The notes beneath the pieces are model-generated. The model saw nothing but the letters and a program-made list of their open reading frames with translations. It was not told where the DNA came from and made no database searches. From Verrucomicrobiia bacterium (GTDB lineage Bacteria; Omnitrophota; Omnitrophia; Omnitrophales; Aquincolibacteriaceae), in NCBI GenBank assembly GCA_035495615.1, contig DATJFP010000051.1, positions 364 through 64,363 on the forward strand: 64,000 bases of DNA, given 5' to 3'. Position numbers and translations under genes: made by a program. Positions 1 through 64,000 of this stretch are shown here, one piece after another (the stretch's first letter is position 1; each line of letters opens with the position of its first letter).

Positions 1-1051
1 GCGCGCGCTTCATCAGATGGACCAGAACGCAGCAGGCACCATCCTTGTAGAAGACCCCGAGGCGCATGCTGGGGCACGTGAGCAATTCGTTATCAGTTCT
101 CTCATGGAAGAGGCCATCGCTTCGAGTCAGCTTGAGGGCGCTGCGACGACGCGCGACGTGGCCAAGGAAATGCTGAGAACGGGAAGAAAGCCCAAAAATA
201 CGGCCGAACGCATGATATTAAACAACTATGTCACCATGAAAGCGCTGAAAAAGTACATCAAAGAACCCCTTTCCCGAAAAATGATTCTCGAGATCCACAC
301 TCTTTTATCGAAAGACACCCATTCGGACAAGTCGATCGCGGGCCGCTTCCGGAGAAATGATGAGGAAGTCCGGGTCATCTGGAATGACGGCACGGTATTG
401 CACGTGCCGCCGCCCGCAGATGAGCTCGAAGAAAGAATGGCGGCCCTTTGTGAATTTGCCAATACCGAGGATCATCATTTTATTCATCCGGCCATCAAGG
501 GCATGATCCTTCATTTTTGGCTCGCTTACGACCATCCCTTCGCCGACGGTAACGGCCGCACAGCCCGGGCCTTATTTTACTGGTACATGCTCAAGAAACG
601 TTACTGGCTCATGGAATACATGTCCATTTCCAGAGTCATTAAAACGGCGCCCGCGAAATACGCGAAAGCTTATCTCTATTCCGAAAGCGCGGGGGAAGAC
701 CTGACCTATTTTCTCAATTATCACCTTAACGTGATCGAACGCGCGATGGCGGAGTTCCAGGGGTATGTCCGGTATAAGGCGGAGGAAGCGCGTGAAGCAA
801 AAGTGAAAATTTCGATGGTGGAAGATCTCAACAACCGCCAATCGCAGCTGCTCTATAAAATGCTGACTGAGCCGGAGGCGGCTATGACCATCCAGCGGCA
901 TAGGAATACTTTCGGAACGACGTATGAAACGGCGCGGACAGATCTTTTGTCTCTCGCCAAACGGGGATATCTCAGACAGCATCGAAAGGGAAAGCAATTT
1001 GTTTATACTGTTACCGATAAATTAAAACGAAAAGCCGGCCTGGAAAAATGA
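1..1051 (+). CDS. Fic family protein (Fic/DOC adenylyltransferase-like). The 5' end may lie outside the window.
   Basis: Canonical Fic motif HPFADGNGRTARA in the ORF ending at 1051. The frame is open to the window edge. The C-terminal basic region looks like a winged-helix domain. Confidence 0.8.
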   Translation, partial: RALHQMDQNAAGTILVEDPEAHAGAREQFVISSLMEEAIASSQLEGAATTRDVAKEMLRTGRKPKNTAERMILNNYVTMKALKKYIKEPLSRKMILEIHTLLSKDTHSDKSIAGRFRRNDEEVRVIWNDGTVLHVPPPADELEERMAALCEFANTEDHHFIHPAIKGMILHFWLAYDHPFADGNGRTARALFYWYMLKKRYWLMEYMSISRVIKTAPAKYAKAYLYSESAGEDLTYFLNYHLNVIERAMAEFQGYVRYKAEEAREAKVKISMVEDLNNRQSQLLYKMLTEPEAAMTIQRHRNTFGTTYETARTDLLSLAKRGYLRQHRKGKQFVYTVTDKLKRKAGLEK

Positions 1052-1455
1052 TGGGTTCCTCAAAGGGGAAGAAAATGAATAATAAGCTCACGGTGGAACG
1101 GCGTTTTGCCGCGTCTCTTTTTTTGCTCTCTTTTTTTTACCTCGGACATCTCTTGTTCTCTTCCCGCCTGCTGGCGGAGACCGCCAAGGAGAATCAAACG
1201 GTTTGCGACGCGGCGCGTGACGCGTGCACGGAAGAATGCGAGCCGGTTTATGACTTCGGGGACGACGTGGGCGCCCAGTGCGAGGTTGCCTGCAGCCAGG
1301 GCGCGCATGTGTGCAGCGATCATTCGCTCGACTGCGGCCGGTTTCAGGAAGAATGCGAGGCCGGATGTCCGACGAGCGACGGCAGCGGCAACGATGAAGG
1401 CTACTGGTGCCAGCACGCCTGCGAAGGCGGAGCCCGCGCGTGCCAGGGGCAGTGA
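1048..1455 (+). CDS. Small secreted Cys-rich protein (hypothetical)
   Basis: Hydrophobic signal-like N-terminus. 12 Cys arranged as four repeats of a Cys triad (C-x3-C combined with C-x5/6-C). Start overlaps the Fic stop (ATGATG). Confidence 0.5.
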   Translation: MMGSSKGKKMNNKLTVERRFAASLFLLSFFYLGHLLFSSRLLAETAKENQTVCDAARDACTEECEPVYDFGDDVGAQCEVACSQGAHVCSDHSLDCGRFQEECEAGCPTSDGSGNDEGYWCQHACEGGARACQGQ

Positions 1456-1547
1456 GGATCGAGAAGGGCGCGGCGGTGAAGATCGCCGAAAAAAGATGCG
1501 GACCGGATCGGGCGATTGTGATCGACAAGAAGACGGGCGAAATCTTT

Positions 1548-1961
1548 ATGATGGGAATGCGAAGGATGAAGGTCAGGTCTTTTGCCGCGGTGCTTCTGAT
1601 CGCGATGCAGGCCGCGCCGCTCGCAGGCTGCGGGGAAAAAGAGTTCAAGACCTTCGCGGAAATCGATCGGGAGAAGGAAGCGGCCCGGAATTATTCGAAG
1701 GGAAAGCTCGAACGTCTTGCGCGGAATGCTTCGGAGAAGCGGTACGAGAACATGAAGAAGTTCCGCGAGGTCGAAGCAAAGGTCCGGGACATTCCGCTCG
1801 AGAAGCAGTTTGATAAGCCCGCGTCGAAATTAAAAGATCAGATGCGATTTTATACCGACAAGGTCGCCGGATATAACATGCTTTACGACAGCTACATGTA
1901 TTTCTATCTCCAAAAGGGCGGCGATTACGAGAAGATCAAATTACGGCGAGACGAGGATTAA
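1548..1961 (+). CDS. Hypothetical lipoprotein
   Basis: Signal peptide with lipobox LAGC (MRRMKVRSFAAVLLIAMQAAPLAGC). Lys/Glu-rich mature part. Exact start among tandem ATGs at 1548-1566 is uncertain. Confidence 0.55.
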   Translation: MMGMRRMKVRSFAAVLLIAMQAAPLAGCGEKEFKTFAEIDREKEAARNYSKGKLERLARNASEKRYENMKKFREVEAKVRDIPLEKQFDKPASKLKDQMRFYTDKVAGYNMLYDSYMYFYLQKGGDYEKIKLRRDED

Positions 1962-1962
1962 C

Positions 1963-2511
1963 ATGAAAAAAAGCGTTCTGTGTTTCGTCTTTATGGCGGG
2001 AGGAGTTTTTTTCGCGGCGTCTTCGGCCCGGGCGGTGACCGTGAAGAATATATCGGACCAGCCTATAGCGGTCGAGCGCTACGGCGAAACCGTCACGATC
2101 CCGCCGCAGGGATACGAATTTGTTTCGGACGCCGCGGCCAACGAGCCCGGGTTCCGGCAGATGATCCGGTCCAAGCAGCTCATGATCGTGAGAGACCCGG
2201 CGAAACAGATCCAGCCCAAGCTCACGGAAGCCTACTGCCGGTCGGACGATTATCCGGACGATGCGCTTTACTGCTGGATGGATCTTGCCGAGCAGGACGG
2301 GGCGCCGCAGTACTGCGAAGCGTTCGATTCCTGGGGCGGAATGAAAGAATGTCTCTATTACGTGGACCGCAAGCGCAAGGTCACGGTCGCGGACTGCAAC
2401 TGGTTCGATCCGAAGAACCCGAATCGCCAGAACTGCATCGACTACGTGAACTCCGGCATTCCTTCCAAGCCGGGACGCAGTTATGAAGAGTCCCTCAAAC
2501 TTTCCAATTAA
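1963..2511 (+). CDS. Secreted hypothetical protein
   Basis: Starts 2 nt after the upstream stop. N-terminal signal peptide (AASSARA). Several Cys and Trp in the C-terminal half. Confidence 0.55.
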   Translation: MKKSVLCFVFMAGGVFFAASSARAVTVKNISDQPIAVERYGETVTIPPQGYEFVSDAAANEPGFRQMIRSKQLMIVRDPAKQIQPKLTEAYCRSDDYPDDALYCWMDLAEQDGAPQYCEAFDSWGGMKECLYYVDRKRKVTVADCNWFDPKNPNRQNCIDYVNSGIPSKPGRSYEESLKLSN

Positions 2512-2670
2512 GAGCCGGACGAGAGCGGGGGCCGAAGCGGGTTACAGTTTGCGCCGGGCGGCGACGATAGTTTTCCGTACGAGTTTCCTGCGCCTTCCGG
2601 CCGCCGGCATTTTCTCAGATCTTATTAAAAAGCGTCCCAAGGGCAGTCTTAATTCTCAGGAGAAAAACTT

Positions 2671-3330
2671 ATGAAGAAATTATTCGGAACGGTTTTGGCG
2701 GTGATGATGGCGTTGACCTTGCCGGTGCCCGCGGCTTTCGCGCGGCCCGCGATCCTGGACCGGCGCGCGCCGGAAAAACAGCGGGCGGATATCGAGAAGC
2801 GGTCGCGGGAAGTCCTGGATCTTCTTTATAAAACGAAACCCGAAACCAAAGCGGTCGTGGAATCCGCGTACGGCTATGCGACGTTCAGCAATTTCGGCGT
2901 GAAAATCTTTCTCGCGGGAAGCGGTTCCGGGCGCGGGGTCGCGGTGGAAAATGCCACCGGCAGGAAAACCTTCATGAACATGGCCGAAGTGCAGGCCGGG
3001 CTCGGGCTGGGCGTGAAGAAGTTCATGTTGGTCTGGATTTTTACCAACGACAAGGCGTTCAATCAATTCGTGAATTCCGGCTGGTCCATTGGCGGCCAGG
3101 CCTCGGCCACGGCGAAAGCCGGCGGCGTGGGCGGCGCTTACGAAGGCGCGATCCCGATTGCCTCGGGCATCTGGCTCTATCAGCTGGCAGGTTCCGGCCT
3201 GGCGCTGGAGCTGACGGCCAAGGGCACCAAGTATTACAAAGACAATGACCTCAACGCCTCCGCCGAAGCGCCCGCGTCCGCGGGAGGAAACGATCTTCGA
3301 GAAAAAATGCAAAAGGCCAAGAATTCTTAA
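2671..3330 (+). CDS. SYLF (Ysc84/DUF500)-like lipid-binding domain protein, secreted
   Basis: Signal peptide followed by Gly-rich blocks (FLAGSGSGRGVAVEN, GGQASATAKAGGVGGAYEG, YQLAGSGLALELTAKG) typical of bacterial SYLF domains. SD-like GGAGAAAAA precedes the ATG. Confidence 0.5.
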   Translation: MKKLFGTVLAVMMALTLPVPAAFARPAILDRRAPEKQRADIEKRSREVLDLLYKTKPETKAVVESAYGYATFSNFGVKIFLAGSGSGRGVAVENATGRKTFMNMAEVQAGLGLGVKKFMLVWIFTNDKAFNQFVNSGWSIGGQASATAKAGGVGGAYEGAIPIASGIWLYQLAGSGLALELTAKGTKYYKDNDLNASAEAPASAGGNDLREKMQKAKNS

Positions 3331-3387
3331 CTTTCCGTTCCGGAAAGTCATGGCCGCGCGCAAACGCCTGCGGTAGAATCCTCGCCT

Positions 3388-4674
3388 ATGTACTGCCAGA
3401 AATGCGACTCCTACATCCCCGACGGGCTGGGCCTTTCCGCGTGTCCCGCATGCAGCATTGATTTGAACGCCTTTCCGCCGAAAGCGCGCGTCCGTGCGGT
3501 TCAAGCGCCCGCGGCACCGGCGGCCAAAGCCGGGCCGGTTAAAAAGGCGGGGAAAAAACCCAGCCTGCTTTTATTCCTGATCGGCGGCGTGCTTTTGGGA
3601 ATTCCGGGCGCGGTGGTGCTGGTGAAGCTGCGGCCGGCGGAAGAAGTCAAAGCGCCGGCCGCGGATCCGGCGGCCACAGCCACGGCCGCAGTGACGGCGC
3701 CCGCGGCCGCCGCGCAATTCACATCGGTTCCCACGCCGCGCTCGAGCGGCGAGATTCCCTGGGACCGCTTCGAGCTGAAGCCCGATCTCGAAGGCGCCAA
3801 GCACGACATCCGCGTGATTCTCCAATGGCTTATCGACTCGGACTTTCCCGGCTCCGAAACCATCCTGAAAAATTACCTCGCGGCGGTCGACGTGATGGGG
3901 GAAATGCCGTCGCCTTTTATTTTTACGAAAACGCATTCGGCGATCGGCGTCAATGTCTACGTGGACCCGCAGGCGCTGTCGAAATTCCTGGGCGAGGCCG
4001 TGGAAAAAAGATCGCCGGATTATTTCTGTTACATGATCGCGTCTCTCGTCGTGCAGGAGGCCTGGGGCTACGAATATTTCCATACCCCGAAAGCGGCGAG
4101 GGAACTGGAGGAGCTGCAGAAAATTCATGACCGCAAATCGGACGATCCGCAGGTCTATGTCAATGCGGTCCGGTTTTTGATGGCGCCCTGGGGGAACCAG
4201 CAGCTGGTCAAAAGTTTCTTCGAGCGGGACGGGGACGACATCGTGAAGCGCGCGGCCATGACTTTCTCGATGGAGGCTTTTGAGCTGACGGAAAAAAAGG
4301 AATTCGAAGCCTGGGCCGTGCGCAAGGGATTGATTTCCGAAGGACGCCTAAAGCCCATCGTCGGCCCCGCCATTAACCAGTGGCTCCAGGGACGCCTGCT
4401 CATCGCGGACATGAACGACAACGAGAGAATCTGGTTCGGGTTGAGCCAGCTTATCCCGATCAACGTGACCGCTCTTCAAGGCGGGCAAATCAACGACGAG
4501 TCGTTCACCTACGGCTTGTACGGCATTTACGAGATCTGGCGCTTTGTGGTGTCCGGCGGCAGCGAAGGCGTGGATCCCAACGCCATTGCCTCCGCGCAGA
4601 CCAAAGGCCTGCCGCCTCCCTCGGCCTTCAAGACCATCTCACCCCAATTTTTAAAATACGTCAAAGAACCCTAG
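3388..4674 (+). CDS. Zinc-ribbon N-terminal, single-pass membrane protein (hypothetical)
   Basis: N-terminal CxxC-x13-CxxC (CQKCD...CPAC), one TM helix (LLLFLIGGVLLGIPGAVVLV), Ala/Pro-rich linker, then a ~300 aa globular domain with no recognised motifs. Confidence 0.55.
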   Translation: MYCQKCDSYIPDGLGLSACPACSIDLNAFPPKARVRAVQAPAAPAAKAGPVKKAGKKPSLLLFLIGGVLLGIPGAVVLVKLRPAEEVKAPAADPAATATAAVTAPAAAAQFTSVPTPRSSGEIPWDRFELKPDLEGAKHDIRVILQWLIDSDFPGSETILKNYLAAVDVMGEMPSPFIFTKTHSAIGVNVYVDPQALSKFLGEAVEKRSPDYFCYMIASLVVQEAWGYEYFHTPKAARELEELQKIHDRKSDDPQVYVNAVRFLMAPWGNQQLVKSFFERDGDDIVKRAAMTFSMEAFELTEKKEFEAWAVRKGLISEGRLKPIVGPAINQWLQGRLLIADMNDNERIWFGLSQLIPINVTALQGGQINDESFTYGLYGIYEIWRFVVSGGSEGVDPNAIASAQTKGLPPPSAFKTISPQFLKYVKEP

Positions 4675-4874
4675 GCCATAGCCCTACACGCAGATGGGCA
4701 TCCTCCGGACACCCAAAGAGCGTTTTTCCTCTGGGCCGGTTTTCTCTCCTCAGGCATGCTTTTTCATAGACGGAAGGTGAGGGGGAACGCCCTCTGAGAA
4801 AGACCGTCAGATTGCCTAAAACTCAGTTTTATAAAGGGTTACAAAAAATGGCGGGAACCGGTGGTTTTTGACGG

Positions 4875-4903
4875 TTGGATTTTGGGGGCGTTTTCCTTAT
4901 AAT
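4875..4903 (+). promoter_or_regulatory. Sigma70-like promoter candidate (TTGGAT-17-TATAAT)
   Basis: -35-like TTGGAT at 4875-4880, 17-nt spacer, perfect -10 TATAAT at 4898-4903, about 50 nt upstream of the ATG at 4955. It lies in a 280-nt intergenic gap. Confidence 0.4.
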
Positions 4904-4954
4904 ACGTGAATATTCCTGCCGTTTTGGACGCCACAGGCGCAGAGGGACCTTCTT

Positions 4955-5359
4955 ATGAATCAATCACACAATGAAATCTGGGACGAAGAATTGGCCGAGC
5001 GCCTGCTGATGAACAGTCAGGCCTGGGAGCTGCTTTTGGAAAAAGGCTACACTCCGGGGCAGAAGACGCGCGTCGAGTTTACGTTCGTAACCGAGAAGCG
5101 CGCCAATGCTCTGAAGCTCAAAGCGTTTTTGGAAACCAAGCCCGGTTACACGATCAAGGTCATCAATAACGATGACGAGTTCGAAGTCGCCTGCCACGCC
5201 GACATGGAGCTTTCGCTCGAAAGCCTGAACCCCTGGGTGACGATGATGGTGCAGGAGGCCCGCAAATGCGACAGCATGTTCGACGGCTGGATTGCGCCGC
5301 AAATCCTCATGGGCAAGGCCATGGAAGGCAAGCTCGAAATCGGGGCCGTTGATTTCTAA
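4955..5359 (+). CDS. Small cytoplasmic hypothetical protein (possibly RraB-like)
   Basis: 134 aa acidic ORF with balanced composition. Followed by a strong intrinsic terminator. The RraB resemblance is from memory only. Confidence 0.5.
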   Translation: MNQSHNEIWDEELAERLLMNSQAWELLLEKGYTPGQKTRVEFTFVTEKRANALKLKAFLETKPGYTIKVINNDDEFEVACHADMELSLESLNPWVTMMVQEARKCDSMFDGWIAPQILMGKAMEGKLEIGAVDF

Positions 5360-5379
5360 GGAATCCGCCCCGCAATAAA

Positions 5380-5418
5380 CCAGGAGAAAGGTCTTTGGAC
5401 CTGTCTCCTGGTTTTTTT
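5380..5418 (+). terminator. Rho-independent terminator
   Basis: CCAGGAGAAAGGTC-TTTG-GACCTGTCTCCTGG stem-loop followed by TTTTTTT. Confidence 0.8.
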
Positions 5419-5422
5419 ATGC

Positions 5423-5731
5423 CTAAATGCCGGGCTTGGGCTTGTTCGCGTAGTGCTCGCCGCGGAGATTGGTGCGGATGAAGACTCCGACCTCAGGGGC
5501 TTTCGGCGGACGCGGAGCGCGGGGTTTGCTATCCGGGCGGCGAAAATCCCGGCCGCGGTCTTTGCGGTGGAAGTGCGGCTTGGAATCCCGGGAGAAGGGG
5601 CGCGGCGCGCGTGAAGGCGCCTGCCGTGACGCTGCCGCCAGGAGATCGATCTTTTTCTCAAGGGCCGCGAGTTTCTGGAGGATGTCGCTAAGGGCGGCCG
5701 TCAAAGATTCTTTCGGGGAAGACTCGTTCAT
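5423..5731 (-). CDS. Small basic protein with N-terminal coiled-coil (hypothetical)
   Basis: Start MNESSPKE is supported by an AAAGGA SD 6 nt upstream on the minus strand. Arg/Pro/Lys-rich C-terminus. The N-terminal motif is shared with the divergent neighbour. Confidence 0.5.
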   Translation of the reverse strand: MNESSPKESLTAALSDILQKLAALEKKIDLLAAASRQAPSRAPRPFSRDSKPHFHRKDRGRDFRRPDSKPRAPRPPKAPEVGVFIRTNLRGEHYANKPKPGI

Positions 5732-5840
5732 AGGGTTCCTTTTAAGGCTGATTTGCGCTAGTGTATAGCGAAATGGCCGCGCAAGGGGATTTATTATGGC
5801 CGGGCCTGGTGCCAACGGCCACATCACAAAAAGGAAAGCG

Positions 5841-6363
5841 TATGAAAAAGAAAACGGCAAAAGCAAAAGTGTCGAAGAGCGGTTCCAAACGCTCCCAGGG
5901 CGGAGGGCTGGAATTGCCGAGCTTCGTGGACGCCATGACGAAACTCGTGCAAAGGCTCGAGTCGCTCGAAGGCAAGGTGGATGCTGTCATCAGCCGCGTA
6001 TCGAATCTGGCCTTCGAAGTGCGGAACGCGGGCCATGCGCCGCAGCGCGCCGAACAGAAGCAAAGCCCGGGCCAGCCTGAGCGCCGCGAACGCGTCATGT
6101 ATCAGGCCGTCTGCGCGGACTGCAAAAAAAGTTGCGAAGTCCCTTTTAAACCGAGCGAAAGCCGGGCAGTCTATTGTAAGGAGTGCTGGGCGCTCCGGAA
6201 ATCCGGCCACGCGCCGCAGGATCCGGACATGCGGAGCAAGGTCAGCCCCGAGCGCAAGGCGCAGTACATGCCGCCTGCCATGGATTACACGCCGGAAAAG
6301 TCCGGGGCCGTGGCCGTGCTCAAGGGCAAAAAGGCCGCGAAGGCGACGAAGAAGCGCAAATAA
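5841..6363 (+). CDS. CxxC-x17-CxxC zinc-ribbon domain protein with basic N- and C-termini
   Basis: AAAGGA SD 5 nt before the ATG at 5841. Central CADCKKSC...17 aa...CKEC motif. Lys-rich tails. Confidence 0.55.
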
Positions 6364-6389
6364 TCGCCCCCTCCCGAAAGGATTTATTC

Positions 6390-6539
6390 ATGAAGCGCTG
6401 CCCGAACTGCAACGAAGACATCGACGAAGACCTTCTCGACCTCGGCGTCTGCCCGCAATGCGGCGATCCTCTGGACGAAGATGAGGAAGACGACGAAGAA
6501 AAAGATGAAGACGAGGAAGGCAAGCCTGATGACGAATAG
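6390..6539 (+). CDS. Small acidic zinc-ribbon protein
   Basis: MKRCPNCN...CPQCG followed by a poly-Asp/Glu tail. AAAGGA SD upstream. Confidence 0.45.
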   Translation: MKRCPNCNEDIDEDLLDLGVCPQCGDPLDEDEEDDEEKDEDEEGKPDDE

Positions 6540-6798
6540 CCGCGGACGGAAACTCTGCCTGGGGATGCTTGCGCTAATGGTGTGCAGCTTGTTCGCGCCC
6601 GCCGGAATTTATGCGAGTGACTATACGAAATGCGTCAGCGAATGCCCGTCCAAAGGTGTGGGGCTCCATTGTGAAGACAATGACGCCCAGTGCCAGGCCA
6701 TCGACAAAGATTTCCGTACGTGCTACCAGAAGTGCAAGGACACGTTCTTGACGAAAACGCCGCCAAAGCCTCTGCCGAAGCCCCAGCCTTCCGTCTGA
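6529..6798 (+). CDS. Small secreted Cys-rich protein (hypothetical)
   Basis: Signal peptide (LCLGMLALMVCSLFAPAGIYA). 8 Cys in the mature part and a Pro/Lys C-terminal tail. Overlaps the upstream stop by 11 nt. Confidence 0.45.
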   Translation: MTNSRGRKLCLGMLALMVCSLFAPAGIYASDYTKCVSECPSKGVGLHCEDNDAQCQAIDKDFRTCYQKCKDTFLTKTPPKPLPKPQPSV

Positions 6799-6896
6799 TC
6801 CTCCCGCGCCTTCGCGATTTTCAGCCTTTCCCTGATCTGACCGCACCCGCGCGGCTCCTAAAATGGTTTCGACTTTCCAACCCGAAGGAGGCCGTC

Positions 6897-7034
6897 ATGC
6901 CGAACTCTCATCCGATCAAGCAGGAAGATCCCAGGAAAAAGCAGCAGGAAAAATCCCGTCCGCATTCGACCCGAACACCGGCTGTGGACACGAATCCGCC
7001 CCGGCCGTATCCGGAAACGGGCGCGCCCGCTTAA
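6897..7034 (+). CDS. Small basic Pro-rich protein (hypothetical)
   Basis: Strong SD GAAGGAGG 6 nt upstream of the ATG at 6897. 45 aa. Confidence 0.4.
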   Translation: MPNSHPIKQEDPRKKQQEKSRPHSTRTPAVDTNPPRPYPETGAPA

Positions 7035-7390
7035 GCCGCGCGCTTTTCCCGGTCGTCCATGATCGCATCGACTTTGCTTTCGATCCGCGCGATGGCCCGC
7101 TCCATTTTCTCGGAGCTGTCTTTGGACTGAGGGCTTCCTTTGTGGATGAGGAAAGAAGTCAGGATCACCATGCTGAAGAGCTGCAGGAATTCCGACTGCC
7201 AGTTTTCGAAGGTGGAGGACAGAAAGCGGGCGAGATATTCCGCGGTCTTGACCGCTTCGCCGTGAGCCGCTTGATCGGCGGCGAATTCCTTCCATTCGAA
7301 GAAGCCCTGCAGGAACCAGCTGACCAGGAAAAGCACGGCCAGCACGAGGCTGAGGCTGTAATCGCTGATTTTGAATGGTCTTTTTTTCAT
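7031..7390 (-). CDS. Hypothetical membrane protein
   Basis: N-terminal TM helix (SLVLAVLFLVSWFL) and a second hydrophobic segment. Clean, non-antisense composition. Confidence 0.55.
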   Translation of the reverse strand: MKKRPFKISDYSLSLVLAVLFLVSWFLQGFFEWKEFAADQAAHGEAVKTAEYLARFLSSTFENWQSEFLQLFSMVILTSFLIHKGSPQSKDSSEKMERAIARIESKVDAIMDDREKRAA

Positions 7391-7548
7391 GTCCCGATGC
7401 TAGCCCCTGCGAAGGGGAAATGACATAAGGGGAAATCGCGGACCAGGGTCGAAAATTCCCTCAAAATCCGGCGCGTGTCTTTTCCCTCCGCGCATCCGAG
7501 GGACTCATTGGTCTTGCCGGGCCGGCGAAGCCTGCCTATACTCTCTTC

Positions 7549-9498
7549 ATGTCGATCCCCGGCGCCGCAGTTAAACCCCAGGCCGTCCTCCCGAAATACG
7601 GGCTGATGATCGTCTTTCTCGCGGCTTTTCTCGGCCAGGGGCTTTGGGCCGCGTGGCGCGTGGGACAGACGACGGATGAAACCACTTACGTGGCCTCGGG
7701 ATATCCGCTCTTGAGGGGCGACCCCAGGTTTTTGCAGGAGCATCCGCCGCTTTCCATGGAATGGGGCGCGCTGCCTCTTCTTTTTTTTCGTCTCGATTTT
7801 CCCGACCAGGCTTTTGTTCCGCTTCCGCACGATGCGCGGCTCGTCGACTTGGCGCGCACAGGCGCGAAATTTCTGTACCAGATGGGCCACGATCCCTACC
7901 GCACGCTATTTCTCGGAAGGATGATGATCGTCTTTCTCGGCGTCCTGCTGGGCGTCTTCGTCTTCGTTTTTACGGAAAATCTTTTTGGGACGGGCGCGGG
8001 CCTCTTCTCCCTGGCGCTGTATGCCTTTTGTCCGGACATCCTGGCGCATGCCAGCCTTTACACGACGGACTTGCCGGTCACGTGCTTCTATTTCATCGCC
8101 GCTTATTTTACCTGGCGCGCGGCCGAGCGCAGAGATACGCGCAGCCTTGTACTGGCCGGCGTCACGACAGGGCTGGCGCTTCTTTCTAAAGTGAGCGCGA
8201 TCGTCGCGCTTCCGGCGCAGGCTTTTTTGTTCGCGGGAGATTTTTTCAAAAAACCGGCGGCGGGCGGGCCTGAGGATCCGCGCCTGGGCAAAGTTTTGAC
8301 GGGACTGGCTGTTTTTCATTTGGTCATGAGCGCGTCGAACCGGCTGATGATGGTCGGGCTGGGCCCGGTATGCCTTCTTTATCTCCAGCATTTTTCCGGG
8401 CTGCGCCGGCAAACATCCAGGCCGCTCCGTTTTTTGAGCTGGGCGCTCACGGGCATGTGGGCGGCGGCCGTCATCTACGTGGCGAGCTTTCCGAAGAAAT
8501 ATTCGCCGCTCATGACCGGGGCCGGAATGGGATGGCTCGTCATTTCGGCGGCGCTCTACGCGGCGCTCTTCCGTCCGGATTTCCAGGCCAAAGCAAGGCG
8601 CCCTTTCGAGGCGCTGAGCGCGATCTGGTTCATCGCGGCTACGGCTGTGGTGCTGGGATTCGCGGATTTTCCTCTCAAAATCCTGCGGTTTTGTCCCTAT
8701 GACGGCTACCTGGTTTCGTTCACGCTTTCCGTGTCGCACGCGGCGCGCTACCACATGCATTGCCTCGAAGGCTCGTTCATCAGCTGCGACTGGCGTTATT
8801 TTCTCGGCGTGATGTCCGTCAAAATTCCCCTGCTGGTTCTTGCCATGGCATTCACGGGCGCGGCGATCGTCCTGACCCGGCGGTCTTCGATCCGCGGGGC
8901 GAGGGCGGTCCTCTTCGGATTTCCGCTGGCGCTCCTTTTCGCCGCGAGCTTCATGAACAAGATCAACATCGGCGTCCGTCACGTGCTGCCGGTTTATCCC
9001 TTTCTTTTTGTGCTGGCCGGCGCGGCTTACGCGGCGCTTCGCGGGCTGCGGTCGGAAACGCTTCGCACGGGTTCCATCGCTTTCGTGAACACCGCGCTTT
9101 TCATGCTGATGCTTCGCACCGGAGCCCTGGCACCGGATTACCTGGTGTATTTCAATGAAGCCGTGGGAGACGCTGAGGCGGGCGCGCGCCTGGTCACGGA
9201 TTCCAACATCGATTGGGGGCAGGACAACAGGGCGCTGGCCGAATATCTCAAAAAAAATTTCTCCGGCAAGACCGTTCGCGCCGGCGTGATGAATTCGAAC
9301 AAAGAACTGTTCGACTACGTGGGCGTCTCCACTCCCATCATGGCGCCCGAAGAATACCAGCATCCCGCGCCCGGCCATTACGTGCTGGGCATCGAGAACT
9401 ACGTGATCGAGCAGCGCGACCCGCGTTCGTGGTTTCGCGGCAAGCGGCCCGATGCCGTCATCGGGAAGACGCGCTATTTGTTCGAAGTAAAGGAATGA
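7549..9498 (+). CDS. GT-C fold glycosyltransferase (PMT/ArnT family-like, GT39/GT83)
   Basis: About 12 predicted TM helices. The N-terminal loop motif DETTYVASGY resembles the DE-x-Y motif of ArnT/PMT. Putative promoter TTGCCG-17-TATACT upstream. Confidence 0.55.
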   Translation: MSIPGAAVKPQAVLPKYGLMIVFLAAFLGQGLWAAWRVGQTTDETTYVASGYPLLRGDPRFLQEHPPLSMEWGALPLLFFRLDFPDQAFVPLPHDARLVDLARTGAKFLYQMGHDPYRTLFLGRMMIVFLGVLLGVFVFVFTENLFGTGAGLFSLALYAFCPDILAHASLYTTDLPVTCFYFIAAYFTWRAAERRDTRSLVLAGVTTGLALLSKVSAIVALPAQAFLFAGDFFKKPAAGGPEDPRLGKVLTGLAVFHLVMSASNRLMMVGLGPVCLLYLQHFSGLRRQTSRPLRFLSWALTGMWAAAVIYVASFPKKYSPLMTGAGMGWLVISAALYAALFRPDFQAKARRPFEALSAIWFIAATAVVLGFADFPLKILRFCPYDGYLVSFTLSVSHAARYHMHCLEGSFISCDWRYFLGVMSVKIPLLVLAMAFTGAAIVLTRRSSIRGARAVLFGFPLALLFAASFMNKINIGVRHVLPVYPFLFVLAGAAYAALRGLRSETLRTGSIAFVNTALFMLMLRTGALAPDYLVYFNEAVGDAEAGARLVTDSNIDWGQDNRALAEYLKKNFSGKTVRAGVMNSNKELFDYVGVSTPIMAPEEYQHPAPGHYVLGIENYVIEQRDPRSWFRGKRPDAVIGKTRYLFEVKE

Positions 9499-9577
9499 TT
9501 ACGGCGAAAGGCCGTTCGTGTTATATTTGAACGGACTTATCGGGCCGTTCAAGATAGATCATCATGATGGAGGTTTT

Positions 9578-10006
9578 ATGAACGTGGACTCATTGACCGC
9601 GGCCGAGGTGATGAACCGGAACGTAAAGACGCTCTCCCGCAGCTCAAAGCTCAAGGAACTGATGCGGTTTTTGATGGAGAACCACATCTCCGGCGTGCCC
9701 GTCGTGGACGAGCAGAGCAAATTCGTCGGCGTGGTTTCGACTACCGACGTGCTGCGGCGCATCACGCTTCAGATCGCGCTCAAAGAAGAATTCGCCTCGA
9801 CCGACCTCGCGGAAGTCATCGACAAGACCATTGAGTCCATCATCAGCCGGCCGCTTTTCAATTTCAAGGAAACGGACAGGATCAAAGACATTGCCAAGGT
9901 CATGATGGAAAAAGGCATTCACCGCGTTTTCATCGTGGACGGCGGCAACAATCTCAAGGGTGTGATCTCGGCCATGGATTTCGTGAAGCTCGTGGGAAAG
10001 AGCTGA
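9578..10006 (+). CDS. CBS domain pair protein
   Basis: Two CBS motifs (ISGVPVVDEQSKFVGVVSTTDVL and GIHRVFIVDGGNNLKGVISAMDFV). GGAGG SD 5 nt upstream. Confidence 0.8.
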   Translation: MNVDSLTAAEVMNRNVKTLSRSSKLKELMRFLMENHISGVPVVDEQSKFVGVVSTTDVLRRITLQIALKEEFASTDLAEVIDKTIESIISRPLFNFKETDRIKDIAKVMMEKGIHRVFIVDGGNNLKGVISAMDFVKLVGKS

Positions 10007-10127
10007 TGAACCGCGCCTACGTCATTCTGACCGTGGGATTCTTGATCGTGGCGGCGACGGCCGGGGCAGATATAAAAATGGGGGCAGGTCCTGGGACCTG
10101 TCCCCGCTTCTTTCAGGCGGGTGGCTG

Positions 10128-10397
10128 ATGCCGGACCGGAAAAGGAAAGAAGCCGCGGCCTCCTACAAGGCGCAATTCGAAAAGATGCGCGGGCTGCTGG
10201 AAAAAAACGCGCTTCGCATGAAGCAGGATAAGAAACTGCACGAGGCCGTGACGCATTACCAGGTTCAGAAAAGCCTCGAGAGGATCGCTGAGGCGGACAA
10301 GCTGCTGGCGGCGGCAGCGGCCGCGCTGGCGGGCAGGGAAGCCCCGCCGGGCCGTAAGCATAAACTCATCATGCCGCGTCAGGGTGATTTGCTCTAA
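10128..10397 (+). CDS. Hypothetical small protein
   Basis: 89 aa Lys/Ala-rich helical ORF with a weak SD. Could be a chance ORF. Confidence 0.3.
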   Translation: MPDRKRKEAAASYKAQFEKMRGLLEKNALRMKQDKKLHEAVTHYQVQKSLERIAEADKLLAAAAAALAGREAPPGRKHKLIMPRQGDLL

Positions 10398-10605
10398 CTC
10401 CGTCCGCAACGAAATAGCTGATCACGCTGCCGTCCGGTAAACGTCTCATTTCGTAATGTCCGGGCGAGGAACGCCGGTTCAATTTCAACAGGTCGGCCTT
10501 GAACTCGTTCAAATGCTTCTGCGCGGCGGCCAAAATCCGCGAAGCCTGCGTAAAACCTTCCATCGCCTGATCCATCTGCGTCAGATATTCGTGATGAGTG
10601 TCCAT
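10369..10605 (-). CDS. Hypothetical small protein
   Basis: Strong SD GGTGGAGGG 7 nt upstream of the ATG on the minus strand. 78 aa. Confidence 0.45.
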   Translation of the reverse strand: MDTHHEYLTQMDQAMEGFTQASRILAAAQKHLNEFKADLLKLNRRSSPGHYEMRRLPDGSVISYFVADGVRANHPDAA

Positions 10606-10710
10606 GCGTTAACCCTCCACCTTTAAATTTCGCCCATCCGCTGGATTTCGGTATAGGACGAGTCCTTCTTTGAGTAGAGAGAATGGACGACGGAGGCGTA
10701 AGGATTTCCC

Positions 10711-11604
10711 TTAGGCGGCTTCGGCGCGCGGGACCGCGAATTCCTTGGGCGCTGCGCTGAGGCCGTGCCGGGCATTGTACGATTTCGTAAAGGATGCGCC
10801 CCAAAAAAGAATGACCGCCGAATAATAAACCCACAGCATGAGCACGACGATGGTTCCCGCCGCGCCATAAGTCGACGCGACATGGCTTTTTCCCAGATAC
10901 AGCCCGATCAGATTTTTTCCCACTTCGAAAAACAGCGCGGTCGCCAGGCCGCCGACCCAGGAACTTCGCCAGGGAATCTTTGCGTCCGGAAGAAACTTGA
11001 ACATGGAAGCGAAGAGAAGGCTCGTGATGCCCAAAGCAAAGGCCATTTCGAAGAATTTGATCGCGGCGGCGAACACTTCCGGCATGAACTGCGTCATGTA
11101 ATGCCAGAAGGAGGCAAGCAGCGCGCTCACCGCGAGCGAGACGAGGAGAAGGAAAGAGATGCCGAGCACCATGCCGAGCGACAAAAAACGCTGGCGGATC
11201 ATGAGCAGCCAGGCCTTGGCCTGCCGGGGTTTGGTTTTGACTTCCCAGATTTTGTTGAAGCACCGCTGCAGCTGCGTGAACACGCCCGTGGCGCCGACGA
11301 CGAGCGTGGCAAGGCCCGCGGCCGTCGCGATCCGGCTGGCCTGCGGATGGTAGGCATGCTCGATCATGGTCTGGATCGTGGCCGCGGCATCGTCGCCCAC
11401 GAGCCCGCGGATCTCGCCGAAAAGCGAGCCGGTCACCGCGTCCTGGCCGAGAAAAAGACTGGCCACCGCGATGATGACGATGAGCATGGGCGCCAGCGAA
11501 AAAATAGTGTAGTAGGCGAGAGAGGCGGCCATGTTCATGCAATCGGCCCGGCTGAATTCCCGGAAAGAGTCTTTGATGAGCTGAAAGACGCCCGGCTTTT
11601 GCAT
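10711..11604 (-). CDS. YihY/BrkB family inner membrane protein
   Basis: N-terminal AASLAYYTIFSLAPML motif and six TM segments typical of the YihY (ribonuclease BN-like) family. Confidence 0.75.
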   Translation of the reverse strand: MQKPGVFQLIKDSFREFSRADCMNMAASLAYYTIFSLAPMLIVIIAVASLFLGQDAVTGSLFGEIRGLVGDDAAATIQTMIEHAYHPQASRIATAAGLATLVVGATGVFTQLQRCFNKIWEVKTKPRQAKAWLLMIRQRFLSLGMVLGISFLLLVSLAVSALLASFWHYMTQFMPEVFAAAIKFFEMAFALGITSLLFASMFKFLPDAKIPWRSSWVGGLATALFFEVGKNLIGLYLGKSHVASTYGAAGTIVVLMLWVYYSAVILFWGASFTKSYNARHGLSAAPKEFAVPRAEAA

Positions 11605-11824
11605 GATTTCCTCCCGTTTCTAAAAGCAGCATTTCCGGTGCCAGGCGGGCGCGGCTGCGGCGGGCCCGGAAAAATTTTTTTAAAATTCCTCCCGGGGACT
11701 ACGCGGCCTTGCGCGATTGCCGAAAAAGGAAGCTGCCGGGTGTCGTAAAATTGGACAATCCCGGCATCCGCAGTCTTTGATCTTTTTCCGATTTGCGATT
11801 AAGATGGGGCCTGCGAGGAACGGC

Positions 11825-12391
11825 ATGACCGAAAAAACACGCTTTATCGAACTGAGGCTCCGCGGGATCACGCAGCTTTTCAATTCCATGGACCCTTCGC
11901 CTTTTCACGAAAAGGATCTGGACCATGACGCGGAGGAATTCATCGTGAGCTGGGCGCAGGAATATCCTTCCAAAGCCCCGCTTGCCTTGAGGATTTACCT
12001 GGACCAGGGCGCGGAAAACAAGGAAACGGCGGACTTGGTGTGTCAGGCTATCCAGCATTATTTCAACTACCGCGCCCAGCTCAGCCAGCGGGAATTCCGG
12101 CAGATGATGCGCAAGGCGGAGAAGAGCCTGCTGATCGGCATCGTCTTTCTCGCCGCCTGTCTCGCGGCCGCCGGGCTTCTCGACTCGGGCGCGGGGCCGG
12201 CTCGGAATTATTTTTTCAAGGAAAGCCTGACCATCGTCGGCTGGGTGGCCATGTGGCGCCCGATCGAGATGTATTTGTACGACTGGTGGCCCGTGGCGAG
12301 GCAGATCCGTACCTATAAAAAGCTGAGCGTGATTCCCGTGGAAGTCGCCAAGAATCCGTACGGCACGGCCCCTCAAGCCAAATTTCAGTGA
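11825..12391 (+). CDS. Hypothetical membrane protein
   Basis: GAGGAA SD 5 nt before the ATG at 11825. Two TM helices in the C-terminal half. Ends 8 nt before the MMPL gene. Confidence 0.5.
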   Translation: MTEKTRFIELRLRGITQLFNSMDPSPFHEKDLDHDAEEFIVSWAQEYPSKAPLALRIYLDQGAENKETADLVCQAIQHYFNYRAQLSQREFRQMMRKAEKSLLIGIVFLAACLAAAGLLDSGAGPARNYFFKESLTIVGWVAMWRPIEMYLYDWWPVARQIRTYKKLSVIPVEVAKNPYGTAPQAKFQ

Positions 12392-12398
12392 GCCTCCC

Positions 12399-14567
12399 GT
12401 GGCGGAACACGAAAATCCCGCGTCGCCCCGTTTCTCCCTGAAAGACAGCCTGCGCAGCTTCGGGCCGGTGATCGTATCACTCTTCGCGGCCGTGGGCATC
12501 CTCACGTTCCTGTTCCGCTACGTCAACCTGCAGCCCGCGGTCGAAGAAAACTTTTTCTTCTCCAACGAAGATCCCCAGCTCCGGGAAGACAAAAAAATCT
12601 CCGCCATTTTTCCGCAGACCGCCCAGATCATCCTGAGCGCCTCGGGCGATCTCGCGTCCGAATCGTACCAGCTCAAAGTCAAAGATTTGAGCGACGTCTT
12701 CGCGGCCATGCCTGAAGTGCTCGCGGTGCAGTCGCTCTCGCGGGGACCTGACAGTCTCGAGGACGCGATGGAGAGCGAGTTGTGGCGGCGCACCCTCATC
12801 GCCAAAGATAAGGACGCTTCCTTTATTTTCATCTTCCTGAAAGAAAATCCCACGGAAACTTTCATCACTCAGGTGCGGAAGCTGCGCGAAAAATATCAGG
12901 CCCCGGATTTCCGCCTCATGATTTCCGGAGGACCGTACATCGTGGAGATGATCCGCCGCAGCCTGTTCCGCGACCTGCAGGTCTTCAGCGTGACGGCGCT
13001 CGCCATGTTTTCGCTGTGCCTGCTTTTTCTTTTCCGCTCCTACTGGATCGTGGGCGGCACGGTCGTGTCGTCGCTCATCGCAAGCGCGCTCGCGCTGATC
13101 GCCAACCAGGCGCTGCGCATCCAGATGGGATTCCTGACGTCGAATCTTTCCACCATCGTTTTCGTGCTCACGCTCTCGCACATCACGTTCCTGACCGCGG
13201 ACTGGAAACAGATCATGGACGCCAGGAGCGGCGGTAAAAATCCGGGCTGGAAGGCGGCCCGGCAGACGTTCGAGGCCGCGCTCTGGAGCACGGCCACGGC
13301 GCTGCTGGGTTTTCTCAGCCTTTTTTTCGTGCAGGCCAAGTCGCTCCGCCAGTTCGGCGCGGCCGGCTCCATCGGCGTTTTTTTCTCGCTCATCGGGGCG
13401 TACGCCATTTACCCGTGGTTCCTCGACTGCCAGAAAACAAGGCCGCATTTTTTCAAGGCGCGTCCCCAGGTGGATGCCCGGATGGCCGCGTTTTTCAAAA
13501 AGCCGCAAGGGTGGGTGACGGCGGTGTTCGCGCTGCTCACGCTGCTTTCGGTTCCTGTCCTTTCGCGGCTCAACACGGACCCGAGCCTGTTCACGTATTT
13601 TCGCAAAGGCGGCGAGATCCGCGAAGGCCTCGAGTACATCGACAAGAACGGCGGCAGCAACATCCTGAACATCGTCGTGTCGGACCCCGGCGGCGCGGAG
13701 CTGAACACCCGCGAAGCCATGCGCCGCATGTGGGAACTCCAGGAAGCCCTGGAAAAAGATCCGGCGGTGGGCAGCGTGGTGTCGATCCCGCTGCTGCTGA
13801 ACGAAGCCAAGCGCTCGAAGCTCGCCAAGTTTCTGACCAACGAATGGCTGCTGGACATCATGGAAAGCCCGCGCTTCGGGGAAATCGCGAAATATTTCAT
13901 CACGTCCGACCGCAAACAGGCTTTGTTCACGCTGCGCATGAAAGAAGGGGGACTCCAGGAAAAACGGCTGGACGCGGCCGAGCGCGTGCGGCAGGTCGTG
14001 ACGGGGCAGCATTTCAAAGCGGATCTCATCGGCGGGATTTTCGTGCTGCAGGGCCGGCTGGCGTCGCTGGTCAACACGAGTCTGATCTCCGGCGGCATCC
14101 TGATGAATGCCGTGATCCTTTTGATCACGTGGTTTCTCTCGCGCTCGCTGCGCGTCGCGGCCGCGATGCTGGCCAGCCTTTACTTTGTCCCGGCCGTCAT
14201 GTTCGGAGTTTTCGGCCTTTTCCGCGTGCCCATCGACATTATTTCCGCGCCCGCCGTGAACCTGGCGCTCGGCATGGGCGTGGATTCCATGATCCACATG
14301 GTCATCCACATCCGGAGAAAAGGGGAAGACATCCGGGATTGGAAGTCCTGGGCCGGCGCGCGGGAACATCTGCTCGAGCCGATCCTGTGGTCCACGCTCG
14401 TCGTTTCCGCGGGCTTCGCGGTTTTCATGATGTCGAATTTTCCGCCCACGCAGCGTTTCGGCGCCGCGGTCATGCTCGGCACGCTTCTCACACCCGTGGG
14501 CGCGCTGTTCACCCTGCCGTACCTGGGCGGCGCGCCGCTGCCGTTCAACCTCAAAAGGAAAAAATAA
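12399..14567 (+). CDS. MMPL/RND superfamily exporter (HpnN-like)
   Basis: GTG start. 12 TM helices in two 6-TM bundles, each preceded by a large periplasmic loop. GxxxxF and SMxxH-like motifs. Stop TAA overlaps the next ATG (TAATG). Confidence 0.7.
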   Translation: MAEHENPASPRFSLKDSLRSFGPVIVSLFAAVGILTFLFRYVNLQPAVEENFFFSNEDPQLREDKKISAIFPQTAQIILSASGDLASESYQLKVKDLSDVFAAMPEVLAVQSLSRGPDSLEDAMESELWRRTLIAKDKDASFIFIFLKENPTETFITQVRKLREKYQAPDFRLMISGGPYIVEMIRRSLFRDLQVFSVTALAMFSLCLLFLFRSYWIVGGTVVSSLIASALALIANQALRIQMGFLTSNLSTIVFVLTLSHITFLTADWKQIMDARSGGKNPGWKAARQTFEAALWSTATALLGFLSLFFVQAKSLRQFGAAGSIGVFFSLIGAYAIYPWFLDCQKTRPHFFKARPQVDARMAAFFKKPQGWVTAVFALLTLLSVPVLSRLNTDPSLFTYFRKGGEIREGLEYIDKNGGSNILNIVVSDPGGAELNTREAMRRMWELQEALEKDPAVGSVVSIPLLLNEAKRSKLAKFLTNEWLLDIMESPRFGEIAKYFITSDRKQALFTLRMKEGGLQEKRLDAAERVRQVVTGQHFKADLIGGIFVLQGRLASLVNTSLISGGILMNAVILLITWFLSRSLRVAAAMLASLYFVPAVMFGVFGLFRVPIDIISAPAVNLALGMGVDSMIHMVIHIRRKGEDIRDWKSWAGAREHLLEPILWSTLVVSAGFAVFMMSNFPPTQRFGAAVMLGTLLTPVGALFTLPYLGGAPLPFNLKRKK

Positions 14568-15055
14568 TGCGTCTCACCGGCCTGCCGCCGCTCACTCCTG
14601 AGCGTCCCCGGCTGCTGCTCCTCGGAACCTTTCCCGGCGTGCTCTCGCTCCAGAAGCGGGAATATTACGGAAACCCGATGAACGGCTTTTGGAAAATCCT
14701 GTGCGGCGCGCTCGGCGTTTCCGAGGTGCCTGCCGCTTACGCGGAAAAAAAGCGGATGCTCCGCCGGCACGGCATTGCCTTGTGGGATGTTTTCGGCTCG
14801 TGCGAGCGAAAAGGTTCCGGCGATCACATGATCCGGAATTTCTGCGTGAGCGATGTGCCGGGATTTTTAAAAAAACATCCGTCCATCCGGAAAGTGATTC
14901 TCGAAAGCCGCACCGCGGAGAAAATCTGGAAAAGCCATTTCGAAAAGCACACGTCCGTTCCCGGCGTTTATGTGCCTTCGCCGAGCAGCCGCGCGCGGCT
15001 TCCGCTGCCGGAAAAAATCAAGTGGTGGAAAAGGGCTTTGGAGAACGGCAAATAA
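14567..15055 (+). CDS. Uracil-DNA glycosylase superfamily protein (DNA-deoxyinosine glycosylase/HDG-like)
   Basis: LLLGTFPGVLSL...YYGNPMNGFWKIL matches the family 6 HDG signature (GSFPS...YYAHPRNxFW). Confidence 0.65.
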   Translation: MRLTGLPPLTPERPRLLLLGTFPGVLSLQKREYYGNPMNGFWKILCGALGVSEVPAAYAEKKRMLRRHGIALWDVFGSCERKGSGDHMIRNFCVSDVPGFLKKHPSIRKVILESRTAEKIWKSHFEKHTSVPGVYVPSPSSRARLPLPEKIKWWKRALENGK

Positions 15056-15097
15056 GGCCCCGTTGACGGGGAACCCGGCGCTTTCTATACTGCACGC

Positions 15098-16123
15098 GTG
15101 AAAAAGTCCTTTTACCTTGTCGTATTCCTGGCGGCCCTCAATGCCGCGGCCGCTTCCGTGCCCGCGCATTTCCGGCCGGCCTGGTGGAGTCTCGGCGCGC
15201 ATCCCCAGACGATCTGGGCCTTTCTTCTGCGTCCCTATCCCGACGTCCCTGTCCATCGTGAGCAGCTCGCGGCGCCGGACGGCGATTTCTTCGACGTGGA
15301 TTGGATGCCGGGAGAAGCCGGCGCGCCGGTGGTGATTATGGTGCATGGCCTTGGAAGCTCGTCCGAATCCAAGAACATGCGCACGCTCATGAAGGCGGTG
15401 CACGACAAGGGATGGCAGGGCGCGGCCTTGAACTGGCGCGGCGCGCTCAGCCCGAACAAGGCGCCGATAATGGATAATTCCGGGCGCACCGAAGATCTTG
15501 CCCAGCTCGTGCGGGAGGTCTTGTCGCGTTACCAGGCCAAGGAAATTTACCTGGTCGGCTACTCGGCCGGCGGCAACAAAGTCCTCAAATACCTCGGCGA
15601 GAATCCCCAGGCCGTTCCGCCCGAAGTCAAAAAAGCCGTGGCGGTTTCCGCGCCCTACGACCTGGAAAAATCCGTGGATAATCTGGACAAAGGCCTGGAT
15701 AAAGTGCTGTACACCAAGCGCCTTCTCAAGGCGCTCAAAGCGCGAGCCGCGGCGAAAGAAAAACAATTTCCCGGGCTGATTCCCGTGGAGAAGGCGGAGA
15801 AAGCCGGGACGTTCCGCGAATACGACCGCCTGGTCACCGCGCCTCTGGCCGGCTTCATGGACGAAAAAGAATATTACACGGCCGCAAGCTGCGGGAATTA
15901 TCTCGAAAAGATCGACAGGCCCGCGCTCCTCGTGCACGCGCGCAACGATCCTTTTCTGCACGGCGGCCAGCTGCCCCTGGAAAAAATCAAAAATTCCGCG
16001 TTCCTTCACCTCATGATGACGCCCGACGGCGGCCATCTGGGTTTCGTCACGGGGTTTGTCCCGTTCCGGACCGGGAACTGGCTGGAAAAAACTATCGTCG
16101 AATTTCTGGGTACCGATGCCTGA
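15098..16123 (+). CDS. Alpha/beta hydrolase, YheT-type
   Basis: HGLGSSSES, nucleophile elbow GYSAGGN, conserved C-terminal PDGGHLGF. Confidence 0.7.
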   Translation: MKKSFYLVVFLAALNAAAASVPAHFRPAWWSLGAHPQTIWAFLLRPYPDVPVHREQLAAPDGDFFDVDWMPGEAGAPVVIMVHGLGSSSESKNMRTLMKAVHDKGWQGAALNWRGALSPNKAPIMDNSGRTEDLAQLVREVLSRYQAKEIYLVGYSAGGNKVLKYLGENPQAVPPEVKKAVAVSAPYDLEKSVDNLDKGLDKVLYTKRLLKALKARAAAKEKQFPGLIPVEKAEKAGTFREYDRLVTAPLAGFMDEKEYYTAASCGNYLEKIDRPALLVHARNDPFLHGGQLPLEKIKNSAFLHLMMTPDGGHLGFVTGFVPFRTGNWLEKTIVEFLGTDA

Positions 16124-17285
16124 GATCAGCAGCCGCACGCAGGCCTTTACCGAGTCCGTCATCCGCCGCATGACGCGCGTCGCGCATCAGACCGGCGCCG
16201 TGAACCTGTCGCAGGGATTTCCGGATTTCGATCCGCCGGCCAAACTCCTGGAAGCGCTGAAAAACATTGCGCTGAAAGGCCCGCACCAGTATGCCGTGAC
16301 CTGGGGCGCGCAGAATTTCCGCGCGGCGCTGGCCAGGAAGCAGAGCCGCTTCATGGGCATTCCCATCGATCCGGACGCGAACATCGTCGTGACCTGCGGC
16401 AGCACCGAAGCCATGATGGCGGCCATGATGTCCGTCACCAATCCCGGCGACAAGGTGATCGTGTTCTCGCCTTTCTACGAAAATTACGCGGCCGACGCGA
16501 TCCTGACGGGCGCGGTCCCGATCTACGTGCCGCTCGAGCCGCCGTCTTTCGAGATCAACCGCAAGGCGCTGCGCGCGGCGTTCGAGCAAAGGCCCAAGGC
16601 GCTTGTCCTTTGTAATCCCGGCAATCCCACGGGCAAGGTGTTCACGCGCGGCGAGCTGCTGGAGATCGCCGCGCTCGCGGAAGAATTCGACGTGTTCGTC
16701 CTGACCGACGAAGTCTACGAGCACATTGTCTACGCGCCGCACCGCCATACTTATTTTGCGTCGCTTCCCGGCATGTTCGAGCGCACCGTGTCGTGCAGCT
16801 CGCTTTCGAAAACGTATTCCATCACGGGCTGGCGGCTCGGCTACATCATCGCGCCGCCTAAAGTCGTGGACGCGGCGCGCAAGGTGCATGATTTCCTGAC
16901 CGTGGGCGCGGCCGCGCCGCTGCAGGAAGCCGCGGTCACGGCGCTGGAGTTTCCGGATTCGTATTATCTGGAGCTGCAGGCGCATTACACGAAAAGCCGG
17001 GACCTGTTCCTCGGGCTGCTGGCCGGCACGGGCCTCAAATATACGGTGCCGCAGGGCGCTTATTACGTGATGGTGGACGTCAGTGAATTTAAGCCGCAAA
17101 GCGACGTCGAATTCTGCGAATGGCTGGCCCGCGACGTGGGGGTCGCGGCCGTGCCGGGATCGAGTTTTTTTCGAGAAGACGTGCGCCATTTCATCCGTTT
17201 CCATTTCGCGAAAAAAGAAGAAACGCTGCGCGAGGCGGGAAAACGCCTGTCGTTTTTGCGCGAACGCGCGTGGAGGCGCGCATGA
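16116..17285 (+). CDS. ybdL: PLP-dependent aminotransferase class I, methionine aminotransferase YbdL-like
   Basis: NLSQGFPDFDPP, SLSKTYSITGWRLGY (PLP lysine region) and FCEWLARDVGVAAVPGSSF are recalled as close to E. coli YbdL. Overlaps the upstream stop by 8 nt. Confidence 0.75.
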   Translation: MPEISSRTQAFTESVIRRMTRVAHQTGAVNLSQGFPDFDPPAKLLEALKNIALKGPHQYAVTWGAQNFRAALARKQSRFMGIPIDPDANIVVTCGSTEAMMAAMMSVTNPGDKVIVFSPFYENYAADAILTGAVPIYVPLEPPSFEINRKALRAAFEQRPKALVLCNPGNPTGKVFTRGELLEIAALAEEFDVFVLTDEVYEHIVYAPHRHTYFASLPGMFERTVSCSSLSKTYSITGWRLGYIIAPPKVVDAARKVHDFLTVGAAAPLQEAAVTALEFPDSYYLELQAHYTKSRDLFLGLLAGTGLKYTVPQGAYYVMVDVSEFKPQSDVEFCEWLARDVGVAAVPGSSFFREDVRHFIRFHFAKKEETLREAGKRLSFLRERAWRRA

Positions 17286-17992
17286 TTCCCTGGGTCCTGA
17301 TCGACACCGCGCCCATGCCGGGCGGCAAAGACCTCAAGCTCTACCGGCACGACGCGGACTTCGCGATCCGTTCCGGCAACGTGGAAGTCATGAACAGCCG
17401 CATGCACGGTTCCGAAGAAGTGCTGTCGGACATGGCCTGCGCGCAGATCGCCAGGATCGAAGAGCCGCGCCTTTTGATCGGCGGGCTGGGCATGGGATTC
17501 ACGCTGAGGGCCGCGCTGAACAGGCTTCCGCCGAAGGCGAGAGTCACGGTCGCGGAGCTCGTGCCCGCGGTGGTGAAGTGGAACCGCGGCGTGCTGTCGG
17601 AGCTGGCCGGGCATGCGCTCAAAGACAAACGCGTCTCGGTGGTGGTGGAAGACGTGTCGAAACTCATCCGCGACGGCAAGAACGGGTATCATGCCATCAT
17701 TCTCGACATCGACAACGGGCCCGGAAGCGTGTGGCGGGACGAGAACAACGCGCTCTACAGCGAACGCGGGCTCGAGGCCGCGTTCCTGGCGCTTCAGCCC
17801 CGCGGCGTGCTGGCGGTTTGGTCGGCGGGACCGGACCGCGGCTTCACGCGCGCGCTCAACCGCGCGGGCTTTGACGTGAAAGAAGTGCCGGTGCGCGCGC
17901 GCATCGACGGCAAGGGCGGCGGCCACCATCATCTGTGGCTCGCGCGGCGTTTCACCGCGGCGCCGCCTCTCATCAATCCGAAACGGAGATAA
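17282..17992 (+). CDS. Spermidine/spermine synthase-like protein (short form)
   Basis: GGLGMGFTLRAAL (Gly-rich SAM/dcSAM loop) and HAIILDIDNGP (the D-S-S-DP position of SpeE). ATGA start/stop overlap. Confidence 0.55.
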   Translation: MIPWVLIDTAPMPGGKDLKLYRHDADFAIRSGNVEVMNSRMHGSEEVLSDMACAQIARIEEPRLLIGGLGMGFTLRAALNRLPPKARVTVAELVPAVVKWNRGVLSELAGHALKDKRVSVVVEDVSKLIRDGKNGYHAIILDIDNGPGSVWRDENNALYSERGLEAAFLALQPRGVLAVWSAGPDRGFTRALNRAGFDVKEVPVRARIDGKGGGHHHLWLARRFTAAPPLINPKRR

Positions 17993-17996
17993 GGGC

Positions 17997-18203
17997 ATGG
18001 AAAATACGGAAAAGCGCATCATCGAGCTCGAGAAAAAGATGGCCTTCCAGGAGCACACGATCGAGCAGCTCAACGAAGTCGTCATCCTCCAGCAGAAAAA
18101 GCTGGAAGCTCTCGAGCGCGAAACCAAACAGCTCAAGCAGCAGGCCGCGAGCGGCGCGTTCATCAAAAAGCCGGAAGAAGAAACGCCGCCGCCGCATTAT
18201 TAG
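17997..18203 (+). CDS. slyX: SlyX family protein
   Basis: RIIELEKKMAFQEHTIEQLNEVVILQQKKLEALERE matches the SlyX consensus. Confidence 0.8.
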   Translation: MENTEKRIIELEKKMAFQEHTIEQLNEVVILQQKKLEALERETKQLKQQAASGAFIKKPEEETPPPHY

Positions 18204-18208
18204 AAAGG

Positions 18209-18258
18209 CCCCTCTCCCTAACCCTCTCCCCAAGATGGGGAGAGGGAAGGGTGAGGGG
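18209..18258. terminator. GC-rich hairpin (CCCTCTCCCC-AAGAT-GGGGAGAGGG), probable terminator after slyX
   Basis: Perfect 10-bp inverted repeat with an outer imperfect pair. No T-tract follows, so it may act as a factor-dependent terminator or RNA stabiliser. Confidence 0.45.
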
Positions 18259-18266
18259 AATGAATC

Positions 18267-19061
18267 ATGAAAATTTTAAATCTTTCAATCGTCCTTATGC
18301 TTCTCGCGCCCGCGGCGTGGGCCGCGCCCGCCGTCATCGGCAAAGTGGAGCGCGTGCGCGGCCCGGTCGAATGCGCGGACGAGACGGGCGCCAAGCGCGA
18401 GCTCAAAAACGGCGGCGACGTTTACCTGCGCGACGTGATCGAGACCGGAAGCAGAGGCTATGTCAAAATCGACCTGCTCGACAAGACCAGCCTCACGGCC
18501 GGCGCCTCGAGCCGCCTTGTCCTCGACGAATTCGTTTATGACGCGGACGCGCGCTCGGGCAAGGCCGCGTTTTCCCTGGCGCGCGGCCTCTTCCGCCTGG
18601 TGACGGGCGAGATCGTAAAGCAAAATCCGGAGAACATGAAGGCCTCGCTCGCCGTGGGCGATTTCGGCATCCGCGGCACGGCCGTCCTCGCGCAGACTTC
18701 CGCGGACGGATCGCGCGTCGTCCTCGAAAGCCGGAGGCAGGACGCGCAGCTCGTGCGGCACGTCGTCGTCGGAGGCAGCGAAGCGAACGGCCGGCGGGGT
18801 GAGACCGCGCTGGAAAACGAAGGCGAGGCCTGCGACGTGAGGCCGGGGCAGCTGCCGGGCCAGAAATTTGCGCTCGGCGCGAAAGTCCTCGAAGCGATGC
18901 AGCAGGCTTTGGAACCGCCTTTGGAAGACGACGTTTTCGACCAGGTCGACAAGCTCAATGGGTCTCGTTCCGGCCGTCCGGGCGTGCAGCCCCGCGACAT
19001 GGAAGGCGGGCAGGAAAATGACGATTCGCAGCCTTCGCACGAAACCCGCTCCGGACAGTAA
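18267..19061 (+). CDS. FecR domain-containing secreted protein
   Basis: Signal peptide. GDVYLRD...TSLTAGASSRLVLDEF...ARGLFRLVTG...GIRGTAVLAQ follows the FecR beta-sandwich pattern. Confidence 0.55.
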   Translation: MKILNLSIVLMLLAPAAWAAPAVIGKVERVRGPVECADETGAKRELKNGGDVYLRDVIETGSRGYVKIDLLDKTSLTAGASSRLVLDEFVYDADARSGKAAFSLARGLFRLVTGEIVKQNPENMKASLAVGDFGIRGTAVLAQTSADGSRVVLESRRQDAQLVRHVVVGGSEANGRRGETALENEGEACDVRPGQLPGQKFALGAKVLEAMQQALEPPLEDDVFDQVDKLNGSRSGRPGVQPRDMEGGQENDDSQPSHETRSGQ

Positions 19062-19184
19062 AAAAATCTTTCGGATCCTCTTCAGTATCTGCTAGCACGA
19101 AGAAGCAAGACGACGCATCCCTGACCCGTCAAAATCGGGCTCTCTAGGCAGGCGCGGAAACAGTGGGTAAACTCTAACAACCCT

Positions 19185-22100
19185 ATGCGCCTCCTTACGT
19201 TCTGCAAAAAAACAACGGCCCTTTTTCTCTGCGCATCCCTGCTGCTTTCCGACGGCTCTCTTTATGCCGCGGCCACGGCCACGCCGTCCCAAGAGCTCGC
19301 GTTCCGGCTTCCCAAAACCTTCGCGGAGGTGCAGGAATCTTTCCGCGGGACTTCGGGGAAAACCATTTTTTATCTCCAGGACGCGCACGATTCGCTGGAA
19401 GCGCAGCGCAACATTGCCCGCAGCATCCGGTTTCTCGTCGAGAAGTACGGCGTGCGCACGGTTTTCGAAGAAGGCTACGAAGGCCCCGTGCCCACGGCGC
19501 GTTACTTCGGCTTCATGAAGGACGCGGCGGCGCGCAAAAAAGTCTCGGATTTCCTGCTCGACAAACTCAGGATCGGCGGCGCGGAGTACGCGCACATCAA
19601 CCGCGCGCACGACTTCAGGCTGATCGGCGCGGATGATCTTGCCAAATACAAAAAGAACCTGGCGGCTTACCGCGAATCCGCGCGGCATCAGAACGAAGTG
19701 GAGCGCGACCTGCGCGCGATTTCCGCCCTCGTCGAAGCGCTCGTCCAGCGCGATTTCCCGAAACCGCTCAAAGACTGGCTGAAGCTCCGCGACCGGCACG
19801 AAGCCGGGCAGGCGGACCTTCTGGATTACGTGAGGCGCGCCGTGAAGATGGCGGAGAATCCCGCGGGCGCGCCGCATCTCGCTCTTCTGGCCGAGGCTCC
19901 GGAATCTTCGGAAGCCGCGGCGGAACTTGCCGCCGTGGAGCCCCGCGCGATTTTCGAAGAGCTCGGCACGCTCGAGCAGGCCATTGCCGCGCCATTCCTG
20001 AAAACGCCCCGCGACCTCGAGCTTTTCCGGTACCGCGAGGCGCTTCACCTGCTGCTGCGGCTGAACCGGAGGGACGTGACGTCCTCGGAGTACGAGGCCT
20101 CGCAGCAGACGCTGGCCGACCTCGACACGCAGAAGCTTGCCGGATTTCTCGCGCGCGAGACCGGAAAATCCCTGGCGCTTTCCAGGGCCTGGGAGAAAAG
20201 CCTGCGGACCGCCTCGCTTTTTTACGAGACCGCGCTCGAGCGCGACGGCGCGGTCGAGGCCGCGCTTTCGAAGTTCCTGCGGGAGCCCGGCGAAAACGCG
20301 GCCGTCCTCGTCTACGGCGGCTTTCACAAAGACAACATCCTCGCCATCCTCAAAAAGCTGGGCGTTTCCTATCAGGTGGCCGCGCCCGCCATTCCCGCGC
20401 CGGATCCGGTGCATGAAAATTATTACCGGCAGCTCATGACGCTCGGCAGCCTCGCGTACGAACGGCCTTTCATGGCCGCGGGCGCGGCTGCGAAAGCCAC
20501 ACGCGCGCCGTCGTCGTTCGTGGAACCGTTCGGCGAAGCCGTGATCGGCGGCCTTTACCGCGCGGCCTCGCGCAATCCCCGCGTTTCCGCGGAGCTTCTC
20601 GACCGCGTGCTGGAAACATCGGGCAAATCCGAACTGCGGCGGCTGGACGACTTCAAGCTCAAGCGGCTGACCTACATCGATCTCGAGGGAGCCGAGATGG
20701 ACGAGCTCCTCGGCATTTACCAGCACATCCGCGAAAGCATGGAAGCTTCCGGCTATGAAGCGCTCGAGGAATTCGGGGACGACAGCCGTTTCCTTCATGT
20801 CGTCGAGAGTTTGAAAGAGACGAGTTACGGCATCACGAACGGGGAAGGCAACCTCGTCGGTTTTGTTTTGAATAACCCCTATCCCGCGGCAGGCGATGCT
20901 TACCTGGGCATCGAGCTCATCGGCATCGATCCGGAATATCAGCGGGAAGGATTTGGGCGCCGTCTTCTCGCCATGAGCCAGGTGCTCGGACGCAAGCTCG
21001 GGAAAAAGGCGCTCGCGATCGACGTGGATCCGCAGAATCTTCCGATGATCCGGCTTGCCCTCGGATTCGGTTTTCATTTCGTGGACCGGAACTGGAGGCG
21101 CCGGCGTTACGCGGGCATGATCAAGAACATTCCGCCGCTTAACGGCCACGACTCCAAAGCCGGCCGCGCGGAACTCCGCACCGGTGCCGATGCACCGGTA
21201 CAGCCAAACATTCCGCGCGCCGAACGCGCGGAATTGCGCCGCCTCAACGAGGCCCATACCGCCGCTGTCGTATCGATTTCCGATCTCGACGACGACGAGA
21301 CAGACGGCTTGCTGGGAGTTTATCAAGGCATCCGCGAAAATATGCTCCGCCAGGGCTTCGAACCTTATCAGGAATTTCAGGACGACGAAATGTTCGTTTC
21401 CGAAATGGAGAGGCTGGAGGAGGCAAGTTTCGCGGTGACGGATCAAGACGGAAACATGGCCGGCTTTATTTTGAACGATCCCGAGCCCGATGTGGGAGAG
21501 CAATATCTCGAAGTGGAGCTGATGGGCGTCGATCCCGGCCAGCGCCGGCAGGGCCACGCGCTCCAGCTTCTGGCCGCGAGCCAGTCGCTTGCCCGCCGGT
21601 GGGGAAAAACGGCGCTGTGGCTGGAAGTCGAGGCCAGCAACACTTCGGCCATCCGGCTTTATAAAGGCTTCGGCTTCAAGACCGCGGGCCGCGGCGAAGA
21701 GTCCGGTTACATTGTGATGAAGAAATACCTCCGGCATCACGCCCACGGCCAGCGTGAGGACAGATTCCGCGCGGAGCTGCGCTCGATCTATGAGCCCTGG
21801 CTTTTGAAACTGGCGGCCGACGCGCGTGTCGGCGTGAGGGATTTCGAAAGCACGGGCAAAGGTTTTCTCAAAATGACCGCCCAGCCGTTCGCGGACGGCG
21901 TGGTCGCGGCGTTTCCGGCGGATGCGCGGGGAAAAGTTTTTGTCGCGGGAAGCGGGCAGGGCCTTTTCGAAGTGAAGCTCGCGAAGGAGCGCCCGGGACT
22001 CTCGATTTTCGGCGTGGAATACGATCTCGGGCTTTTGGGCGACAGCCAGCGAATCGCGGCAAAGGCCCAGGAGCAGAAAATCATCAATCCCGGGCAGGTT

Positions 22101-25100
22101 ATTTTTCAGGGCGGCGACTTCAACGGCGCGGAATTCGGCGCCCGCATTGCCGAAGCGGATTATGTTTACTACTACGACGGCGGCACGAAAAAACCGGACG
22201 ACCTGGCGGAAACGCTTATCCGTTCCATGAAACCGGGCGCGCGCCTGATCGTGTTCGGTTCGCAGCGCTGGGAGCCGGATTTTGTGGACGCGCTGCGCCG
22301 CTCGGGCTCTTTCAAGCTCGAAACCGATGATCGTCCGGTTTATGTGCTCCTCCGGGAAGACCAGCCGTGGAAAACCGAAAACCGCGCTGAGCTCCGCTCC
22401 GGCGTCCCGCAGTGGCTGGAAGAGCTGATGCGCGAAAAGGGCATCGCGCTGCGGGCCGACGAAAGCACGGAGGCCGGAATTCTCGTGCCCACGGCGGGCC
22501 AGGCCGCGGCGCAGGTCATCAGTGCCGTGCCGGAAAAAACAAAGTTGAATATTTTTGCCGCGGGAAGCGGGCAGGGGATTTTCGAGCTGCAGCTTGCCAA
22601 AGAAAGGCCGGACGCGGAAATCTTCGGCGTCGAATATCATCTGGGCGCCCTCGGTGAAAGTCAGGCCCTTGCGGAAGAAGCAGAGAAAAGAAACCTCATC
22701 AAACCGGGGCAGGTCCAATTCGCAGGCGGGAATTTCAACAAGCCCGACTTTGCCGGCCGCATCGCGCAGGCGGACATTGTTTATTATTTTGACCAGGGAA
22801 CGAAGTTCCCCGAAGAATTCGCCGAAACACTTCAGCGTTCCATGAAAGCCGGCGCCCGCCTCATCGTCCTGGCCGCGGGCTCACGGGAGCCGCATCTTTT
22901 GGATGCGCTGCGCCGCTCGCTGGCGTTCGAAACGGAAAGCGCGGCCCATCCCGTCTATGTTCTCCGCCGTCTTGAAGCCGAAGGAGATGCCGCGCAAGGC
23001 CGCGCGCTTCTGAGGCAGTGGATGAAAAACGCGCCCGCCCTTCTCGAGCGTCCGGCGCTGGGCGCCGTGGTCGCGCTGCCTCCCGCGGGCACGAAACTGG
23101 ATGCCGATCCGGCGCGCCATGAACTCATGATGACGGCGCTTGTGGAGCGCCTCGTCGAAATCTACCGCGGCAATTTCCCCGATGCCTCTCCCGAAGAGAG
23201 AACGCCGGAGCATTGGCGCAAACAGCTGGAAGACCCGGACCTGCGCCTGCTCCTCAAAGTCGACACGCAGGGCCGCATCGAGGGCATGCTGGTGGCGCAA
23301 AATTGGGGAGTGGAACGCCCCACGCTGATGCTGAAAACCGTGGCGGTCACGTTCGAAGAGCAGCTGAAAAAGAAGGGGGCCATGCTCCTGGATGCTTTCC
23401 TGCGCGAAGTGCACGCGGCGGGCCTTGCCGCGGACATCTGGTGGCTGACCAACTTCAGGGTGATCTCGCTTTATAAAACCTATTTGTCCCGCCGCGGCAT
23501 TCCCTTTCGCTTTGATGATTACAACAAGTTCGAAGTCTCGGTCAAGGATCTGCGGGACTTCGTGAAGTCCAGCCGCTTTCCGCCTCCGAAACAGCCCGGC
23601 GATGTCGAGGCCCGTCTCGCCAAAAGAGTGCAGATCTGGGAAAAGACATATACGCTGGCCCACGTCGTGCGCGCGCTCGAGCACCGCTCAGGCCAATGGA
23701 GGCTGGGGCCCGCGATGTTCGAAGAGCTCGGCGAGGAAGACAAGGTCCTTGTCCTGGCCGCGCTTTCCGGAGAAACCCGCCGGCGTCTGGATTTTAATCT
23801 TTTGATCCAGGAATCGTGGGACGACGCCATCGCCCAGGCCGGCGGCGACGCGGGCAAAGCGCTGACGGCCCGCGAAAACGGCGCCGCGCTGCGGAAACTT
23901 TTGAGCACCCAGGTCTTCGAGGTTGGAAAACGTTTCGATGCGACCGGCATCGAAAACGGGTTCGACGACCTGGCGCAGATCATGCTGGAAGGCAAGGTGC
24001 GCTCGGACCATCACGGCTCTCTTATCGGCCATGCTCAATTCGGCGACACGGCCTCCGGGCTGCACGGCCCGCTCTACGTTGTGTTCAAAAAACGGACCGC
24101 GGATGAAACCTGGCGCGAAAGGGACAACCACCTTTATTACCTCGTTCCCGAATGGAGCGACGCGCGCGCCTACGTGATCCTGCTCCAGAAAGCCGCGGCG
24201 CGCCATTTGATTCTGCCGGAGCTCGCGGCCTCGATCGCGCAGAAAATCATCACCTACCGGCAGTTCGTGGACCGGAATTCAGAGCTGCGTTCCGCGGACC
24301 GGCGTTTGTCTCTGGAAGAAATTCTCGGGCCGGAACACGTTCAAATCATGGACCGCTTTTTCGCCGAAGGCTATTGGATCGAGCTCGAAGGCGCCGGCCG
24401 TGAAAGAAAGGTTCTTGTTCACCATCGTGATCCTTCGAAATTCCGCGCCTACCAGGAGCCGCCGGGAAAATATTCCCTCGTCGAGGCAGAAAATGGGACA
24501 GCCCAGCTCAGCGGCATTTATCCCGGCCTTCCTCAAAATACCCAATTCGGCCGCATTTTCATCGCGTTGTCGCTGCTCATGCTTTATGGGGACCGCGAGG
24601 CGCGCAAAATTTTTGAAATCCATGCTATCCAGAGCAAGACTTTGGCCGGAAGCCTGCAGAAGCTCGGGGCCTTCGGAACCGCATCGATCTACCCCGCGGC
24701 CGCGCACGGCGCCTATGCCGATGTCGCCATCCGCGGAAGCGTGCCATTAATCGACGAGGCCGGAGCCGCCGAGATCCGCCGGCGGAATGACCGCAATAAA
24801 TCTGCCGGGGAACAGCAACACCCCGAATTGCGCGGGTTGGAAGAGGTTCGCGCCTATCTGGACAGCCGGCCGCACGCGGTTTGGTATGCAAGCTACGACG
24901 AAGCCGGGCAGGAATCCGTCGAGTACGTGAATCCTGCGTTCGCGAAAATATTCGGCACCACCGCGGAGGACATCCTCGCCAAGAAGACGTATGCGGCGAT
25001 CAACCCTCCGGGTGCGCCCATCGACAAGTACAAGGCCGACGACCGGAAGGCGATGAAACGCGGCCTGTTCGCGGCGCGCGAAGGCGAGCCCGCCGTTACG

Positions 25101-28100
25101 GTGGTGAAAATCAAAATGGGAAAAGGCGTTTTGGGCATGTTCACGCCGGCCGCGTCCAAGGGAAAGCTTTCCTTTAAGAATCTGGAGCCGGAACTTGCCG
25201 AAACCCTGAGAGAATTCAATTACACTTCCGGAACTTTCCTCACGCGCCGCGAAAAAAAGATGATCGAGCATTCCTATCATAACGGCTTCCTGCGGCAGGG
25301 GGACGTCCCGAGTCGCCCGCTCTGGCTTTTCGGCGAGCATGAAGCGGTCATGCCGTTCGTGGCCAGTCAGTTCGGAGAATCAGAAGTGCCCGTCGTGGCG
25401 CCGGAACTTTACCGCGATAAGCGCGTTCTCGTGGCCCCTGGCTACGGTAATCTTCCATTCCTGGTGCGGATGCTCGGCGCGCGCGAGGTCGTGGCTGTTG
25501 ACAGTGATCCCGTGACGATCGCCTGGCAAAAATTGAAATGGAAAACCGGCGGCCGTGACGCGATGCAATGGCTTTTTACTTACGAGCATTCCGGGTCCAT
25601 CCCGCGCATGCATCATCGCGGGACCTGGTATGCCAGGCTCAACCGCCCTCAGGCGGCGGACGTGATGACCGGGCTTTCTTTTTATACGGACAACGTCCTG
25701 AAGCCTCTCGGCCGCGGCAAATTCGATTTGATCGTGACGCCTTATTTGTTCGGATTCCCGGGCGGCCTTGACATGGAAGAGCTGGCCAATCAGGCCCTGG
25801 ACAATTTCCGGGAAAGCCTGGCCGAAGGCGGCCGTATTCTGATCCTGCCGGGAAAAATCGAATCAGCTCAGATTGCGGAAAGCCGCTCGAAAGATATTTT
25901 TCAGCACTACCAGGAATGGCTGGAAGGCCTGAAGGCCAAAGGCTGGGATGTGCAGTACAGCGAGGCTTACCCGTTTTATGATTTCAGCCAGGGGAATGTC
26001 CAGGGCCGCTACGCGATCCTGACGCCTCCGAAATCCGAGCTTCGAGCGGCGCAGACCGCGCTCGAATTGAAGGGCTTCGACGACAGAGCGCCGCTCTGGG
26101 CTTTTCTCATGGCCTTCGGCATCGACCCGGCGCGGGCACGCGTGAAGCCTCTCGAGGATAAATGGGGACGCGTGGAAGTCGCGCAAGACGCAGTGTTCGG
26201 CGTGCCCGCGGGCAAGCCGCTTCAGGATGCCGTCTACGAAAGCGCCATGGGCATTTTCGGCGAACGCGAGATCGAGCCGCTGTTGGAAAAGAACGGGCAC
26301 TCGAAGGAAACGGCCCTCAACTATCTTTATCTTCTGACCTATGAAAATAAACCCGCGGCGCTGGTCTGGGCCATTCCGGGCGCGCCGTTTTCTCCCATCC
26401 CGTTTTATTCGTTTACCGTCCAGAGCCAGGCGTCTTTCTGGCAGAGTCCGGGCGGGGGACAAGCTCAAACTTTCGCTGACGCGCGTCTCGAGGAGTTCAT
26501 CCGCCGGCACCACAAAAAAGATTACGGCAAAAACCCTGTTCTGCAGGGAGGCATCCCTCTTGATGCGGCCAATAACGGCATCCGCGGGATTCCCTGGCTT
26601 CAATTGAGGGAATTCAAAAACGGCGTAGTCCTTCCGACCGTATTTACCCTGGACCATGATTCGACACAGGATCTTTGGACGTTCGTGCAGCGCGTCGAAA
26701 GTTTGGGGATCGTCAGCCTGGCCGGCAAAACGGTCTCCGAAGTGGGCGCCGGCGCGGGATGGCTCGGCGCGCAAGCCGCTTCGCGCGGCGCGCAGGCCGC
26801 GCTTTACGATTTGACTCTTATCAAGGCCGCAAGCGCGTGGCTGACGGCCAAACGGAACGGTGTCGCGGACAACGTCTCTTCTTTCCGCTCGAAGGACGCT
26901 TCCATCCTGCCGCCCAGCGATCTTTATCTGTGGAACATTCCCGATTTTTCAAATCAAGCCCCCGATCTTTCCAAGGGCGGGCCCATGACGCAGAATGACA
27001 ACATCGACGTCAACAACCGCGTCAGGCCGGAAGACGTCGAAAAAGTTTTCCGCGAAGTGCGCGCCAAGGCCAAGCCGGATTCGCTTTTTGCCGTGCGCAT
27101 TAACACCAAGGACAAATCCGCGTTCCGGCATTTGGCACGGGCCGCGGGATGGGAAATTCATCCCCGTGAATTGGACATCGATACCAAGGATTTGGCCGGC
27201 GGCCTGTATTTTGTGCTTCAGCCTTCGCGTCCGGAGCCCAAGGACATTCGAGCCGTGCTCCGCCAGGCAAAATCCGTAGAGGATTATGCGGGCTTGGGCC
27301 GCATGGTCGACGTGGAAGAGGTTCTGCGCCTTCTCCCGCTCGAGGAAGAAAGGCAGGCGCTCGGCAGCGCGCTTTTTGAGGTGAGTAAGACGGCGTTTGA
27401 AATGGACGTGGACGAGGACTTCGTGCCCGTGCCCCTGGTTTCCGATGCTTCTGCGCGGCGCTTCTTTTTCGTGGATGATACGGGCTCGATCACGGGATAT
27501 GTGAAGTTCCGCGTCAAAGAGGGCGAAGCCTTTCTCGATGACATCGAGACGCTGAAGATCACGGACCGGAAGCCCGGACGCGGGCAGATCCTGATGAACT
27601 ATGCATTGCGCCAGATGAGAAAGGAAGGGTTCGGCCGCGTGATTTTATATCCCACGGAAAAAGCGATGCCCTTTTACGACACTTATGCTCAGGCGCGCGG
27701 CCTGGTTTTCGGCCTGGTCGATCCGCTGCATGACCGCTACAAATTTTTCATCGATTTCTCCGGCGCGCCGGACACAGCCCTGCAAAAAATCGTCCTCAAG
27801 GAATCCGGCCATCCGGAGCTGCGCGCCGTTCCCGACGAGACTCTGGCTTCGATGCTGTCCGCGGCTTTCGAGCAGGCGTTCCTTGGGCATCAGGCCTTCC
27901 TGGCTCCGGAAGACGAACGGCGTTTCGAAGCCATGCCGGACATCGAAGTGGGCGAGGAAGAAGAGTTCCCGCGCTTTCCGTTCCGTTTCAACGGCCCGGA
28001 CACCGTGCGCGTTTCCCGCTCCTTTCTCCAGATGCTGCAAAATCCCGCGGGCGCCGGCCTCATGCCCGGCCCTGAGTGGCTCCGCGAAACCGCGAGCGTT

Positions 28101-31100
28101 ATCGAAAAGAGGCGGGCCAATCCTCTGTCGGAATACGTTTACAACACCGTGTTCATGGAAGCCTTGAACGCCTGGCGCCGCGCCACGGGCCGTGAGGTTC
28201 CCGAGATGGAAATCATCGAGATCGATCCGGGGCAGTTTCCTCCCTCGGAGCCGGCGGGACAACGAAAAGTCCCGGCGTCCGAAGACCTGGTCAGCGGGGT
28301 GGACGCCATGGTCGCGCGGGTCAATAAGCTTGCCGCAGAAGCCGCGGCGGAAATCGGCAGCGGCACCGTGACCGCTTATTATGATGGAAGCGAAGCGGGC
28401 GCCGTCCGGGTCCGGGGCGGAAAAGTTCCCGAAGGCATGACGCTCGGATGGAAGACCGCGCTTTTCGTGGGCGAGGAGATCGCGGGCTCGGGACAGACGG
28501 ACCGCCTGCCCGAAGCCGACGAATTCCTTCGCGTCACGCGCGAAGGTTCGGCGATCAAAGTGGAGCTGGTGAAAAGCGAACTGCGATCGACGAATGGCGA
28601 AAGCGAAACCGAAATCGAGACGTATGAATTGAAACGCCGAAGCGCGCCGGAGGATGATTTTGCCAAGGTCACGCTTTTTAAGGACGCGTCCGGCGTGATC
28701 CAGGAAGCGTACCTCACGTTTGCCGAGCGCAAGGTCGAGGCCGTGGTCAAACAAAAGACCGTGCAGGCCAAAGAAGTGCGCTGGATCAAGATGGACATCG
28801 AGAAAAAGCAGGCCGTCAATTTCGTGCGCCTGAAGAACGCGAAGAACGAAGTGATCGAAACGCGGCAGTTTCCGCACAAAGATTTGCAGCCGGATTATTT
28901 CGCGGACATTCAGGACGCGGTGCTCGCTCTTTCCGATCAGATCGACGAGCTCAAGGCGCGCCGCGTCGACGGCGACGACCAGAGCCCGGAAGCGCTTTCG
29001 CTCGAAGAATCCCTTCAGGCGCTCGTCCACGTGCGCCGGCTCGTGGGCAATGTTTTCCGCGCGGCGCCGGCGCCGGATTTTGTTTCCATCACGCTCGGGC
29101 CGCACCGCGAAATCAAAGTGCGCCTTATCCAGGACGAAGCCGCGGGCGAACTGCGCGCCGTGTTTCCGTTCTCGGAAGAGCCGGAGCATCACGAACAGCA
29201 TCAGTTCGTCATCACGATCAATCCCCACGCGCAGCCGGCGGTCGCGATTCACATGTACGTCCGCCGCGTCCACGAAGGCGAGCTGATCGATGCGCTCGAC
29301 GTGAGGCCCGGGCCGGGCGAGCCCGCGCACGCGGACACGGGCTTCAGCTTCGAAGACCCGGAAGCGGAAGAAGACCAGGATTACGAACTCAGCATGTCGG
29401 ACATCCAGATGGCGCTCGAAGACTGGTTCGAGAGCCTGCCCGCGGAGCAGCAGACGCCTTTCCTGCGCGAGCGCATTTTCGAAACGCTGGCCTCGCTTTT
29501 CAAGGAATCCGAAGACGCCGCGCCTTCGCGCACGCTTGCCGAACACGCGGCCCTTTACGCGCCGGCCTTTGAATTGATGTCGGCGGCGGGGCGGAAGGAA
29601 CAGATTGTCCGCGAGCTGCGGCTTATCGGGAACCGCGCCAAGGCGCTTTCGGCGCGCGCGAAAAAATACGAATGGCTGGAGAATCTTTCGCTGGTCGCAT
29701 TTCTCCTGAGCGTGCGCCTGGAAGAAGCGAGTGTCAACTTTACCTCACGGCATCCGGAAATCCTGGAAGTGACCGTGGGATTTTTCGAGCAGTTCGGCGA
29801 AGTCTTTCCCGCCCTGACCGAAGACAGCACCCTCCTGGGACGGCTTTCCAAAAATCCGGGGCAGGAATACGAGCTTCTCATCCAGCTCGCGGAGGTCCTC
29901 CGCAATGAATTGCGCGCGGAAGATCTCGACGAGGGCACGCTCCACAAGTGGATCAAGGGCAATTACGTGGGGGATCTGGCGGCCTGGATCCGCGACCCGA
30001 ACGCGGCGCCGGAAGTCCGGCTTGACCGCGCGCGGCGCTACCTTATCGGGGCCGGCCTCATCCCTCATCATGGCGCCGTGCTGTCGGCCGTCGCGGCGGA
30101 GACGGGGCAGCACGTGGAGAATTACGTGTACCGGATGAACGAAGAAATCTTCGATCGCCTGGAAACCATGGCCCGGGAAAAGAAAGGTTACGTTCCCGGC
30201 GTGATTTATTTCAACGACGAAGGCCTGCTGCGGAATTTTTCCGCGCCGCTGGCCGCCTTGCCGGAGGTGCATTCGGAGCTTGCCCAGCGGTTTTTCGGCG
30301 TCGAAGGCATCAAGCTTCTGCGCGAAGTCCTGCCGCCGCAATCCGAAGAACACTGGTGGAATACTCTGGGGACCCTTGAAAATCCCGAGGGCATGCGGCA
30401 GTGGATTCTGGACACGCTCGTGCCGTCTTTGCGCGAAGCCAATCGCCGGAAATTTCGCCCGGAACTGCGCTCCGCGAAAAGTGAAACCGCGGAGGCGGAT
30501 TTCGAAGCGTCGGTCCGGAAATTCGCTTCTCTTGTGCGCCGCGATACCATCCTGGCTCTGGGTGAAAATCCCGACGACGAGAAATCCATGCTGGAATGCC
30601 CGATGTGCGCCATGGCGACGCCGCTGATAAATAATCTGGCGGCCGAATTTTTCAAGAACGATCCCGCCGTCAAGGTTGAAAGCTGGGGCGGGCTGGTGAG
30701 GCAAGCGGGCTCCGAAGGGCAGGCGAATCCGCCTTCCTTTTTCCATTTCTGGACGGAGATCGAACGGGAAGGAAAACGTTTTTACGTCAGCGTGATGGAC
30801 GGCCAGATGGGCGTGAGGGAATGGGCCTTGGGACCGAACGTGACCGAGCTTCCGGCCGGAGACGGCAAATACGAATTCTTGAAAAGTTCCGGATGGCGAA
30901 TCGTCATGGCTGAAAAACAGGACATGATGCGCATCTACCGGTTTGTCGCGCGGCTTTCGAATCTCCAGCATTTCGAAGACGCCGGAAGCCCTCTCCACAG
31001 CGCCGAAGCCGTGCGGGACCACTTGGGGCGGATGGCTTCGCTGTTGATCAAGGAAGGTATTTTCCAAGGCAAGACGGAACTTCGCACTGCCAGAAACAAA

Positions 31101-31691
31101 GCTTTGGATGCCGTGGGGAAAAAATCCCTGGAGCAGTTTGCAATGCCTGCCGCCGTTTTTCTGGAGGCGCGCGAGCTGGTCCAGCTGACCCCGGCCCAGT
31201 CGAGCCGGCAATGGGAAGAAATCCTGACGCTCGTCTCCCTGCACAAAGGGCTCGACGTGTACATAACCGGCACGGACCGTTATCCTCTTTCGAACCTGAA
31301 ACTCCCCAAACTCCAGAAACTCCTGGCCGAACATTCGGACCGCCTCCATCTGGGCCTGCACGACCGCGCGAATCTCGCCAAAAAGAAAATTTTCATCCAG
31401 GCGTCTTTTATTTCCGGCGGCACGGCGAAGGACACGGAAAAGCTGCTGGCCTCGCTCAAGCAAAGCTATGGCATCCGCCAAGCCGTGTATGCGCTGGATT
31501 ACGCCCAGGCCGGCGCCTTGCGCGCTTTTCTCGGCATCGCGGAATCTTTCAAAGAAGCCGAGCTCATCCGGCAGATCGGCGAAGCCTACGCGGTCCGCGG
31601 GCCGAACGGGCGCTGGCAGATCGCGCAAACCTACCTGAACTCGGTCTGGACCGAGATGCAGAACCGCTACGCAGTTGCCTGGTCCGCGTAA
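19185..31691 (+). CDS. Giant secreted multidomain protein (4168 aa). It combines a possible Tiki/ChaN-like N-terminal domain, four GNAT acetyltransferase-like modules, four Rossmann SAM-methyltransferase-like modules, a PAS-like module and a ~1300 aa helical C-terminal region.
   Basis: A 12.5 kb open frame in a 64% GC genome. N-terminal signal peptide (MRLLTFCKKTTALFLCASLLLSDGSLYAAA). GNAT Q/R-x-x-G-x-G/A motifs: QREGFGRRLL, QRRQGHALQLL, PGRGQILMNYAL. Rossmann G-x-G-x-G motifs: VAGSGQG, AAGSGQG, EVGAGAGWLG, VAPGYGN. PAS-like stretch VEYVNPAFAKIFGTTAEDIL. Confidence 0.8.
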   Translation: MRLLTFCKKTTALFLCASLLLSDGSLYAAATATPSQELAFRLPKTFAEVQESFRGTSGKTIFYLQDAHDSLEAQRNIARSIRFLVEKYGVRTVFEEGYEGPVPTARYFGFMKDAAARKKVSDFLLDKLRIGGAEYAHINRAHDFRLIGADDLAKYKKNLAAYRESARHQNEVERDLRAISALVEALVQRDFPKPLKDWLKLRDRHEAGQADLLDYVRRAVKMAENPAGAPHLALLAEAPESSEAAAELAAVEPRAIFEELGTLEQAIAAPFLKTPRDLELFRYREALHLLLRLNRRDVTSSEYEASQQTLADLDTQKLAGFLARETGKSLALSRAWEKSLRTASLFYETALERDGAVEAALSKFLREPGENAAVLVYGGFHKDNILAILKKLGVSYQVAAPAIPAPDPVHENYYRQLMTLGSLAYERPFMAAGAAAKATRAPSSFVEPFGEAVIGGLYRAASRNPRVSAELLDRVLETSGKSELRRLDDFKLKRLTYIDLEGAEMDELLGIYQHIRESMEASGYEALEEFGDDSRFLHVVESLKETSYGITNGEGNLVGFVLNNPYPAAGDAYLGIELIGIDPEYQREGFGRRLLAMSQVLGRKLGKKALAIDVDPQNLPMIRLALGFGFHFVDRNWRRRRYAGMIKNIPPLNGHDSKAGRAELRTGADAPVQPNIPRAERAELRRLNEAHTAAVVSISDLDDDETDGLLGVYQGIRENMLRQGFEPYQEFQDDEMFVSEMERLEEASFAVTDQDGNMAGFILNDPEPDVGEQYLEVELMGVDPGQRRQGHALQLLAASQSLARRWGKTALWLEVEASNTSAIRLYKGFGFKTAGRGEESGYIVMKKYLRHHAHGQREDRFRAELRSIYEPWLLKLAADARVGVRDFESTGKGFLKMTAQPFADGVVAAFPADARGKVFVAGSGQGLFEVKLAKERPGLSIFGVEYDLGLLGDSQRIAAKAQEQKIINPGQVIFQGGDFNGAEFGARIAEADYVYYYDGGTKKPDDLAETLIRSMKPGARLIVFGSQRWEPDFVDALRRSGSFKLETDDRPVYVLLREDQPWKTENRAELRSGVPQWLEELMREKGIALRADESTEAGILVPTAGQAAAQVISAVPEKTKLNIFAAGSGQGIFELQLAKERPDAEIFGVEYHLGALGESQALAEEAEKRNLIKPGQVQFAGGNFNKPDFAGRIAQADIVYYFDQGTKFPEEFAETLQRSMKAGARLIVLAAGSREPHLLDALRRSLAFETESAAHPVYVLRRLEAEGDAAQGRALLRQWMKNAPALLERPALGAVVALPPAGTKLDADPARHELMMTALVERLVEIYRGNFPDASPEERTPEHWRKQLEDPDLRLLLKVDTQGRIEGMLVAQNWGVERPTLMLKTVAVTFEEQLKKKGAMLLDAFLREVHAAGLAADIWWLTNFRVISLYKTYLSRRGIPFRFDDYNKFEVSVKDLRDFVKSSRFPPPKQPGDVEARLAKRVQIWEKTYTLAHVVRALEHRSGQWRLGPAMFEELGEEDKVLVLAALSGETRRRLDFNLLIQESWDDAIAQAGGDAGKALTARENGAALRKLLSTQVFEVGKRFDATGIENGFDDLAQIMLEGKVRSDHHGSLIGHAQFGDTASGLHGPLYVVFKKRTADETWRERDNHLYYLVPEWSDARAYVILLQKAAARHLILPELAASIAQKIITYRQFVDRNSELRSADRRLSLEEILGPEHVQIMDRFFAEGYWIELEGAGRERKVLVHHRDPSKFRAYQEPPGKYSLVEAENGTAQLSGIYPGLPQNTQFGRIFIALSLLMLYGDREARKIFEIHAIQSKTLAGSLQKLGAFGTASIYPAAAHGAYADVAIRGSVPLIDEAGAAEIRRRNDRNKSAGEQQHPELRGLEEVRAYLDSRPHAVWYASYDEAGQESVEYVNPAFAKIFGTTAEDILAKKTYAAINPPGAPIDKYKADDRKAMKRGLFAAREGEPAVTVVKIKMGKGVLGMFTPAASKGKLSFKNLEPELAETLREFNYTSGTFLTRREKKMIEHSYHNGFLRQGDVPSRPLWLFGEHEAVMPFVASQFGESEVPVVAPELYRDKRVLVAPGYGNLPFLVRMLGAREVVAVDSDPVTIAWQKLKWKTGGRDAMQWLFTYEHSGSIPRMHHRGTWYARLNRPQAADVMTGLSFYTDNVLKPLGRGKFDLIVTPYLFGFPGGLDMEELANQALDNFRESLAEGGRILILPGKIESAQIAESRSKDIFQHYQEWLEGLKAKGWDVQYSEAYPFYDFSQGNVQGRYAILTPPKSELRAAQTALELKGFDDRAPLWAFLMAFGIDPARARVKPLEDKWGRVEVAQDAVFGVPAGKPLQDAVYESAMGIFGEREIEPLLEKNGHSKETALNYLYLLTYENKPAALVWAIPGAPFSPIPFYSFTVQSQASFWQSPGGGQAQTFADARLEEFIRRHHKKDYGKNPVLQGGIPLDAANNGIRGIPWLQLREFKNGVVLPTVFTLDHDSTQDLWTFVQRVESLGIVSLAGKTVSEVGAGAGWLGAQAASRGAQAALYDLTLIKAASAWLTAKRNGVADNVSSFRSKDASILPPSDLYLWNIPDFSNQAPDLSKGGPMTQNDNIDVNNRVRPEDVEKVFREVRAKAKPDSLFAVRINTKDKSAFRHLARAAGWEIHPRELDIDTKDLAGGLYFVLQPSRPEPKDIRAVLRQAKSVEDYAGLGRMVDVEEVLRLLPLEEERQALGSALFEVSKTAFEMDVDEDFVPVPLVSDASARRFFFVDDTGSITGYVKFRVKEGEAFLDDIETLKITDRKPGRGQILMNYALRQMRKEGFGRVILYPTEKAMPFYDTYAQARGLVFGLVDPLHDRYKFFIDFSGAPDTALQKIVLKESGHPELRAVPDETLASMLSAAFEQAFLGHQAFLAPEDERRFEAMPDIEVGEEEEFPRFPFRFNGPDTVRVSRSFLQMLQNPAGAGLMPGPEWLRETASVIEKRRANPLSEYVYNTVFMEALNAWRRATGREVPEMEIIEIDPGQFPPSEPAGQRKVPASEDLVSGVDAMVARVNKLAAEAAAEIGSGTVTAYYDGSEAGAVRVRGGKVPEGMTLGWKTALFVGEEIAGSGQTDRLPEADEFLRVTREGSAIKVELVKSELRSTNGESETEIETYELKRRSAPEDDFAKVTLFKDASGVIQEAYLTFAERKVEAVVKQKTVQAKEVRWIKMDIEKKQAVNFVRLKNAKNEVIETRQFPHKDLQPDYFADIQDAVLALSDQIDELKARRVDGDDQSPEALSLEESLQALVHVRRLVGNVFRAAPAPDFVSITLGPHREIKVRLIQDEAAGELRAVFPFSEEPEHHEQHQFVITINPHAQPAVAIHMYVRRVHEGELIDALDVRPGPGEPAHADTGFSFEDPEAEEDQDYELSMSDIQMALEDWFESLPAEQQTPFLRERIFETLASLFKESEDAAPSRTLAEHAALYAPAFELMSAAGRKEQIVRELRLIGNRAKALSARAKKYEWLENLSLVAFLLSVRLEEASVNFTSRHPEILEVTVGFFEQFGEVFPALTEDSTLLGRLSKNPGQEYELLIQLAEVLRNELRAEDLDEGTLHKWIKGNYVGDLAAWIRDPNAAPEVRLDRARRYLIGAGLIPHHGAVLSAVAAETGQHVENYVYRMNEEIFDRLETMAREKKGYVPGVIYFNDEGLLRNFSAPLAALPEVHSELAQRFFGVEGIKLLREVLPPQSEEHWWNTLGTLENPEGMRQWILDTLVPSLREANRRKFRPELRSAKSETAEADFEASVRKFASLVRRDTILALGENPDDEKSMLECPMCAMATPLINNLAAEFFKNDPAVKVESWGGLVRQAGSEGQANPPSFFHFWTEIEREGKRFYVSVMDGQMGVREWALGPNVTELPAGDGKYEFLKSSGWRIVMAEKQDMMRIYRFVARLSNLQHFEDAGSPLHSAEAVRDHLGRMASLLIKEGIFQGKTELRTARNKALDAVGKKSLEQFAMPAAVFLEARELVQLTPAQSSRQWEEILTLVSLHKGLDVYITGTDRYPLSNLKLPKLQKLLAEHSDRLHLGLHDRANLAKKKIFIQASFISGGTAKDTEKLLASLKQSYGIRQAVYALDYAQAGALRAFLGIAESFKEAELIRQIGEAYAVRGPNGRWQIAQTYLNSVWTEMQNRYAVAWSA

Positions 31692-31709
31692 CGCGGCTAC
31701 AATACGCCC

Positions 31710-32225
31710 ATGCTCGAAGGGCGCCTAAAATTCCTGCCGGATCTTCTGCGGGCCGTGCTTTTCTGTGCCGCCTTTTTGATGGCGGGCTCGATTCTGTACA
31801 CGGCCAGTTACTGCCAATCCGTCCTCGCGCATGACCTCCAGAAGTACGGCGTCCTGGTCCGCGGCGGGCAAGAGGATGCGGCGCCGAGAGTCGCGGCCTT
31901 CAAAGAAAAATTCCCCAACCGCTTCAACGATTCCCTGGAACTCCTGAGGCCCGAAGAAGTGCTGCATCACGCCACCTGGACCGTGATCGGCCGCTACGGC
32001 CTGATGCGCAGCCGCCCGCTCCTTTCTTATTATGAAAAGGACCTGGGCTTCGAACGCTACATGACGGGCGAACTCGCCGCGTTTACGCGGATCGATCTCT
32101 ACAAGCTGAAGAAACTGAAATCCAAGAAAGATTCCGTGCGGCTGATGGCCTATGCGGCGTACTTCCTCGCGGTGCTGGCCCCGGCCTATTATCTCTCCCG
32201 CGTCATCCCGCGCCTGAAATTCTGA
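31710..32225 (+). CDS. Hypothetical membrane protein immediately downstream of the giant gene
   Basis: Starts 19 nt after the giant ORF stop. N-terminal and C-terminal TM helices (AVLFCAAFLMAGSILY and AAYFLAVLAPAYYL). Confidence 0.55.
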   Translation: MLEGRLKFLPDLLRAVLFCAAFLMAGSILYTASYCQSVLAHDLQKYGVLVRGGQEDAAPRVAAFKEKFPNRFNDSLELLRPEEVLHHATWTVIGRYGLMRSRPLLSYYEKDLGFERYMTGELAAFTRIDLYKLKKLKSKKDSVRLMAYAAYFLAVLAPAYYLSRVIPRLKF

Positions 32226-32625
32226 AACTTCCTTCCTCGAAATTTTCCGCGAGACCTCCGCGAGGCCTCCGTGATTGTTTCTCCGGATTTGCGCGGGTAT
32301 TCTTGCGGCAGATCACAGAAAGCAAAAAATGAAACAAGGAGAGTGCAGCATGGGACAGGCGTGTGTCGTGGAACCGGAAGAGAACGTCTTCATCGAATAT
32401 CCAAGGACGGAAGTCATCGTCATTTTCAAAACCACGGTTTTGCCCGCGGTCGTGGTCCCGAAAAAAAGTCCCGGCCGGGTTTTCCTGAAAGCCTGCCTGG
32501 CGGGACTGCGCCTTGCGGCCGGGATTTTCTGGCTGGTTTTCATGGGCGGCTTTCTCGCGGCGGCGGGGGAGTTTCTCCTGGGGGAATCCAAGCCGCGCCC
32601 TGAAAAATCTTTTTTTGCCCTTGAG

Positions 32626-32645
32626 TACCATAAATTTTTATGGTA
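32626..32645. promoter_or_regulatory. Candidate LexA operator: TACCAT-AAATTTTT-ATGGTA
   Basis: Perfect 6-bp inverted arms with an 8-nt A/T spacer, 12 nt upstream of the lexA ATG. The position is consistent with autoregulation. Confidence 0.45.
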
Positions 32646-32657
32646 TATGAGTGCGGT

Positions 32658-33284
32658 ATGGAAAAGAAACCCCTGACCGATAACCAGCGCAAGGTGCTGG
32701 AATACCTGCTTAAGACCAAGGCGCAAAGGCATAACTTTCCTTCGCTCCATGAAGTGCAGGCGCATTTCGGGTTCAAAGCCGTGGGCACGGTCCAGGATTA
32801 TCTCTCCGCGCTCCAGCGCAAGGGCTACATCCGCAGGACGGCCAAGGCCCGCGACATCGAGGTGCTGGACTCGGACGGCATGGACATGGCGCCCGAAGGC
32901 CTGGTCCGGCTTCCGATCGTGGGACAGGTGGCCGCGGGAACGCCGATCCTGGCCGAGGAAAATATCGAAGGGCATTTCCTGGTGGACCGGGAGGCCGCGG
33001 TAAAAAACAGTTTCCTGCTGCGGGTCCGCGGAGACAGCATGACCGGCGCGCACATTCTAGACCGGGACCTGGTGGTGGTCCGGCCCCAGAAGGTCTGCGA
33101 AAACGGCGAGATCGCGGTGTGTCTCGTGGAAGGAGAAGCCACGGTGAAACGTTTTTACCGCCGGGCCGCGCACATCGAGCTCAAAGCCGAAAATCCGGCG
33201 TACCAACCGATCCTCGTCAAGCCGCAGCAGAAATTTTCGCTGGTCGGGAAAGTCTGCGGCGTTATTCGTCTGAACATGTTTTGA
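32658..33284 (+). CDS. lexA: LexA repressor (S24 peptidase)
   Basis: N-terminal wHTH (LTDNQRKVLEYL...GYIRR). Cleavage-site region VAAG. Catalytic GDSM Ser and a downstream Lys in VKRFY. Confidence 0.9.
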   Translation: MEKKPLTDNQRKVLEYLLKTKAQRHNFPSLHEVQAHFGFKAVGTVQDYLSALQRKGYIRRTAKARDIEVLDSDGMDMAPEGLVRLPIVGQVAAGTPILAEENIEGHFLVDREAAVKNSFLLRVRGDSMTGAHILDRDLVVVRPQKVCENGEIAVCLVEGEATVKRFYRRAAHIELKAENPAYQPILVKPQQKFSLVGKVCGVIRLNMF

Positions 33285-33370
33285 AATAAGATTAGTGGAA
33301 ACAGCCCCTCGCGGTTTTCCGTACCGCCAGAAGCTACCCCGAAGCTGGTCTCGCAACTAAAGGCCATCCC

Positions 33371-33952
33371 ATGGATCTGGCGCTTCTGAAAAATCTCGGC
33401 GTTCATGAAAAGGTCGTCCGTGCTCTGGAAAAAACAGCGGGCGAAAAATTCGAAGTCCTCGAAATCGAACAAAGCGCCTCCAGCCTCAGGCTCATCCTCC
33501 GCTGCCGCCCGGAAGCGGGAGTGAAACCCCACATCCTTACGCTCCGCGATTTTGTGCCTGTTCCGGCCGCGGGAACGGCCGAGCCCGAAGCGGCTTACGC
33601 GGCCGGGCGGCGGGAACATTATTTGTGCGCGGACCGCCTTCATCTGTTTCCCCAGCCCGGGTCCGGGCAGGCCAACCTTGCGATCAATGGACAAAAGTTC
33701 CGGATGGGTGAATCGCTTTTCCGGCTGCTCTTTCATCTGGCCCGGGAAATGAAAAGTAATGGAAGCGGGTGGATTTCGATCCAGGACCTGCGGCAGGCGC
33801 GCTGCATTCCCTCCGACGGGTATCAGGCGTTCAGCCGCCTGCGGAGCGTGGTGGCGGGGTATCTGCTGAAGAAGAACCCGAGGGAATTCCTGGAGGCGAA
33901 CGGCGGCAAACAGTACCGCGTTTCGCTGCCGCCGGAAAACATCGATTTCTGA
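33371..33952 (+). CDS. Hypothetical protein
   Basis: 193 aa. No recognised motif. Balanced composition. Confidence 0.5.
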   Translation: MDLALLKNLGVHEKVVRALEKTAGEKFEVLEIEQSASSLRLILRCRPEAGVKPHILTLRDFVPVPAAGTAEPEAAYAAGRREHYLCADRLHLFPQPGSGQANLAINGQKFRMGESLFRLLFHLAREMKSNGSGWISIQDLRQARCIPSDGYQAFSRLRSVVAGYLLKKNPREFLEANGGKQYRVSLPPENIDF

Positions 33953-33958
33953 AACGGC

Positions 33959-34729
33959 TTAGAACTTCAAAGGAACGCCGTTTTCAAAGGCGAGCAATTC
34001 TCCCGGCTTCATGGGAGTCCAGGTCTCGTTATCGGTCAGGGGAGCGGTCGCAATAATGGAGACGCGGTCCGTGGGACGCGCCAGCGCCTGGAAATCGACA
34101 GACAGGTCCTGGTCGATGAGGTGCGCGGAAGAAAAGGGAGACTGGCGTACCACGTAACAGAGATTATTCGACGAATGCGCGAAAAAGAAATTTCCATCCG
34201 AGAGCAGGTAGTTGAAAATCCCGTGGGCCGCGATGCTCTGGGTGATTTCCTTTAATACGGCGTGCACTTCCCGCACCGTGGCGCCTCCCGCGGGAAAAGC
34301 GGTGCGGAGCGCGTCCAGGATCAGGCAAAAGGCCCTCTCGCTGTCGGTCTGTCCCACGGGTTTGTAAAAGCGGCAGTCTCCGGCATGAAGGCCCGGCACG
34401 TCGCCGTTATGCGCGAAGACCCAGTAACGCCCCCAGAGTTCGCGCTGAAACGGATGGCAATTCTCGATCGCGACCGGGCCCACGCTCGCACGGCGGATGT
34501 GCGCGATCACGTGAGTCGCATGGATGGGATAACGCAGCACGAGATCGGCGATGGGAGAGTAAATGGAAGGGCGGTTGTCCAGGAAAAGCCGGCAGCCGGT
34601 GCCTTCGAAAAAGGCAATGCCCCAGCCGTCCTGGTGGTTGTCCGTTCTCCCGCCGCGGGCGGCAAATCCCTGGAACGAAAAACAAATGTCCGTGGGATAG
34701 TTACAATTCATTCCCAGCAATTGGCACAT
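33959..34729 (-). CDS. Class II (Ntn) glutamine amidotransferase, YafJ-like
   Basis: MCQLLGMN N-terminus with the nucleophile Cys after the initiator Met. GWGIAFF and HIRRAS motifs. Confidence 0.8.
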   Translation of the reverse strand: MCQLLGMNCNYPTDICFSFQGFAARGGRTDNHQDGWGIAFFEGTGCRLFLDNRPSIYSPIADLVLRYPIHATHVIAHIRRASVGPVAIENCHPFQRELWGRYWVFAHNGDVPGLHAGDCRFYKPVGQTDSERAFCLILDALRTAFPAGGATVREVHAVLKEITQSIAAHGIFNYLLSDGNFFFAHSSNNLCYVVRQSPFSSAHLIDQDLSVDFQALARPTDRVSIIATAPLTDNETWTPMKPGELLAFENGVPLKF

Positions 34730-34799
34730 GAGGATTCTCCAATCCATTATATTCCGCGGGGGGAGTTAGGGCACGGAAATTTCCCGCGCCCGTAAGGAA

Positions 34800-35555
34800 T
34801 CAGATCCGGACGGGCGGGTCTTCGTAGGGATCGATCGAGTACTCGTTCCCATCCTGCGTGTGGATGATGATCAGGATGGAGCGCATCGGCGGCTCCTCAT
34901 TGCTGTGCGGCGAGAGAATGGAGATTTCGAGGGTGATGCTGCAGCCTTCGTTGTTGACCAAATTTCTCATGCTCGGGGGCAAGTCATTGAGCCACTGCGC
35001 GTCACCCTGCTGGATCGTATAAGCCCAAACGCCCAAGTGCTGGGCGCCGTCGCCGGCATCGTTTTCCAGTTCCGTGCCTTCTCTCTGGACATCCGTGAAC
35101 CATTGGTCGCGGTTCGCATCCGTAATCTCTTCGTCCCACCACCAGTCATAGACGATACGTTCCAGGCGCGTGTACACGGGATCGGCCGGCGGTTCCTGCG
35201 CGCTGATGCTGATGCCGGGCATCGACGCTTCTTCGCTCGGTCCGGTTTGCATGGACACGCTGGCGGAAGGCGAGGGGCCGGGCTCATTCGCGTCTTCAGG
35301 AATGCTTTCTTCAGAAGAAGAGGGTTCGGGAACCGCCTGGTAAAGCACCGGCGCTTCGTCCTGGAATTCTTCGGGCGCCTCGGCCTGGGAAGGCACGGGC
35401 TGCGCCGAGGCTTCCGCTTCCGGCGCGTTTGTCACTTCCGTCACGGGAATATTTTTTTCCGGCTCGGGATATGGAGCGGGAGCCGCGCCGGCTGCAGGAA
35501 GTCCGGCCAGAAAAAATGCCGCCAGAATCAGGACGAAAGGGAGTTGCCGTTCCAT
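34800..35555 (-). CDS. Secreted protein with an acidic Pro/Glu-rich low-complexity region (hypothetical)
   Basis: AAAGGAG SD before the ATG at 35555. Signal peptide LPFVLILAAFFLAGLPAAGAA. C-terminal Trp-rich domain (YDWWWDEE). Confidence 0.55.
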   Translation of the reverse strand: MERQLPFVLILAAFFLAGLPAAGAAPAPYPEPEKNIPVTEVTNAPEAEASAQPVPSQAEAPEEFQDEAPVLYQAVPEPSSSEESIPEDANEPGPSPSASVSMQTGPSEEASMPGISISAQEPPADPVYTRLERIVYDWWWDEEITDANRDQWFTDVQREGTELENDAGDGAQHLGVWAYTIQQGDAQWLNDLPPSMRNLVNNEGCSITLEISILSPHSNEEPPMRSILIIIHTQDGNEYSIDPYEDPPVRI

Positions 35556-35736
35556 GGAGTCTCCTTTTTGCACTCCCTTAGAAAGTACCTCCCGCGCGGG
35601 ATAAAAACAAGCAGGGCCAAATTTCACTTCGCCTTTCAGGGGGCATTTGTAGTAAAATTCCTTTAACCCCACCGCTTTTTGCCGACAAAGCTCCAAGGCG
35701 CAGCCCATTGCGGAATTTTCGAATCGAAAGGATTTC

Positions 35737-36642
35737 ATGGCAGCTTTTCTCTCCATCCTGTTATCGGTCGTCCTCGTGCCGGCTTCCGGAATTTACAATA
35801 CTTACGTTTTCCAGAACATGCAAAAGGACGTGCCCGCCGCGATCTCAGGACCCAACGCCCCGATCCGCGATTATGCGAGGCCGATTCTTCTGAAAGGCAA
35901 CGGCAAAAAAGCCGTACTCATGGTCCATGGCTTCAGCGGCGCGCCGTCGGATTTCGGAAACCTGCCAAGGCTGTTCCAGGCCCAGGGCTATGACGTGATC
36001 GTGCCGCTCCTGCCCGGGCACGGGCGCGGCGCGCGCGGCCTGGAAAAAGTGACGGCCGGGGAATGGCTGGAATACGTTTCGAAGCTGTACGGGGAATTGC
36101 GTCCGGCCTACGGCGAGCTCATCGTGATCGGCCTGTCCATGGGCGCTTCGATGACCGTGGCTGTTTCGGTCCAATTCGCCAAAACGCCGCCTGACAAAAT
36201 CATCCTGATGGCGCCGTTTTTCAAAGTACGGCAGGAATGGTATTACCTTCTGCCTGTCGAAACCTACAACGACATTCTCGAAGGCTACGTGCCGTACCTG
36301 CAAAGCCTTCCCGGACAAACCGCGGTCTGCAAGGAAAGCGCGAGCGCGAAGACGTTCGTGCCGCGCCAGTACGTGGCCACGCATGCCTCCAGCGAGGCTT
36401 TCAAGGTCGCGAAGATCGCGCGCCGGTCCGTCAAAAGTTTTTCCCGCCTCAAGATCCCCGTGCTCGTGCTCCAAAGCAGGCACGACCGCGTGACCGACTA
36501 TGAGACAACCCGCCGCATCGTGGCGTCCCTGGATCCTTCCGTTACGAGGTTTGTGACGCTTACGCGCGCCAATCACGTGCTGCCGCGCGACTGCGAAGCC
36601 TCGGTGATCGAACAGGACATCATGGAATTCGCCGCGGCCTAA
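35737..36642 (+). CDS. Alpha/beta hydrolase (esterase/lipase-like)
   Basis: VLMVHGFSGAP, nucleophile elbow GLSMGAS, C-terminal His region. N-terminal TM/signal segment. Confidence 0.7.
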   Translation: MAAFLSILLSVVLVPASGIYNTYVFQNMQKDVPAAISGPNAPIRDYARPILLKGNGKKAVLMVHGFSGAPSDFGNLPRLFQAQGYDVIVPLLPGHGRGARGLEKVTAGEWLEYVSKLYGELRPAYGELIVIGLSMGASMTVAVSVQFAKTPPDKIILMAPFFKVRQEWYYLLPVETYNDILEGYVPYLQSLPGQTAVCKESASAKTFVPRQYVATHASSEAFKVAKIARRSVKSFSRLKIPVLVLQSRHDRVTDYETTRRIVASLDPSVTRFVTLTRANHVLPRDCEASVIEQDIMEFAAA

Positions 36643-36676
36643 TTTTCCCTTCCCTGAAATAAATCTTGACCCCGGC

Positions 36677-37327
36677 ATGCCTGCGCCTAAAATCGAATTT
36701 GTGCGGACCATCCTGAAAAATAAATTCTGGCTTGGGGCGGCGTTATTCGCGATGGCGGCGCAGCTTCCGCTTCTCGCGGCCACGTTTGAGCTGAAGGACG
36801 GCACGCATTACGAAGGCGCGCTTGTGGCGCAGGACGCGGCGGGTATCGTCGTGGAAACGCAGCAGGGCATGGTGAACCTGCGCAAAGCGGACTTGAAGCA
36901 GCTGCCGCCGGACGTCCAGCCGGATCCCGCGGCCATGCCGCAGGAAACCGAGCGCGTCGGGCCCGGCGCGTCTCCGCTGCAGGAGCCCGGGCAAGTCGAA
37001 AAGTTTTTTCGGTGGAATCCGCTCACGCGGTGGATGATTCTGTGGGTCGACGAAACCGCGGCCAAGTCCGAGCTCCGGAACATCAGCAATGCCATCGCGG
37101 TCTTCGAAGCCGACCGCGGCAAGATGCCGAAAAATTTCGGCGACCTGCACAAGGCCGGCCTGCTCGAGCCCCGGCCGCTGTCGCCGCTTTATCATTATGA
37201 ATTTGAACCCACGTCGAAAGGGGTCCGGATTACAGCCCGGCCCGCGGAGGAAAACGACGGGCATCATCCGATCATGATGGATGAGTCCGGCGTTTTTATT
37301 GTGGAATCCGAAGGAGGAAAATCATGA
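36677..37327 (+). CDS. Hypothetical secreted protein with a pseudopilin (GspG)-like C-terminal segment
   Basis: Signal peptide. ELRNISNAIAVFEADRGKMPKNFGDL resembles the GspG/type IV pilin globular-domain motif, but there is no prepilin N-terminus. Confidence 0.4.
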   Translation: MPAPKIEFVRTILKNKFWLGAALFAMAAQLPLLAATFELKDGTHYEGALVAQDAAGIVVETQQGMVNLRKADLKQLPPDVQPDPAAMPQETERVGPGASPLQEPGQVEKFFRWNPLTRWMILWVDETAAKSELRNISNAIAVFEADRGKMPKNFGDLHKAGLLEPRPLSPLYHYEFEPTSKGVRITARPAEENDGHHPIMMDESGVFIVESEGGKS

Positions 37328-38025
37328 AACCGAAACTTTATCAATATGCCGCGTGCCCTTTCTGCAATAAGGTGCGCAGCATTCTCCAGTACAAAGGCGT
37401 GGATTTCGAGACCATCGAAGTGCACCCTTTGAAGAAAAAAGAAATCGCTTTTTCCGAGTACAAGGCGGTGCCGATCTACGTGGATTCCAAAGGGACGCAG
37501 GTCAACGATTCCACGCCCATCATGCGGCGCATCGACGAAGAGTTCCCCGCGCCCGCGGTCTTCAGCCGCGAGCCCGCCGCGAAAGAGGAAGAGGACAAAT
37601 GGCTGGCATGGTCGGAGACGTTCGTAAAGGGGCTTCCCGCGGCCATCTATGATTCGGTCCCGAACGCGCTGCGTTCGTTCGATTACATCACGCGCGTCGG
37701 CAAATTCAGCTGGCTCGAGAAAATGACCATCAAATTTACGGGCGCTTTCGTCATGACGCTCGTCGCGGGAAAGATCCGCAAACGCGAAGGCATCACGGAT
37801 CCTGCTGTTTTCTTGAGACAGAAAGCGGCGGAGTGGGCCGAGGGGTTGAAGGGAAGGCCGTTTCTCGGCGGCATGAACCCCAACGGTGCGGACCTCGCGG
37901 TTTTCGGCATCACTCGCTCGGTCGCGGGACTTCCCGCGGGTAAAGTGCTGGACGAAAATCCCGTTTTCGAAGACTGGTGCCGGCGCATGTCGCTCGCGGT
38001 CTCCGGAATCAAATTGCCCGCCTGA
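37324..38025 (+). CDS. Glutaredoxin/GST-like thioredoxin-fold protein
   Basis: N-terminal CPFC active-site motif in a beta-alpha-beta context (LYQYAACPFCNKVR), followed by a helical GST-C-like domain. Confidence 0.55.
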   Translation: MKPKLYQYAACPFCNKVRSILQYKGVDFETIEVHPLKKKEIAFSEYKAVPIYVDSKGTQVNDSTPIMRRIDEEFPAPAVFSREPAAKEEEDKWLAWSETFVKGLPAAIYDSVPNALRSFDYITRVGKFSWLEKMTIKFTGAFVMTLVAGKIRKREGITDPAVFLRQKAAEWAEGLKGRPFLGGMNPNGADLAVFGITRSVAGLPAGKVLDENPVFEDWCRRMSLAVSGIKLPA

Positions 38026-38070
38026 TTTTTCCGGGTCCGGCCCTTGCAAGGCCGGAACCCGGGACTTCTT

Positions 38071-38472
38071 CTAAGCCGCCTTGCGGTACTCTTCCGGAAA
38101 GATGTCCGTCAGACTTCCCCTCCACATGCTCCGGTAATCTGTCAGCGACCACAACACAAGAACGACCGCGCCGGCAGCCACGTAAACATTCCGGGCAGCC
38201 TCCAAGGCCGAAAATCGAAAGAGCCACGGCGAGGCGAGCATAAATGCGGCCGCGGCCGCTTCAATCTTCGAATGGACCGTGAAAGGAATGGTCTTGGTAA
38301 TGCCCAGAGGATAAGCGGTCATTCCGCTCATGAGCAGATGGCCGATACCCAGGACATACAAGAGATTCGCCGGCAGTCCGTGGAAATGGAAAATCGCGGG
38401 CGCAAGCAGAACGAATACCCCGAAAAGATAATCCATTACGCCGTGCGTTTTAGGATCAATGGGCTTTTTCAT
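38071..38472 (-). CDS. SPW repeat membrane protein
   Basis: Four TM helices. Two carry the SPW-like motif (LLAPAIFHFHG and MLASPWLF). Confidence 0.55.
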   Translation of the reverse strand: MKKPIDPKTHGVMDYLFGVFVLLAPAIFHFHGLPANLLYVLGIGHLLMSGMTAYPLGITKTIPFTVHSKIEAAAAAFMLASPWLFRFSALEAARNVYVAAGAVVLVLWSLTDYRSMWRGSLTDIFPEEYRKAA

Positions 38473-38629
38473 GGTAACCTCCCGGTCTTAGAAGACCTGT
38501 AACCCTCATGATTCCCGTTCGTGTCCTTAGTCTAGACCGCCGGGTCTTTCCGGCAAATCCGGGAGGCGATCGAAAAAACGTACTCCTTCGCCGTGCCCGC
38601 TCAGGATAAATGCTCATGGCCGGGAAAGG

Positions 38630-39163
38630 CTACTTCTTATGCTTTTTGAGAATGTCGTAGAGAAGATTCAAGGCGTCGGAGATCGCGGAGACCGTGAAGA
38701 TGCTGGCGGTCGCGCGCGTGAAGCGGGGATAAAAAGTAAGCCCGAAAAAGGAGGCCATGGCCGTCCAGCCCCCAAAGCACCAGGGGCAGGTGATGAGATC
38801 GCCAAAGGCATTCATGAGGCCCCGGCCGCGGGACTTTTCGTAGATCTCGGCTGCGCCCATGGATTCGCCGTATTCGGTGAAAGGGCTTCGCAGCGGACTT
38901 GCCACCAGGCTTTTGGTGATCAGACGGCTTATTTTGTACGAGGCCGTGCCCAGGAGCGCCAGGTCGCGGGGGGAAAGCGCTTCCGGGATTTTTTTGCGTT
39001 TCAGCACCGCGGCCCGGTACAAGCCCGCGAACAAAACCGCATAAGAAGTCATCAGCACGGCATAGCCGCCGAGCGGAAAGCTCTCTTTGCCAGGGGCGTT
39101 CCGAAGATAAGATTGCCGGATTTTTTTCGTCACCGGGACTTTGAGGCTGCGGCCGTTTTTCAT
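38630..39163 (-). CDS. DUF1360 domain membrane protein
   Basis: CPWCFGGWTAMASFFGL matches the DUF1360 CPxCxGxW signature. Confidence 0.55.
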   Translation of the reverse strand: MKNGRSLKVPVTKKIRQSYLRNAPGKESFPLGGYAVLMTSYAVLFAGLYRAAVLKRKKIPEALSPRDLALLGTASYKISRLITKSLVASPLRSPFTEYGESMGAAEIYEKSRGRGLMNAFGDLITCPWCFGGWTAMASFFGLTFYPRFTRATASIFTVSAISDALNLLYDILKKHKK

Positions 39164-39334
39164 GCCCGTACCTTATCAGAAGGAGCGGCGGCGGCCATCG
39201 GGGCAGTTCTTTTTCGGCAGTCATCCCGCTCCGGGGGCGGGGAGTAAAAGCATTTGTTGAATCCTGCGCACCCGGATACAATAGCCGCTCATTCGCAAAG
39301 CTCCCGGTCGGGAGAAACCCTTTTGGAGATCGTC

Positions 39335-39805
39335 ATGAAACTGTCGAAGATCGTCTTTTTTCCGTGCCTTGTCCTCTTATTGGCTTCCGGCTGCGCCTCG
39401 TCTTCCTATTTAAAGGGTGTAACGCCCGACGGCAGGAAAGTCTACCTCGGCCCCACCCCCATCGAAAACACGCCGGAATTCAAAACCTACCAGCAGAGCA
39501 CTCGCAGCGAAGTGGACAAGCAGCGCTACCTTTTCCAGCGCCTGAAAAATGCGACCGAGCTGGTGTATTTTCACGACGGAGCCTGGTACACGCCGCTCGA
39601 GGCCTACCGCGGCGGCATGTGGCTGATGCGGAACCGTTATGAAAAAGGGCAGGACTCGCGCGCATTCATCCGCAAGTGGGTGGAACGCTCGGAGGCGGGC
39701 AACGTGCACCTGGTGAAGTATCCGGACGGGTCCGTTCAGTCCGGGGCGGACATCCTCTACAATGAACTGGATCTTCTGGAGCAGACGGCGGCGAAGCAGA
39801 GTTAG
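39335..39805 (+). CDS. Hypothetical lipoprotein
   Basis: GGAGA SD 5 nt upstream. Signal peptide with lipobox LASGC. Confidence 0.6.
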   Translation: MKLSKIVFFPCLVLLLASGCASSSYLKGVTPDGRKVYLGPTPIENTPEFKTYQQSTRSEVDKQRYLFQRLKNATELVYFHDGAWYTPLEAYRGGMWLMRNRYEKGQDSRAFIRKWVERSEAGNVHLVKYPDGSVQSGADILYNELDLLEQTAAKQS

Positions 39806-39925
39806 GTGCGCTTGAAGATGCGGCCATGCGGTATTCGAAGAATTCGATGAGCGGCGGCGCGAAGCAAGCCATTAGAAACTATTTGAATCTTTGGGCCGGA
39901 AACGCTAACCTGTCTGCCTAAATTC

Positions 39926-42334
39926 ATGGCAAAATCCTCTCTTCCCAGCACCCAAAATAATTTCGGCAAGGCCTTTGCGCGGTTTGTCTGCAGATACCCG
40001 CTTGGCATCTTGATTTTTTTCGCCGTTTCCACGGCGGCACTCGTGCCCGTGGCTGCCAGGCTCAAGCTCCACGCCAATTTCATGGATCTTCTGCCCGACA
40101 GCCATCCCAGCATCGTGAATCTCGAAGAACTGATGAGTCACGTGGGCGGCACAAGTTTTCTTATCGCGGTGATTGAATCGAAGGATGAAAAAACCGCGCT
40201 TGATGCCACAAATCTTTTCAGCGAAAAGGCTGCCCATTTCCAGCAGGTCGAGTTTGTCGACAACCGCACGAACGTCCCCGAATTTGCGAACCGCAAGCTG
40301 CTTTTCTTAAACCTCAAAAGCGTTGAAAAATTAAAAAGCAATATCAGCGACCTGCTCGGTTATTACCGCCGCAAGAACAATCCGTTGTATGTGGACCTCC
40401 TGGATGAAAAAGAGCCCAAGGTGGATGAGGGCCTCGAGCTTGAAGAAAAGGTTTCGAGGATCGGCGGGTTTTCGGCCAAGGACCAGGAATCGTACATGCA
40501 GGTCATCCTGATCAAGCCCAAGCATCCTGTGAGTGACTTCAATAAAACCGAACTGCTTTTTGCCGAGGCGCGCGCGGGTTTTGCCGAAGTCCAAAAACAG
40601 CTGAAGAAACCGGCGTCGCTCGGCCTCACCGGGCCTTACCGCACGCGCTACGAAGAATACCTCACGATCCACCACGACATCCACATGACGGGCCTGATCG
40701 TGACCGCGCTTCTTGTGATCATTAATCTGCTTGCGTTCCCGAACCTGCGGTCGCTCGCCTATGTCTATTTACCGCTCACTTTGGGAACGGTTTGGGTTTG
40801 GGGCTTTACGGAACTTACGATCGGCTATCTCAACTTGATTACGGCATTTTTGGCCGCGATTTTGTTCGGCATGGAAAGCGATTACAGCCTGCACTTTCTG
40901 GTCACTTTTGAACAAAACCTGAAAACCGAAGAAGGGAATGTTGAAAAAGCGATTGAGCTCGCGTTTGCCCAGCTTTGGAGCCCGATGTGGGCCAGCATGT
41001 GGACGACCGCCGTTGTGTTTTATTCCCTCATGATCAGCCAATTCGAGGGGTTCCGCCATTTTGGGTTTATCGCGGGCGTAGGCATCATGATTTCGTTTGT
41101 CATTATTTTGTTTGTCGAGCCCGCCTTGATTGTGCTCATTGAAAAATATTTTCCGATGAAGCGCTGGTCGCTTTTCAAGGAAATGCGCGTTTCCAAACCG
41201 CTCCTGCTCACGATTGTTCTGGGCGGCGTTCTTTTTTCGTTCTTTTCGCTCACGCAAATCCCAAAGGTCGGGTTTAACTACAACTTTATGGATTTGCGCG
41301 CGAAAAAAGACGATTCAGTCGACCTTGCCGAAAAAGTCGGCATGCATTTCGGCGTGCACCTTACGCCTGTTGTTTACATCACGCCCAACCGCGAGGTTGC
41401 CGGAAAACTTGCCGATGATCTCAATCGCTACATCGACAGCCATCCCGGCACTTTCTTCGATTTTGCCGCGGCCATTACTTCGCATGTGCCGCACGATCAG
41501 GAGCAAAAAATAAAAGTCCTCGGTGAAATCAACCAAATGATCGAAAGCCGCAAGGCGATTTTGAAAAATCTGGATGAAGAAAAACGGCAAAAAATAGACG
41601 ACCTGCGGGCACAGCTCGCGCCCCAGCCTTTCGTGATTAAAGACCTGCCCGACGGGATTGTGAATCAATACGAAGGCCATGATGGGGTTATTTCCGCGGT
41701 GTTTGTGTATCCCGCGGTGCGGATTTTAAACGGGGAAAAAGCGAAAAAATTTGTGCAGGAGGCCCGGGATTTTCCCAAGCCTCCGGGCGTCAAGCTTGCA
41801 GGCGAACCGCTTATTTATGCCGACATTTTGATGCTGATCGAAAAAGACACGCCGATTGCGATCGGTATCAGCACGTTCGTTGTTTTCTTTTTGGTCCTGC
41901 TTCATTTCCGCCGGCTTGACCACACGCTTTGGGTGCACGTTCCTTTGGCGCTCGCGGGGTTGTGGATGGTCGGCATGATGGGAATAACAGGCTTCAAATT
42001 TAATTTTTTCAACATGGTCATCATGCCGAGCATTTTGGGCCACGGCATCGACAACGGCATTTATATTTTTGACTGGTACAACCGCAGGAAAGACGAGAGT
42101 TTCCTCGAAACAATCCGAACCTCGTTTAAAGGAGTGCTCCTTGCCTCCGGCACGAGCATCGCGGCTTTTACCGGCATCATGTTCGCCACGCACCGCGGCA
42201 TGGCAAGCATGGGTAAGCTCGGAGTCATAGGTTTTTCAAGCTGTCTTTTAGCTTCCGTAATATTCCTGCCCGCCCTCCTCGGTTTTTTTGAACTGCGATA
42301 CAAGCACCTTTTTCACCGCGAAGGCGAATCCTGA
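39926..42334 (+). CDS. MMPL/RND superfamily exporter (second copy, HpnN-like)
   Basis: Same 1+5 / 1+5 TM topology with two periplasmic loops. Paralogous to 12399..14567 (shared LxxLxxG/SMxxH-type motifs). Confidence 0.7.
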   Translation: MAKSSLPSTQNNFGKAFARFVCRYPLGILIFFAVSTAALVPVAARLKLHANFMDLLPDSHPSIVNLEELMSHVGGTSFLIAVIESKDEKTALDATNLFSEKAAHFQQVEFVDNRTNVPEFANRKLLFLNLKSVEKLKSNISDLLGYYRRKNNPLYVDLLDEKEPKVDEGLELEEKVSRIGGFSAKDQESYMQVILIKPKHPVSDFNKTELLFAEARAGFAEVQKQLKKPASLGLTGPYRTRYEEYLTIHHDIHMTGLIVTALLVIINLLAFPNLRSLAYVYLPLTLGTVWVWGFTELTIGYLNLITAFLAAILFGMESDYSLHFLVTFEQNLKTEEGNVEKAIELAFAQLWSPMWASMWTTAVVFYSLMISQFEGFRHFGFIAGVGIMISFVIILFVEPALIVLIEKYFPMKRWSLFKEMRVSKPLLLTIVLGGVLFSFFSLTQIPKVGFNYNFMDLRAKKDDSVDLAEKVGMHFGVHLTPVVYITPNREVAGKLADDLNRYIDSHPGTFFDFAAAITSHVPHDQEQKIKVLGEINQMIESRKAILKNLDEEKRQKIDDLRAQLAPQPFVIKDLPDGIVNQYEGHDGVISAVFVYPAVRILNGEKAKKFVQEARDFPKPPGVKLAGEPLIYADILMLIEKDTPIAIGISTFVVFFLVLLHFRRLDHTLWVHVPLALAGLWMVGMMGITGFKFNFFNMVIMPSILGHGIDNGIYIFDWYNRRKDESFLETIRTSFKGVLLASGTSIAAFTGIMFATHRGMASMGKLGVIGFSSCLLASVIFLPALLGFFELRYKHLFHREGES

Positions 42335-42490
42335 TTTAAATTTCCGGCCCCGCGCGAAATTCGGGAATCGATTCCCATGGTTGGGACCCGCGCGGGGGAG
42401 CATCCGGGAAGAATGAAGCCTGCATAGCGGTGTGCGATCCGGGCAATTTCATCCCGATCGAATGAGGGGAACTGGATTTTCTTTTGGATA

Positions 42491-43096
42491 TCAGGCAGCC
42501 GGAGTCTGGGGATTTTTAGCGTCCGCGAGCCTTTTTTGCATCGTCTCGATCAGGCCGTCGAACTGCTTCTCGCTGATGATCTTGTCGAACTGGTATTTCA
42601 GGTCTTCGGTAATGCTGACGCCGTCCAGAAAAACGTCGTCGATCTTACCGGCCTGGGAAATGTGATAAATGACTTCGGCATCCAGCCCCTGTTCTTCCTG
42701 CTTGATGATGCTTTGGACGCGCGTGCCCGTCTCGTCGGGCGTGACCGAAGGATAAGTGATCTGGTAATTGCCCATGAAGCGGCGGCTTTTGGGATAGGCC
42801 ACGTGCTCGATGAGCTGGCCCATGAGGCCCAGGAAAGACTGCCGCTGTTCGGGCGTGAGGGAATCCCAATGCGCGTCCAGCGCCTTTTTGCTCATGGCTT
42901 CCAGGTCGAGCAGCGAATTGGCTTTGTCCACGATCGGCTTCTGGGCGGCTTCGTCCTTGGGGGGAAATTCCATGCTGCGGATCGAGGTCAGGAAATCTTC
43001 GACGATCTGCTGGGCCCCCGGGGCCTGGGCGGAAACCGGACGAGCGGCGGAAAAGAACGCGGCAAGAACGACGATCCCAAAAAAGGAAAAACGCAT
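42491..43096 (-). CDS. MlaC/Ttg2D-like (HpnM-like) periplasmic lipid-binding protein
   Basis: GGGAGG SD upstream. Signal peptide, then the helical MlaC-type pattern (DEAAQKPIVDKANSLLDLEAMSKKAL...WDSLTPEQRQSF). Confidence 0.55.
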   Translation of the reverse strand: MRFSFFGIVVLAAFFSAARPVSAQAPGAQQIVEDFLTSIRSMEFPPKDEAAQKPIVDKANSLLDLEAMSKKALDAHWDSLTPEQRQSFLGLMGQLIEHVAYPKSRRFMGNYQITYPSVTPDETGTRVQSIIKQEEQGLDAEVIYHISQAGKIDDVFLDGVSITEDLKYQFDKIISEKQFDGLIETMQKRLADAKNPQTPAA

Positions 43097-43217
43097 TTGA
43101 GCCTCCCAAAGTTGAAGCAACACTTTATGCTCCCCGGGAGATAATTTCAAGTGCTTTGACCCGCACCTCTCTGAGAAAAGAGTGGATGGAGCGGACGGAG
43201 ACGGTTAAAATCCCGCA

Positions 43218-43610
43218 ATGCCTCCCGGAAACAAAAAGCCTCTTTCCCGCATCGTGCTCGCCGTTTTTTTTATCGCGGCGGGCGCCGGTCATTTCTGGGA
43301 TCCGGAATTTTATCTCCAGATCATGCCGCCTTACATCCCTTTCCACCGTTTCATGGTGTTTCTCAGCGGCGCCTTAGAAATGGCGTTCGGCGCCATGGTC
43401 CTTTTCGAAAGCACCCGGCGTCCTGCGGCCTGGGGACTCCTTTTGCTTTTGCTGGCTGTCCTTCCCGCCAACGCGCACATCGCGCTTCATCCGGAGATTT
43501 TCCCGCGCATTCCTTCCTGGGTGGCGTGGGGGCGTCTGCCGTTCCAGGGGCTCTTCATGTTCTGGGTCTATGCGGCCGCGCTCAAAGAGAATCGTCCGCC
43601 TCAGGGCTGA
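43218..43610 (+). CDS. DoxX-like family membrane protein
   Basis: Four TM helices. FIAAGAGHF and VLPANAHIAL motifs typical of DoxX/DUF417-like proteins. Confidence 0.5.
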   Translation: MPPGNKKPLSRIVLAVFFIAAGAGHFWDPEFYLQIMPPYIPFHRFMVFLSGALEMAFGAMVLFESTRRPAAWGLLLLLLAVLPANAHIALHPEIFPRIPSWVAWGRLPFQGLFMFWVYAAALKENRPPQG

Positions 43611-43818
43611 CGAGTTTGTCCCGCTCGTAACCGCGCAGCGCGTCTTTGCCTCCGGGCTGCATCACGTTCTTTTTTTCCCGGCCGCGGCGGTTCATGGCCT
43701 GAGGGCTCACGTCATGAGGTTCGGGCTTGCCTCGGCCGTCTCCCGGTTCGTCACCCAGGGTGAAACGGATCGTGTCTTTTCCGGTCTTGTCGTCAGGGTG
43801 TTTGGTTTTTCGGCTCAT
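43582..43818 (-). CDS. Small hydrophilic protein (hypothetical)
   Basis: Strong AAAGGAG SD 7 nt upstream on the minus strand. Lys/Asp/Gly-rich. Convergently overlaps the DoxX 3' end by 29 nt. Confidence 0.45.
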   Translation of the reverse strand: MSRKTKHPDDKTGKDTIRFTLGDEPGDGRGKPEPHDVSPQAMNRRGREKKNVMQPGGKDALRGYERDKLVSPEADDSL

Positions 43819-43967
43819 AAGAGACTCCTTTAATTAATAAGAACACGGCCATCCTAATCCCGGCGGATCTCTCTTTCTATCGGGAGAGGACGTAATCGCT
43901 TGTGATCGCGGGGAGGTTGGCGCAGGGGCGGAGTTGTGGTACATTTAATACGAACAAAGGAGGAAGT

Positions 43968-44075
43968 ATGAAGCGCATTTGGCTGTACCGCGTTCTGCCG
44001 TTCCTGATCGTGTTTTCGACGCTCCGCTGGTTCACGGACACGATGATGGGCGGCCTTACCTGGTTCATGGGCTAA
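43968..44075 (+). CDS. Small 35-aa membrane peptide
   Basis: Perfect SD AAAGGAGGAAG 4-6 nt upstream. Single TM helix (LPFLIVFSTL). Below the size cutoff of the ORF track. Confidence 0.45.
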   Translation: MKRIWLYRVLPFLIVFSTLRWFTDTMMGGLTWFMG

Positions 44076-44270
44076 CCCCTTATTTTTTTTATCCTGGCTT
44101 TACATCCTGCCGGACTTCTCCAAGTCGAGTGAGCACGCTTTTATCCGGCGTCATTTTTTACCCGACCCGCAAACCCGCCTTTTCCCGATGTCTCCGCTTT
44201 TGATGATTCTCTAGACTTGGCGCGGCCCGTTGAATACAATCGGCCCGCAACCTAACCCAAGGAGAACGCC

Positions 44271-44888
44271 ATGAAGAAAGTTTTCTCGATCGCCCTCATT
44301 CTGTCCCTGTTTATCCTGCCCGGCCTGTCTTTCGCCGACAACCCGCCGGCTCAGGGCGGAGCGGCGCTTCCTCCGGGCGTGACGGCCGAAGACATGGCCC
44401 GCATGACCGAGATGACCACGCCAAACGAAAATCATCAGAAGCTCAACGCGCTGGTCGGAAAATTCAAAGTGAAGACGTCATGGCAGATGGCCGCGGACGC
44501 GCCGGTGCAGACTTCCGAAGGCGAAGCCGAAGGGAAATGGATCCTGGACGGGCGCTTCGTGGAGCAGCACTTCAAAGGCGATTTCATGGGCAAGCCTTTC
44601 GAAGGCCTGTCTCTCACCGGCTACGACAACATGAAAAAGGAATACAGCGCCGTGTGGCTGGACAGTGTGGCGACCGGCATGATGAAGTCCACGATGAAAT
44701 ACGATGACGCCACGAAGTCGTTCAGCGAAGAAGGCAAATTTTCCTGCCCCATGACCGGCGAGACGGACAAAGATTACCGCGCCGTCACGACGATCGTCGA
44801 CGACAACAACTATAAGTACGAGATGTATCAGAAGGGCAAGGACGGCAAGGAATTCAAGGCCATGCAAATCGATTATACGCGCGCCTGA
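44271..44888 (+). CDS. DUF1579-like secreted protein
   Basis: Signal peptide. Lipocalin-like beta-strand pattern with KxKxS/T repeats. AAGGAGAA SD. Putative promoter TAGACT-17-TACAAT upstream. Confidence 0.5.
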
Positions 44889-44913
44889 GCGCCGCGGAGC
44901 GGGAGCGTTCTAA

Positions 44914-44945
44914 AAACGCCGGGCCAAAAGCCCGGCGTTTTTTTG
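44914..44945. terminator. Bidirectional rho-independent terminator
   Basis: AAAAACGCCGGGC-CAAAA-GCCCGGCGTTTTTTTG. The stem is flanked by an A-run and a T-run. Confidence 0.85.
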
Positions 44946-45010
44946 TTCAGGAAGTCCGGGATCCCGGCCGTCAATCCCAGGGAAACCGGTTGAACCGCGG
45001 GAGGGATTTC

Positions 45011-45400
45011 ATGAAGCGCGAGACCTTGGCGCAGGCTATGGAGCGGCTCGGAATTAAAGAAGCGGACCTCGAAGAATCCTTTGTCGCGTCCGGCGGTCCC
45101 GGAGGCCAGAACGTCAACAAGGTGGCGACGTGCGTGGTGCTCAGGCACGCGCCCAGCGGCATCCTGATCAAATGCCAGCAGGAACGTTCGCAGGCGATGA
45201 ACCGTGAGGCCGCGCGGCGCATCCTCGTGGAAAGAATCGAAAGGCGGGAGCGCGAGCGCAAAGAAAAAGAAACCCGCCGTCTCGCCAAGATCAAACGGCA
45301 GAACCGCCGGCGTTCGAAAGCAGCCAAAGATAAAATGCTCGCGGCCAAGAAATTTCACGGCAGGAAAAAAGAGTACCGCAGGCGAGTCGAAGAAGATTAA
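45011..45400 (+). CDS. arfB: Alternative ribosome-rescue factor ArfB (peptidyl-tRNA hydrolase, GGQ family)
   Basis: [14 protein letters not shown] motif plus a basic C-terminal tail ([18 protein letters not shown]). Confidence 0.85.
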
Positions 45401-45406
45401 ACCGGT

Positions 45407-45490
45407 GAGCATGGACGGGGACAGGTCTTTAGCCCTGTCCCCAAGGCAGCGAGTGCAGGAGGCCTGTTGCAAGCATAGCGTTTGCGGTGG
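45407..45490. repeat. Intergenic repeated element, copy 1 (hairpin GGGGACAGGTC-TTTAG-CCCTGTCCCC plus conserved 3' tail)
   Basis: About 80% identical over ~85 nt to 58114..58200. Lies between convergent gene ends. Confidence 0.6.
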
Positions 45491-45493
45491 GAA

Positions 45494-47071
45494 TCACCAC
45501 TCGGTCGGTTTGTAGTCCTTGAGAAATTTTCCCCAGACGTGCCGGCCCGTCAGCAGTCCATCGAACAGCGGGTCGAGCAGGCGCGCGGCGCCGTCCACGA
45601 TGTCGAGCGGCGGCTCGAAGTCATGCATTTCCTTCTTGGCTTCGGAAAGATGCGCCGGATCTTCATCCGTCACCCATCCCGTGTCCACCGCGTTCATATG
45701 GATTCCGTTTTTCACGTAATCACGCGCGGATGTCCACGTCATCATGTTGAGCGCGGCTTTCGCCATGTTCGTGTGAGGGTGCTTGTCGGTTTTCGTGTAG
45801 CGGTTGAATTTGCCTTCCATGGCGGACGCGTTGACGATGTGCTGTTCGCCCGTGGAATGGCGCATCATGAGCGGCTTCAACTTGGCCGCGAGAATGAACG
45901 GCGCGACCGCGTTCACCAGATGCACTTCCAGCATTTCCGGCGTGGCCACGTCGGCCAGCGCCAGGCGCCAGGTATTGATCTGCCGCAGGTCTTTCTGCTG
46001 CAGATCCGCGTCCAGCTTTCCTTCCGGAAAAACTTCCAGGGTCGACTGCGTTTCCTCGTCGAAATCGTATGGCACCATGGCCAGCTTCGCGGACGCGCGG
46101 ATGCCGATGGCGGGGCTTTTGCCCGGCCAGGTTTTCAGCAGCGTGTTTTCCAGATTTTCCTGCTGGAGCGGCAGGAGCTTAGCCTCGAGCGCGTGGATGC
46201 AGTTTTCGTGAGCTTTCAAAAGCGGGCGCAATTCGGACGGAAGCTCGTCGACGTGCTTGGCCTCCCATTCCATCAGATGGCGGTAAAACCCGGGCGGCTT
46301 GCGCACGGTCTGCGCCGCGTTGTTGATGATGACGTCGAGCCGTTCTTCGGTGTTCAAAAGATAGCGCGCGAACATCTCCACGCTCGGCGAATGACGCAGG
46401 TCGAGCCCGTGAATCTGCAGCCGGTTCTTCCAGACGCCGAAATCTTCCTCGCGCGAAAAACGCAGGGCCGAGTCATTGGGGAAACGCGTGGTCACGATCG
46501 TTTTCGCGCCCGCACGCAGGAGTTTCAGCGAGGTCTGATAGCCGATCTTGATGCGTCCGCCGGTGACGAGGGCAGTGCGACCGTCCAGAGGCGCCGACTG
46601 GAAGCGCTTCTTATAATTAAGGTCGCCGCAGTCCACGCACATGGCGTCATAGAAAAAATGCACCTTCGTGAAGCGGACCTTGCAGGTATAACACTGGCGA
46701 GAGCGCAGGAATTCCGCGGCATGATCCTCCGGCGCCTCGATTTCCTTGGGCGCTTCGAAGACGGTCCGCTGGCGGGCCCGGCGGATGCCCGTCGTGTCAC
46801 GCACCGCCCAGTCGTGCTCCTTGCGCTTCTGGTTGCGCAGCTTCCGGGAGGCGCGCGCCGTGCGCCGCTGGTCTTCGATCACCGGATGGGCAAGACTGCC
46901 CGCCGCCTTCATCAGGCGAATGCGGTCCTGCTGCGAGATGGATGCCATGCTGGCCGGGTCCGCAGCCATGGCTTCGAGCGCGCGCAGACAGGCTTCGAAT
47001 TCTTCGGGGGAAAGCCGTGCCGTAGCCTGCGGTTTTTCGGGATTGACGGAAGGATCAGAATTGTCGGGCAT
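45494..47071 (-). CDS. SDR family NAD(P)-dependent oxidoreductase with a ~170 aa N-terminal extension
   Basis: TALVTGGRIKIGYQ Rossmann motif and a NNAAQT-like segment. The N-terminal extension contains C-x2-C...C-x2-C. Confidence 0.65.
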   Translation of the reverse strand: MPDNSDPSVNPEKPQATARLSPEEFEACLRALEAMAADPASMASISQQDRIRLMKAAGSLAHPVIEDQRRTARASRKLRNQKRKEHDWAVRDTTGIRRARQRTVFEAPKEIEAPEDHAAEFLRSRQCYTCKVRFTKVHFFYDAMCVDCGDLNYKKRFQSAPLDGRTALVTGGRIKIGYQTSLKLLRAGAKTIVTTRFPNDSALRFSREEDFGVWKNRLQIHGLDLRHSPSVEMFARYLLNTEERLDVIINNAAQTVRKPPGFYRHLMEWEAKHVDELPSELRPLLKAHENCIHALEAKLLPLQQENLENTLLKTWPGKSPAIGIRASAKLAMVPYDFDEETQSTLEVFPEGKLDADLQQKDLRQINTWRLALADVATPEMLEVHLVNAVAPFILAAKLKPLMMRHSTGEQHIVNASAMEGKFNRYTKTDKHPHTNMAKAALNMMTWTSARDYVKNGIHMNAVDTGWVTDEDPAHLSEAKKEMHDFEPPLDIVDGAARLLDPLFDGLLTGRHVWGKFLKDYKPTEW

Positions 47072-47127
47072 TGGGCGTATTATGCCTCAAAACCGCAGCG
47101 GAAAAAAGGACAAACCCGGCCCTCCCG

Positions 47128-48849
47128 TCAGATCGCCAGCATGCTTCCGGCCACGGCGGCGCCGCCGGAGATGAGCGCGGACGCGAACATCCACCACGCC
47201 GCGGCAGCGGCCGCGGAACGCGCGCGCTCGGCTTCTTCGATCACCGTCTGGCGCGCGTCTTCCAGTTTTTCCTTCACGGCCATCTCGAGCTCTTCCGCGC
47301 GCTGGATCGCGGTGCGCCGGGCTTCCTCAATTTTCGAGACGATTTTTTCCGCCTGCTCCGGGGAGATGTGCTCGTTCGACGAAAGAAGCGTGACCACGGA
47401 ATTGCGGTCATAGCGGGACAACCTGTCCCGCAGGATCTGGATCGAGCTTTTGGGGTCGTGCAGCATTTCCACGAGATCGGCCTTGATGTCCTCGTAATCG
47501 AATTCCGGTCTTTCCAGGGAATCCAGGAACGACGCGATTTTGGACTCGAAATGTTTCTTCGTCTCTTCCACGGACTGCGCGGCCTGCTGCCTGATGCTTT
47601 TGCCGCCATTGCCGCCGTTGCCCTGGAACGGTTCGGGCTCTTCCTCGATCTGATGGCGCAGCTCGCTCATCACGCTTTTGACGGTATTGACCGCTTTTTG
47701 CAGCTGCTCCCGGTCGATGTCGTGGCGCTCGGCGATCGCGGAGACCAGGTGCCCTTCATCGAGCGTCTTGAGGAAGTTCATCAGCACCTGCTTGGTGCTT
47801 TGCGGCTCGTGGATGATATGGTCGATATCCTGCTTGATCCGCTGCGGGTCCAGCTGTTCGAGCCGCGTGCTGCGCAGGTATTCCTCGATTTTGTGCTCAT
47901 ACTCCCGGGCTTTTTCCGCGGTCCCGGGGGCCAGGCTCTCAAATGCGGCATAAACTTTTCCCTGTGCCGACGGCTGTTCCGCGGCCGCGCGGCGTGCCTC
48001 GTCAAAGGCGCGCGTTATTTTTTTTACGCTTTCCTTGCTCAGGTGCGGTTTTTTCTCGGCGAGGTGGACGACGAACTGGCGCTGGGCGTCCTGATCCGGC
48101 TCGCGGAGCTCCTTGATCTCCACGCCTTCCAGGATTTTCGAAAATTCATGGCGCAGCTTGTCCGGGTCGAGTGAGGGCAGCTCCAGCTTTTTCAGGTACT
48201 TGTTCAGCTTTTTTTCGAAACCCTGGGTGTCGAAGTCCTGGAAAAGTTCTTCGCGGATGGCGGAAGCGCTCTTGCGGGCCGCGTCTTCAATGCGCGATTC
48301 CGGTTTCGGCGCGAGCGCGCCGAAAGCCGAGCGGAAAGCGGAACCCGCGGCGTGCGTGAGCCCGCCGACCATGGCCGAAGCCGAGCGCACTTCAAGCCAG
48401 GCCATGAGCATGTAAAAGCCGGCCCAGATGACGAGGCCGAGCGCGATGCTGATGCTCTGCACGGGCATGAGGCTGAGTTTCACGGCCAGCCAGCTGGCGA
48501 AAAAAAGCGAGATGCTCGCGGTCACGACCGACCAGAGGCCGAAGCCCGCGGTGATGCGCTGGCTGAGAGGCTTCGAGTTCTTCAGTTTTTCCCGGCCTTT
48601 GGGAGGCCGGTTCATTTTTTCACGGAGGTCGCCGGCCGCGGTGATGCCGAGCGCGAGCGAGAGATTCGTGAACAGGGCCTGGAAGCCGAAAGCAAGCAGC
48701 ACGCCGGCAAGTACCGTCATGAAAAAACTGCCCGATCCCGGGAAAAAGAAGGCCATTTCTTTGGGAGACGCTTCCTGCGCATGAGCAAGCGCAGGCATCA
48801 GAAGACAAAACGAAAACACAAGCAGGGATCGAGTGAAGATTTTTTTCAT
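47128..48849 (-). CDS. Membrane protein with three internal ~90-aa helical repeats (hypothetical)
   Basis: GGAGGAA SD. Signal/TM at the N-terminus, about 5 TM helices, then three Lys/Glu-rich repeats (…LDPDKLRHEFSKILEG…, …LDPQRIKQDIDHIIHE…, …FDYEDIKADLVEMLHD…) and a C-terminal TM helix. Confidence 0.6.
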   Translation of the reverse strand: MKKIFTRSLLVFSFCLLMPALAHAQEASPKEMAFFFPGSGSFFMTVLAGVLLAFGFQALFTNLSLALGITAAGDLREKMNRPPKGREKLKNSKPLSQRITAGFGLWSVVTASISLFFASWLAVKLSLMPVQSISIALGLVIWAGFYMLMAWLEVRSASAMVGGLTHAAGSAFRSAFGALAPKPESRIEDAARKSASAIREELFQDFDTQGFEKKLNKYLKKLELPSLDPDKLRHEFSKILEGVEIKELREPDQDAQRQFVVHLAEKKPHLSKESVKKITRAFDEARRAAAEQPSAQGKVYAAFESLAPGTAEKAREYEHKIEEYLRSTRLEQLDPQRIKQDIDHIIHEPQSTKQVLMNFLKTLDEGHLVSAIAERHDIDREQLQKAVNTVKSVMSELRHQIEEEPEPFQGNGGNGGKSIRQQAAQSVEETKKHFESKIASFLDSLERPEFDYEDIKADLVEMLHDPKSSIQILRDRLSRYDRNSVVTLLSSNEHISPEQAEKIVSKIEEARRTAIQRAEELEMAVKEKLEDARQTVIEEAERARSAAAAAAWWMFASALISGGAAVAGSMLAI

Positions 48850-49193
48850 GGCGGTTTCCTCCGTTGGATAACGCCATCTTAAAGACGGCCGGCCGCCGCG
48901 GCTATAAGTCCAATGCGCAAAAACCCCTGCCGCGGGCGAGGATAAAAAAGAAGTTTTCGTAGGGCGGCGCTGTAGTCGGTTCCGGGGAAGCTTTTTGTAC
49001 GGCAATCCAGGGTTTTTCGCGGGCTTGGTTAGCCCACGAAAAAGCCAAGGAAACCGGCAGCGTTAGGCCGGTTTCCCGAAAGGCAAGCCCCTGAAAACAG
49101 TCCCTCTTTTTTCACGACAGGAAATCCTTCCTTTCTCCGATTTGAAAAAGCGTCCGGGCGTATTAGGGTGAAGGGGAATTTACGGGAGGGAAC

Positions 49194-49667
49194 ATGCACA
49201 CGCCTGCCACGTTCATGAAACATCCCATTCATCCGATGCTGATCGCGGTGCCGCTGGGGATGTGGAGTTTCTCCGTCGTCTGCGACATCCTGTTCCGTTT
49301 CAGCAATTTCGGCTGGGCCTGGCATACGGCGCTCGTCACGATGATCGCGGGCCTTATCGGCGCGTTCATTGCCGCGGTCCCCGGGCTCGTGGATTACGTT
49401 TTCATCCGCAAGAGAAACGGGAGGGCCGCCAAAATCGGCGCCTACCACCTGGTCATGAACCTCATCGTCATGGCGCTCTACGGCGTGAACATCGTCCTGC
49501 GCCTGCGCGCCGATTATTCGCCGCTTCCGTTTTATCTTTCCCTCGGCGCCTTTGTTTTTCTCATCATCTCCGCCTGGCTGGGCGGGGAAATGGTTTACGT
49601 CGAACGGGTTTCCGTGGAAGAGCGCGACGAAGACGAAGGGGAAGTGGAGCTCCACAAGGTCGCCTGA
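49194..49667 (+). CDS. DUF2231-like membrane protein
   Basis: MKHPIHPMLIAVPLGMW N-terminal signature. Four TM helices. GGGAGGG SD. Confidence 0.55.
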   Translation: MHTPATFMKHPIHPMLIAVPLGMWSFSVVCDILFRFSNFGWAWHTALVTMIAGLIGAFIAAVPGLVDYVFIRKRNGRAAKIGAYHLVMNLIVMALYGVNIVLRLRADYSPLPFYLSLGAFVFLIISAWLGGEMVYVERVSVEERDEDEGEVELHKVA

Positions 49668-49733
49668 CCGTCCGGCCCGGAACTTGCGGGCGGCTTTATC
49701 CCGCGCTAAACTACCTCATCCACAGGACCCGGC

Positions 49734-50045
49734 ATGATGCTTCCCAGGAATGTTTTCAAAACCCTCGTTTTCGTTTTGTGCTGCTTCGCGTGCATCGCGC
49801 CAGGCTTTGCGCGCGCCGAAGTCGTGCGCCTGAAAGACGGCACCGTGATCGCGGGCCACACCGCCGCTAAAAGCGCCGTGTCGTTTTATTTCGTTCCCGA
49901 CGATGAAACGCAGAAACCGCGCTGGATTTCTCTCGCCGACGTGGAAAGCCTCCAGCTCGATGCAGTTCCGGTCTCGGTTTTAAACAAACGGCGCGAAGCC
50001 GCCGAAGCGAATCAAAAGTCTCCGCACGCACCGCCTTCCGTTTAA
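49734..50045 (+). CDS. Small secreted hypothetical protein
   Basis: Signal peptide (LVFVLCCFACIAPGFARA). 103 aa. Confidence 0.45.
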   Translation: MMLPRNVFKTLVFVLCCFACIAPGFARAEVVRLKDGTVIAGHTAAKSAVSFYFVPDDETQKPRWISLADVESLQLDAVPVSVLNKRREAAEANQKSPHAPPSV

Positions 50046-50088
50046 CCGCCGGATTTTTCCGTCCTATAACGCCTTTCCTCAATGCCTG

Positions 50089-50113
50089 TGATAGCTATGT
50101 TATTCTGCTATCA
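50089..50113. promoter_or_regulatory. Palindrome TGATAGC-N11-GCTATCA in an AT-rich promoter island
   Basis: Perfect 7-bp inverted arms inside a ~170 nt AT-rich stretch (50050..50220) upstream of the 50223 gene. Confidence 0.35.
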
Positions 50114-50222
50114 ACTTGTTGATTTTTTAATCATTCAATAACTTGTCTTTTCATAGGCGTGACTTTATCCTTGGAACGAACCTCTGTTTTGATTTTTAAA
50201 AATCCCGGACGAGGAGAACTCT

Positions 50223-51959
50223 ATGTTTCGAACCCCTTTCTTTAAAATGACCTCTTTGATCGCGGCGGTGGCCTGCATGACCACCGGAATGCCGGCGGCT
50301 CACGCCGACTATGTTCCCATCGGGGTCAACGACCAGCAGCCCGTGGCCACGACTTCCGCGTACGCGCAGCCGCAAAGTCCGACGGCGCCCGCGGCCTCGC
50401 CTTCGATTTCCGCGGCACGGCAAACGACGGACGAGTTCCAGATCGATGACGGAGGCATCGCCGCGCCCTCCGCGAATGCGCCCACGGCGGCGCCGTCTCT
50501 GGCGGAATCCCTTCCGGCTCCGGGCATCACCGAAAGCATGCCCACGGATGACGCCGTTCAAGAGCCGGTGATGCCGCAAAGCCTCTCCGAGACGACGCCG
50601 GCCGAAACGCTGGAAGAAGAACAGCCTGACTCCATGAGTGTCGAAGCTCCGGACGAGGGAAGCCTCAGCGTGGAGACGCTTACCGATGCTTCGGAGACGG
50701 AACAGATTTCTTACGTCAGCACGTCGTCCGAGCCTCAGATCGACGACCAGGAAATTTATGACGAAACCCGCATGCTGGTGGAATTCTCGAATGACCCTGA
50801 AGCTTATCTGGAGCTCCATCCCGAAGCCGGGCTTCCCGCGGAAATGTTCCAGATTTCTTACATGGAAGAAAAGGGCGAAGAAAAGCCCCGCGCCCGGAGT
50901 TTCGGCACGGCCCTCGACGCGGCCATGCAAGGCGAAAACCCGATTCTCGAGCGCACGGTGGTCGAAGGCCTGTTCCGGATCCTGGACCGGGAAGCTTTCT
51001 GGCCCCGCATACGGCAGGTCATTCCGTCAAATTATCTCGCGGATGTGGGCATTGCCAACCTGAGGGCCGACCGTTACGCGTCGCTGGATGCGCTGCTTGC
51101 CGACATTGCCACGAATCTCGCGGCCGCGCGCAAGGCCGCTGGAAACGCGGAACAGAGAAACGCGGTCGCGGCCAAAGAGCTGATCGTCGCGCAGTTCCTC
51201 ACACAGGAAGTCATTTACCGCACTTTCCATTATGATGCGGGCCGCGAACAGCCGGCCGAAGGGCAGAACCCTGCTCGCGAAACCCGGCTGTGCATGAACT
51301 GCGTGGGTGCGACGCTGGTCAGCAATGTCCTCGGGCTGCGCTCGGGATTGACGATGGGCGGCATCAGCGTGAGACAGAGCGCTGCCGCTGCGAATGGCCA
51401 CGCCTCGTCCGTCATCCGCATGACCAACGGCGATCTCTACATCATGGACCAGACCTCGCTCAAGAAGGTGACCTCAGATGAGCTCAACAGCAGGAAGGGG
51501 GATTTGGAGATCACGACGGAATTTACCGTCCGCATGGGCGAGCGGACGACTGCGCGTGTGACCACGCGCGCGCCCAATTATTACCGGCCGTCCATGCAGG
51601 TGCGCATCGACGATGACGGCCTCGGCGGGCTCAGGATGCGGGCCGCATATCACCGCATGGGCACCAGCATGACTGAATCCAACGAAGCCATCGCGGCTTT
51701 CAATCAGTTCGTCCCGATTTATAATGCGAACAACAACGACCCGGCGCGGCTTCCTCCCATCCGGCGGGCGCTCGAGAAAGCCCGGGCATCGCTGGCGCAC
51801 GTCACGTACCTCGAAGGGCTGGGGATCGGCGGGACCTTCGTCACCCGGGTCCGCAAACGCACGGCCCGCGCGGACGACCCGCCGGAGTTCTACACGCTGG
51901 CGGAATGGAAGGCCCAGCTGGAAGCGCAGATCAAGCGGTACGAACCTCTGGCCCGTTAG
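50223..51959 (+). CDS. Secreted protein with a Pro/Ala/Glu-rich N-terminal region and a possible transglutaminase-like Cys-His-Asp core (hypothetical)
   Basis: Signal peptide. Low-complexity acidic region. RLCMNCVGATLV ... GHASSVIRMTNGDLYIMD is compatible with a Cys-His-Asp papain-like triad. This call is weak. Confidence 0.45.
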   Translation: MFRTPFFKMTSLIAAVACMTTGMPAAHADYVPIGVNDQQPVATTSAYAQPQSPTAPAASPSISAARQTTDEFQIDDGGIAAPSANAPTAAPSLAESLPAPGITESMPTDDAVQEPVMPQSLSETTPAETLEEEQPDSMSVEAPDEGSLSVETLTDASETEQISYVSTSSEPQIDDQEIYDETRMLVEFSNDPEAYLELHPEAGLPAEMFQISYMEEKGEEKPRARSFGTALDAAMQGENPILERTVVEGLFRILDREAFWPRIRQVIPSNYLADVGIANLRADRYASLDALLADIATNLAAARKAAGNAEQRNAVAAKELIVAQFLTQEVIYRTFHYDAGREQPAEGQNPARETRLCMNCVGATLVSNVLGLRSGLTMGGISVRQSAAAANGHASSVIRMTNGDLYIMDQTSLKKVTSDELNSRKGDLEITTEFTVRMGERTTARVTTRAPNYYRPSMQVRIDDDGLGGLRMRAAYHRMGTSMTESNEAIAAFNQFVPIYNANNNDPARLPPIRRALEKARASLAHVTYLEGLGIGGTFVTRVRKRTARADDPPEFYTLAEWKAQLEAQIKRYEPLAR

Positions 51960-52450
51960 GAAAGGCCGAGCTCTTTCTTGTAGGCCTCGGTGATTTCGCG
52001 AGCGGTTTCTTCGGAAAGGGTGAAGGAGCCTGCCTCACCGCGGGGTTTTTTCTTCGCGGCTTTTCCCTGCCTCTGGCGTTCGAATGCCTCGACGCTCACG
52101 ACGTTCGCCTTGTAAGCGCGCGCGTGATTGCGCACGAAGTTGTCGTCTGAAACCACCCACGCCAGGGCCCGGTCGGGCATGCGCTCCAGCACTTCCACGA
52201 TCTTGTCGTCCGCGTCCTGCCCGGTTTCGGAAAAAACCGTCCTGATTTTCGGCCGTTTCATCTGCGGGAGGCCGTCGAATTCCGATTTTCCGTCGAAGAC
52301 CAGCACGATTTGGGCGATGTCGCCGCGCGCGCACGCGAACAGGCTGCAGGCTTCCGCGAGCGCTTCGCGGGCCGAGCGCAGATTTTTGTCCAGGAAGTCC
52401 GAAAAGCGCGTTTTGTGGATCACATTGTAGGCGTCGAGGATGAAAATCAT
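51956..52450 (-). CDS. NYN domain protein (YacP-like ribonuclease)
   Basis: MIFILDAYNVIH N-terminus and VLVFDG/VVSDD acidic motifs of NYN/PIN-like nucleases. A GTG at 52465 is an alternative start. Confidence 0.6.
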   Translation of the reverse strand: MIFILDAYNVIHKTRFSDFLDKNLRSAREALAEACSLFACARGDIAQIVLVFDGKSEFDGLPQMKRPKIRTVFSETGQDADDKIVEVLERMPDRALAWVVSDDNFVRNHARAYKANVVSVEAFERQRQGKAAKKKPRGEAGSFTLSEETAREITEAYKKELGLS

Positions 52451-52585
52451 GCGCGATTCTACCACGCGCGCGCGCCGCGGAGCGCCGTAAAAAATTTATT
52501 TCCCCGCGCCCTGGGTTTCCCGTTTCGCGTGTGTTACCTTTGCAGCATCGAAGGATCGTGCGTCCTTCCGATGAAGGAGGCGAGT

Positions 52586-52825
52586 ATGGCAGAAGGCGAG
52601 ATCACTGCGGAACAGCTTGCCGAACAGGAAGACCAGCGGCGCCGGCGCCAGGCCCTGGCACAAGGCGGCGGCACCCAGAGCATGAAGGAATTGAAAAACC
52701 GCAAAGAAAAGAACGACAAGAAGCAAAATCAAGGTTACGCCCTCATGATGGTGCTGGGATTTTTTATCATGGTAGCCACTTTGGGAGGCATGGCCGCCCT
52801 GATTCTCTCTCTCAAGCACAGCTGA
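52586..52825 (+). CDS. Small C-terminally membrane-anchored protein (hypothetical)
   Basis: GAAGGAGG SD 5 nt upstream. Charged N-terminus, single C-terminal TM helix. Confidence 0.4.
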   Translation: MAEGEITAEQLAEQEDQRRRRQALAQGGGTQSMKELKNRKEKNDKKQNQGYALMMVLGFFIMVATLGGMAALILSLKHS

Positions 52826-53078
52826 TCAAGAATGAAGTTGTTTTTCCAGGGATCATCCGTAAAATACCCGGGATCAAAGCCCGGCTCTTCCGGCCTGCTT
52901 CTTAGTGACGCATCCTGTGCGGCCGGGGAGCCCGGGCACATAACAGGGTCCCGGGGTATTCTGCGGATGATCCCGTTCCTCTCGATCCCCCTTTAAACTT
53001 CTTTTCTCCGAACCCCGAATCAGTTCCGCTCCGATGCGGCGGCACAGCGGGTTTACGTAAAATTTACCAACAACGCTC

Positions 53079-53147
53079 TTGCGCGGCGCCTGGAAAACCG
53101 TTACAATTTGGCGATTAGTTCAAAGATTTAACTATTAGGTGTTCTAA
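53079..53147 (+). promoter_or_regulatory. Promoter (TTGCGC-17-TACAAT) with downstream inverted repeats TAGTT-N9-AACTA and TTAG-N5-CTAA. Candidate MarR operator.
   Basis: The palindromes overlap the +1/5' UTR of the marR-like gene, the classic autorepression layout. Confidence 0.4.
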
Positions 53148-53151
53148 CTTT

Positions 53152-53607
53152 ATGCCTGAAACCCTGCAAAATTTTACGGCGACGTTCCGCAGCATCCAGC
53201 CGAAGTTTTCCCGGATGTTCACGCGCATTCTGAACCGCGCGGGCCTGACGCTGCCGCAGTATGCGCTCCTGACCGAGCTCGGCCACGCGACGCGCGCCAT
53301 GACCATGACCGAGATCAGCCGCAAGCTCTACATCACGAAGCCCGCCGTGACCAGCCTGGTCGACCGCCTGGAAAAGGGCGGGTACCTGCGCCGGGCCGCG
53401 CATCCGGATGACCGCCGGATTTTCCTGCTGGAAATCCTCGCCAAGGGGCGCAAGACCGTCGACTGCGTGCAGGGAATATTCCTCAACATGCTCCTGGCCA
53501 CCCTGAAAAATTTCAGCGCCTCCGACCGGAAGATCATCGAGAAATTTTACGCGCATTTTTCGATCACGATCGACGACACGCTTTGCAGCAAGGAGTGCCG
53601 TTCGTGA
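53152..53607 (+). CDS. MarR family transcriptional regulator
   Basis: wHTH LTLPQYALLTELGHATRAMTMTEISRKLYITKPAVTSLVDRLEKGGYLRR...DRR. Confidence 0.85.
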   Translation: MPETLQNFTATFRSIQPKFSRMFTRILNRAGLTLPQYALLTELGHATRAMTMTEISRKLYITKPAVTSLVDRLEKGGYLRRAAHPDDRRIFLLEILAKGRKTVDCVQGIFLNMLLATLKNFSASDRKIIEKFYAHFSITIDDTLCSKECRS

Positions 53608-54971
53608 AGAAAAGCCTTCCGGTTCTCATTCTTGTCTTGGGATTGTTTCCCGCTTCGGCCTGGGCCATGGCGCGAAAACCCCCGATGCCGGCCGAGGTGC
53701 TTCCGGCGGAAGCCTCGCCTCCGGTTTCGTTTGACCTGTGGAAATGCTACGAGATGGCGCTGAACCGCAGCGAGACCGTCGGCATCCAGAAACTGGAAGT
53801 CGCGCGTGCGCGCGCCGCTGTTCTGAAAGCGACCGGAGAAGCGATCGGCGACGTGGATTTCGTGATGACGGATTTGTGGCAGGAGCCCCAGGGCGGCGGC
53901 GGAGGGGAAGGATCTTCGGTCGGTTCCACGCTGTCCAAGCCGCAGCGCCGTGAAAACCGTTTTGAATACAGCCAGCCGCTCTTCCAGGGCGGCCGCTCGC
54001 TCGGCGCGCTGACCGGCGCCGGCAGCCTGAAGAAGCAGCGCATCGGCGAATGGCAGCGCTCCAAACAGGTGCTTTTCATGGACACGGTCAATGCTTTCTA
54101 CGATTACCTGAAACTGAGCCGCGACATCGAGATTATCAGCGGCATTCTCAAACTTTATGGGGACCGGGTGTCGGACTTGAAGGAGTGGGAAAAAATCGGC
54201 CGTTCCCGCGCCAGCGAATCCGCCACCGCGCGTTCGCAGCTGGAAATTTTTCAGGCGGATCTCGCGGACACGAAGGGTGATCTTGCCGTGGCCCGCGACA
54301 CGCTTGCGTATTTGACCGGGGTTGCCGTGGAACCTTCGGAGCTGCAGGATGAGAAGGAGCTGATCAAACCCGGGGAAGAGGACTGGGACCTGTTCGAAGT
54401 CGCGCATCAGCGCCCCGACGTGGAGGCCGCGCGGCAGGCCGTGACGACCGCGCGCGGCGCGCTCATCGTGGCCCAGAGCGAATTCTGGCCGGACATGACG
54501 CTCGACGTGAATCACTACGAGCACCGCGAAGGATTTCAATCCGGCATCACGTGGGACGCGCTCGTCACGCTGCGTGTGCCGCTGGGCAAAGGCGGGACGA
54601 CCTTCGGCGACGTGCTGGACAACGTGAGCAGGTGGAAACAGGCCAAGCTCGTTTATTCGCAGACCGAACGGCAGGCGCAGCGGGAGATCCAGGACGCGAA
54701 CGCGGAGCTGAAGAGCGCCATGGAGCGCTACGGCGCGCTCGACAAGGCCGTGCATTCAGCCCAGGAAAATTTCGATCTGCAGAAGGACGAGTATCAGAAG
54801 CGGCTCGTGACGAACATCGATGTTCTTTCGGCGCTGCAGACCCTTTTCGAAACCCAGCGCGACGCGAACGAAGCTTACTATGACGCGAAGAAAAATTACT
54901 GGAAACTGGAAGTCGCCAAGGGCGAGCTGACCGACACGCCGCATCCGGCGGTTCCCGGAGGCACGGCGTGA
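53604..54971 (+). CDS. TolC family outer membrane efflux protein
   Basis: GTG start preceded by an AAGGAG SD. Signal peptide. Two repeated coiled-coil/beta halves typical of OEP. Overlaps the MarR stop (GTGA). Confidence 0.75.
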   Translation: MKKSLPVLILVLGLFPASAWAMARKPPMPAEVLPAEASPPVSFDLWKCYEMALNRSETVGIQKLEVARARAAVLKATGEAIGDVDFVMTDLWQEPQGGGGGEGSSVGSTLSKPQRRENRFEYSQPLFQGGRSLGALTGAGSLKKQRIGEWQRSKQVLFMDTVNAFYDYLKLSRDIEIISGILKLYGDRVSDLKEWEKIGRSRASESATARSQLEIFQADLADTKGDLAVARDTLAYLTGVAVEPSELQDEKELIKPGEEDWDLFEVAHQRPDVEAARQAVTTARGALIVAQSEFWPDMTLDVNHYEHREGFQSGITWDALVTLRVPLGKGGTTFGDVLDNVSRWKQAKLVYSQTERQAQREIQDANAELKSAMERYGALDKAVHSAQENFDLQKDEYQKRLVTNIDVLSALQTLFETQRDANEAYYDAKKNYWKLEVAKGELTDTPHPAVPGGTA

Positions 54972-57900
54972 CGCTTTCCGATTATTCGATCAAAAATCCC
55001 GTGTTTGCGTGGGTGCTCATGGCCGGCATCCTGGTGTTCGGCTGGGTGGGCTACAAGCGCCTGGGCGTGAGCCAGCTTCCGGACGTGGATTTTCCCGTGG
55101 TAACTGTCTCGGTGACGTGGGAAGGCGCCGCGCCCGAAGTCATGGAGACCGAAGTGACCGACGTGATCGAAGACGCGGTCATGAGCGTGGAAGGCATCAA
55201 GGAAGTGACGTCCAATTCCCAGCAGGGCCAGGCCTCCATCACGATCGAGCTGAACCTGAACCGCGACATCGACGCCGCGCTGCAGGACGTGCAGACGAAG
55301 ATCGCGCAGGCGCAGCTCAACCTGCCCCGCGACATCGACCCGCCGATCGTGACGAAAACCAATCCCGAAGACCAGCCCATCATGTGGCTCGCGCTTTCCG
55401 GCGACAGGCCGTTCAAAGACCTTGTGCATTACGTGAGCGAGACGCTGAAAGACCAGTTCACGACCGTTTCCGGCGTGGGCGACATCCGGCTCGGCGGCTA
55501 CGTGGACCCGAACCTTCGCGTCTGGCTGGACGCGGCGAAGATGCGCGAAAAAGAATTGACCGTCGAAGACGTGCTGAACGCGATCACCACCCAGCACTCG
55601 GACCTGCCCGCCGGCTACATCGACACCGGCCATAAGGAGATCAACGTCCGCGTCTACGGCGAGGCCGCGACGGCCGAGGCGTTCTCAAATCTCATCATTC
55701 CCAGCCGCGTACGCGGAGGGCCCGTGTGGACAGACCTGCACATCGGCGACATCGGCAAGGTGGAAGACGGGCTCGCGGACGAACGGCGCATCTCGCGCAC
55801 CGGCGGCAAGCGCGCGATCGGCATCGGCATCATCAAGCAGCGCGGCACGAACGCCGTGTCCGTCGCCGAGGCCGTGAAGAAAAAGGCGGAAGCCCTGAAA
55901 CCCATGCTTCCGGACGGCATGCAGCTGACCGTCGTCTTCGACGCCACCAAGTTCATCGAACAGTCCGTGCATTCGCTCACGATGAACCTGGTTCTCGCGG
56001 CGCTGCTCACGTCGATCGTCTGCTATGTATTCCTGGGCAGCTTCAGCGCGACCTTTAACGTGCTGCTCTCGATCCCCGTGTCCATCATGGGCGCGTTCAT
56101 CATCATCTACTTCCTGGGTTTCACGATCAACACGTTCACCATGCTGGGGCTGACGCTCGTCATCGGCATCGTGGTCGACGACGCCATCATGGTGCTCGAA
56201 AACATTTCCCGCTATCACGAACAGGGCCTCGAGCGAAAGGAAGCGGCCATCATCGGCGCCCGGCAGATCACGTTCGCGGCGCTGGCCGCGTCCATCGCCA
56301 TTCTTGCGATTTTCGTCCCGGTCATTTTCATGCAGGGCGTCATCGGAAAGTTTTTCTTCCAGTTCGGCATCACGATTTCCGTCGCCGTGCTGTTTTCACT
56401 CCTGGAAGCGCTCACCATCGCGCCCATGCGCTGCTCGCAGTTTCTGACCGTGGGCCATTCGACGCGGCTGGGCAAATTCATGGACGACCGCATGCACGCG
56501 CTCTCGCGCCGCTATGAGCAGGCCCTGCGTTTTTGCCTCGATCACCGCAAGAAGGTCCTGGCGGTTTCTTTGGGGGTCTTCATCCTGTCGTTCCAGCTCA
56601 CCAAGGGCATCAAAAAAGAATTCGTCCCGTCGCAGGACCAGAGCCGCTTTCTCGTCCGCCTCGTCCTGCCGCTCGGGACGTCCATCGAAGAGACGGACGC
56701 GCTCTTCAAAAAAGCCGAGGCGTTTTTGATGACGCAGCCCGCGCTCAATAAATATTACAGCGCCATCGGCGGGTTCACCGGCGGCCAGGTGAATACGGGC
56801 ATGCTGTTCGTCACCATGAAAGACAAGAAGGACCGGCCCAAGGTGAACGGCCATCCCATGACGCAGCAGGAATTCATGGGTGTCGTGCGCAAAGAGTTCA
56901 GCGGCCTGCCGAACGTCGAGCGCGCCATCATCCAGGACCTGTCGCAGTCGGGCTTCACGGCCCAGCGCGGTTTTCCCGTGGAATTCACGCTGCGCGGCCC
57001 GGATTGGACAAAGCTCGCGGATTACGGCAAGCAGATCATGGACAAGATGAAAGAGTCAGGCCTGATGACCGACATCGACACCGACTATCAGCTCGGCATG
57101 CCGGAGCTGCGCGTCCTTCCGGACCGCACGAAGGCGTCCCAGCAGGGCGTGAGCGTTTCTTCCATCGCCACCACGATCAACGCCATGATCGGCGGCGTGC
57201 GCAACGGCAAATTCACCAACAACGGCAAGCGCTACGACATCCGCGTGCGCCTGAACCAGGCCGACCGCGCGAGCCCCGACGACGTGAAAGGCATCTGGGT
57301 CCGCAACCAGTACGGCGAGGTCGTGCCGCTCTCCGACGTCGTGACTTCGAACATCGAGCCGTCTCTTTTTTCCATCACCCGCAAAAACCGCGAGCGCGCG
57401 ATCAGCATTTTCGCCAACCCCGCTGCCGGCCATTCGCAGCAGGAAGCCATCGACTACGTGCGCACGATGTCGGACAAAGTCCTGGAAGGCGAATACCACG
57501 CGGTTTTCTCCGGCGGTTCGCAGGCTTTTGCCGAATCGTTCAAGAGCCTTGTCTTCGCGCTGCTCATGGGCATCTTCGTGGCCTACATGGTGCTCGCCAC
57601 GCAATTCGGCAGCTTCATCCACCCGTTCACGGTGCTGCTCGCGCTGCCGTTCAGCGTGACCGGCGCTTTTGCCGCGCTTTTCATCAGCCGCAATTCCATG
57701 AACCTGTACAGCATGATCGGGCTCATCCTGCTCATGGGCATCGTGAAAAAGAATTCCATCCTGCTCGTGGATTTCACCAACGAGCAGCGCCATCAGGGCA
57801 AGGCGCCGCGCGAGGCGCTCCTCGAAGCCTGCCCGGTGCGCCTGCGCCCGATCCTTATGACGTCCATCGCGACGGTCGCCGCGGCCATTCCCGAAGCGCT

Positions 57901-58099
57901 TTCCTGGGGCGCGGGCTCGGAAACCATGACGCCCATGGCCGTTTCCGTCATCGGCGGCGTGACCGTTTCCACGATCCTCACTCTTTTCGTCGTGCCCTGC
58001 GCCTACCTTGCTTTCTCACGTTTCGAGAAACAGGTCTATCAGAAGCCCGAAGACGGCGCGCCCGCGCCCTCCTCCGCGCCCTTACACGCGAAAAAATAA
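54968..58099 (+). CDS. RND efflux permease (AcrB/HAE1-like)
   Basis: 1043 aa. Canonical 12-TM AcrB architecture (NPVFAWVLM..., GLTLVIGIVVDDAI..., second half paralogous). GTG start overlapping the TolC stop. Confidence 0.9.
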   Translation: MTLSDYSIKNPVFAWVLMAGILVFGWVGYKRLGVSQLPDVDFPVVTVSVTWEGAAPEVMETEVTDVIEDAVMSVEGIKEVTSNSQQGQASITIELNLNRDIDAALQDVQTKIAQAQLNLPRDIDPPIVTKTNPEDQPIMWLALSGDRPFKDLVHYVSETLKDQFTTVSGVGDIRLGGYVDPNLRVWLDAAKMREKELTVEDVLNAITTQHSDLPAGYIDTGHKEINVRVYGEAATAEAFSNLIIPSRVRGGPVWTDLHIGDIGKVEDGLADERRISRTGGKRAIGIGIIKQRGTNAVSVAEAVKKKAEALKPMLPDGMQLTVVFDATKFIEQSVHSLTMNLVLAALLTSIVCYVFLGSFSATFNVLLSIPVSIMGAFIIIYFLGFTINTFTMLGLTLVIGIVVDDAIMVLENISRYHEQGLERKEAAIIGARQITFAALAASIAILAIFVPVIFMQGVIGKFFFQFGITISVAVLFSLLEALTIAPMRCSQFLTVGHSTRLGKFMDDRMHALSRRYEQALRFCLDHRKKVLAVSLGVFILSFQLTKGIKKEFVPSQDQSRFLVRLVLPLGTSIEETDALFKKAEAFLMTQPALNKYYSAIGGFTGGQVNTGMLFVTMKDKKDRPKVNGHPMTQQEFMGVVRKEFSGLPNVERAIIQDLSQSGFTAQRGFPVEFTLRGPDWTKLADYGKQIMDKMKESGLMTDIDTDYQLGMPELRVLPDRTKASQQGVSVSSIATTINAMIGGVRNGKFTNNGKRYDIRVRLNQADRASPDDVKGIWVRNQYGEVVPLSDVVTSNIEPSLFSITRKNRERAISIFANPAAGHSQQEAIDYVRTMSDKVLEGEYHAVFSGGSQAFAESFKSLVFALLMGIFVAYMVLATQFGSFIHPFTVLLALPFSVTGAFAALFISRNSMNLYSMIGLILLMGIVKKNSILLVDFTNEQRHQGKAPREALLEACPVRLRPILMTSIATVAAAIPEALSWGAGSETMTPMAVSVIGGVTVSTILTLFVVPCAYLAFSRFEKQVYQKPEDGAPAPSSAPLHAKK

Positions 58100-58113
58100 T
58101 CCGCTGCTTAAAC

Positions 58114-58200
58114 GTGAGAGCATGGACGGGGACAGGTCTTTAGACTTGTCCCCAAGGTTTTGAGAGCAGGAGGCCGGATGCAAGCGTGCAAGCGTTCGCC
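58114..58200. repeat. Intergenic repeated element, copy 2
   Basis: GTGAGAGCATGGACGGGGACAGGTCTTTAGACTTGTCCCCAAGG...GCAGGAGGCC...TGCAAGC. Matches 45407..45490 with stem-preserving substitutions. Confidence 0.6.
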
Positions 58201-58283
58201 GCAAAACGGCTTCCCGAAGAAACACGGCTCTTGCAATCCACGCATCTCCCGAGGACAATAGACCCCATTACTGGAGGTGTCCC

Positions 58284-59336
58284 ATGCTCACGATGCTGAA
58301 GACCAAAGGTTATGCCGCCACTTCGCCCACCGCGCCGCTTTCTCCTTTTTCCTTCGACCGCCGCGAGCCCGGCCCGCGCGACGTCCTGATCGAGATCCTT
58401 TATGCCGGCATCTGCCACTCCGACATCCACCAGGCGCGCAACGAATGGGGGAACGCGACGTACCCCATGGTGCCGGGCCACGAGATCGCGGGACGCGTGG
58501 TGCGCACGGGCGCCCAGGCGAAAAAGTTCAAGGCCGGAGACGCGGTGGGCGTGGGATGTTTCGTGGATTCTTGCCGCGCTTGCCCGAGCTGCAAGGAGGG
58601 CGAGGAGCAATTCTGCGAAAAGCATCCTTCCTTTACCTACAACGGCACCGAGCAGGACGGCAAGACGCCCACTTACGGCGGCTATTCGTCGCAGATCGTG
58701 GTCGACGAAGATTACGTGCTGAGAATTCCGGCGTCGATCCCGCTCGATAAAGCCGCGCCGCTGCTCTGCGCGGGCATCACGACCTATTCGCCTCTGCGCC
58801 GTTTTAAGGTGGGACCCGGCATGCGCGTCGGGATCGTGGGGCTTGGAGGCTTGGGGCACATGGCCGTCAAGTTCGCGGCCTCGATGGGCGCGGAAGTCAC
58901 GGTCTTCAGCACCTCCAAAGCCAAAGAGGCGGACGCGCGCCGCTTCGGCGCCAAAGATTTCGTGATTGCCAAAGACCCGAAAGCGCTCGAGCCGCTGGCC
59001 GGGAGTTTTGATTTCATCCTGGACACCGCGTCCGCCAACCACGACTTGGACGCTTATCTCAACATGCTGCGCCGCGGCGGAACGCTCGCGCTCGTCGGCG
59101 CGCCGGAAAAGCCGGCCGAGTTCCACGTATTTTCGCTGATCATGAAGCGCCGCGGGATCGCGGGCTCCTTGATCGGCGGCCTCCGCGAGACGCAGGAGAT
59201 GCTCGATTACTGCGGCAAAAAAAATATCGCGCCCGACATCGAAGTCATTCCCGTCCAAAAAATCAACGAGGCCTACGCCCGCACGGTCAAAGGCGACGTG
59301 CGCTACCGTTTCGTGATCGACCTGAAAACGCTTTAA
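58284..59336 (+). CDS. Zn-dependent NAD(P) alcohol dehydrogenase (cinnamyl-ADH/YahK-like)
   Basis: GICHSDIH, GHEIAGRV, structural-zinc CxxCxxCxxxxxxxC, Rossmann GLGGLGH. Confidence 0.9.
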   Translation: MLTMLKTKGYAATSPTAPLSPFSFDRREPGPRDVLIEILYAGICHSDIHQARNEWGNATYPMVPGHEIAGRVVRTGAQAKKFKAGDAVGVGCFVDSCRACPSCKEGEEQFCEKHPSFTYNGTEQDGKTPTYGGYSSQIVVDEDYVLRIPASIPLDKAAPLLCAGITTYSPLRRFKVGPGMRVGIVGLGGLGHMAVKFAASMGAEVTVFSTSKAKEADARRFGAKDFVIAKDPKALEPLAGSFDFILDTASANHDLDAYLNMLRRGGTLALVGAPEKPAEFHVFSLIMKRRGIAGSLIGGLRETQEMLDYCGKKNIAPDIEVIPVQKINEAYARTVKGDVRYRFVIDLKTL

Positions 59337-59450
59337 TTCCGCTGAGCATCAACAGGGAAGGCGTCTTTTTCCGGCACCTCGTTTTCCCTCCTCGAATGCC
59401 TCTTTAAAATGTCAGGGATTCTCTGAAAATGACCCATTTCCTTTCCTTCG

Positions 59451-59478
59451 CTTGACCCTTGCGCGGTTCGAAATAGAA
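59451..59478 (+). promoter_or_regulatory. Sigma70-like promoter TTGACC-16-TAGAAT
   Basis: Located 50 nt upstream of the MEDS gene ATG in a lower-GC intergenic region. Confidence 0.4.
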
Positions 59479-59528
59479 TAGAAAAAATCATTCCACATCA
59501 AGAACTCATTGTTAGGCTTCAGATCGCC

Positions 59529-60362
59529 ATGAAAACAGAATTGATTCCTGCTCAACTTTTAGAAGATTCCGGCGACATGCGGCACGTGGTGCAGCTGTAC
59601 CGCGGAGAGGATTTTCTTCTCCAGGCGCTGGAGTCTTTTGCCGACGCCGGCCTCCGCAAAGGCGAAACCGTCCTGATTATTGCCACCGGTCCTCATCTCT
59701 CCGCCTGTACCTCGGCCCTTGCCGCGAAAGGCCATAATCTTGCCGCCGCGGCCGGGAGCGGGCAGTGGCATGCCTACAACGCGGAAATCCTGCTGCCTCA
59801 AATCATGTCCGGAGACATGCCCGATGCCAAAGCCTTCGACGCGCTCGTGGGTGCGGCGATACGGCAGGCGATAGGGTTCCGGAAGAAACGCAAGATGCGC
59901 GCCTTCGGCGAACTGGTGAACCTGCTTTCGGAAAACGATAATCTCAAGGGAGCGGAAGCGCTCGAAGACCTGTGGAACGAGCTCGTCCCGCGTTACCGGT
60001 TCTCGCTTTATTGCGCCTATGCCATGGACGCGCTCGATCCGAAGAGGTATCACGGCGCGGTCCAGCAGGTCTGCAGGACGCATTCCCATTTCGTCACGGA
60101 CCTGGACAACGGCCAATTTGATAACCACTTGGGGCAGGCTTTGCGCGAAATCCTCGGCTCTGAACTTTCGCTCATGGTTCGCCGGATGGCCGTCTCCGAA
60201 CGCAATTTCACAGTCCGGATGACGGAAGCCGAAGCGGTCAAACATTGGCTGTTCAAAAACATGCCCCTCACTGCAGACAAGATACTGAACGCGGCGCGGC
60301 ATCACCTCGAAGCGCCGACAGGAGCTCCTGCCCTAACGCGGTTGAAACCGATGCTTGCCTAG
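59529..60362 (+). CDS. MEDS domain protein (DcmR-like sensory domain)
   Basis: HVVQLYRGEDFLLQALESFADAGLRKGETVLIIATGPHL matches the MEDS N-terminal signature. Confidence 0.55.
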   Translation: MKTELIPAQLLEDSGDMRHVVQLYRGEDFLLQALESFADAGLRKGETVLIIATGPHLSACTSALAAKGHNLAAAAGSGQWHAYNAEILLPQIMSGDMPDAKAFDALVGAAIRQAIGFRKKRKMRAFGELVNLLSENDNLKGAEALEDLWNELVPRYRFSLYCAYAMDALDPKRYHGAVQQVCRTHSHFVTDLDNGQFDNHLGQALREILGSELSLMVRRMAVSERNFTVRMTEAEAVKHWLFKNMPLTADKILNAARHHLEAPTGAPALTRLKPMLA

Positions 60363-60415
60363 GCTAAAATAGAGCATTCTAAGACCGTTGTTTATCCCCC
60401 CGGGAAGGAATTGCT

Positions 60416-62068
60416 GTGAACGTTTCGGATCTTTTTGTGAAGTGCCTGGAGAATGAGGGCGTCGAATACGTCTTCGGTCTTCCGGGTGAAGAAATCGAAG
60501 ACCTCCTTTTTTCGCTGGAAAAATCCACCATCAAATTCATCGCCACGCGCCATGAGCAGGGCGCGGCCTTCATGGCCGACGTGTGGGGACGCCTCACGGG
60601 CAAAGCGGGCGTGTGCCTCGCAACGCTCGGGCCGGGCGCCACGAACCTCGTCACCGGTGTCGCGGATGCGAACCTGGACAAAAGCCCGGTCGTCGCCATC
60701 ACGGGACAGGCCGGCCTGCACCGGGCGCACAAGGAAAACCATCAGTACCTCGACATCGTCAGCATGTTCCGCCCCATCACCAAGTGGAATGCCGCGATCG
60801 CGGATCCTGACACGGTTCCCGAGGTCGTGCGCAAGGCGTTCAAAGTCGCGGAAAGCGAGAAGCCGGGCGCCGCGCACATCGAGCTTCCCGAAGACGTCGC
60901 GGCAATGCAGGCCGATGGGGCCCCGATCCCCGTGGTCAAGGTGCGCCGGCCCGACCCGGACAACACGGCGCTGAAAGAAACCGTACGCCTCCTGAAAAAG
61001 GCGAAGCGTCCGCTCATCATCGCGGGCAACGGCGCCGTGCGCAAACCGGTGTCGCCGCACCTGGTCAAATTCGTCGAGAAATTCAACATCCCCTACGTGA
61101 ACACGTTCATGGGGCAGGGGTCTGTCCCGGACAACAGCCCGCAGTCGCTTTTCACGATCGGCCTCGGCTTCCGCGACCTCGTGATGGACGCGGTCGACGC
61201 CGCGGACCTGATCCTCACCATCGGCTACGACATCGCGGAATACTCGCCCGAGCGCTGGAACCCGCGCAACGATAAGACCATCGTGCACATCGACTTCACG
61301 GCCGCGGAGGTCTACACGCATTACCAGCCCGCGGTCGAGATCGTGGCCGACATCGCGGCAACGCTGCGCGAACTGACCGCGCTTTTTTCTAAGGAAGATA
61401 AGGTCTTCGAATATTTCTGGTACGTGCCCGTGCGCGAGAGCATCATCGCCGACCTCAAGAGCTACACGCTCAAAAAAGGCCGGCCGTTCACGGTGCCCGG
61501 CGTCCTGAACGTGCTTCGCGAAGTCATGGCCGACGAGGACCTTCTCATCAGCGACGTGGGCAGCCACAAGCTCTGGATCGCGCGCAATTTTCCCGTGAAC
61601 ACGCCGAACGGATGCCTGATCTCCAACGGGCTGGCGAGCATGGGCTTTGCGCTTCCCGGCGCCGTGGCCGCGGCGCTTACCGGCCAGAAGCGGAAAATTG
61701 TGGCGGCCATGGGCGACGGCGGCTTCCTGATGAATTCGCAGGAGCTGGAGACCGCGAAACGCCTGAAGCTGGGCTTTACCGTGCTCATTTTCAACGACAA
61801 CGATTACGGGCTCATCAGCTGGAAGCAGACCATGAGCCGCGGGCGCACGACGGGCACGCGCCTGACCAATCCCGATTTCAAGAAATACGCCGAGAGTTTC
61901 GGCATTCCCTGCTATTCGCCCCGCGATCTGGCTTCGCTCCACCGCGATCTGAAGAAAGCGGTTTCGTCCGGCGAGCTCTGCATCGTGGAAGTTCCCGTGG
62001 ATCCCAGCGTCAATCTCAAGCTGACGGGCAAACTGGCCGCGGCGCGCAAGGCAAAGAAACCCGCATGA
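60416..62068 (+). CDS. Acetolactate synthase, large subunit-type TPP enzyme (AlsS/IlvB-like)
   Basis: GTG start with a GGAAGGAA SD. TPP-binding motifs (GDGGFLMNSQELETA...NDN) and an N-terminal Pyr domain (GVEYVFGLPGEE). Confidence 0.85.
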   Translation: MNVSDLFVKCLENEGVEYVFGLPGEEIEDLLFSLEKSTIKFIATRHEQGAAFMADVWGRLTGKAGVCLATLGPGATNLVTGVADANLDKSPVVAITGQAGLHRAHKENHQYLDIVSMFRPITKWNAAIADPDTVPEVVRKAFKVAESEKPGAAHIELPEDVAAMQADGAPIPVVKVRRPDPDNTALKETVRLLKKAKRPLIIAGNGAVRKPVSPHLVKFVEKFNIPYVNTFMGQGSVPDNSPQSLFTIGLGFRDLVMDAVDAADLILTIGYDIAEYSPERWNPRNDKTIVHIDFTAAEVYTHYQPAVEIVADIAATLRELTALFSKEDKVFEYFWYVPVRESIIADLKSYTLKKGRPFTVPGVLNVLREVMADEDLLISDVGSHKLWIARNFPVNTPNGCLISNGLASMGFALPGAVAAALTGQKRKIVAAMGDGGFLMNSQELETAKRLKLGFTVLIFNDNDYGLISWKQTMSRGRTTGTRLTNPDFKKYAESFGIPCYSPRDLASLHRDLKKAVSSGELCIVEVPVDPSVNLKLTGKLAAARKAKKPA

Positions 62069-63429
62069 ATACCCCCACCGTGAATCCCGCGACCGGCGAG
62101 GCCGGCCGCGTTTATCCGGAAGTAACGCCGTCCGAACGCGCGGCGCTTCTTGCCTGCGCGGCGGCGGCCTTCGAATCCTGGCGCCTGCTTTCGCTCGGCG
62201 AACGCGCGGCGCGCTTCAAGTCCGCGGGCGAGGTGCTCAGGCGCGGCGCGCGGGAGCTCGCGGTGCTGATCGCCGCGGAAATGGGGAAGCCCGTGACGCA
62301 GGGGCGCAAGGAAATCGAAAAATGCGCGCTCGTCTGCGATTATTACGCGGAGCACGCCGAAAAATTCCTTTCTCCCGAACCCGTGAAAACCGAGGCCTCC
62401 AAAAGCTACGTGGCGTTCGAGCCGCTCGGCACGGTGCTGGCGGTCATGCCGTGGAATTTCCCCTTCTGGCAGGTGTTCCGCGCCGCCGCGCCCGCGATGA
62501 TGGCGGGCAACACGATGGTGCTCAAGCATGCGATCAATGTTCCGGGCTGCGCGGTAGCCATTGAAAAAGTTTTCATCGACGCCGGCTTTCCGGAAGGCGC
62601 CTTCCTCAACATCCATACCGATAATGCGGGCGTGGCCGCGATCATCGAGCATCCCGCGGTCAAGGCCGTGACCTTGACCGGCAGCGTAGCCGCGGGAAGG
62701 GCCGTCGCCTCGAAAGCGGGAAGCATGTTGAAAAAAACCGTTCTCGAACTCGGCGGCAGCGATCCTTATCTTATCCTGGCCGACGCGGACCCGAAAGAAG
62801 CGGCGTTTGTCTGCGGCCAGTCGCGGATGATCAATTCCGGACAGAGCTGCGTCGCGGCCAAGCGTTTCATCGTGGAAGAAAAAGTCTACGACGCGTTCAC
62901 GCAGGGGCTCGCCGATTACATGAAAGCGCTGAAGATGGGCAATCCGCTCGAAGAGGGCACGGAAGTCGGCCCTTTGGCCCGGCTGGACCTTCGCGACGGC
63001 GTGCACCGCCAGGTCGAGGAAAGCGTGCGCAAAGGGGCGCGCCTCGTGACCGGAGGCAAGCGGCCGGAAGGCCCCGGCGCGTTTTATCCGCCCACGGTGC
63101 TCGCGGACGTAAAAAAAGGCATGCCCGCCTTTGACGAAGAAGTCTTCGGCCCCGTGGCCTCGGTCATCAAGGTGCGAGACGAAAATGAGGCGGTCCGGAC
63201 GGCCAATGATTCGGTTTTCGGGTTGGGCTCGGCAGTCTTCACGCGCGATGTGAAAAAAGGCGAACGCATCGCCCGCGAATTGAAGGCCGGCATCGCATGC
63301 GTCAACGCGTACGTGCAGTCCGACCCGCGGCTTCCTTTCGGCGGCGTCGAACAGTCCGGCTACGGCCGCGAGCTCGGCATTTTCGGGATCCGGGAATTCG
63401 TCAACATCAAGACGGTCTACGTCAAATGA
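62065..63429 (+). CDS. NAD(P)-dependent succinate-semialdehyde/aldehyde dehydrogenase
   Basis: ALDH motifs VLELGGSDP (catalytic Glu region) and the GQSCVAAKR catalytic Cys. ATGA overlap with the AlsS stop. Confidence 0.85.
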   Translation: MNTPTVNPATGEAGRVYPEVTPSERAALLACAAAAFESWRLLSLGERAARFKSAGEVLRRGARELAVLIAAEMGKPVTQGRKEIEKCALVCDYYAEHAEKFLSPEPVKTEASKSYVAFEPLGTVLAVMPWNFPFWQVFRAAAPAMMAGNTMVLKHAINVPGCAVAIEKVFIDAGFPEGAFLNIHTDNAGVAAIIEHPAVKAVTLTGSVAAGRAVASKAGSMLKKTVLELGGSDPYLILADADPKEAAFVCGQSRMINSGQSCVAAKRFIVEEKVYDAFTQGLADYMKALKMGNPLEEGTEVGPLARLDLRDGVHRQVEESVRKGARLVTGGKRPEGPGAFYPPTVLADVKKGMPAFDEEVFGPVASVIKVRDENEAVRTANDSVFGLGSAVFTRDVKKGERIARELKAGIACVNAYVQSDPRLPFGGVEQSGYGRELGIFGIREFVNIKTVYVK

Positions 63430-63857
63430 AGCATGTCCTTCTCGTGGAGGATAGCGCGGCGCAGTCCAGGCTCATCGAAGAGGCCTTCAAGGTCGAAGGG
63501 GCCGGCTGCACGCTTGACCTGGCTGACGACGGCGGAAAAGTCCTGGATTATCTGAAGAGAAAGCCGCCCTTCGAGAAAAAAACATTTCCCGATCTCATCC
63601 TGCTCGATCTTCATCTTCCTCCGATGGGCGGCGAAGCGCTTTTAAAAATGATCCGCGAGGAAAATAGTTTCGAAGCGCTGCCCGTGCTTGTCCTCTCCAA
63701 CTCCGATTACGTCGAAAACGTTTCCCGCTGCTACCAGCTCGGCGCGAACTGCTATCTGATCAAACCTTCGAGCTTCCGCGATTTATGCGGCATGGTCAGG
63801 GGCCTCAGAAAATTCTGGCTCGACTCCAAAAGAGCCGGGAATCCCGTCCGCGTTTAG
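63426..63857 (+). CDS. Single-domain response regulator (CheY-like receiver)
   Basis: VLLVEDS, phospho-acceptor D in ILLDLHLPPMGG, conserved Lys in YLIKP. ATGA overlap with the ALDH stop. Confidence 0.85.
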   Translation: MKHVLLVEDSAAQSRLIEEAFKVEGAGCTLDLADDGGKVLDYLKRKPPFEKKTFPDLILLDLHLPPMGGEALLKMIREENSFEALPVLVLSNSDYVENVSRCYQLGANCYLIKPSSFRDLCGMVRGLRKFWLDSKRAGNPVRV

Positions 63858-64000
63858 GCGGCTCCTTCTTCCGTGCCCTCTTTTTAACCGCTTCTCCGAA
63901 GAACTCCTTTTCCCAACTTTCCTCTAAACGACCGAAGGATAAAAAATTGATATTTAATGATAGTTATTACTATTTAATGATATTACTTTTTTGCTAGTTA

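Follow-up and report, generated by a model that had tools for sequence, protein, structure and literature searches.

Two stretches of about 85 nucleotides (nt) lie, each shortly past a stop codon, in the 64-kb piece of bacterial DNA analysed here, which in its whole length is called the window below. The piece is from a contig of a metagenome-assembled genome (MAG) labelled Verrucomicrobiae bacterium. The two stretches raise the question of what kind of element has been placed twice at gene ends of one contig, and whether it acts as RNA or as DNA. The first-pass annotation had offered a terminator, a small RNA (sRNA) or a REP/MITE-like element as options, and it had taken the hairpin in the two stretches to covary between them. 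We follow the question from the two copies to a family of repeats on other contigs, to the fold and the genomic context of that family, and finally to the explanations that may account for it.

Two Copies and Two Related Hairpins in the Window

A direct repeat of 78 nt (45397–45474 and 58108–58185) that is 85% identical connects the two stretches, and the 23-mer CATGGACGGGGACAGGTCTTTAG common to them occurs exactly twice in the window, against zero expected from 100 shuffles. A covariance model built from the family described below (R1), run on the 64 kb with filters off, gives two full-length matches and no third (Table 1). Such a search had been suggested at the outset, and it recovers both full copies together with two relatives that consist of the hairpin only. 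The proposal of two copies of about 85 nt is therefore confirmed by the direct repeat, by the 23-mer and by the R1 matches, and so is their position after stop codons. The two copies are co-oriented. Copy A fills the entire spacer between an arfB-like gene (129 aa, with an RF-1 domain; stop codon 45398–45400) and a convergent SDR gene on the minus strand (525 aa; stop codon 45494–45496). Copy B starts 15 nt past the stop codon (58097–58099) of a gene for an AcrB-family RND permease, and ends 85 nt before the start (58293) of a gene for an NADP-dependent alcohol dehydrogenase (ADH; 347 aa in the annotated form).

Table 1. Positions of the repeat copies, their hairpins and related hairpins in the window.
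Feature	Position	Strand	Details
T-run hairpin	5383–5417 (hairpin 5383–5408)	+	(CCA)GGAGAAAGGTC-TTTG-GACCTGTCTCC(TGG), then TTTTTTT
Hairpin-only copy	10080–10105		GGGGGCAGGTC-CTGG-GACCTGTCCCC; R1 scores the hairpin part only
Copy A, ~92-nt repeat	45403–45494	+	R1 84.3 bits, E = 1.5e-20; nhmmer match too
Candidate outer helix, copy A	45409–45456	+	GCAU (45409–45412) with GUGC (45453–45456); encloses the hairpin
Copy A hairpin	45417–45442	+	GGGGACAGG(TC)-TTTA-(GC)CCTGTCCCC
Copy B	58114–58208	+	R1 88.3 bits, E = 1.2e-21; nhmmer match too
Copy B hairpin	58128–58153	+	GGGGACAGGTC-TTTA-GACTTGTCCCC

The 5' arm of the hairpin, GGGGACAGGTC, is identical in the two copies. Copy B forms 11 pairs, including one G-U that pairs only when the plus strand is read as RNA, while copy A forms nine contiguous pairs followed by a U-C mismatch and a closing C-G pair. 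Measured against the family consensus of the 3' arm, GACCTGTCCCC, copy B carries one C-to-T change, which turns a G-C pair into G-U, and copy A carries one A-to-C change, which breaks a U-A pair. Neither copy is changed on both sides of any pair, and the covariation that had been read from them is therefore not borne out; the two copies by themselves present a conserved hairpin, not a covarying one, and compensatory changes are present only in other members of the family. The stem is followed by AAGGCAGCG in copy A and by AAGGTTTTG in copy B, so that the nine nucleotides past it contain zero and four T, respectively, and no T-run.

With at most one mismatch allowed, the 11-mer arm GGGGACAGGTC occurs seven times in the window where 0.7 occurrences are expected, and all seven are halves of paired hairpins; the arm is never found singly. 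Both related hairpins, at 5383–5408 and 10080–10105, had been overlooked in the first-pass annotation. The former starts 24 nt past the stop codon of an RraB-family gene (4955–5359) and, with the tract that follows it, is a textbook terminator, to which R1 gives 17.6 bits for the hairpin part only. The latter lies downstream of a CBS-domain gene (9518–10006), with T-rich sequence next to it on either side (ATTTTTAT on the minus strand, CTTCTTTC on the plus strand). Altogether four of about nine strong intergenic hairpins in the window carry the family stem, and the remaining ones have unrelated stems.

A Family of Repeats on Metagenome Contigs

At least 15 further copies of the family, full or truncated, are found on metagenome contigs. 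Species-representative genomes (GTDB) were scanned with the 21-base pattern GGACGGGGACAGGTCN9GTCCCC, and this returned one chance match and one true match (L001), a truncated copy of 32 identical bases that lies directly after a stop codon at the end of its contig. A scan of metagenomes with the pattern CGGGGACAGGTCN9GYCCCC returned at least 116 loci. Among the matches listed there are chance occurrences in coding sequence, many true hairpins with unrelated flanks, and a group that agrees with the window copies in both its tail and its 5' flank, GCATGGA; this last group comprises 13 of the matches listed from the at least 116 loci, and includes copies on contigs L004, L020, L026, L031, L036, L043, L045, L075 (two copies), L088 and L092. 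A profile search with nhmmer added three more full copies outside the scan pattern, at positions 2683–2771 of L031, 2668–2753 of L020 and 837–912 of L033. Since the scan pattern fixed 18 hairpin bases, the invariance of the hairpin in copies derived from it is partly by construction, and only L126 (see below), the additional copies on L031 and L020 (L031b and L020b) and L033 are independent of the pattern.

The unit is about 90–95 nt long. A brief 5' flank (..CGTnGCATGGAC) leads into a G+C-rich stem of 11 bp, which is closed by a loop of 4 nt and followed by a tail of about 50 nt (AnGGnTTTGAATGCAnGAGGCC...GCGTGCA...AGCGTTTGC); the family consensus is nCGTnGCATGGAC-GGGGACAGGTC-TTTA-GACCTGTCCCC-AnGGnTTTGAATGCAnGAGGCCnnnnnGCGTGCAnGnnAGCGTTTGCnG. 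Within the tail the conserved blocks are TGCA, GAGGCC and AGCGTTTGC. Identity between copies outside the hairpin ranges from 46 to 77% with a mean of about 58%, and the window copies form a subgroup with L126 at 69–77%. Up to three copies occur on one 31.7-kb contig and two on one 16.9-kb contig, several contigs stop at or inside the element, as expected of repeats, and some hairpins (L011, L042, L080, L095, L053) are followed by extra direct copies of the 3' arm. The copies of the unit make up a multi-copy, intergenic family in which the hairpin is near-invariant while the flanks drift. The first-pass annotation would have settled for a mere duplicated terminator had there been just two copies genome-wide, without expression; the copies on other contigs run counter to this, if only in spirit.

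Signs of known mobile or regulatory elements were looked for in several ways. The two ends of the unit, ..CGTnGCATGG and ..AGCGTTTGCnG, are not complementary, so that the unit lacks terminal inverted repeats; its palindrome lies inside, at about positions 15–40 of ~95. No target-site duplication is visible in 17 aligned flanks, where the unit ends are fuzzy. The GTAG or CGTC tag is absent from the family: in full-length members GGAC precedes the stem and A follows it, and in hairpin-only copies the C...G next to the stem is paired, GACG arising only by overlapping the first stem base. Six-frame translations of the window and the collected loci (~0.8 Mb) contain no Y1/HUH (RAYT) motif, and no transposase was found near the copies. 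Rfam 15 gave no match in the whole window at gathering thresholds, and only noise (E > 1, at most 15 bits) around the copies. There is no promoter-like site within 1 kb upstream of either window copy on the plus strand, and a terminator scan called neither of them. Plasmid and phage collections gave no match, and viral contigs gave one match to the stem pattern. In the searchable literature the 11-mer is met only as chance matches in eukaryote primer lists, and the motif was not found. The family is thus previously uncatalogued, the kind of element is familiar, and it does not constitute a new kind of RNA.

The Hairpin and Its Surroundings as RNA

The 11-bp hairpin (a 26-nt unit with a 4-nt loop) is the sole structure predicted by RNAalifold, and 99.4% of its cells are paired over 15 copies. 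Eight stem pairs never vary among these copies and one pair has a G-U. Two further pairs show one compensated double change each (GGTT/AACC in L031b and GGAC/GTCC in L020b); the upper stem tolerates only compensated changes. Around this hairpin the family offers an outer 4-bp helix, in which GCAU pairs with AUGC 11 nt past the hairpin and 88% of the cells are paired. The variation of the outer helix is limited to one-sided, G-U-compatible changes, which are prone to phylogenetic non-independence, and the helix, including that of copy A, is a possible structure to which they lend weak support. Extending it by GGAC/GUUU beside GCAU/AUGC gives a fold that the consensus adopts; the individual copies fold this way no better than shuffles (133/500), and the extended helix is possibly a feature of the ancestral unit. 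One-sided changes in the full-length family (eight cells in the outer helix and one in the hairpin) are G-U compatible on the plus strand only, and RNA is therefore weakly favoured.

Other candidates in the unit were considered and set aside. A tail hairpin, GCAAGC/GUUUGC, was rejected as a conserved structure, with 67% of its cells paired and shifts of register between copies. The folding z-scores of the tail average -0.6 on the plus strand and -0.5 on the minus strand, which is not unusually stable, and the tail keeps sequence similarity without a conserved fold. A micro-ORF of 13 codons runs across the hairpin (ATG GAC GGG GAC AGG TCT TTA GAC CTG TCC CCA nnn nTT TGA). It was rejected: it is open in 7 of 15 copies and shifted in frame by indels in the others, the compensatory stem changes alter its peptide, and no ribosome-binding site precedes it. 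Likewise rejected were a second ORF after the AGGAGG block, which has 27 codons in copy B and only three in copy A, and a promoter in the tail (TTGAAT...), which has no -10 partner and receives no call in the scan.

Genomic Context of the Copies

Each of the 17 copies lies between genes or reaches over the end of one. Of the 15 informative copies, 11 closely follow the end of a co-oriented gene or tRNA, a bias of 11:4 that is not significant, and the hairpin usually starts 7–28 nt past the end of the upstream gene. About eight copies are found between unidirectional genes, three or four between convergent genes, and three between divergent genes (L088, the minus-strand copy on L075, and L033), and the copy on L045 is antisense to both neighbours. 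A function at 3' ends is therefore inapplicable to these three or four divergent or antisense copies. Between co-oriented genes some copies fit very tightly (L004, 1 nt + 17 nt; L026, 12 nt + 11 nt), which argues against a strong terminator. This distribution is the one reported for REPs, and it is unlike that of a dedicated terminator or an sRNA gene.

The Orthologous arfB Locus

A contig of 901 bp (L126) allows the history of copy A to be followed at one locus, and it was reached via the closest ArfB protein (84% identity), not via a DNA pattern. It is syntenic with positions 44620–45490 of the window, with a DUF1579 gene, a terminator and arfB, and the element stands at the same site; copy A therefore predates the split from this relative. 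Between the two loci the hairpin is identical at 25 of 26 positions (96%). Identity is 75% in the 5' flank, 67% in the tail with few indels, 59% and 67% at the third codon positions of the two genes, and 49% with 32 gap columns in the spacer upstream of arfB. Judged from this alignment, the hairpin is under strong purifying selection, and the tail drifts at about the synonymous rate, with few indels. The tail may nevertheless hold a function, since it has diverged somewhat less than the spacer next to it.

More distant relatives give a different picture. On L064 an arfB homologue with 68.6% nucleotide identity over 271 nt is followed by the identical 26-nt hairpin in quite different flanks, and here the T-run is on the opposite strand and serves the convergent gene. 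Contigs that encode homologues of the window proteins (~70% identity, 45–50% G+C) lack the family hairpin over ~90 kb, so that the hairpin does not mark a clade at great depth. Homologues of the SDR gene at 70–76% identity show no synteny and have no copy of the element beside them. On the side of copy B, the closest ADH homologues are on 2-kb contigs, one with a spacer of 42 nt before ADH and the other non-syntenic. No empty site or insertion polymorphism of the element was found among these relatives.

A Wider Family of Stems at Gene Ends

The base of the stem, GGGGACAG/CTGTCCCC, also recurs without the 85-nt flanks and with many loops, after coding sequences and beside tRNA genes (L031, L102), and as a pattern it can be written GGGGACAGN(6-12)CTGTCCCC. 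The lower eight base pairs hardly change from contig to contig, even where the flanks are unrelated, while the upper three covary, with the forms GATT/AATC, GACT/AGTC, GGAC/GTCC and GGTT/AACC. Double changes are found at 7 of the 11 stem pairs when 20 distinct arm pairs are compared; these arms were chosen for at least 10 pairs, and hence they tell which kinds of change occur and are no evidence of pairing as such. A T-rich tract follows on one strand after 26 of 72 other same-stem hairpins among the matches listed. Within the 85-nt family, at least five T in the next nine nucleotides are found after only 1 of 17 hairpins.

The terminator upstream of arfB is orthologous between the window and L126, and its stem differs in type between the two. 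It reads AACGCCGGGC-CAAAA-GCCCGGCGTT with a T-run in the window, and AGGGACAGGC-CAAAA-GCCTGTCCCT with a T-run in L126. The loop and the T-run are kept, both partners differ in four of the pairs, and the stem of L126 is of the family type, GGGACAGGC/GCCTGTCCC. That four doubly changed pairs should yield the family stem hints at a pull towards its sequence.

What the Repeat May Be

We give slightly better than an even chance to the reading that both stretches are copies of a lineage-restricted, REP/BIME-like dispersed intergenic repeat, the hairpin of which acts in 3' untranslated RNA. The window copies would then be transcribed as the 3' UTR end of the arfB-like gene and the AcrB-type permease gene, and the hairpin would form in the RNA 16 nt (copy A) and 28 nt (copy B) past the stop codon; both the one G-U pair in copy B and an outer helix that varies by G-U changes only would fit an RNA of the plus strand. 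REP hairpins in E. coli operons block 3'-to-5' decay and/or attenuate read-through. In a similar manner, the hairpin described here may act as a structure that forms 3' ends or stops exonucleases, blocking decay from the 3' side, so that the upstream message would be stabilised and/or read-through attenuated, unlike at a classical intrinsic terminator made of a hairpin plus U-run. The tail and the 5' flank would be mostly inherited baggage of the copied unit, and the ancestral unit may once have been a longer imperfect hairpin, as the consensus suggests. From the options first listed, the REP-like one is thus retained, since the family is dispersed over intergenic sites and its palindrome is conserved. 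The canonical terminator falls with the missing T-run and the classical MITE with the missing terminal inverted repeats, and the sRNA is disfavoured by the missing promoter-like site, the tail without a conserved fold and the mixed contexts.

The near-invariance of the stem may also be explained in a manner that needs no mobile repeat. The hairpin might mark gene ends throughout the clade by its very sequence, and a dedicated RNA- or DNA-binding protein would recognise it; the TRIT ('Tuberculosis Rho-independent terminator') hairpins of Mycobacterium would be comparable, and the 85-nt element would be just one flank context. Copies would then persist or arise since the factor requires the GGGGACAG/CTGTCCCC stem base, and not via transposition. 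The GGGGACAG...CTGTCCCC stem-loop would belong to uncultured, G+C-rich (~55–63%) Verrucomicrobia-like bacteria, terminator stems would be pulled to the family sequence by conversion or selection, and the 85-nt repeat would be one vehicle among others. We hold this to be unlikely, yet it is a serious candidate: it accounts for a lower stem that stays nearly constant under unrelated flanks while the upper three pairs covary, for the identical hairpin behind the arfB homologue of L064, for an arfB-upstream terminator that has the family stem in L126 with loop and T-run kept, and for the pairing of all seven arm matches in the window. The authors of the TRIT study likewise proposed extra cellular machinery from sequence conservation (PMC3152330). 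No candidate factor has been identified, however, and the hairpin is missing over ~90 kb of relatives with ~70% identity. The conserved 85-nt flanks, moreover, show a common descent of whole units that would be superfluous under a pure signal.

A step less probable still is an element that works in DNA only, where the palindrome would serve as a cruciform or single-strand hairpin for a transposase, a recombinase or a nucleoid protein, as REPs do with RAYT, gyrase or IHF, and where the position after genes would merely mark the sites at which insertions are tolerated. A perfect palindrome does read alike on either strand, copies are met in the two orientations and also between divergent genes, assemblies break at copies, and extra direct 3'-arm copies follow some hairpins. 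Such a view has to do without a transposase near any copy, without target duplications and without terminal inverted repeats; it sits poorly with one-sided changes that are G-U compatible on the plus strand only, which weakly favour RNA, and with the stability of copy A at its locus across a split that left ~60% third-position identity. We consider it improbable that the window copies are plain Rho-independent terminators that merely occur in duplicate. The stable stem and the position of both copies just past stop codons of plus-strand genes would suit them, as would the same-stem hairpins elsewhere that carry T-runs, including 5383–5417, but the window copies have AAGGCAGCG and AAGGTTTTG in place of a T-run and receive no scan call. 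Homology of ~60 nt outside the hairpin is common to more than 12 unrelated loci, and some copies are placed in tight co-oriented gaps or between divergent genes. Least probable of all, and by our estimate very improbable, is that each copy is an sRNA gene of its own, or gives rise to a processed 3'-UTR-derived sRNA with a seed in the tail. The conserved tail blocks and the few tail indels relative to L126 could be read in this way; the search over 1 kb upstream on the plus strand and the Rfam search argue against it, as do the lack of any RNAalifold structure beyond the hairpin, the tail z-scores of about -0.6/-0.5 and the tail helix that is 67% paired. The tail also lacks a terminator of its own, since the hairpin is at its 5' side and not at the 3' end.

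Comparison with Known Elements

With the REP/BIME-like repeat as the preferred reading, the closest likeness is to REPs, which are extragenic, lie mostly between unidirectional or convergent genes, and include GTAG/CGTC-tagged super-families (Di Nocera et al. 2013, PMC3733652). Both are short, G+C-rich, multi-copy palindromes that lie outside genes and shortly after coding regions, may point either way and in some cases overlap gene ends, and REPs too are thought to act in transcripts, in mRNA stabilisation or termination; the conserved non-palindromic sequence around the palindrome recalls BIMEs. The differences are a stem of 11 bp starting with GGGG, where the CGTC families have 8–9 bp starting with A-T pairs (PMC3733652), the lack of a GTAG/CGTC tag, of a RAYT gene in the ~0.8 Mb searched and of head-to-head dimers (REPINs) among the copies, and the asymmetric tail of ~50 nt that is included in the unit. 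As to copy number, on which REPs are also judged, a count over 64 kb only gives two full and two hairpin-only copies, and the related contigs carry 2–3 per 17–32 kb.

The TRIT hairpins of Mycobacterium are conserved palindromic gene-end hairpins, most of which are placed at about -8 from the stop codon (Gardner et al. 2011, PMC3152330). As a working analogy, not a homology, they share with the present family a restriction to a lineage, conservation of both sequence and structure, and scattering at gene termini. TRITs also make up a large part of the stable structures at gene ends, and in the 64-kb window the family stem is found in four of about nine strong intergenic hairpins. Their sequence is unrelated, the family hairpin is usually 7–28 nt past the stop, and TRIT has no described conserved tail. 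A stable G+C-rich stem-loop soon after a stop codon, with sister hairpins of the same stem that carry T-runs, is likewise reminiscent of intrinsic terminators, from which the 85-nt family differs by its T-run in only 1 of 17 members and its long conserved flanks. Inverted pairs of DNA uptake sequences reportedly serve as terminators in Neisseria and Haemophilus (Kingsford et al. 2007, cited in PMC3152330), and they resemble the family as a fixed 10–12-mer that recurs in inverted pairs forming gene-end hairpins. Uptake sequences are abundant singly, whereas the family arm is never single in the window (7/7 in hairpins), and we know of no link of this arm to competence. Correia/NEMIS, ERIC, RUP and BOX elements are MITEs, defined by terminal inverted repeats and usually accompanied by target-site duplications. 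The likeness lies in dispersed, non-coding intergenic repeats of ~100 nt that are co-transcribed with their neighbours (in our family presumably so) and fold into hairpins; the difference is that the family palindrome is internal, and no terminal repeats or duplications are seen.

Good descriptions of dispersed palindromic repeats exist for Proteobacteria and a few further groups, and hardly any for uncultured Verrucomicrobia. A covariance model of the family aids the annotation of gene ends in Verrucomicrobia MAGs, explains contig breaks in assemblies, and stops such repeats from being taken for sRNA genes. A 26-nt hairpin that is kept nearly unchanged at orthologous and non-orthologous gene ends, amid the drift of everything around it, has a parallel in the TRIT of Mycobacterium; if it is true that a specific factor reads the hairpin, it would offer a way to learn how transcription terminates or mRNA decays in a phylum for which neither has been studied.

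On L043 the hairpin lies within the upstream ORF, which ends at the TGA of TTTGATGC. L046 carries at least eight hairpins of the wider stem family within ~9 kb, with the upper stems GATT/AATC, GACT/AGTC and GGGGACGG.../...CCGTCCCC.

Distribution and variants of the repeat hairpin

On an 18.7-kb metagenome contig (L046), at least eight hairpins of the type found in the 85-nt repeat lie within about 9 kb; covariation is seen in their upper stems (GATT/AATC, GACT/AGTC), and the majority of them are situated at gene ends, two of them as a tandem pair. Many metagenome contigs terminate at the hairpin or element, with the break at it or inside it. The 2,659-bp JGI contig that carries the window's own NADP-dependent alcohol dehydrogenase (ADH) gene likewise begins approximately 136 nt upstream of this gene, in or near the hairpin of the repeat copy that precedes it. 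Such contig ends fit the idea of an assembly broken at a multi-copy repeat. In a number of metagenome contigs the 3' arm of the hairpin, (A/C)CCTGTCCCC, recurs after it one to three more times in direct orientation, at a spacing of 12–15 nt; in L053 the hairpin is followed by 31-nt units arranged in tandem and containing its 3' half. These extra copies may have arisen by slippage or may provide alternative pairings.

A terminator of the same stem type is found in L126, a 901-bp contig syntenic with the arfB region of the window. The L126 terminator (300-345) is orthologous to the window's terminator upstream of arfB and retains the same loop and T-run; both sides have changed at four stem pairs, and its stem, GGGACAGGC/GCCTGTCCC, is of the type seen in the hairpin of the 85-nt repeat.

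Coordinates of hairpin, terminator and repeat features
Sequence	Position	Feature	Detail
Window	44912-44942	Terminator, bidirectional-looking	Between DUF1579 gene and arfB; AAAAACGCCGGGC-CAAAA-GCCCGGCGTTTTT
L001	1-43	Contig end at/in hairpin or element	GTDB genome
L031	5278-5321	Same	
L092	2940-2972	Same	
L104	1-35	Same	
L117	16-41	Same	
JGI contig		Contig start in or near hairpin	ADH gene
L011	5524-5585	Extra 3'-arm copies or units	
L042	3100-3153	Same	
L028		Same	
L080	728-830	Same	
L095	305-401	Same	
L053	55-140	Same	
L046	2177-6140 and 11294-11318	Hairpins of repeat type	
Window	21937-21996/22552-22611	Direct repeat pair	80%
Window	22270-22354/22885-22969	Direct repeat pair	72%
Window	21931/22546	Direct repeat pair	615-nt offset

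Other elements of the window

At 18208-18260, in the gap that separates a stop codon from the following start, lies another intergenic repeat, CCCTCTCCCTAACCCTCTCCCCAAGATGGGGAGAGGGAAGGGTGAGGGG, which contains an 11-bp hairpin and is unrelated to the 85-nt one. Over 54 nt it shares 92.6% identity with positions 5462-5515 of the metagenome contig L088, which also bears a copy of the 85-nt repeat.

A search of both strands of the whole 64-kb window against Rfam returned zero families at gathering score, and thus tRNA, riboswitch, leader and known sRNA are all absent at that score. A possible 40-codon ORF (MNRAYVILTVGFLIVAATAGADIKMGAGPGTCPRFFQAGG*) at 10008-10127, with the CBS-domain gene on one side and the following ORF on the other, runs across the related hairpin at 10080-10105 and may be spurious.

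Several direct repeats between 21931 and 22969 share a constant offset of 615 nt, as if a gene or domain of approximately 205 codons had been duplicated in tandem.
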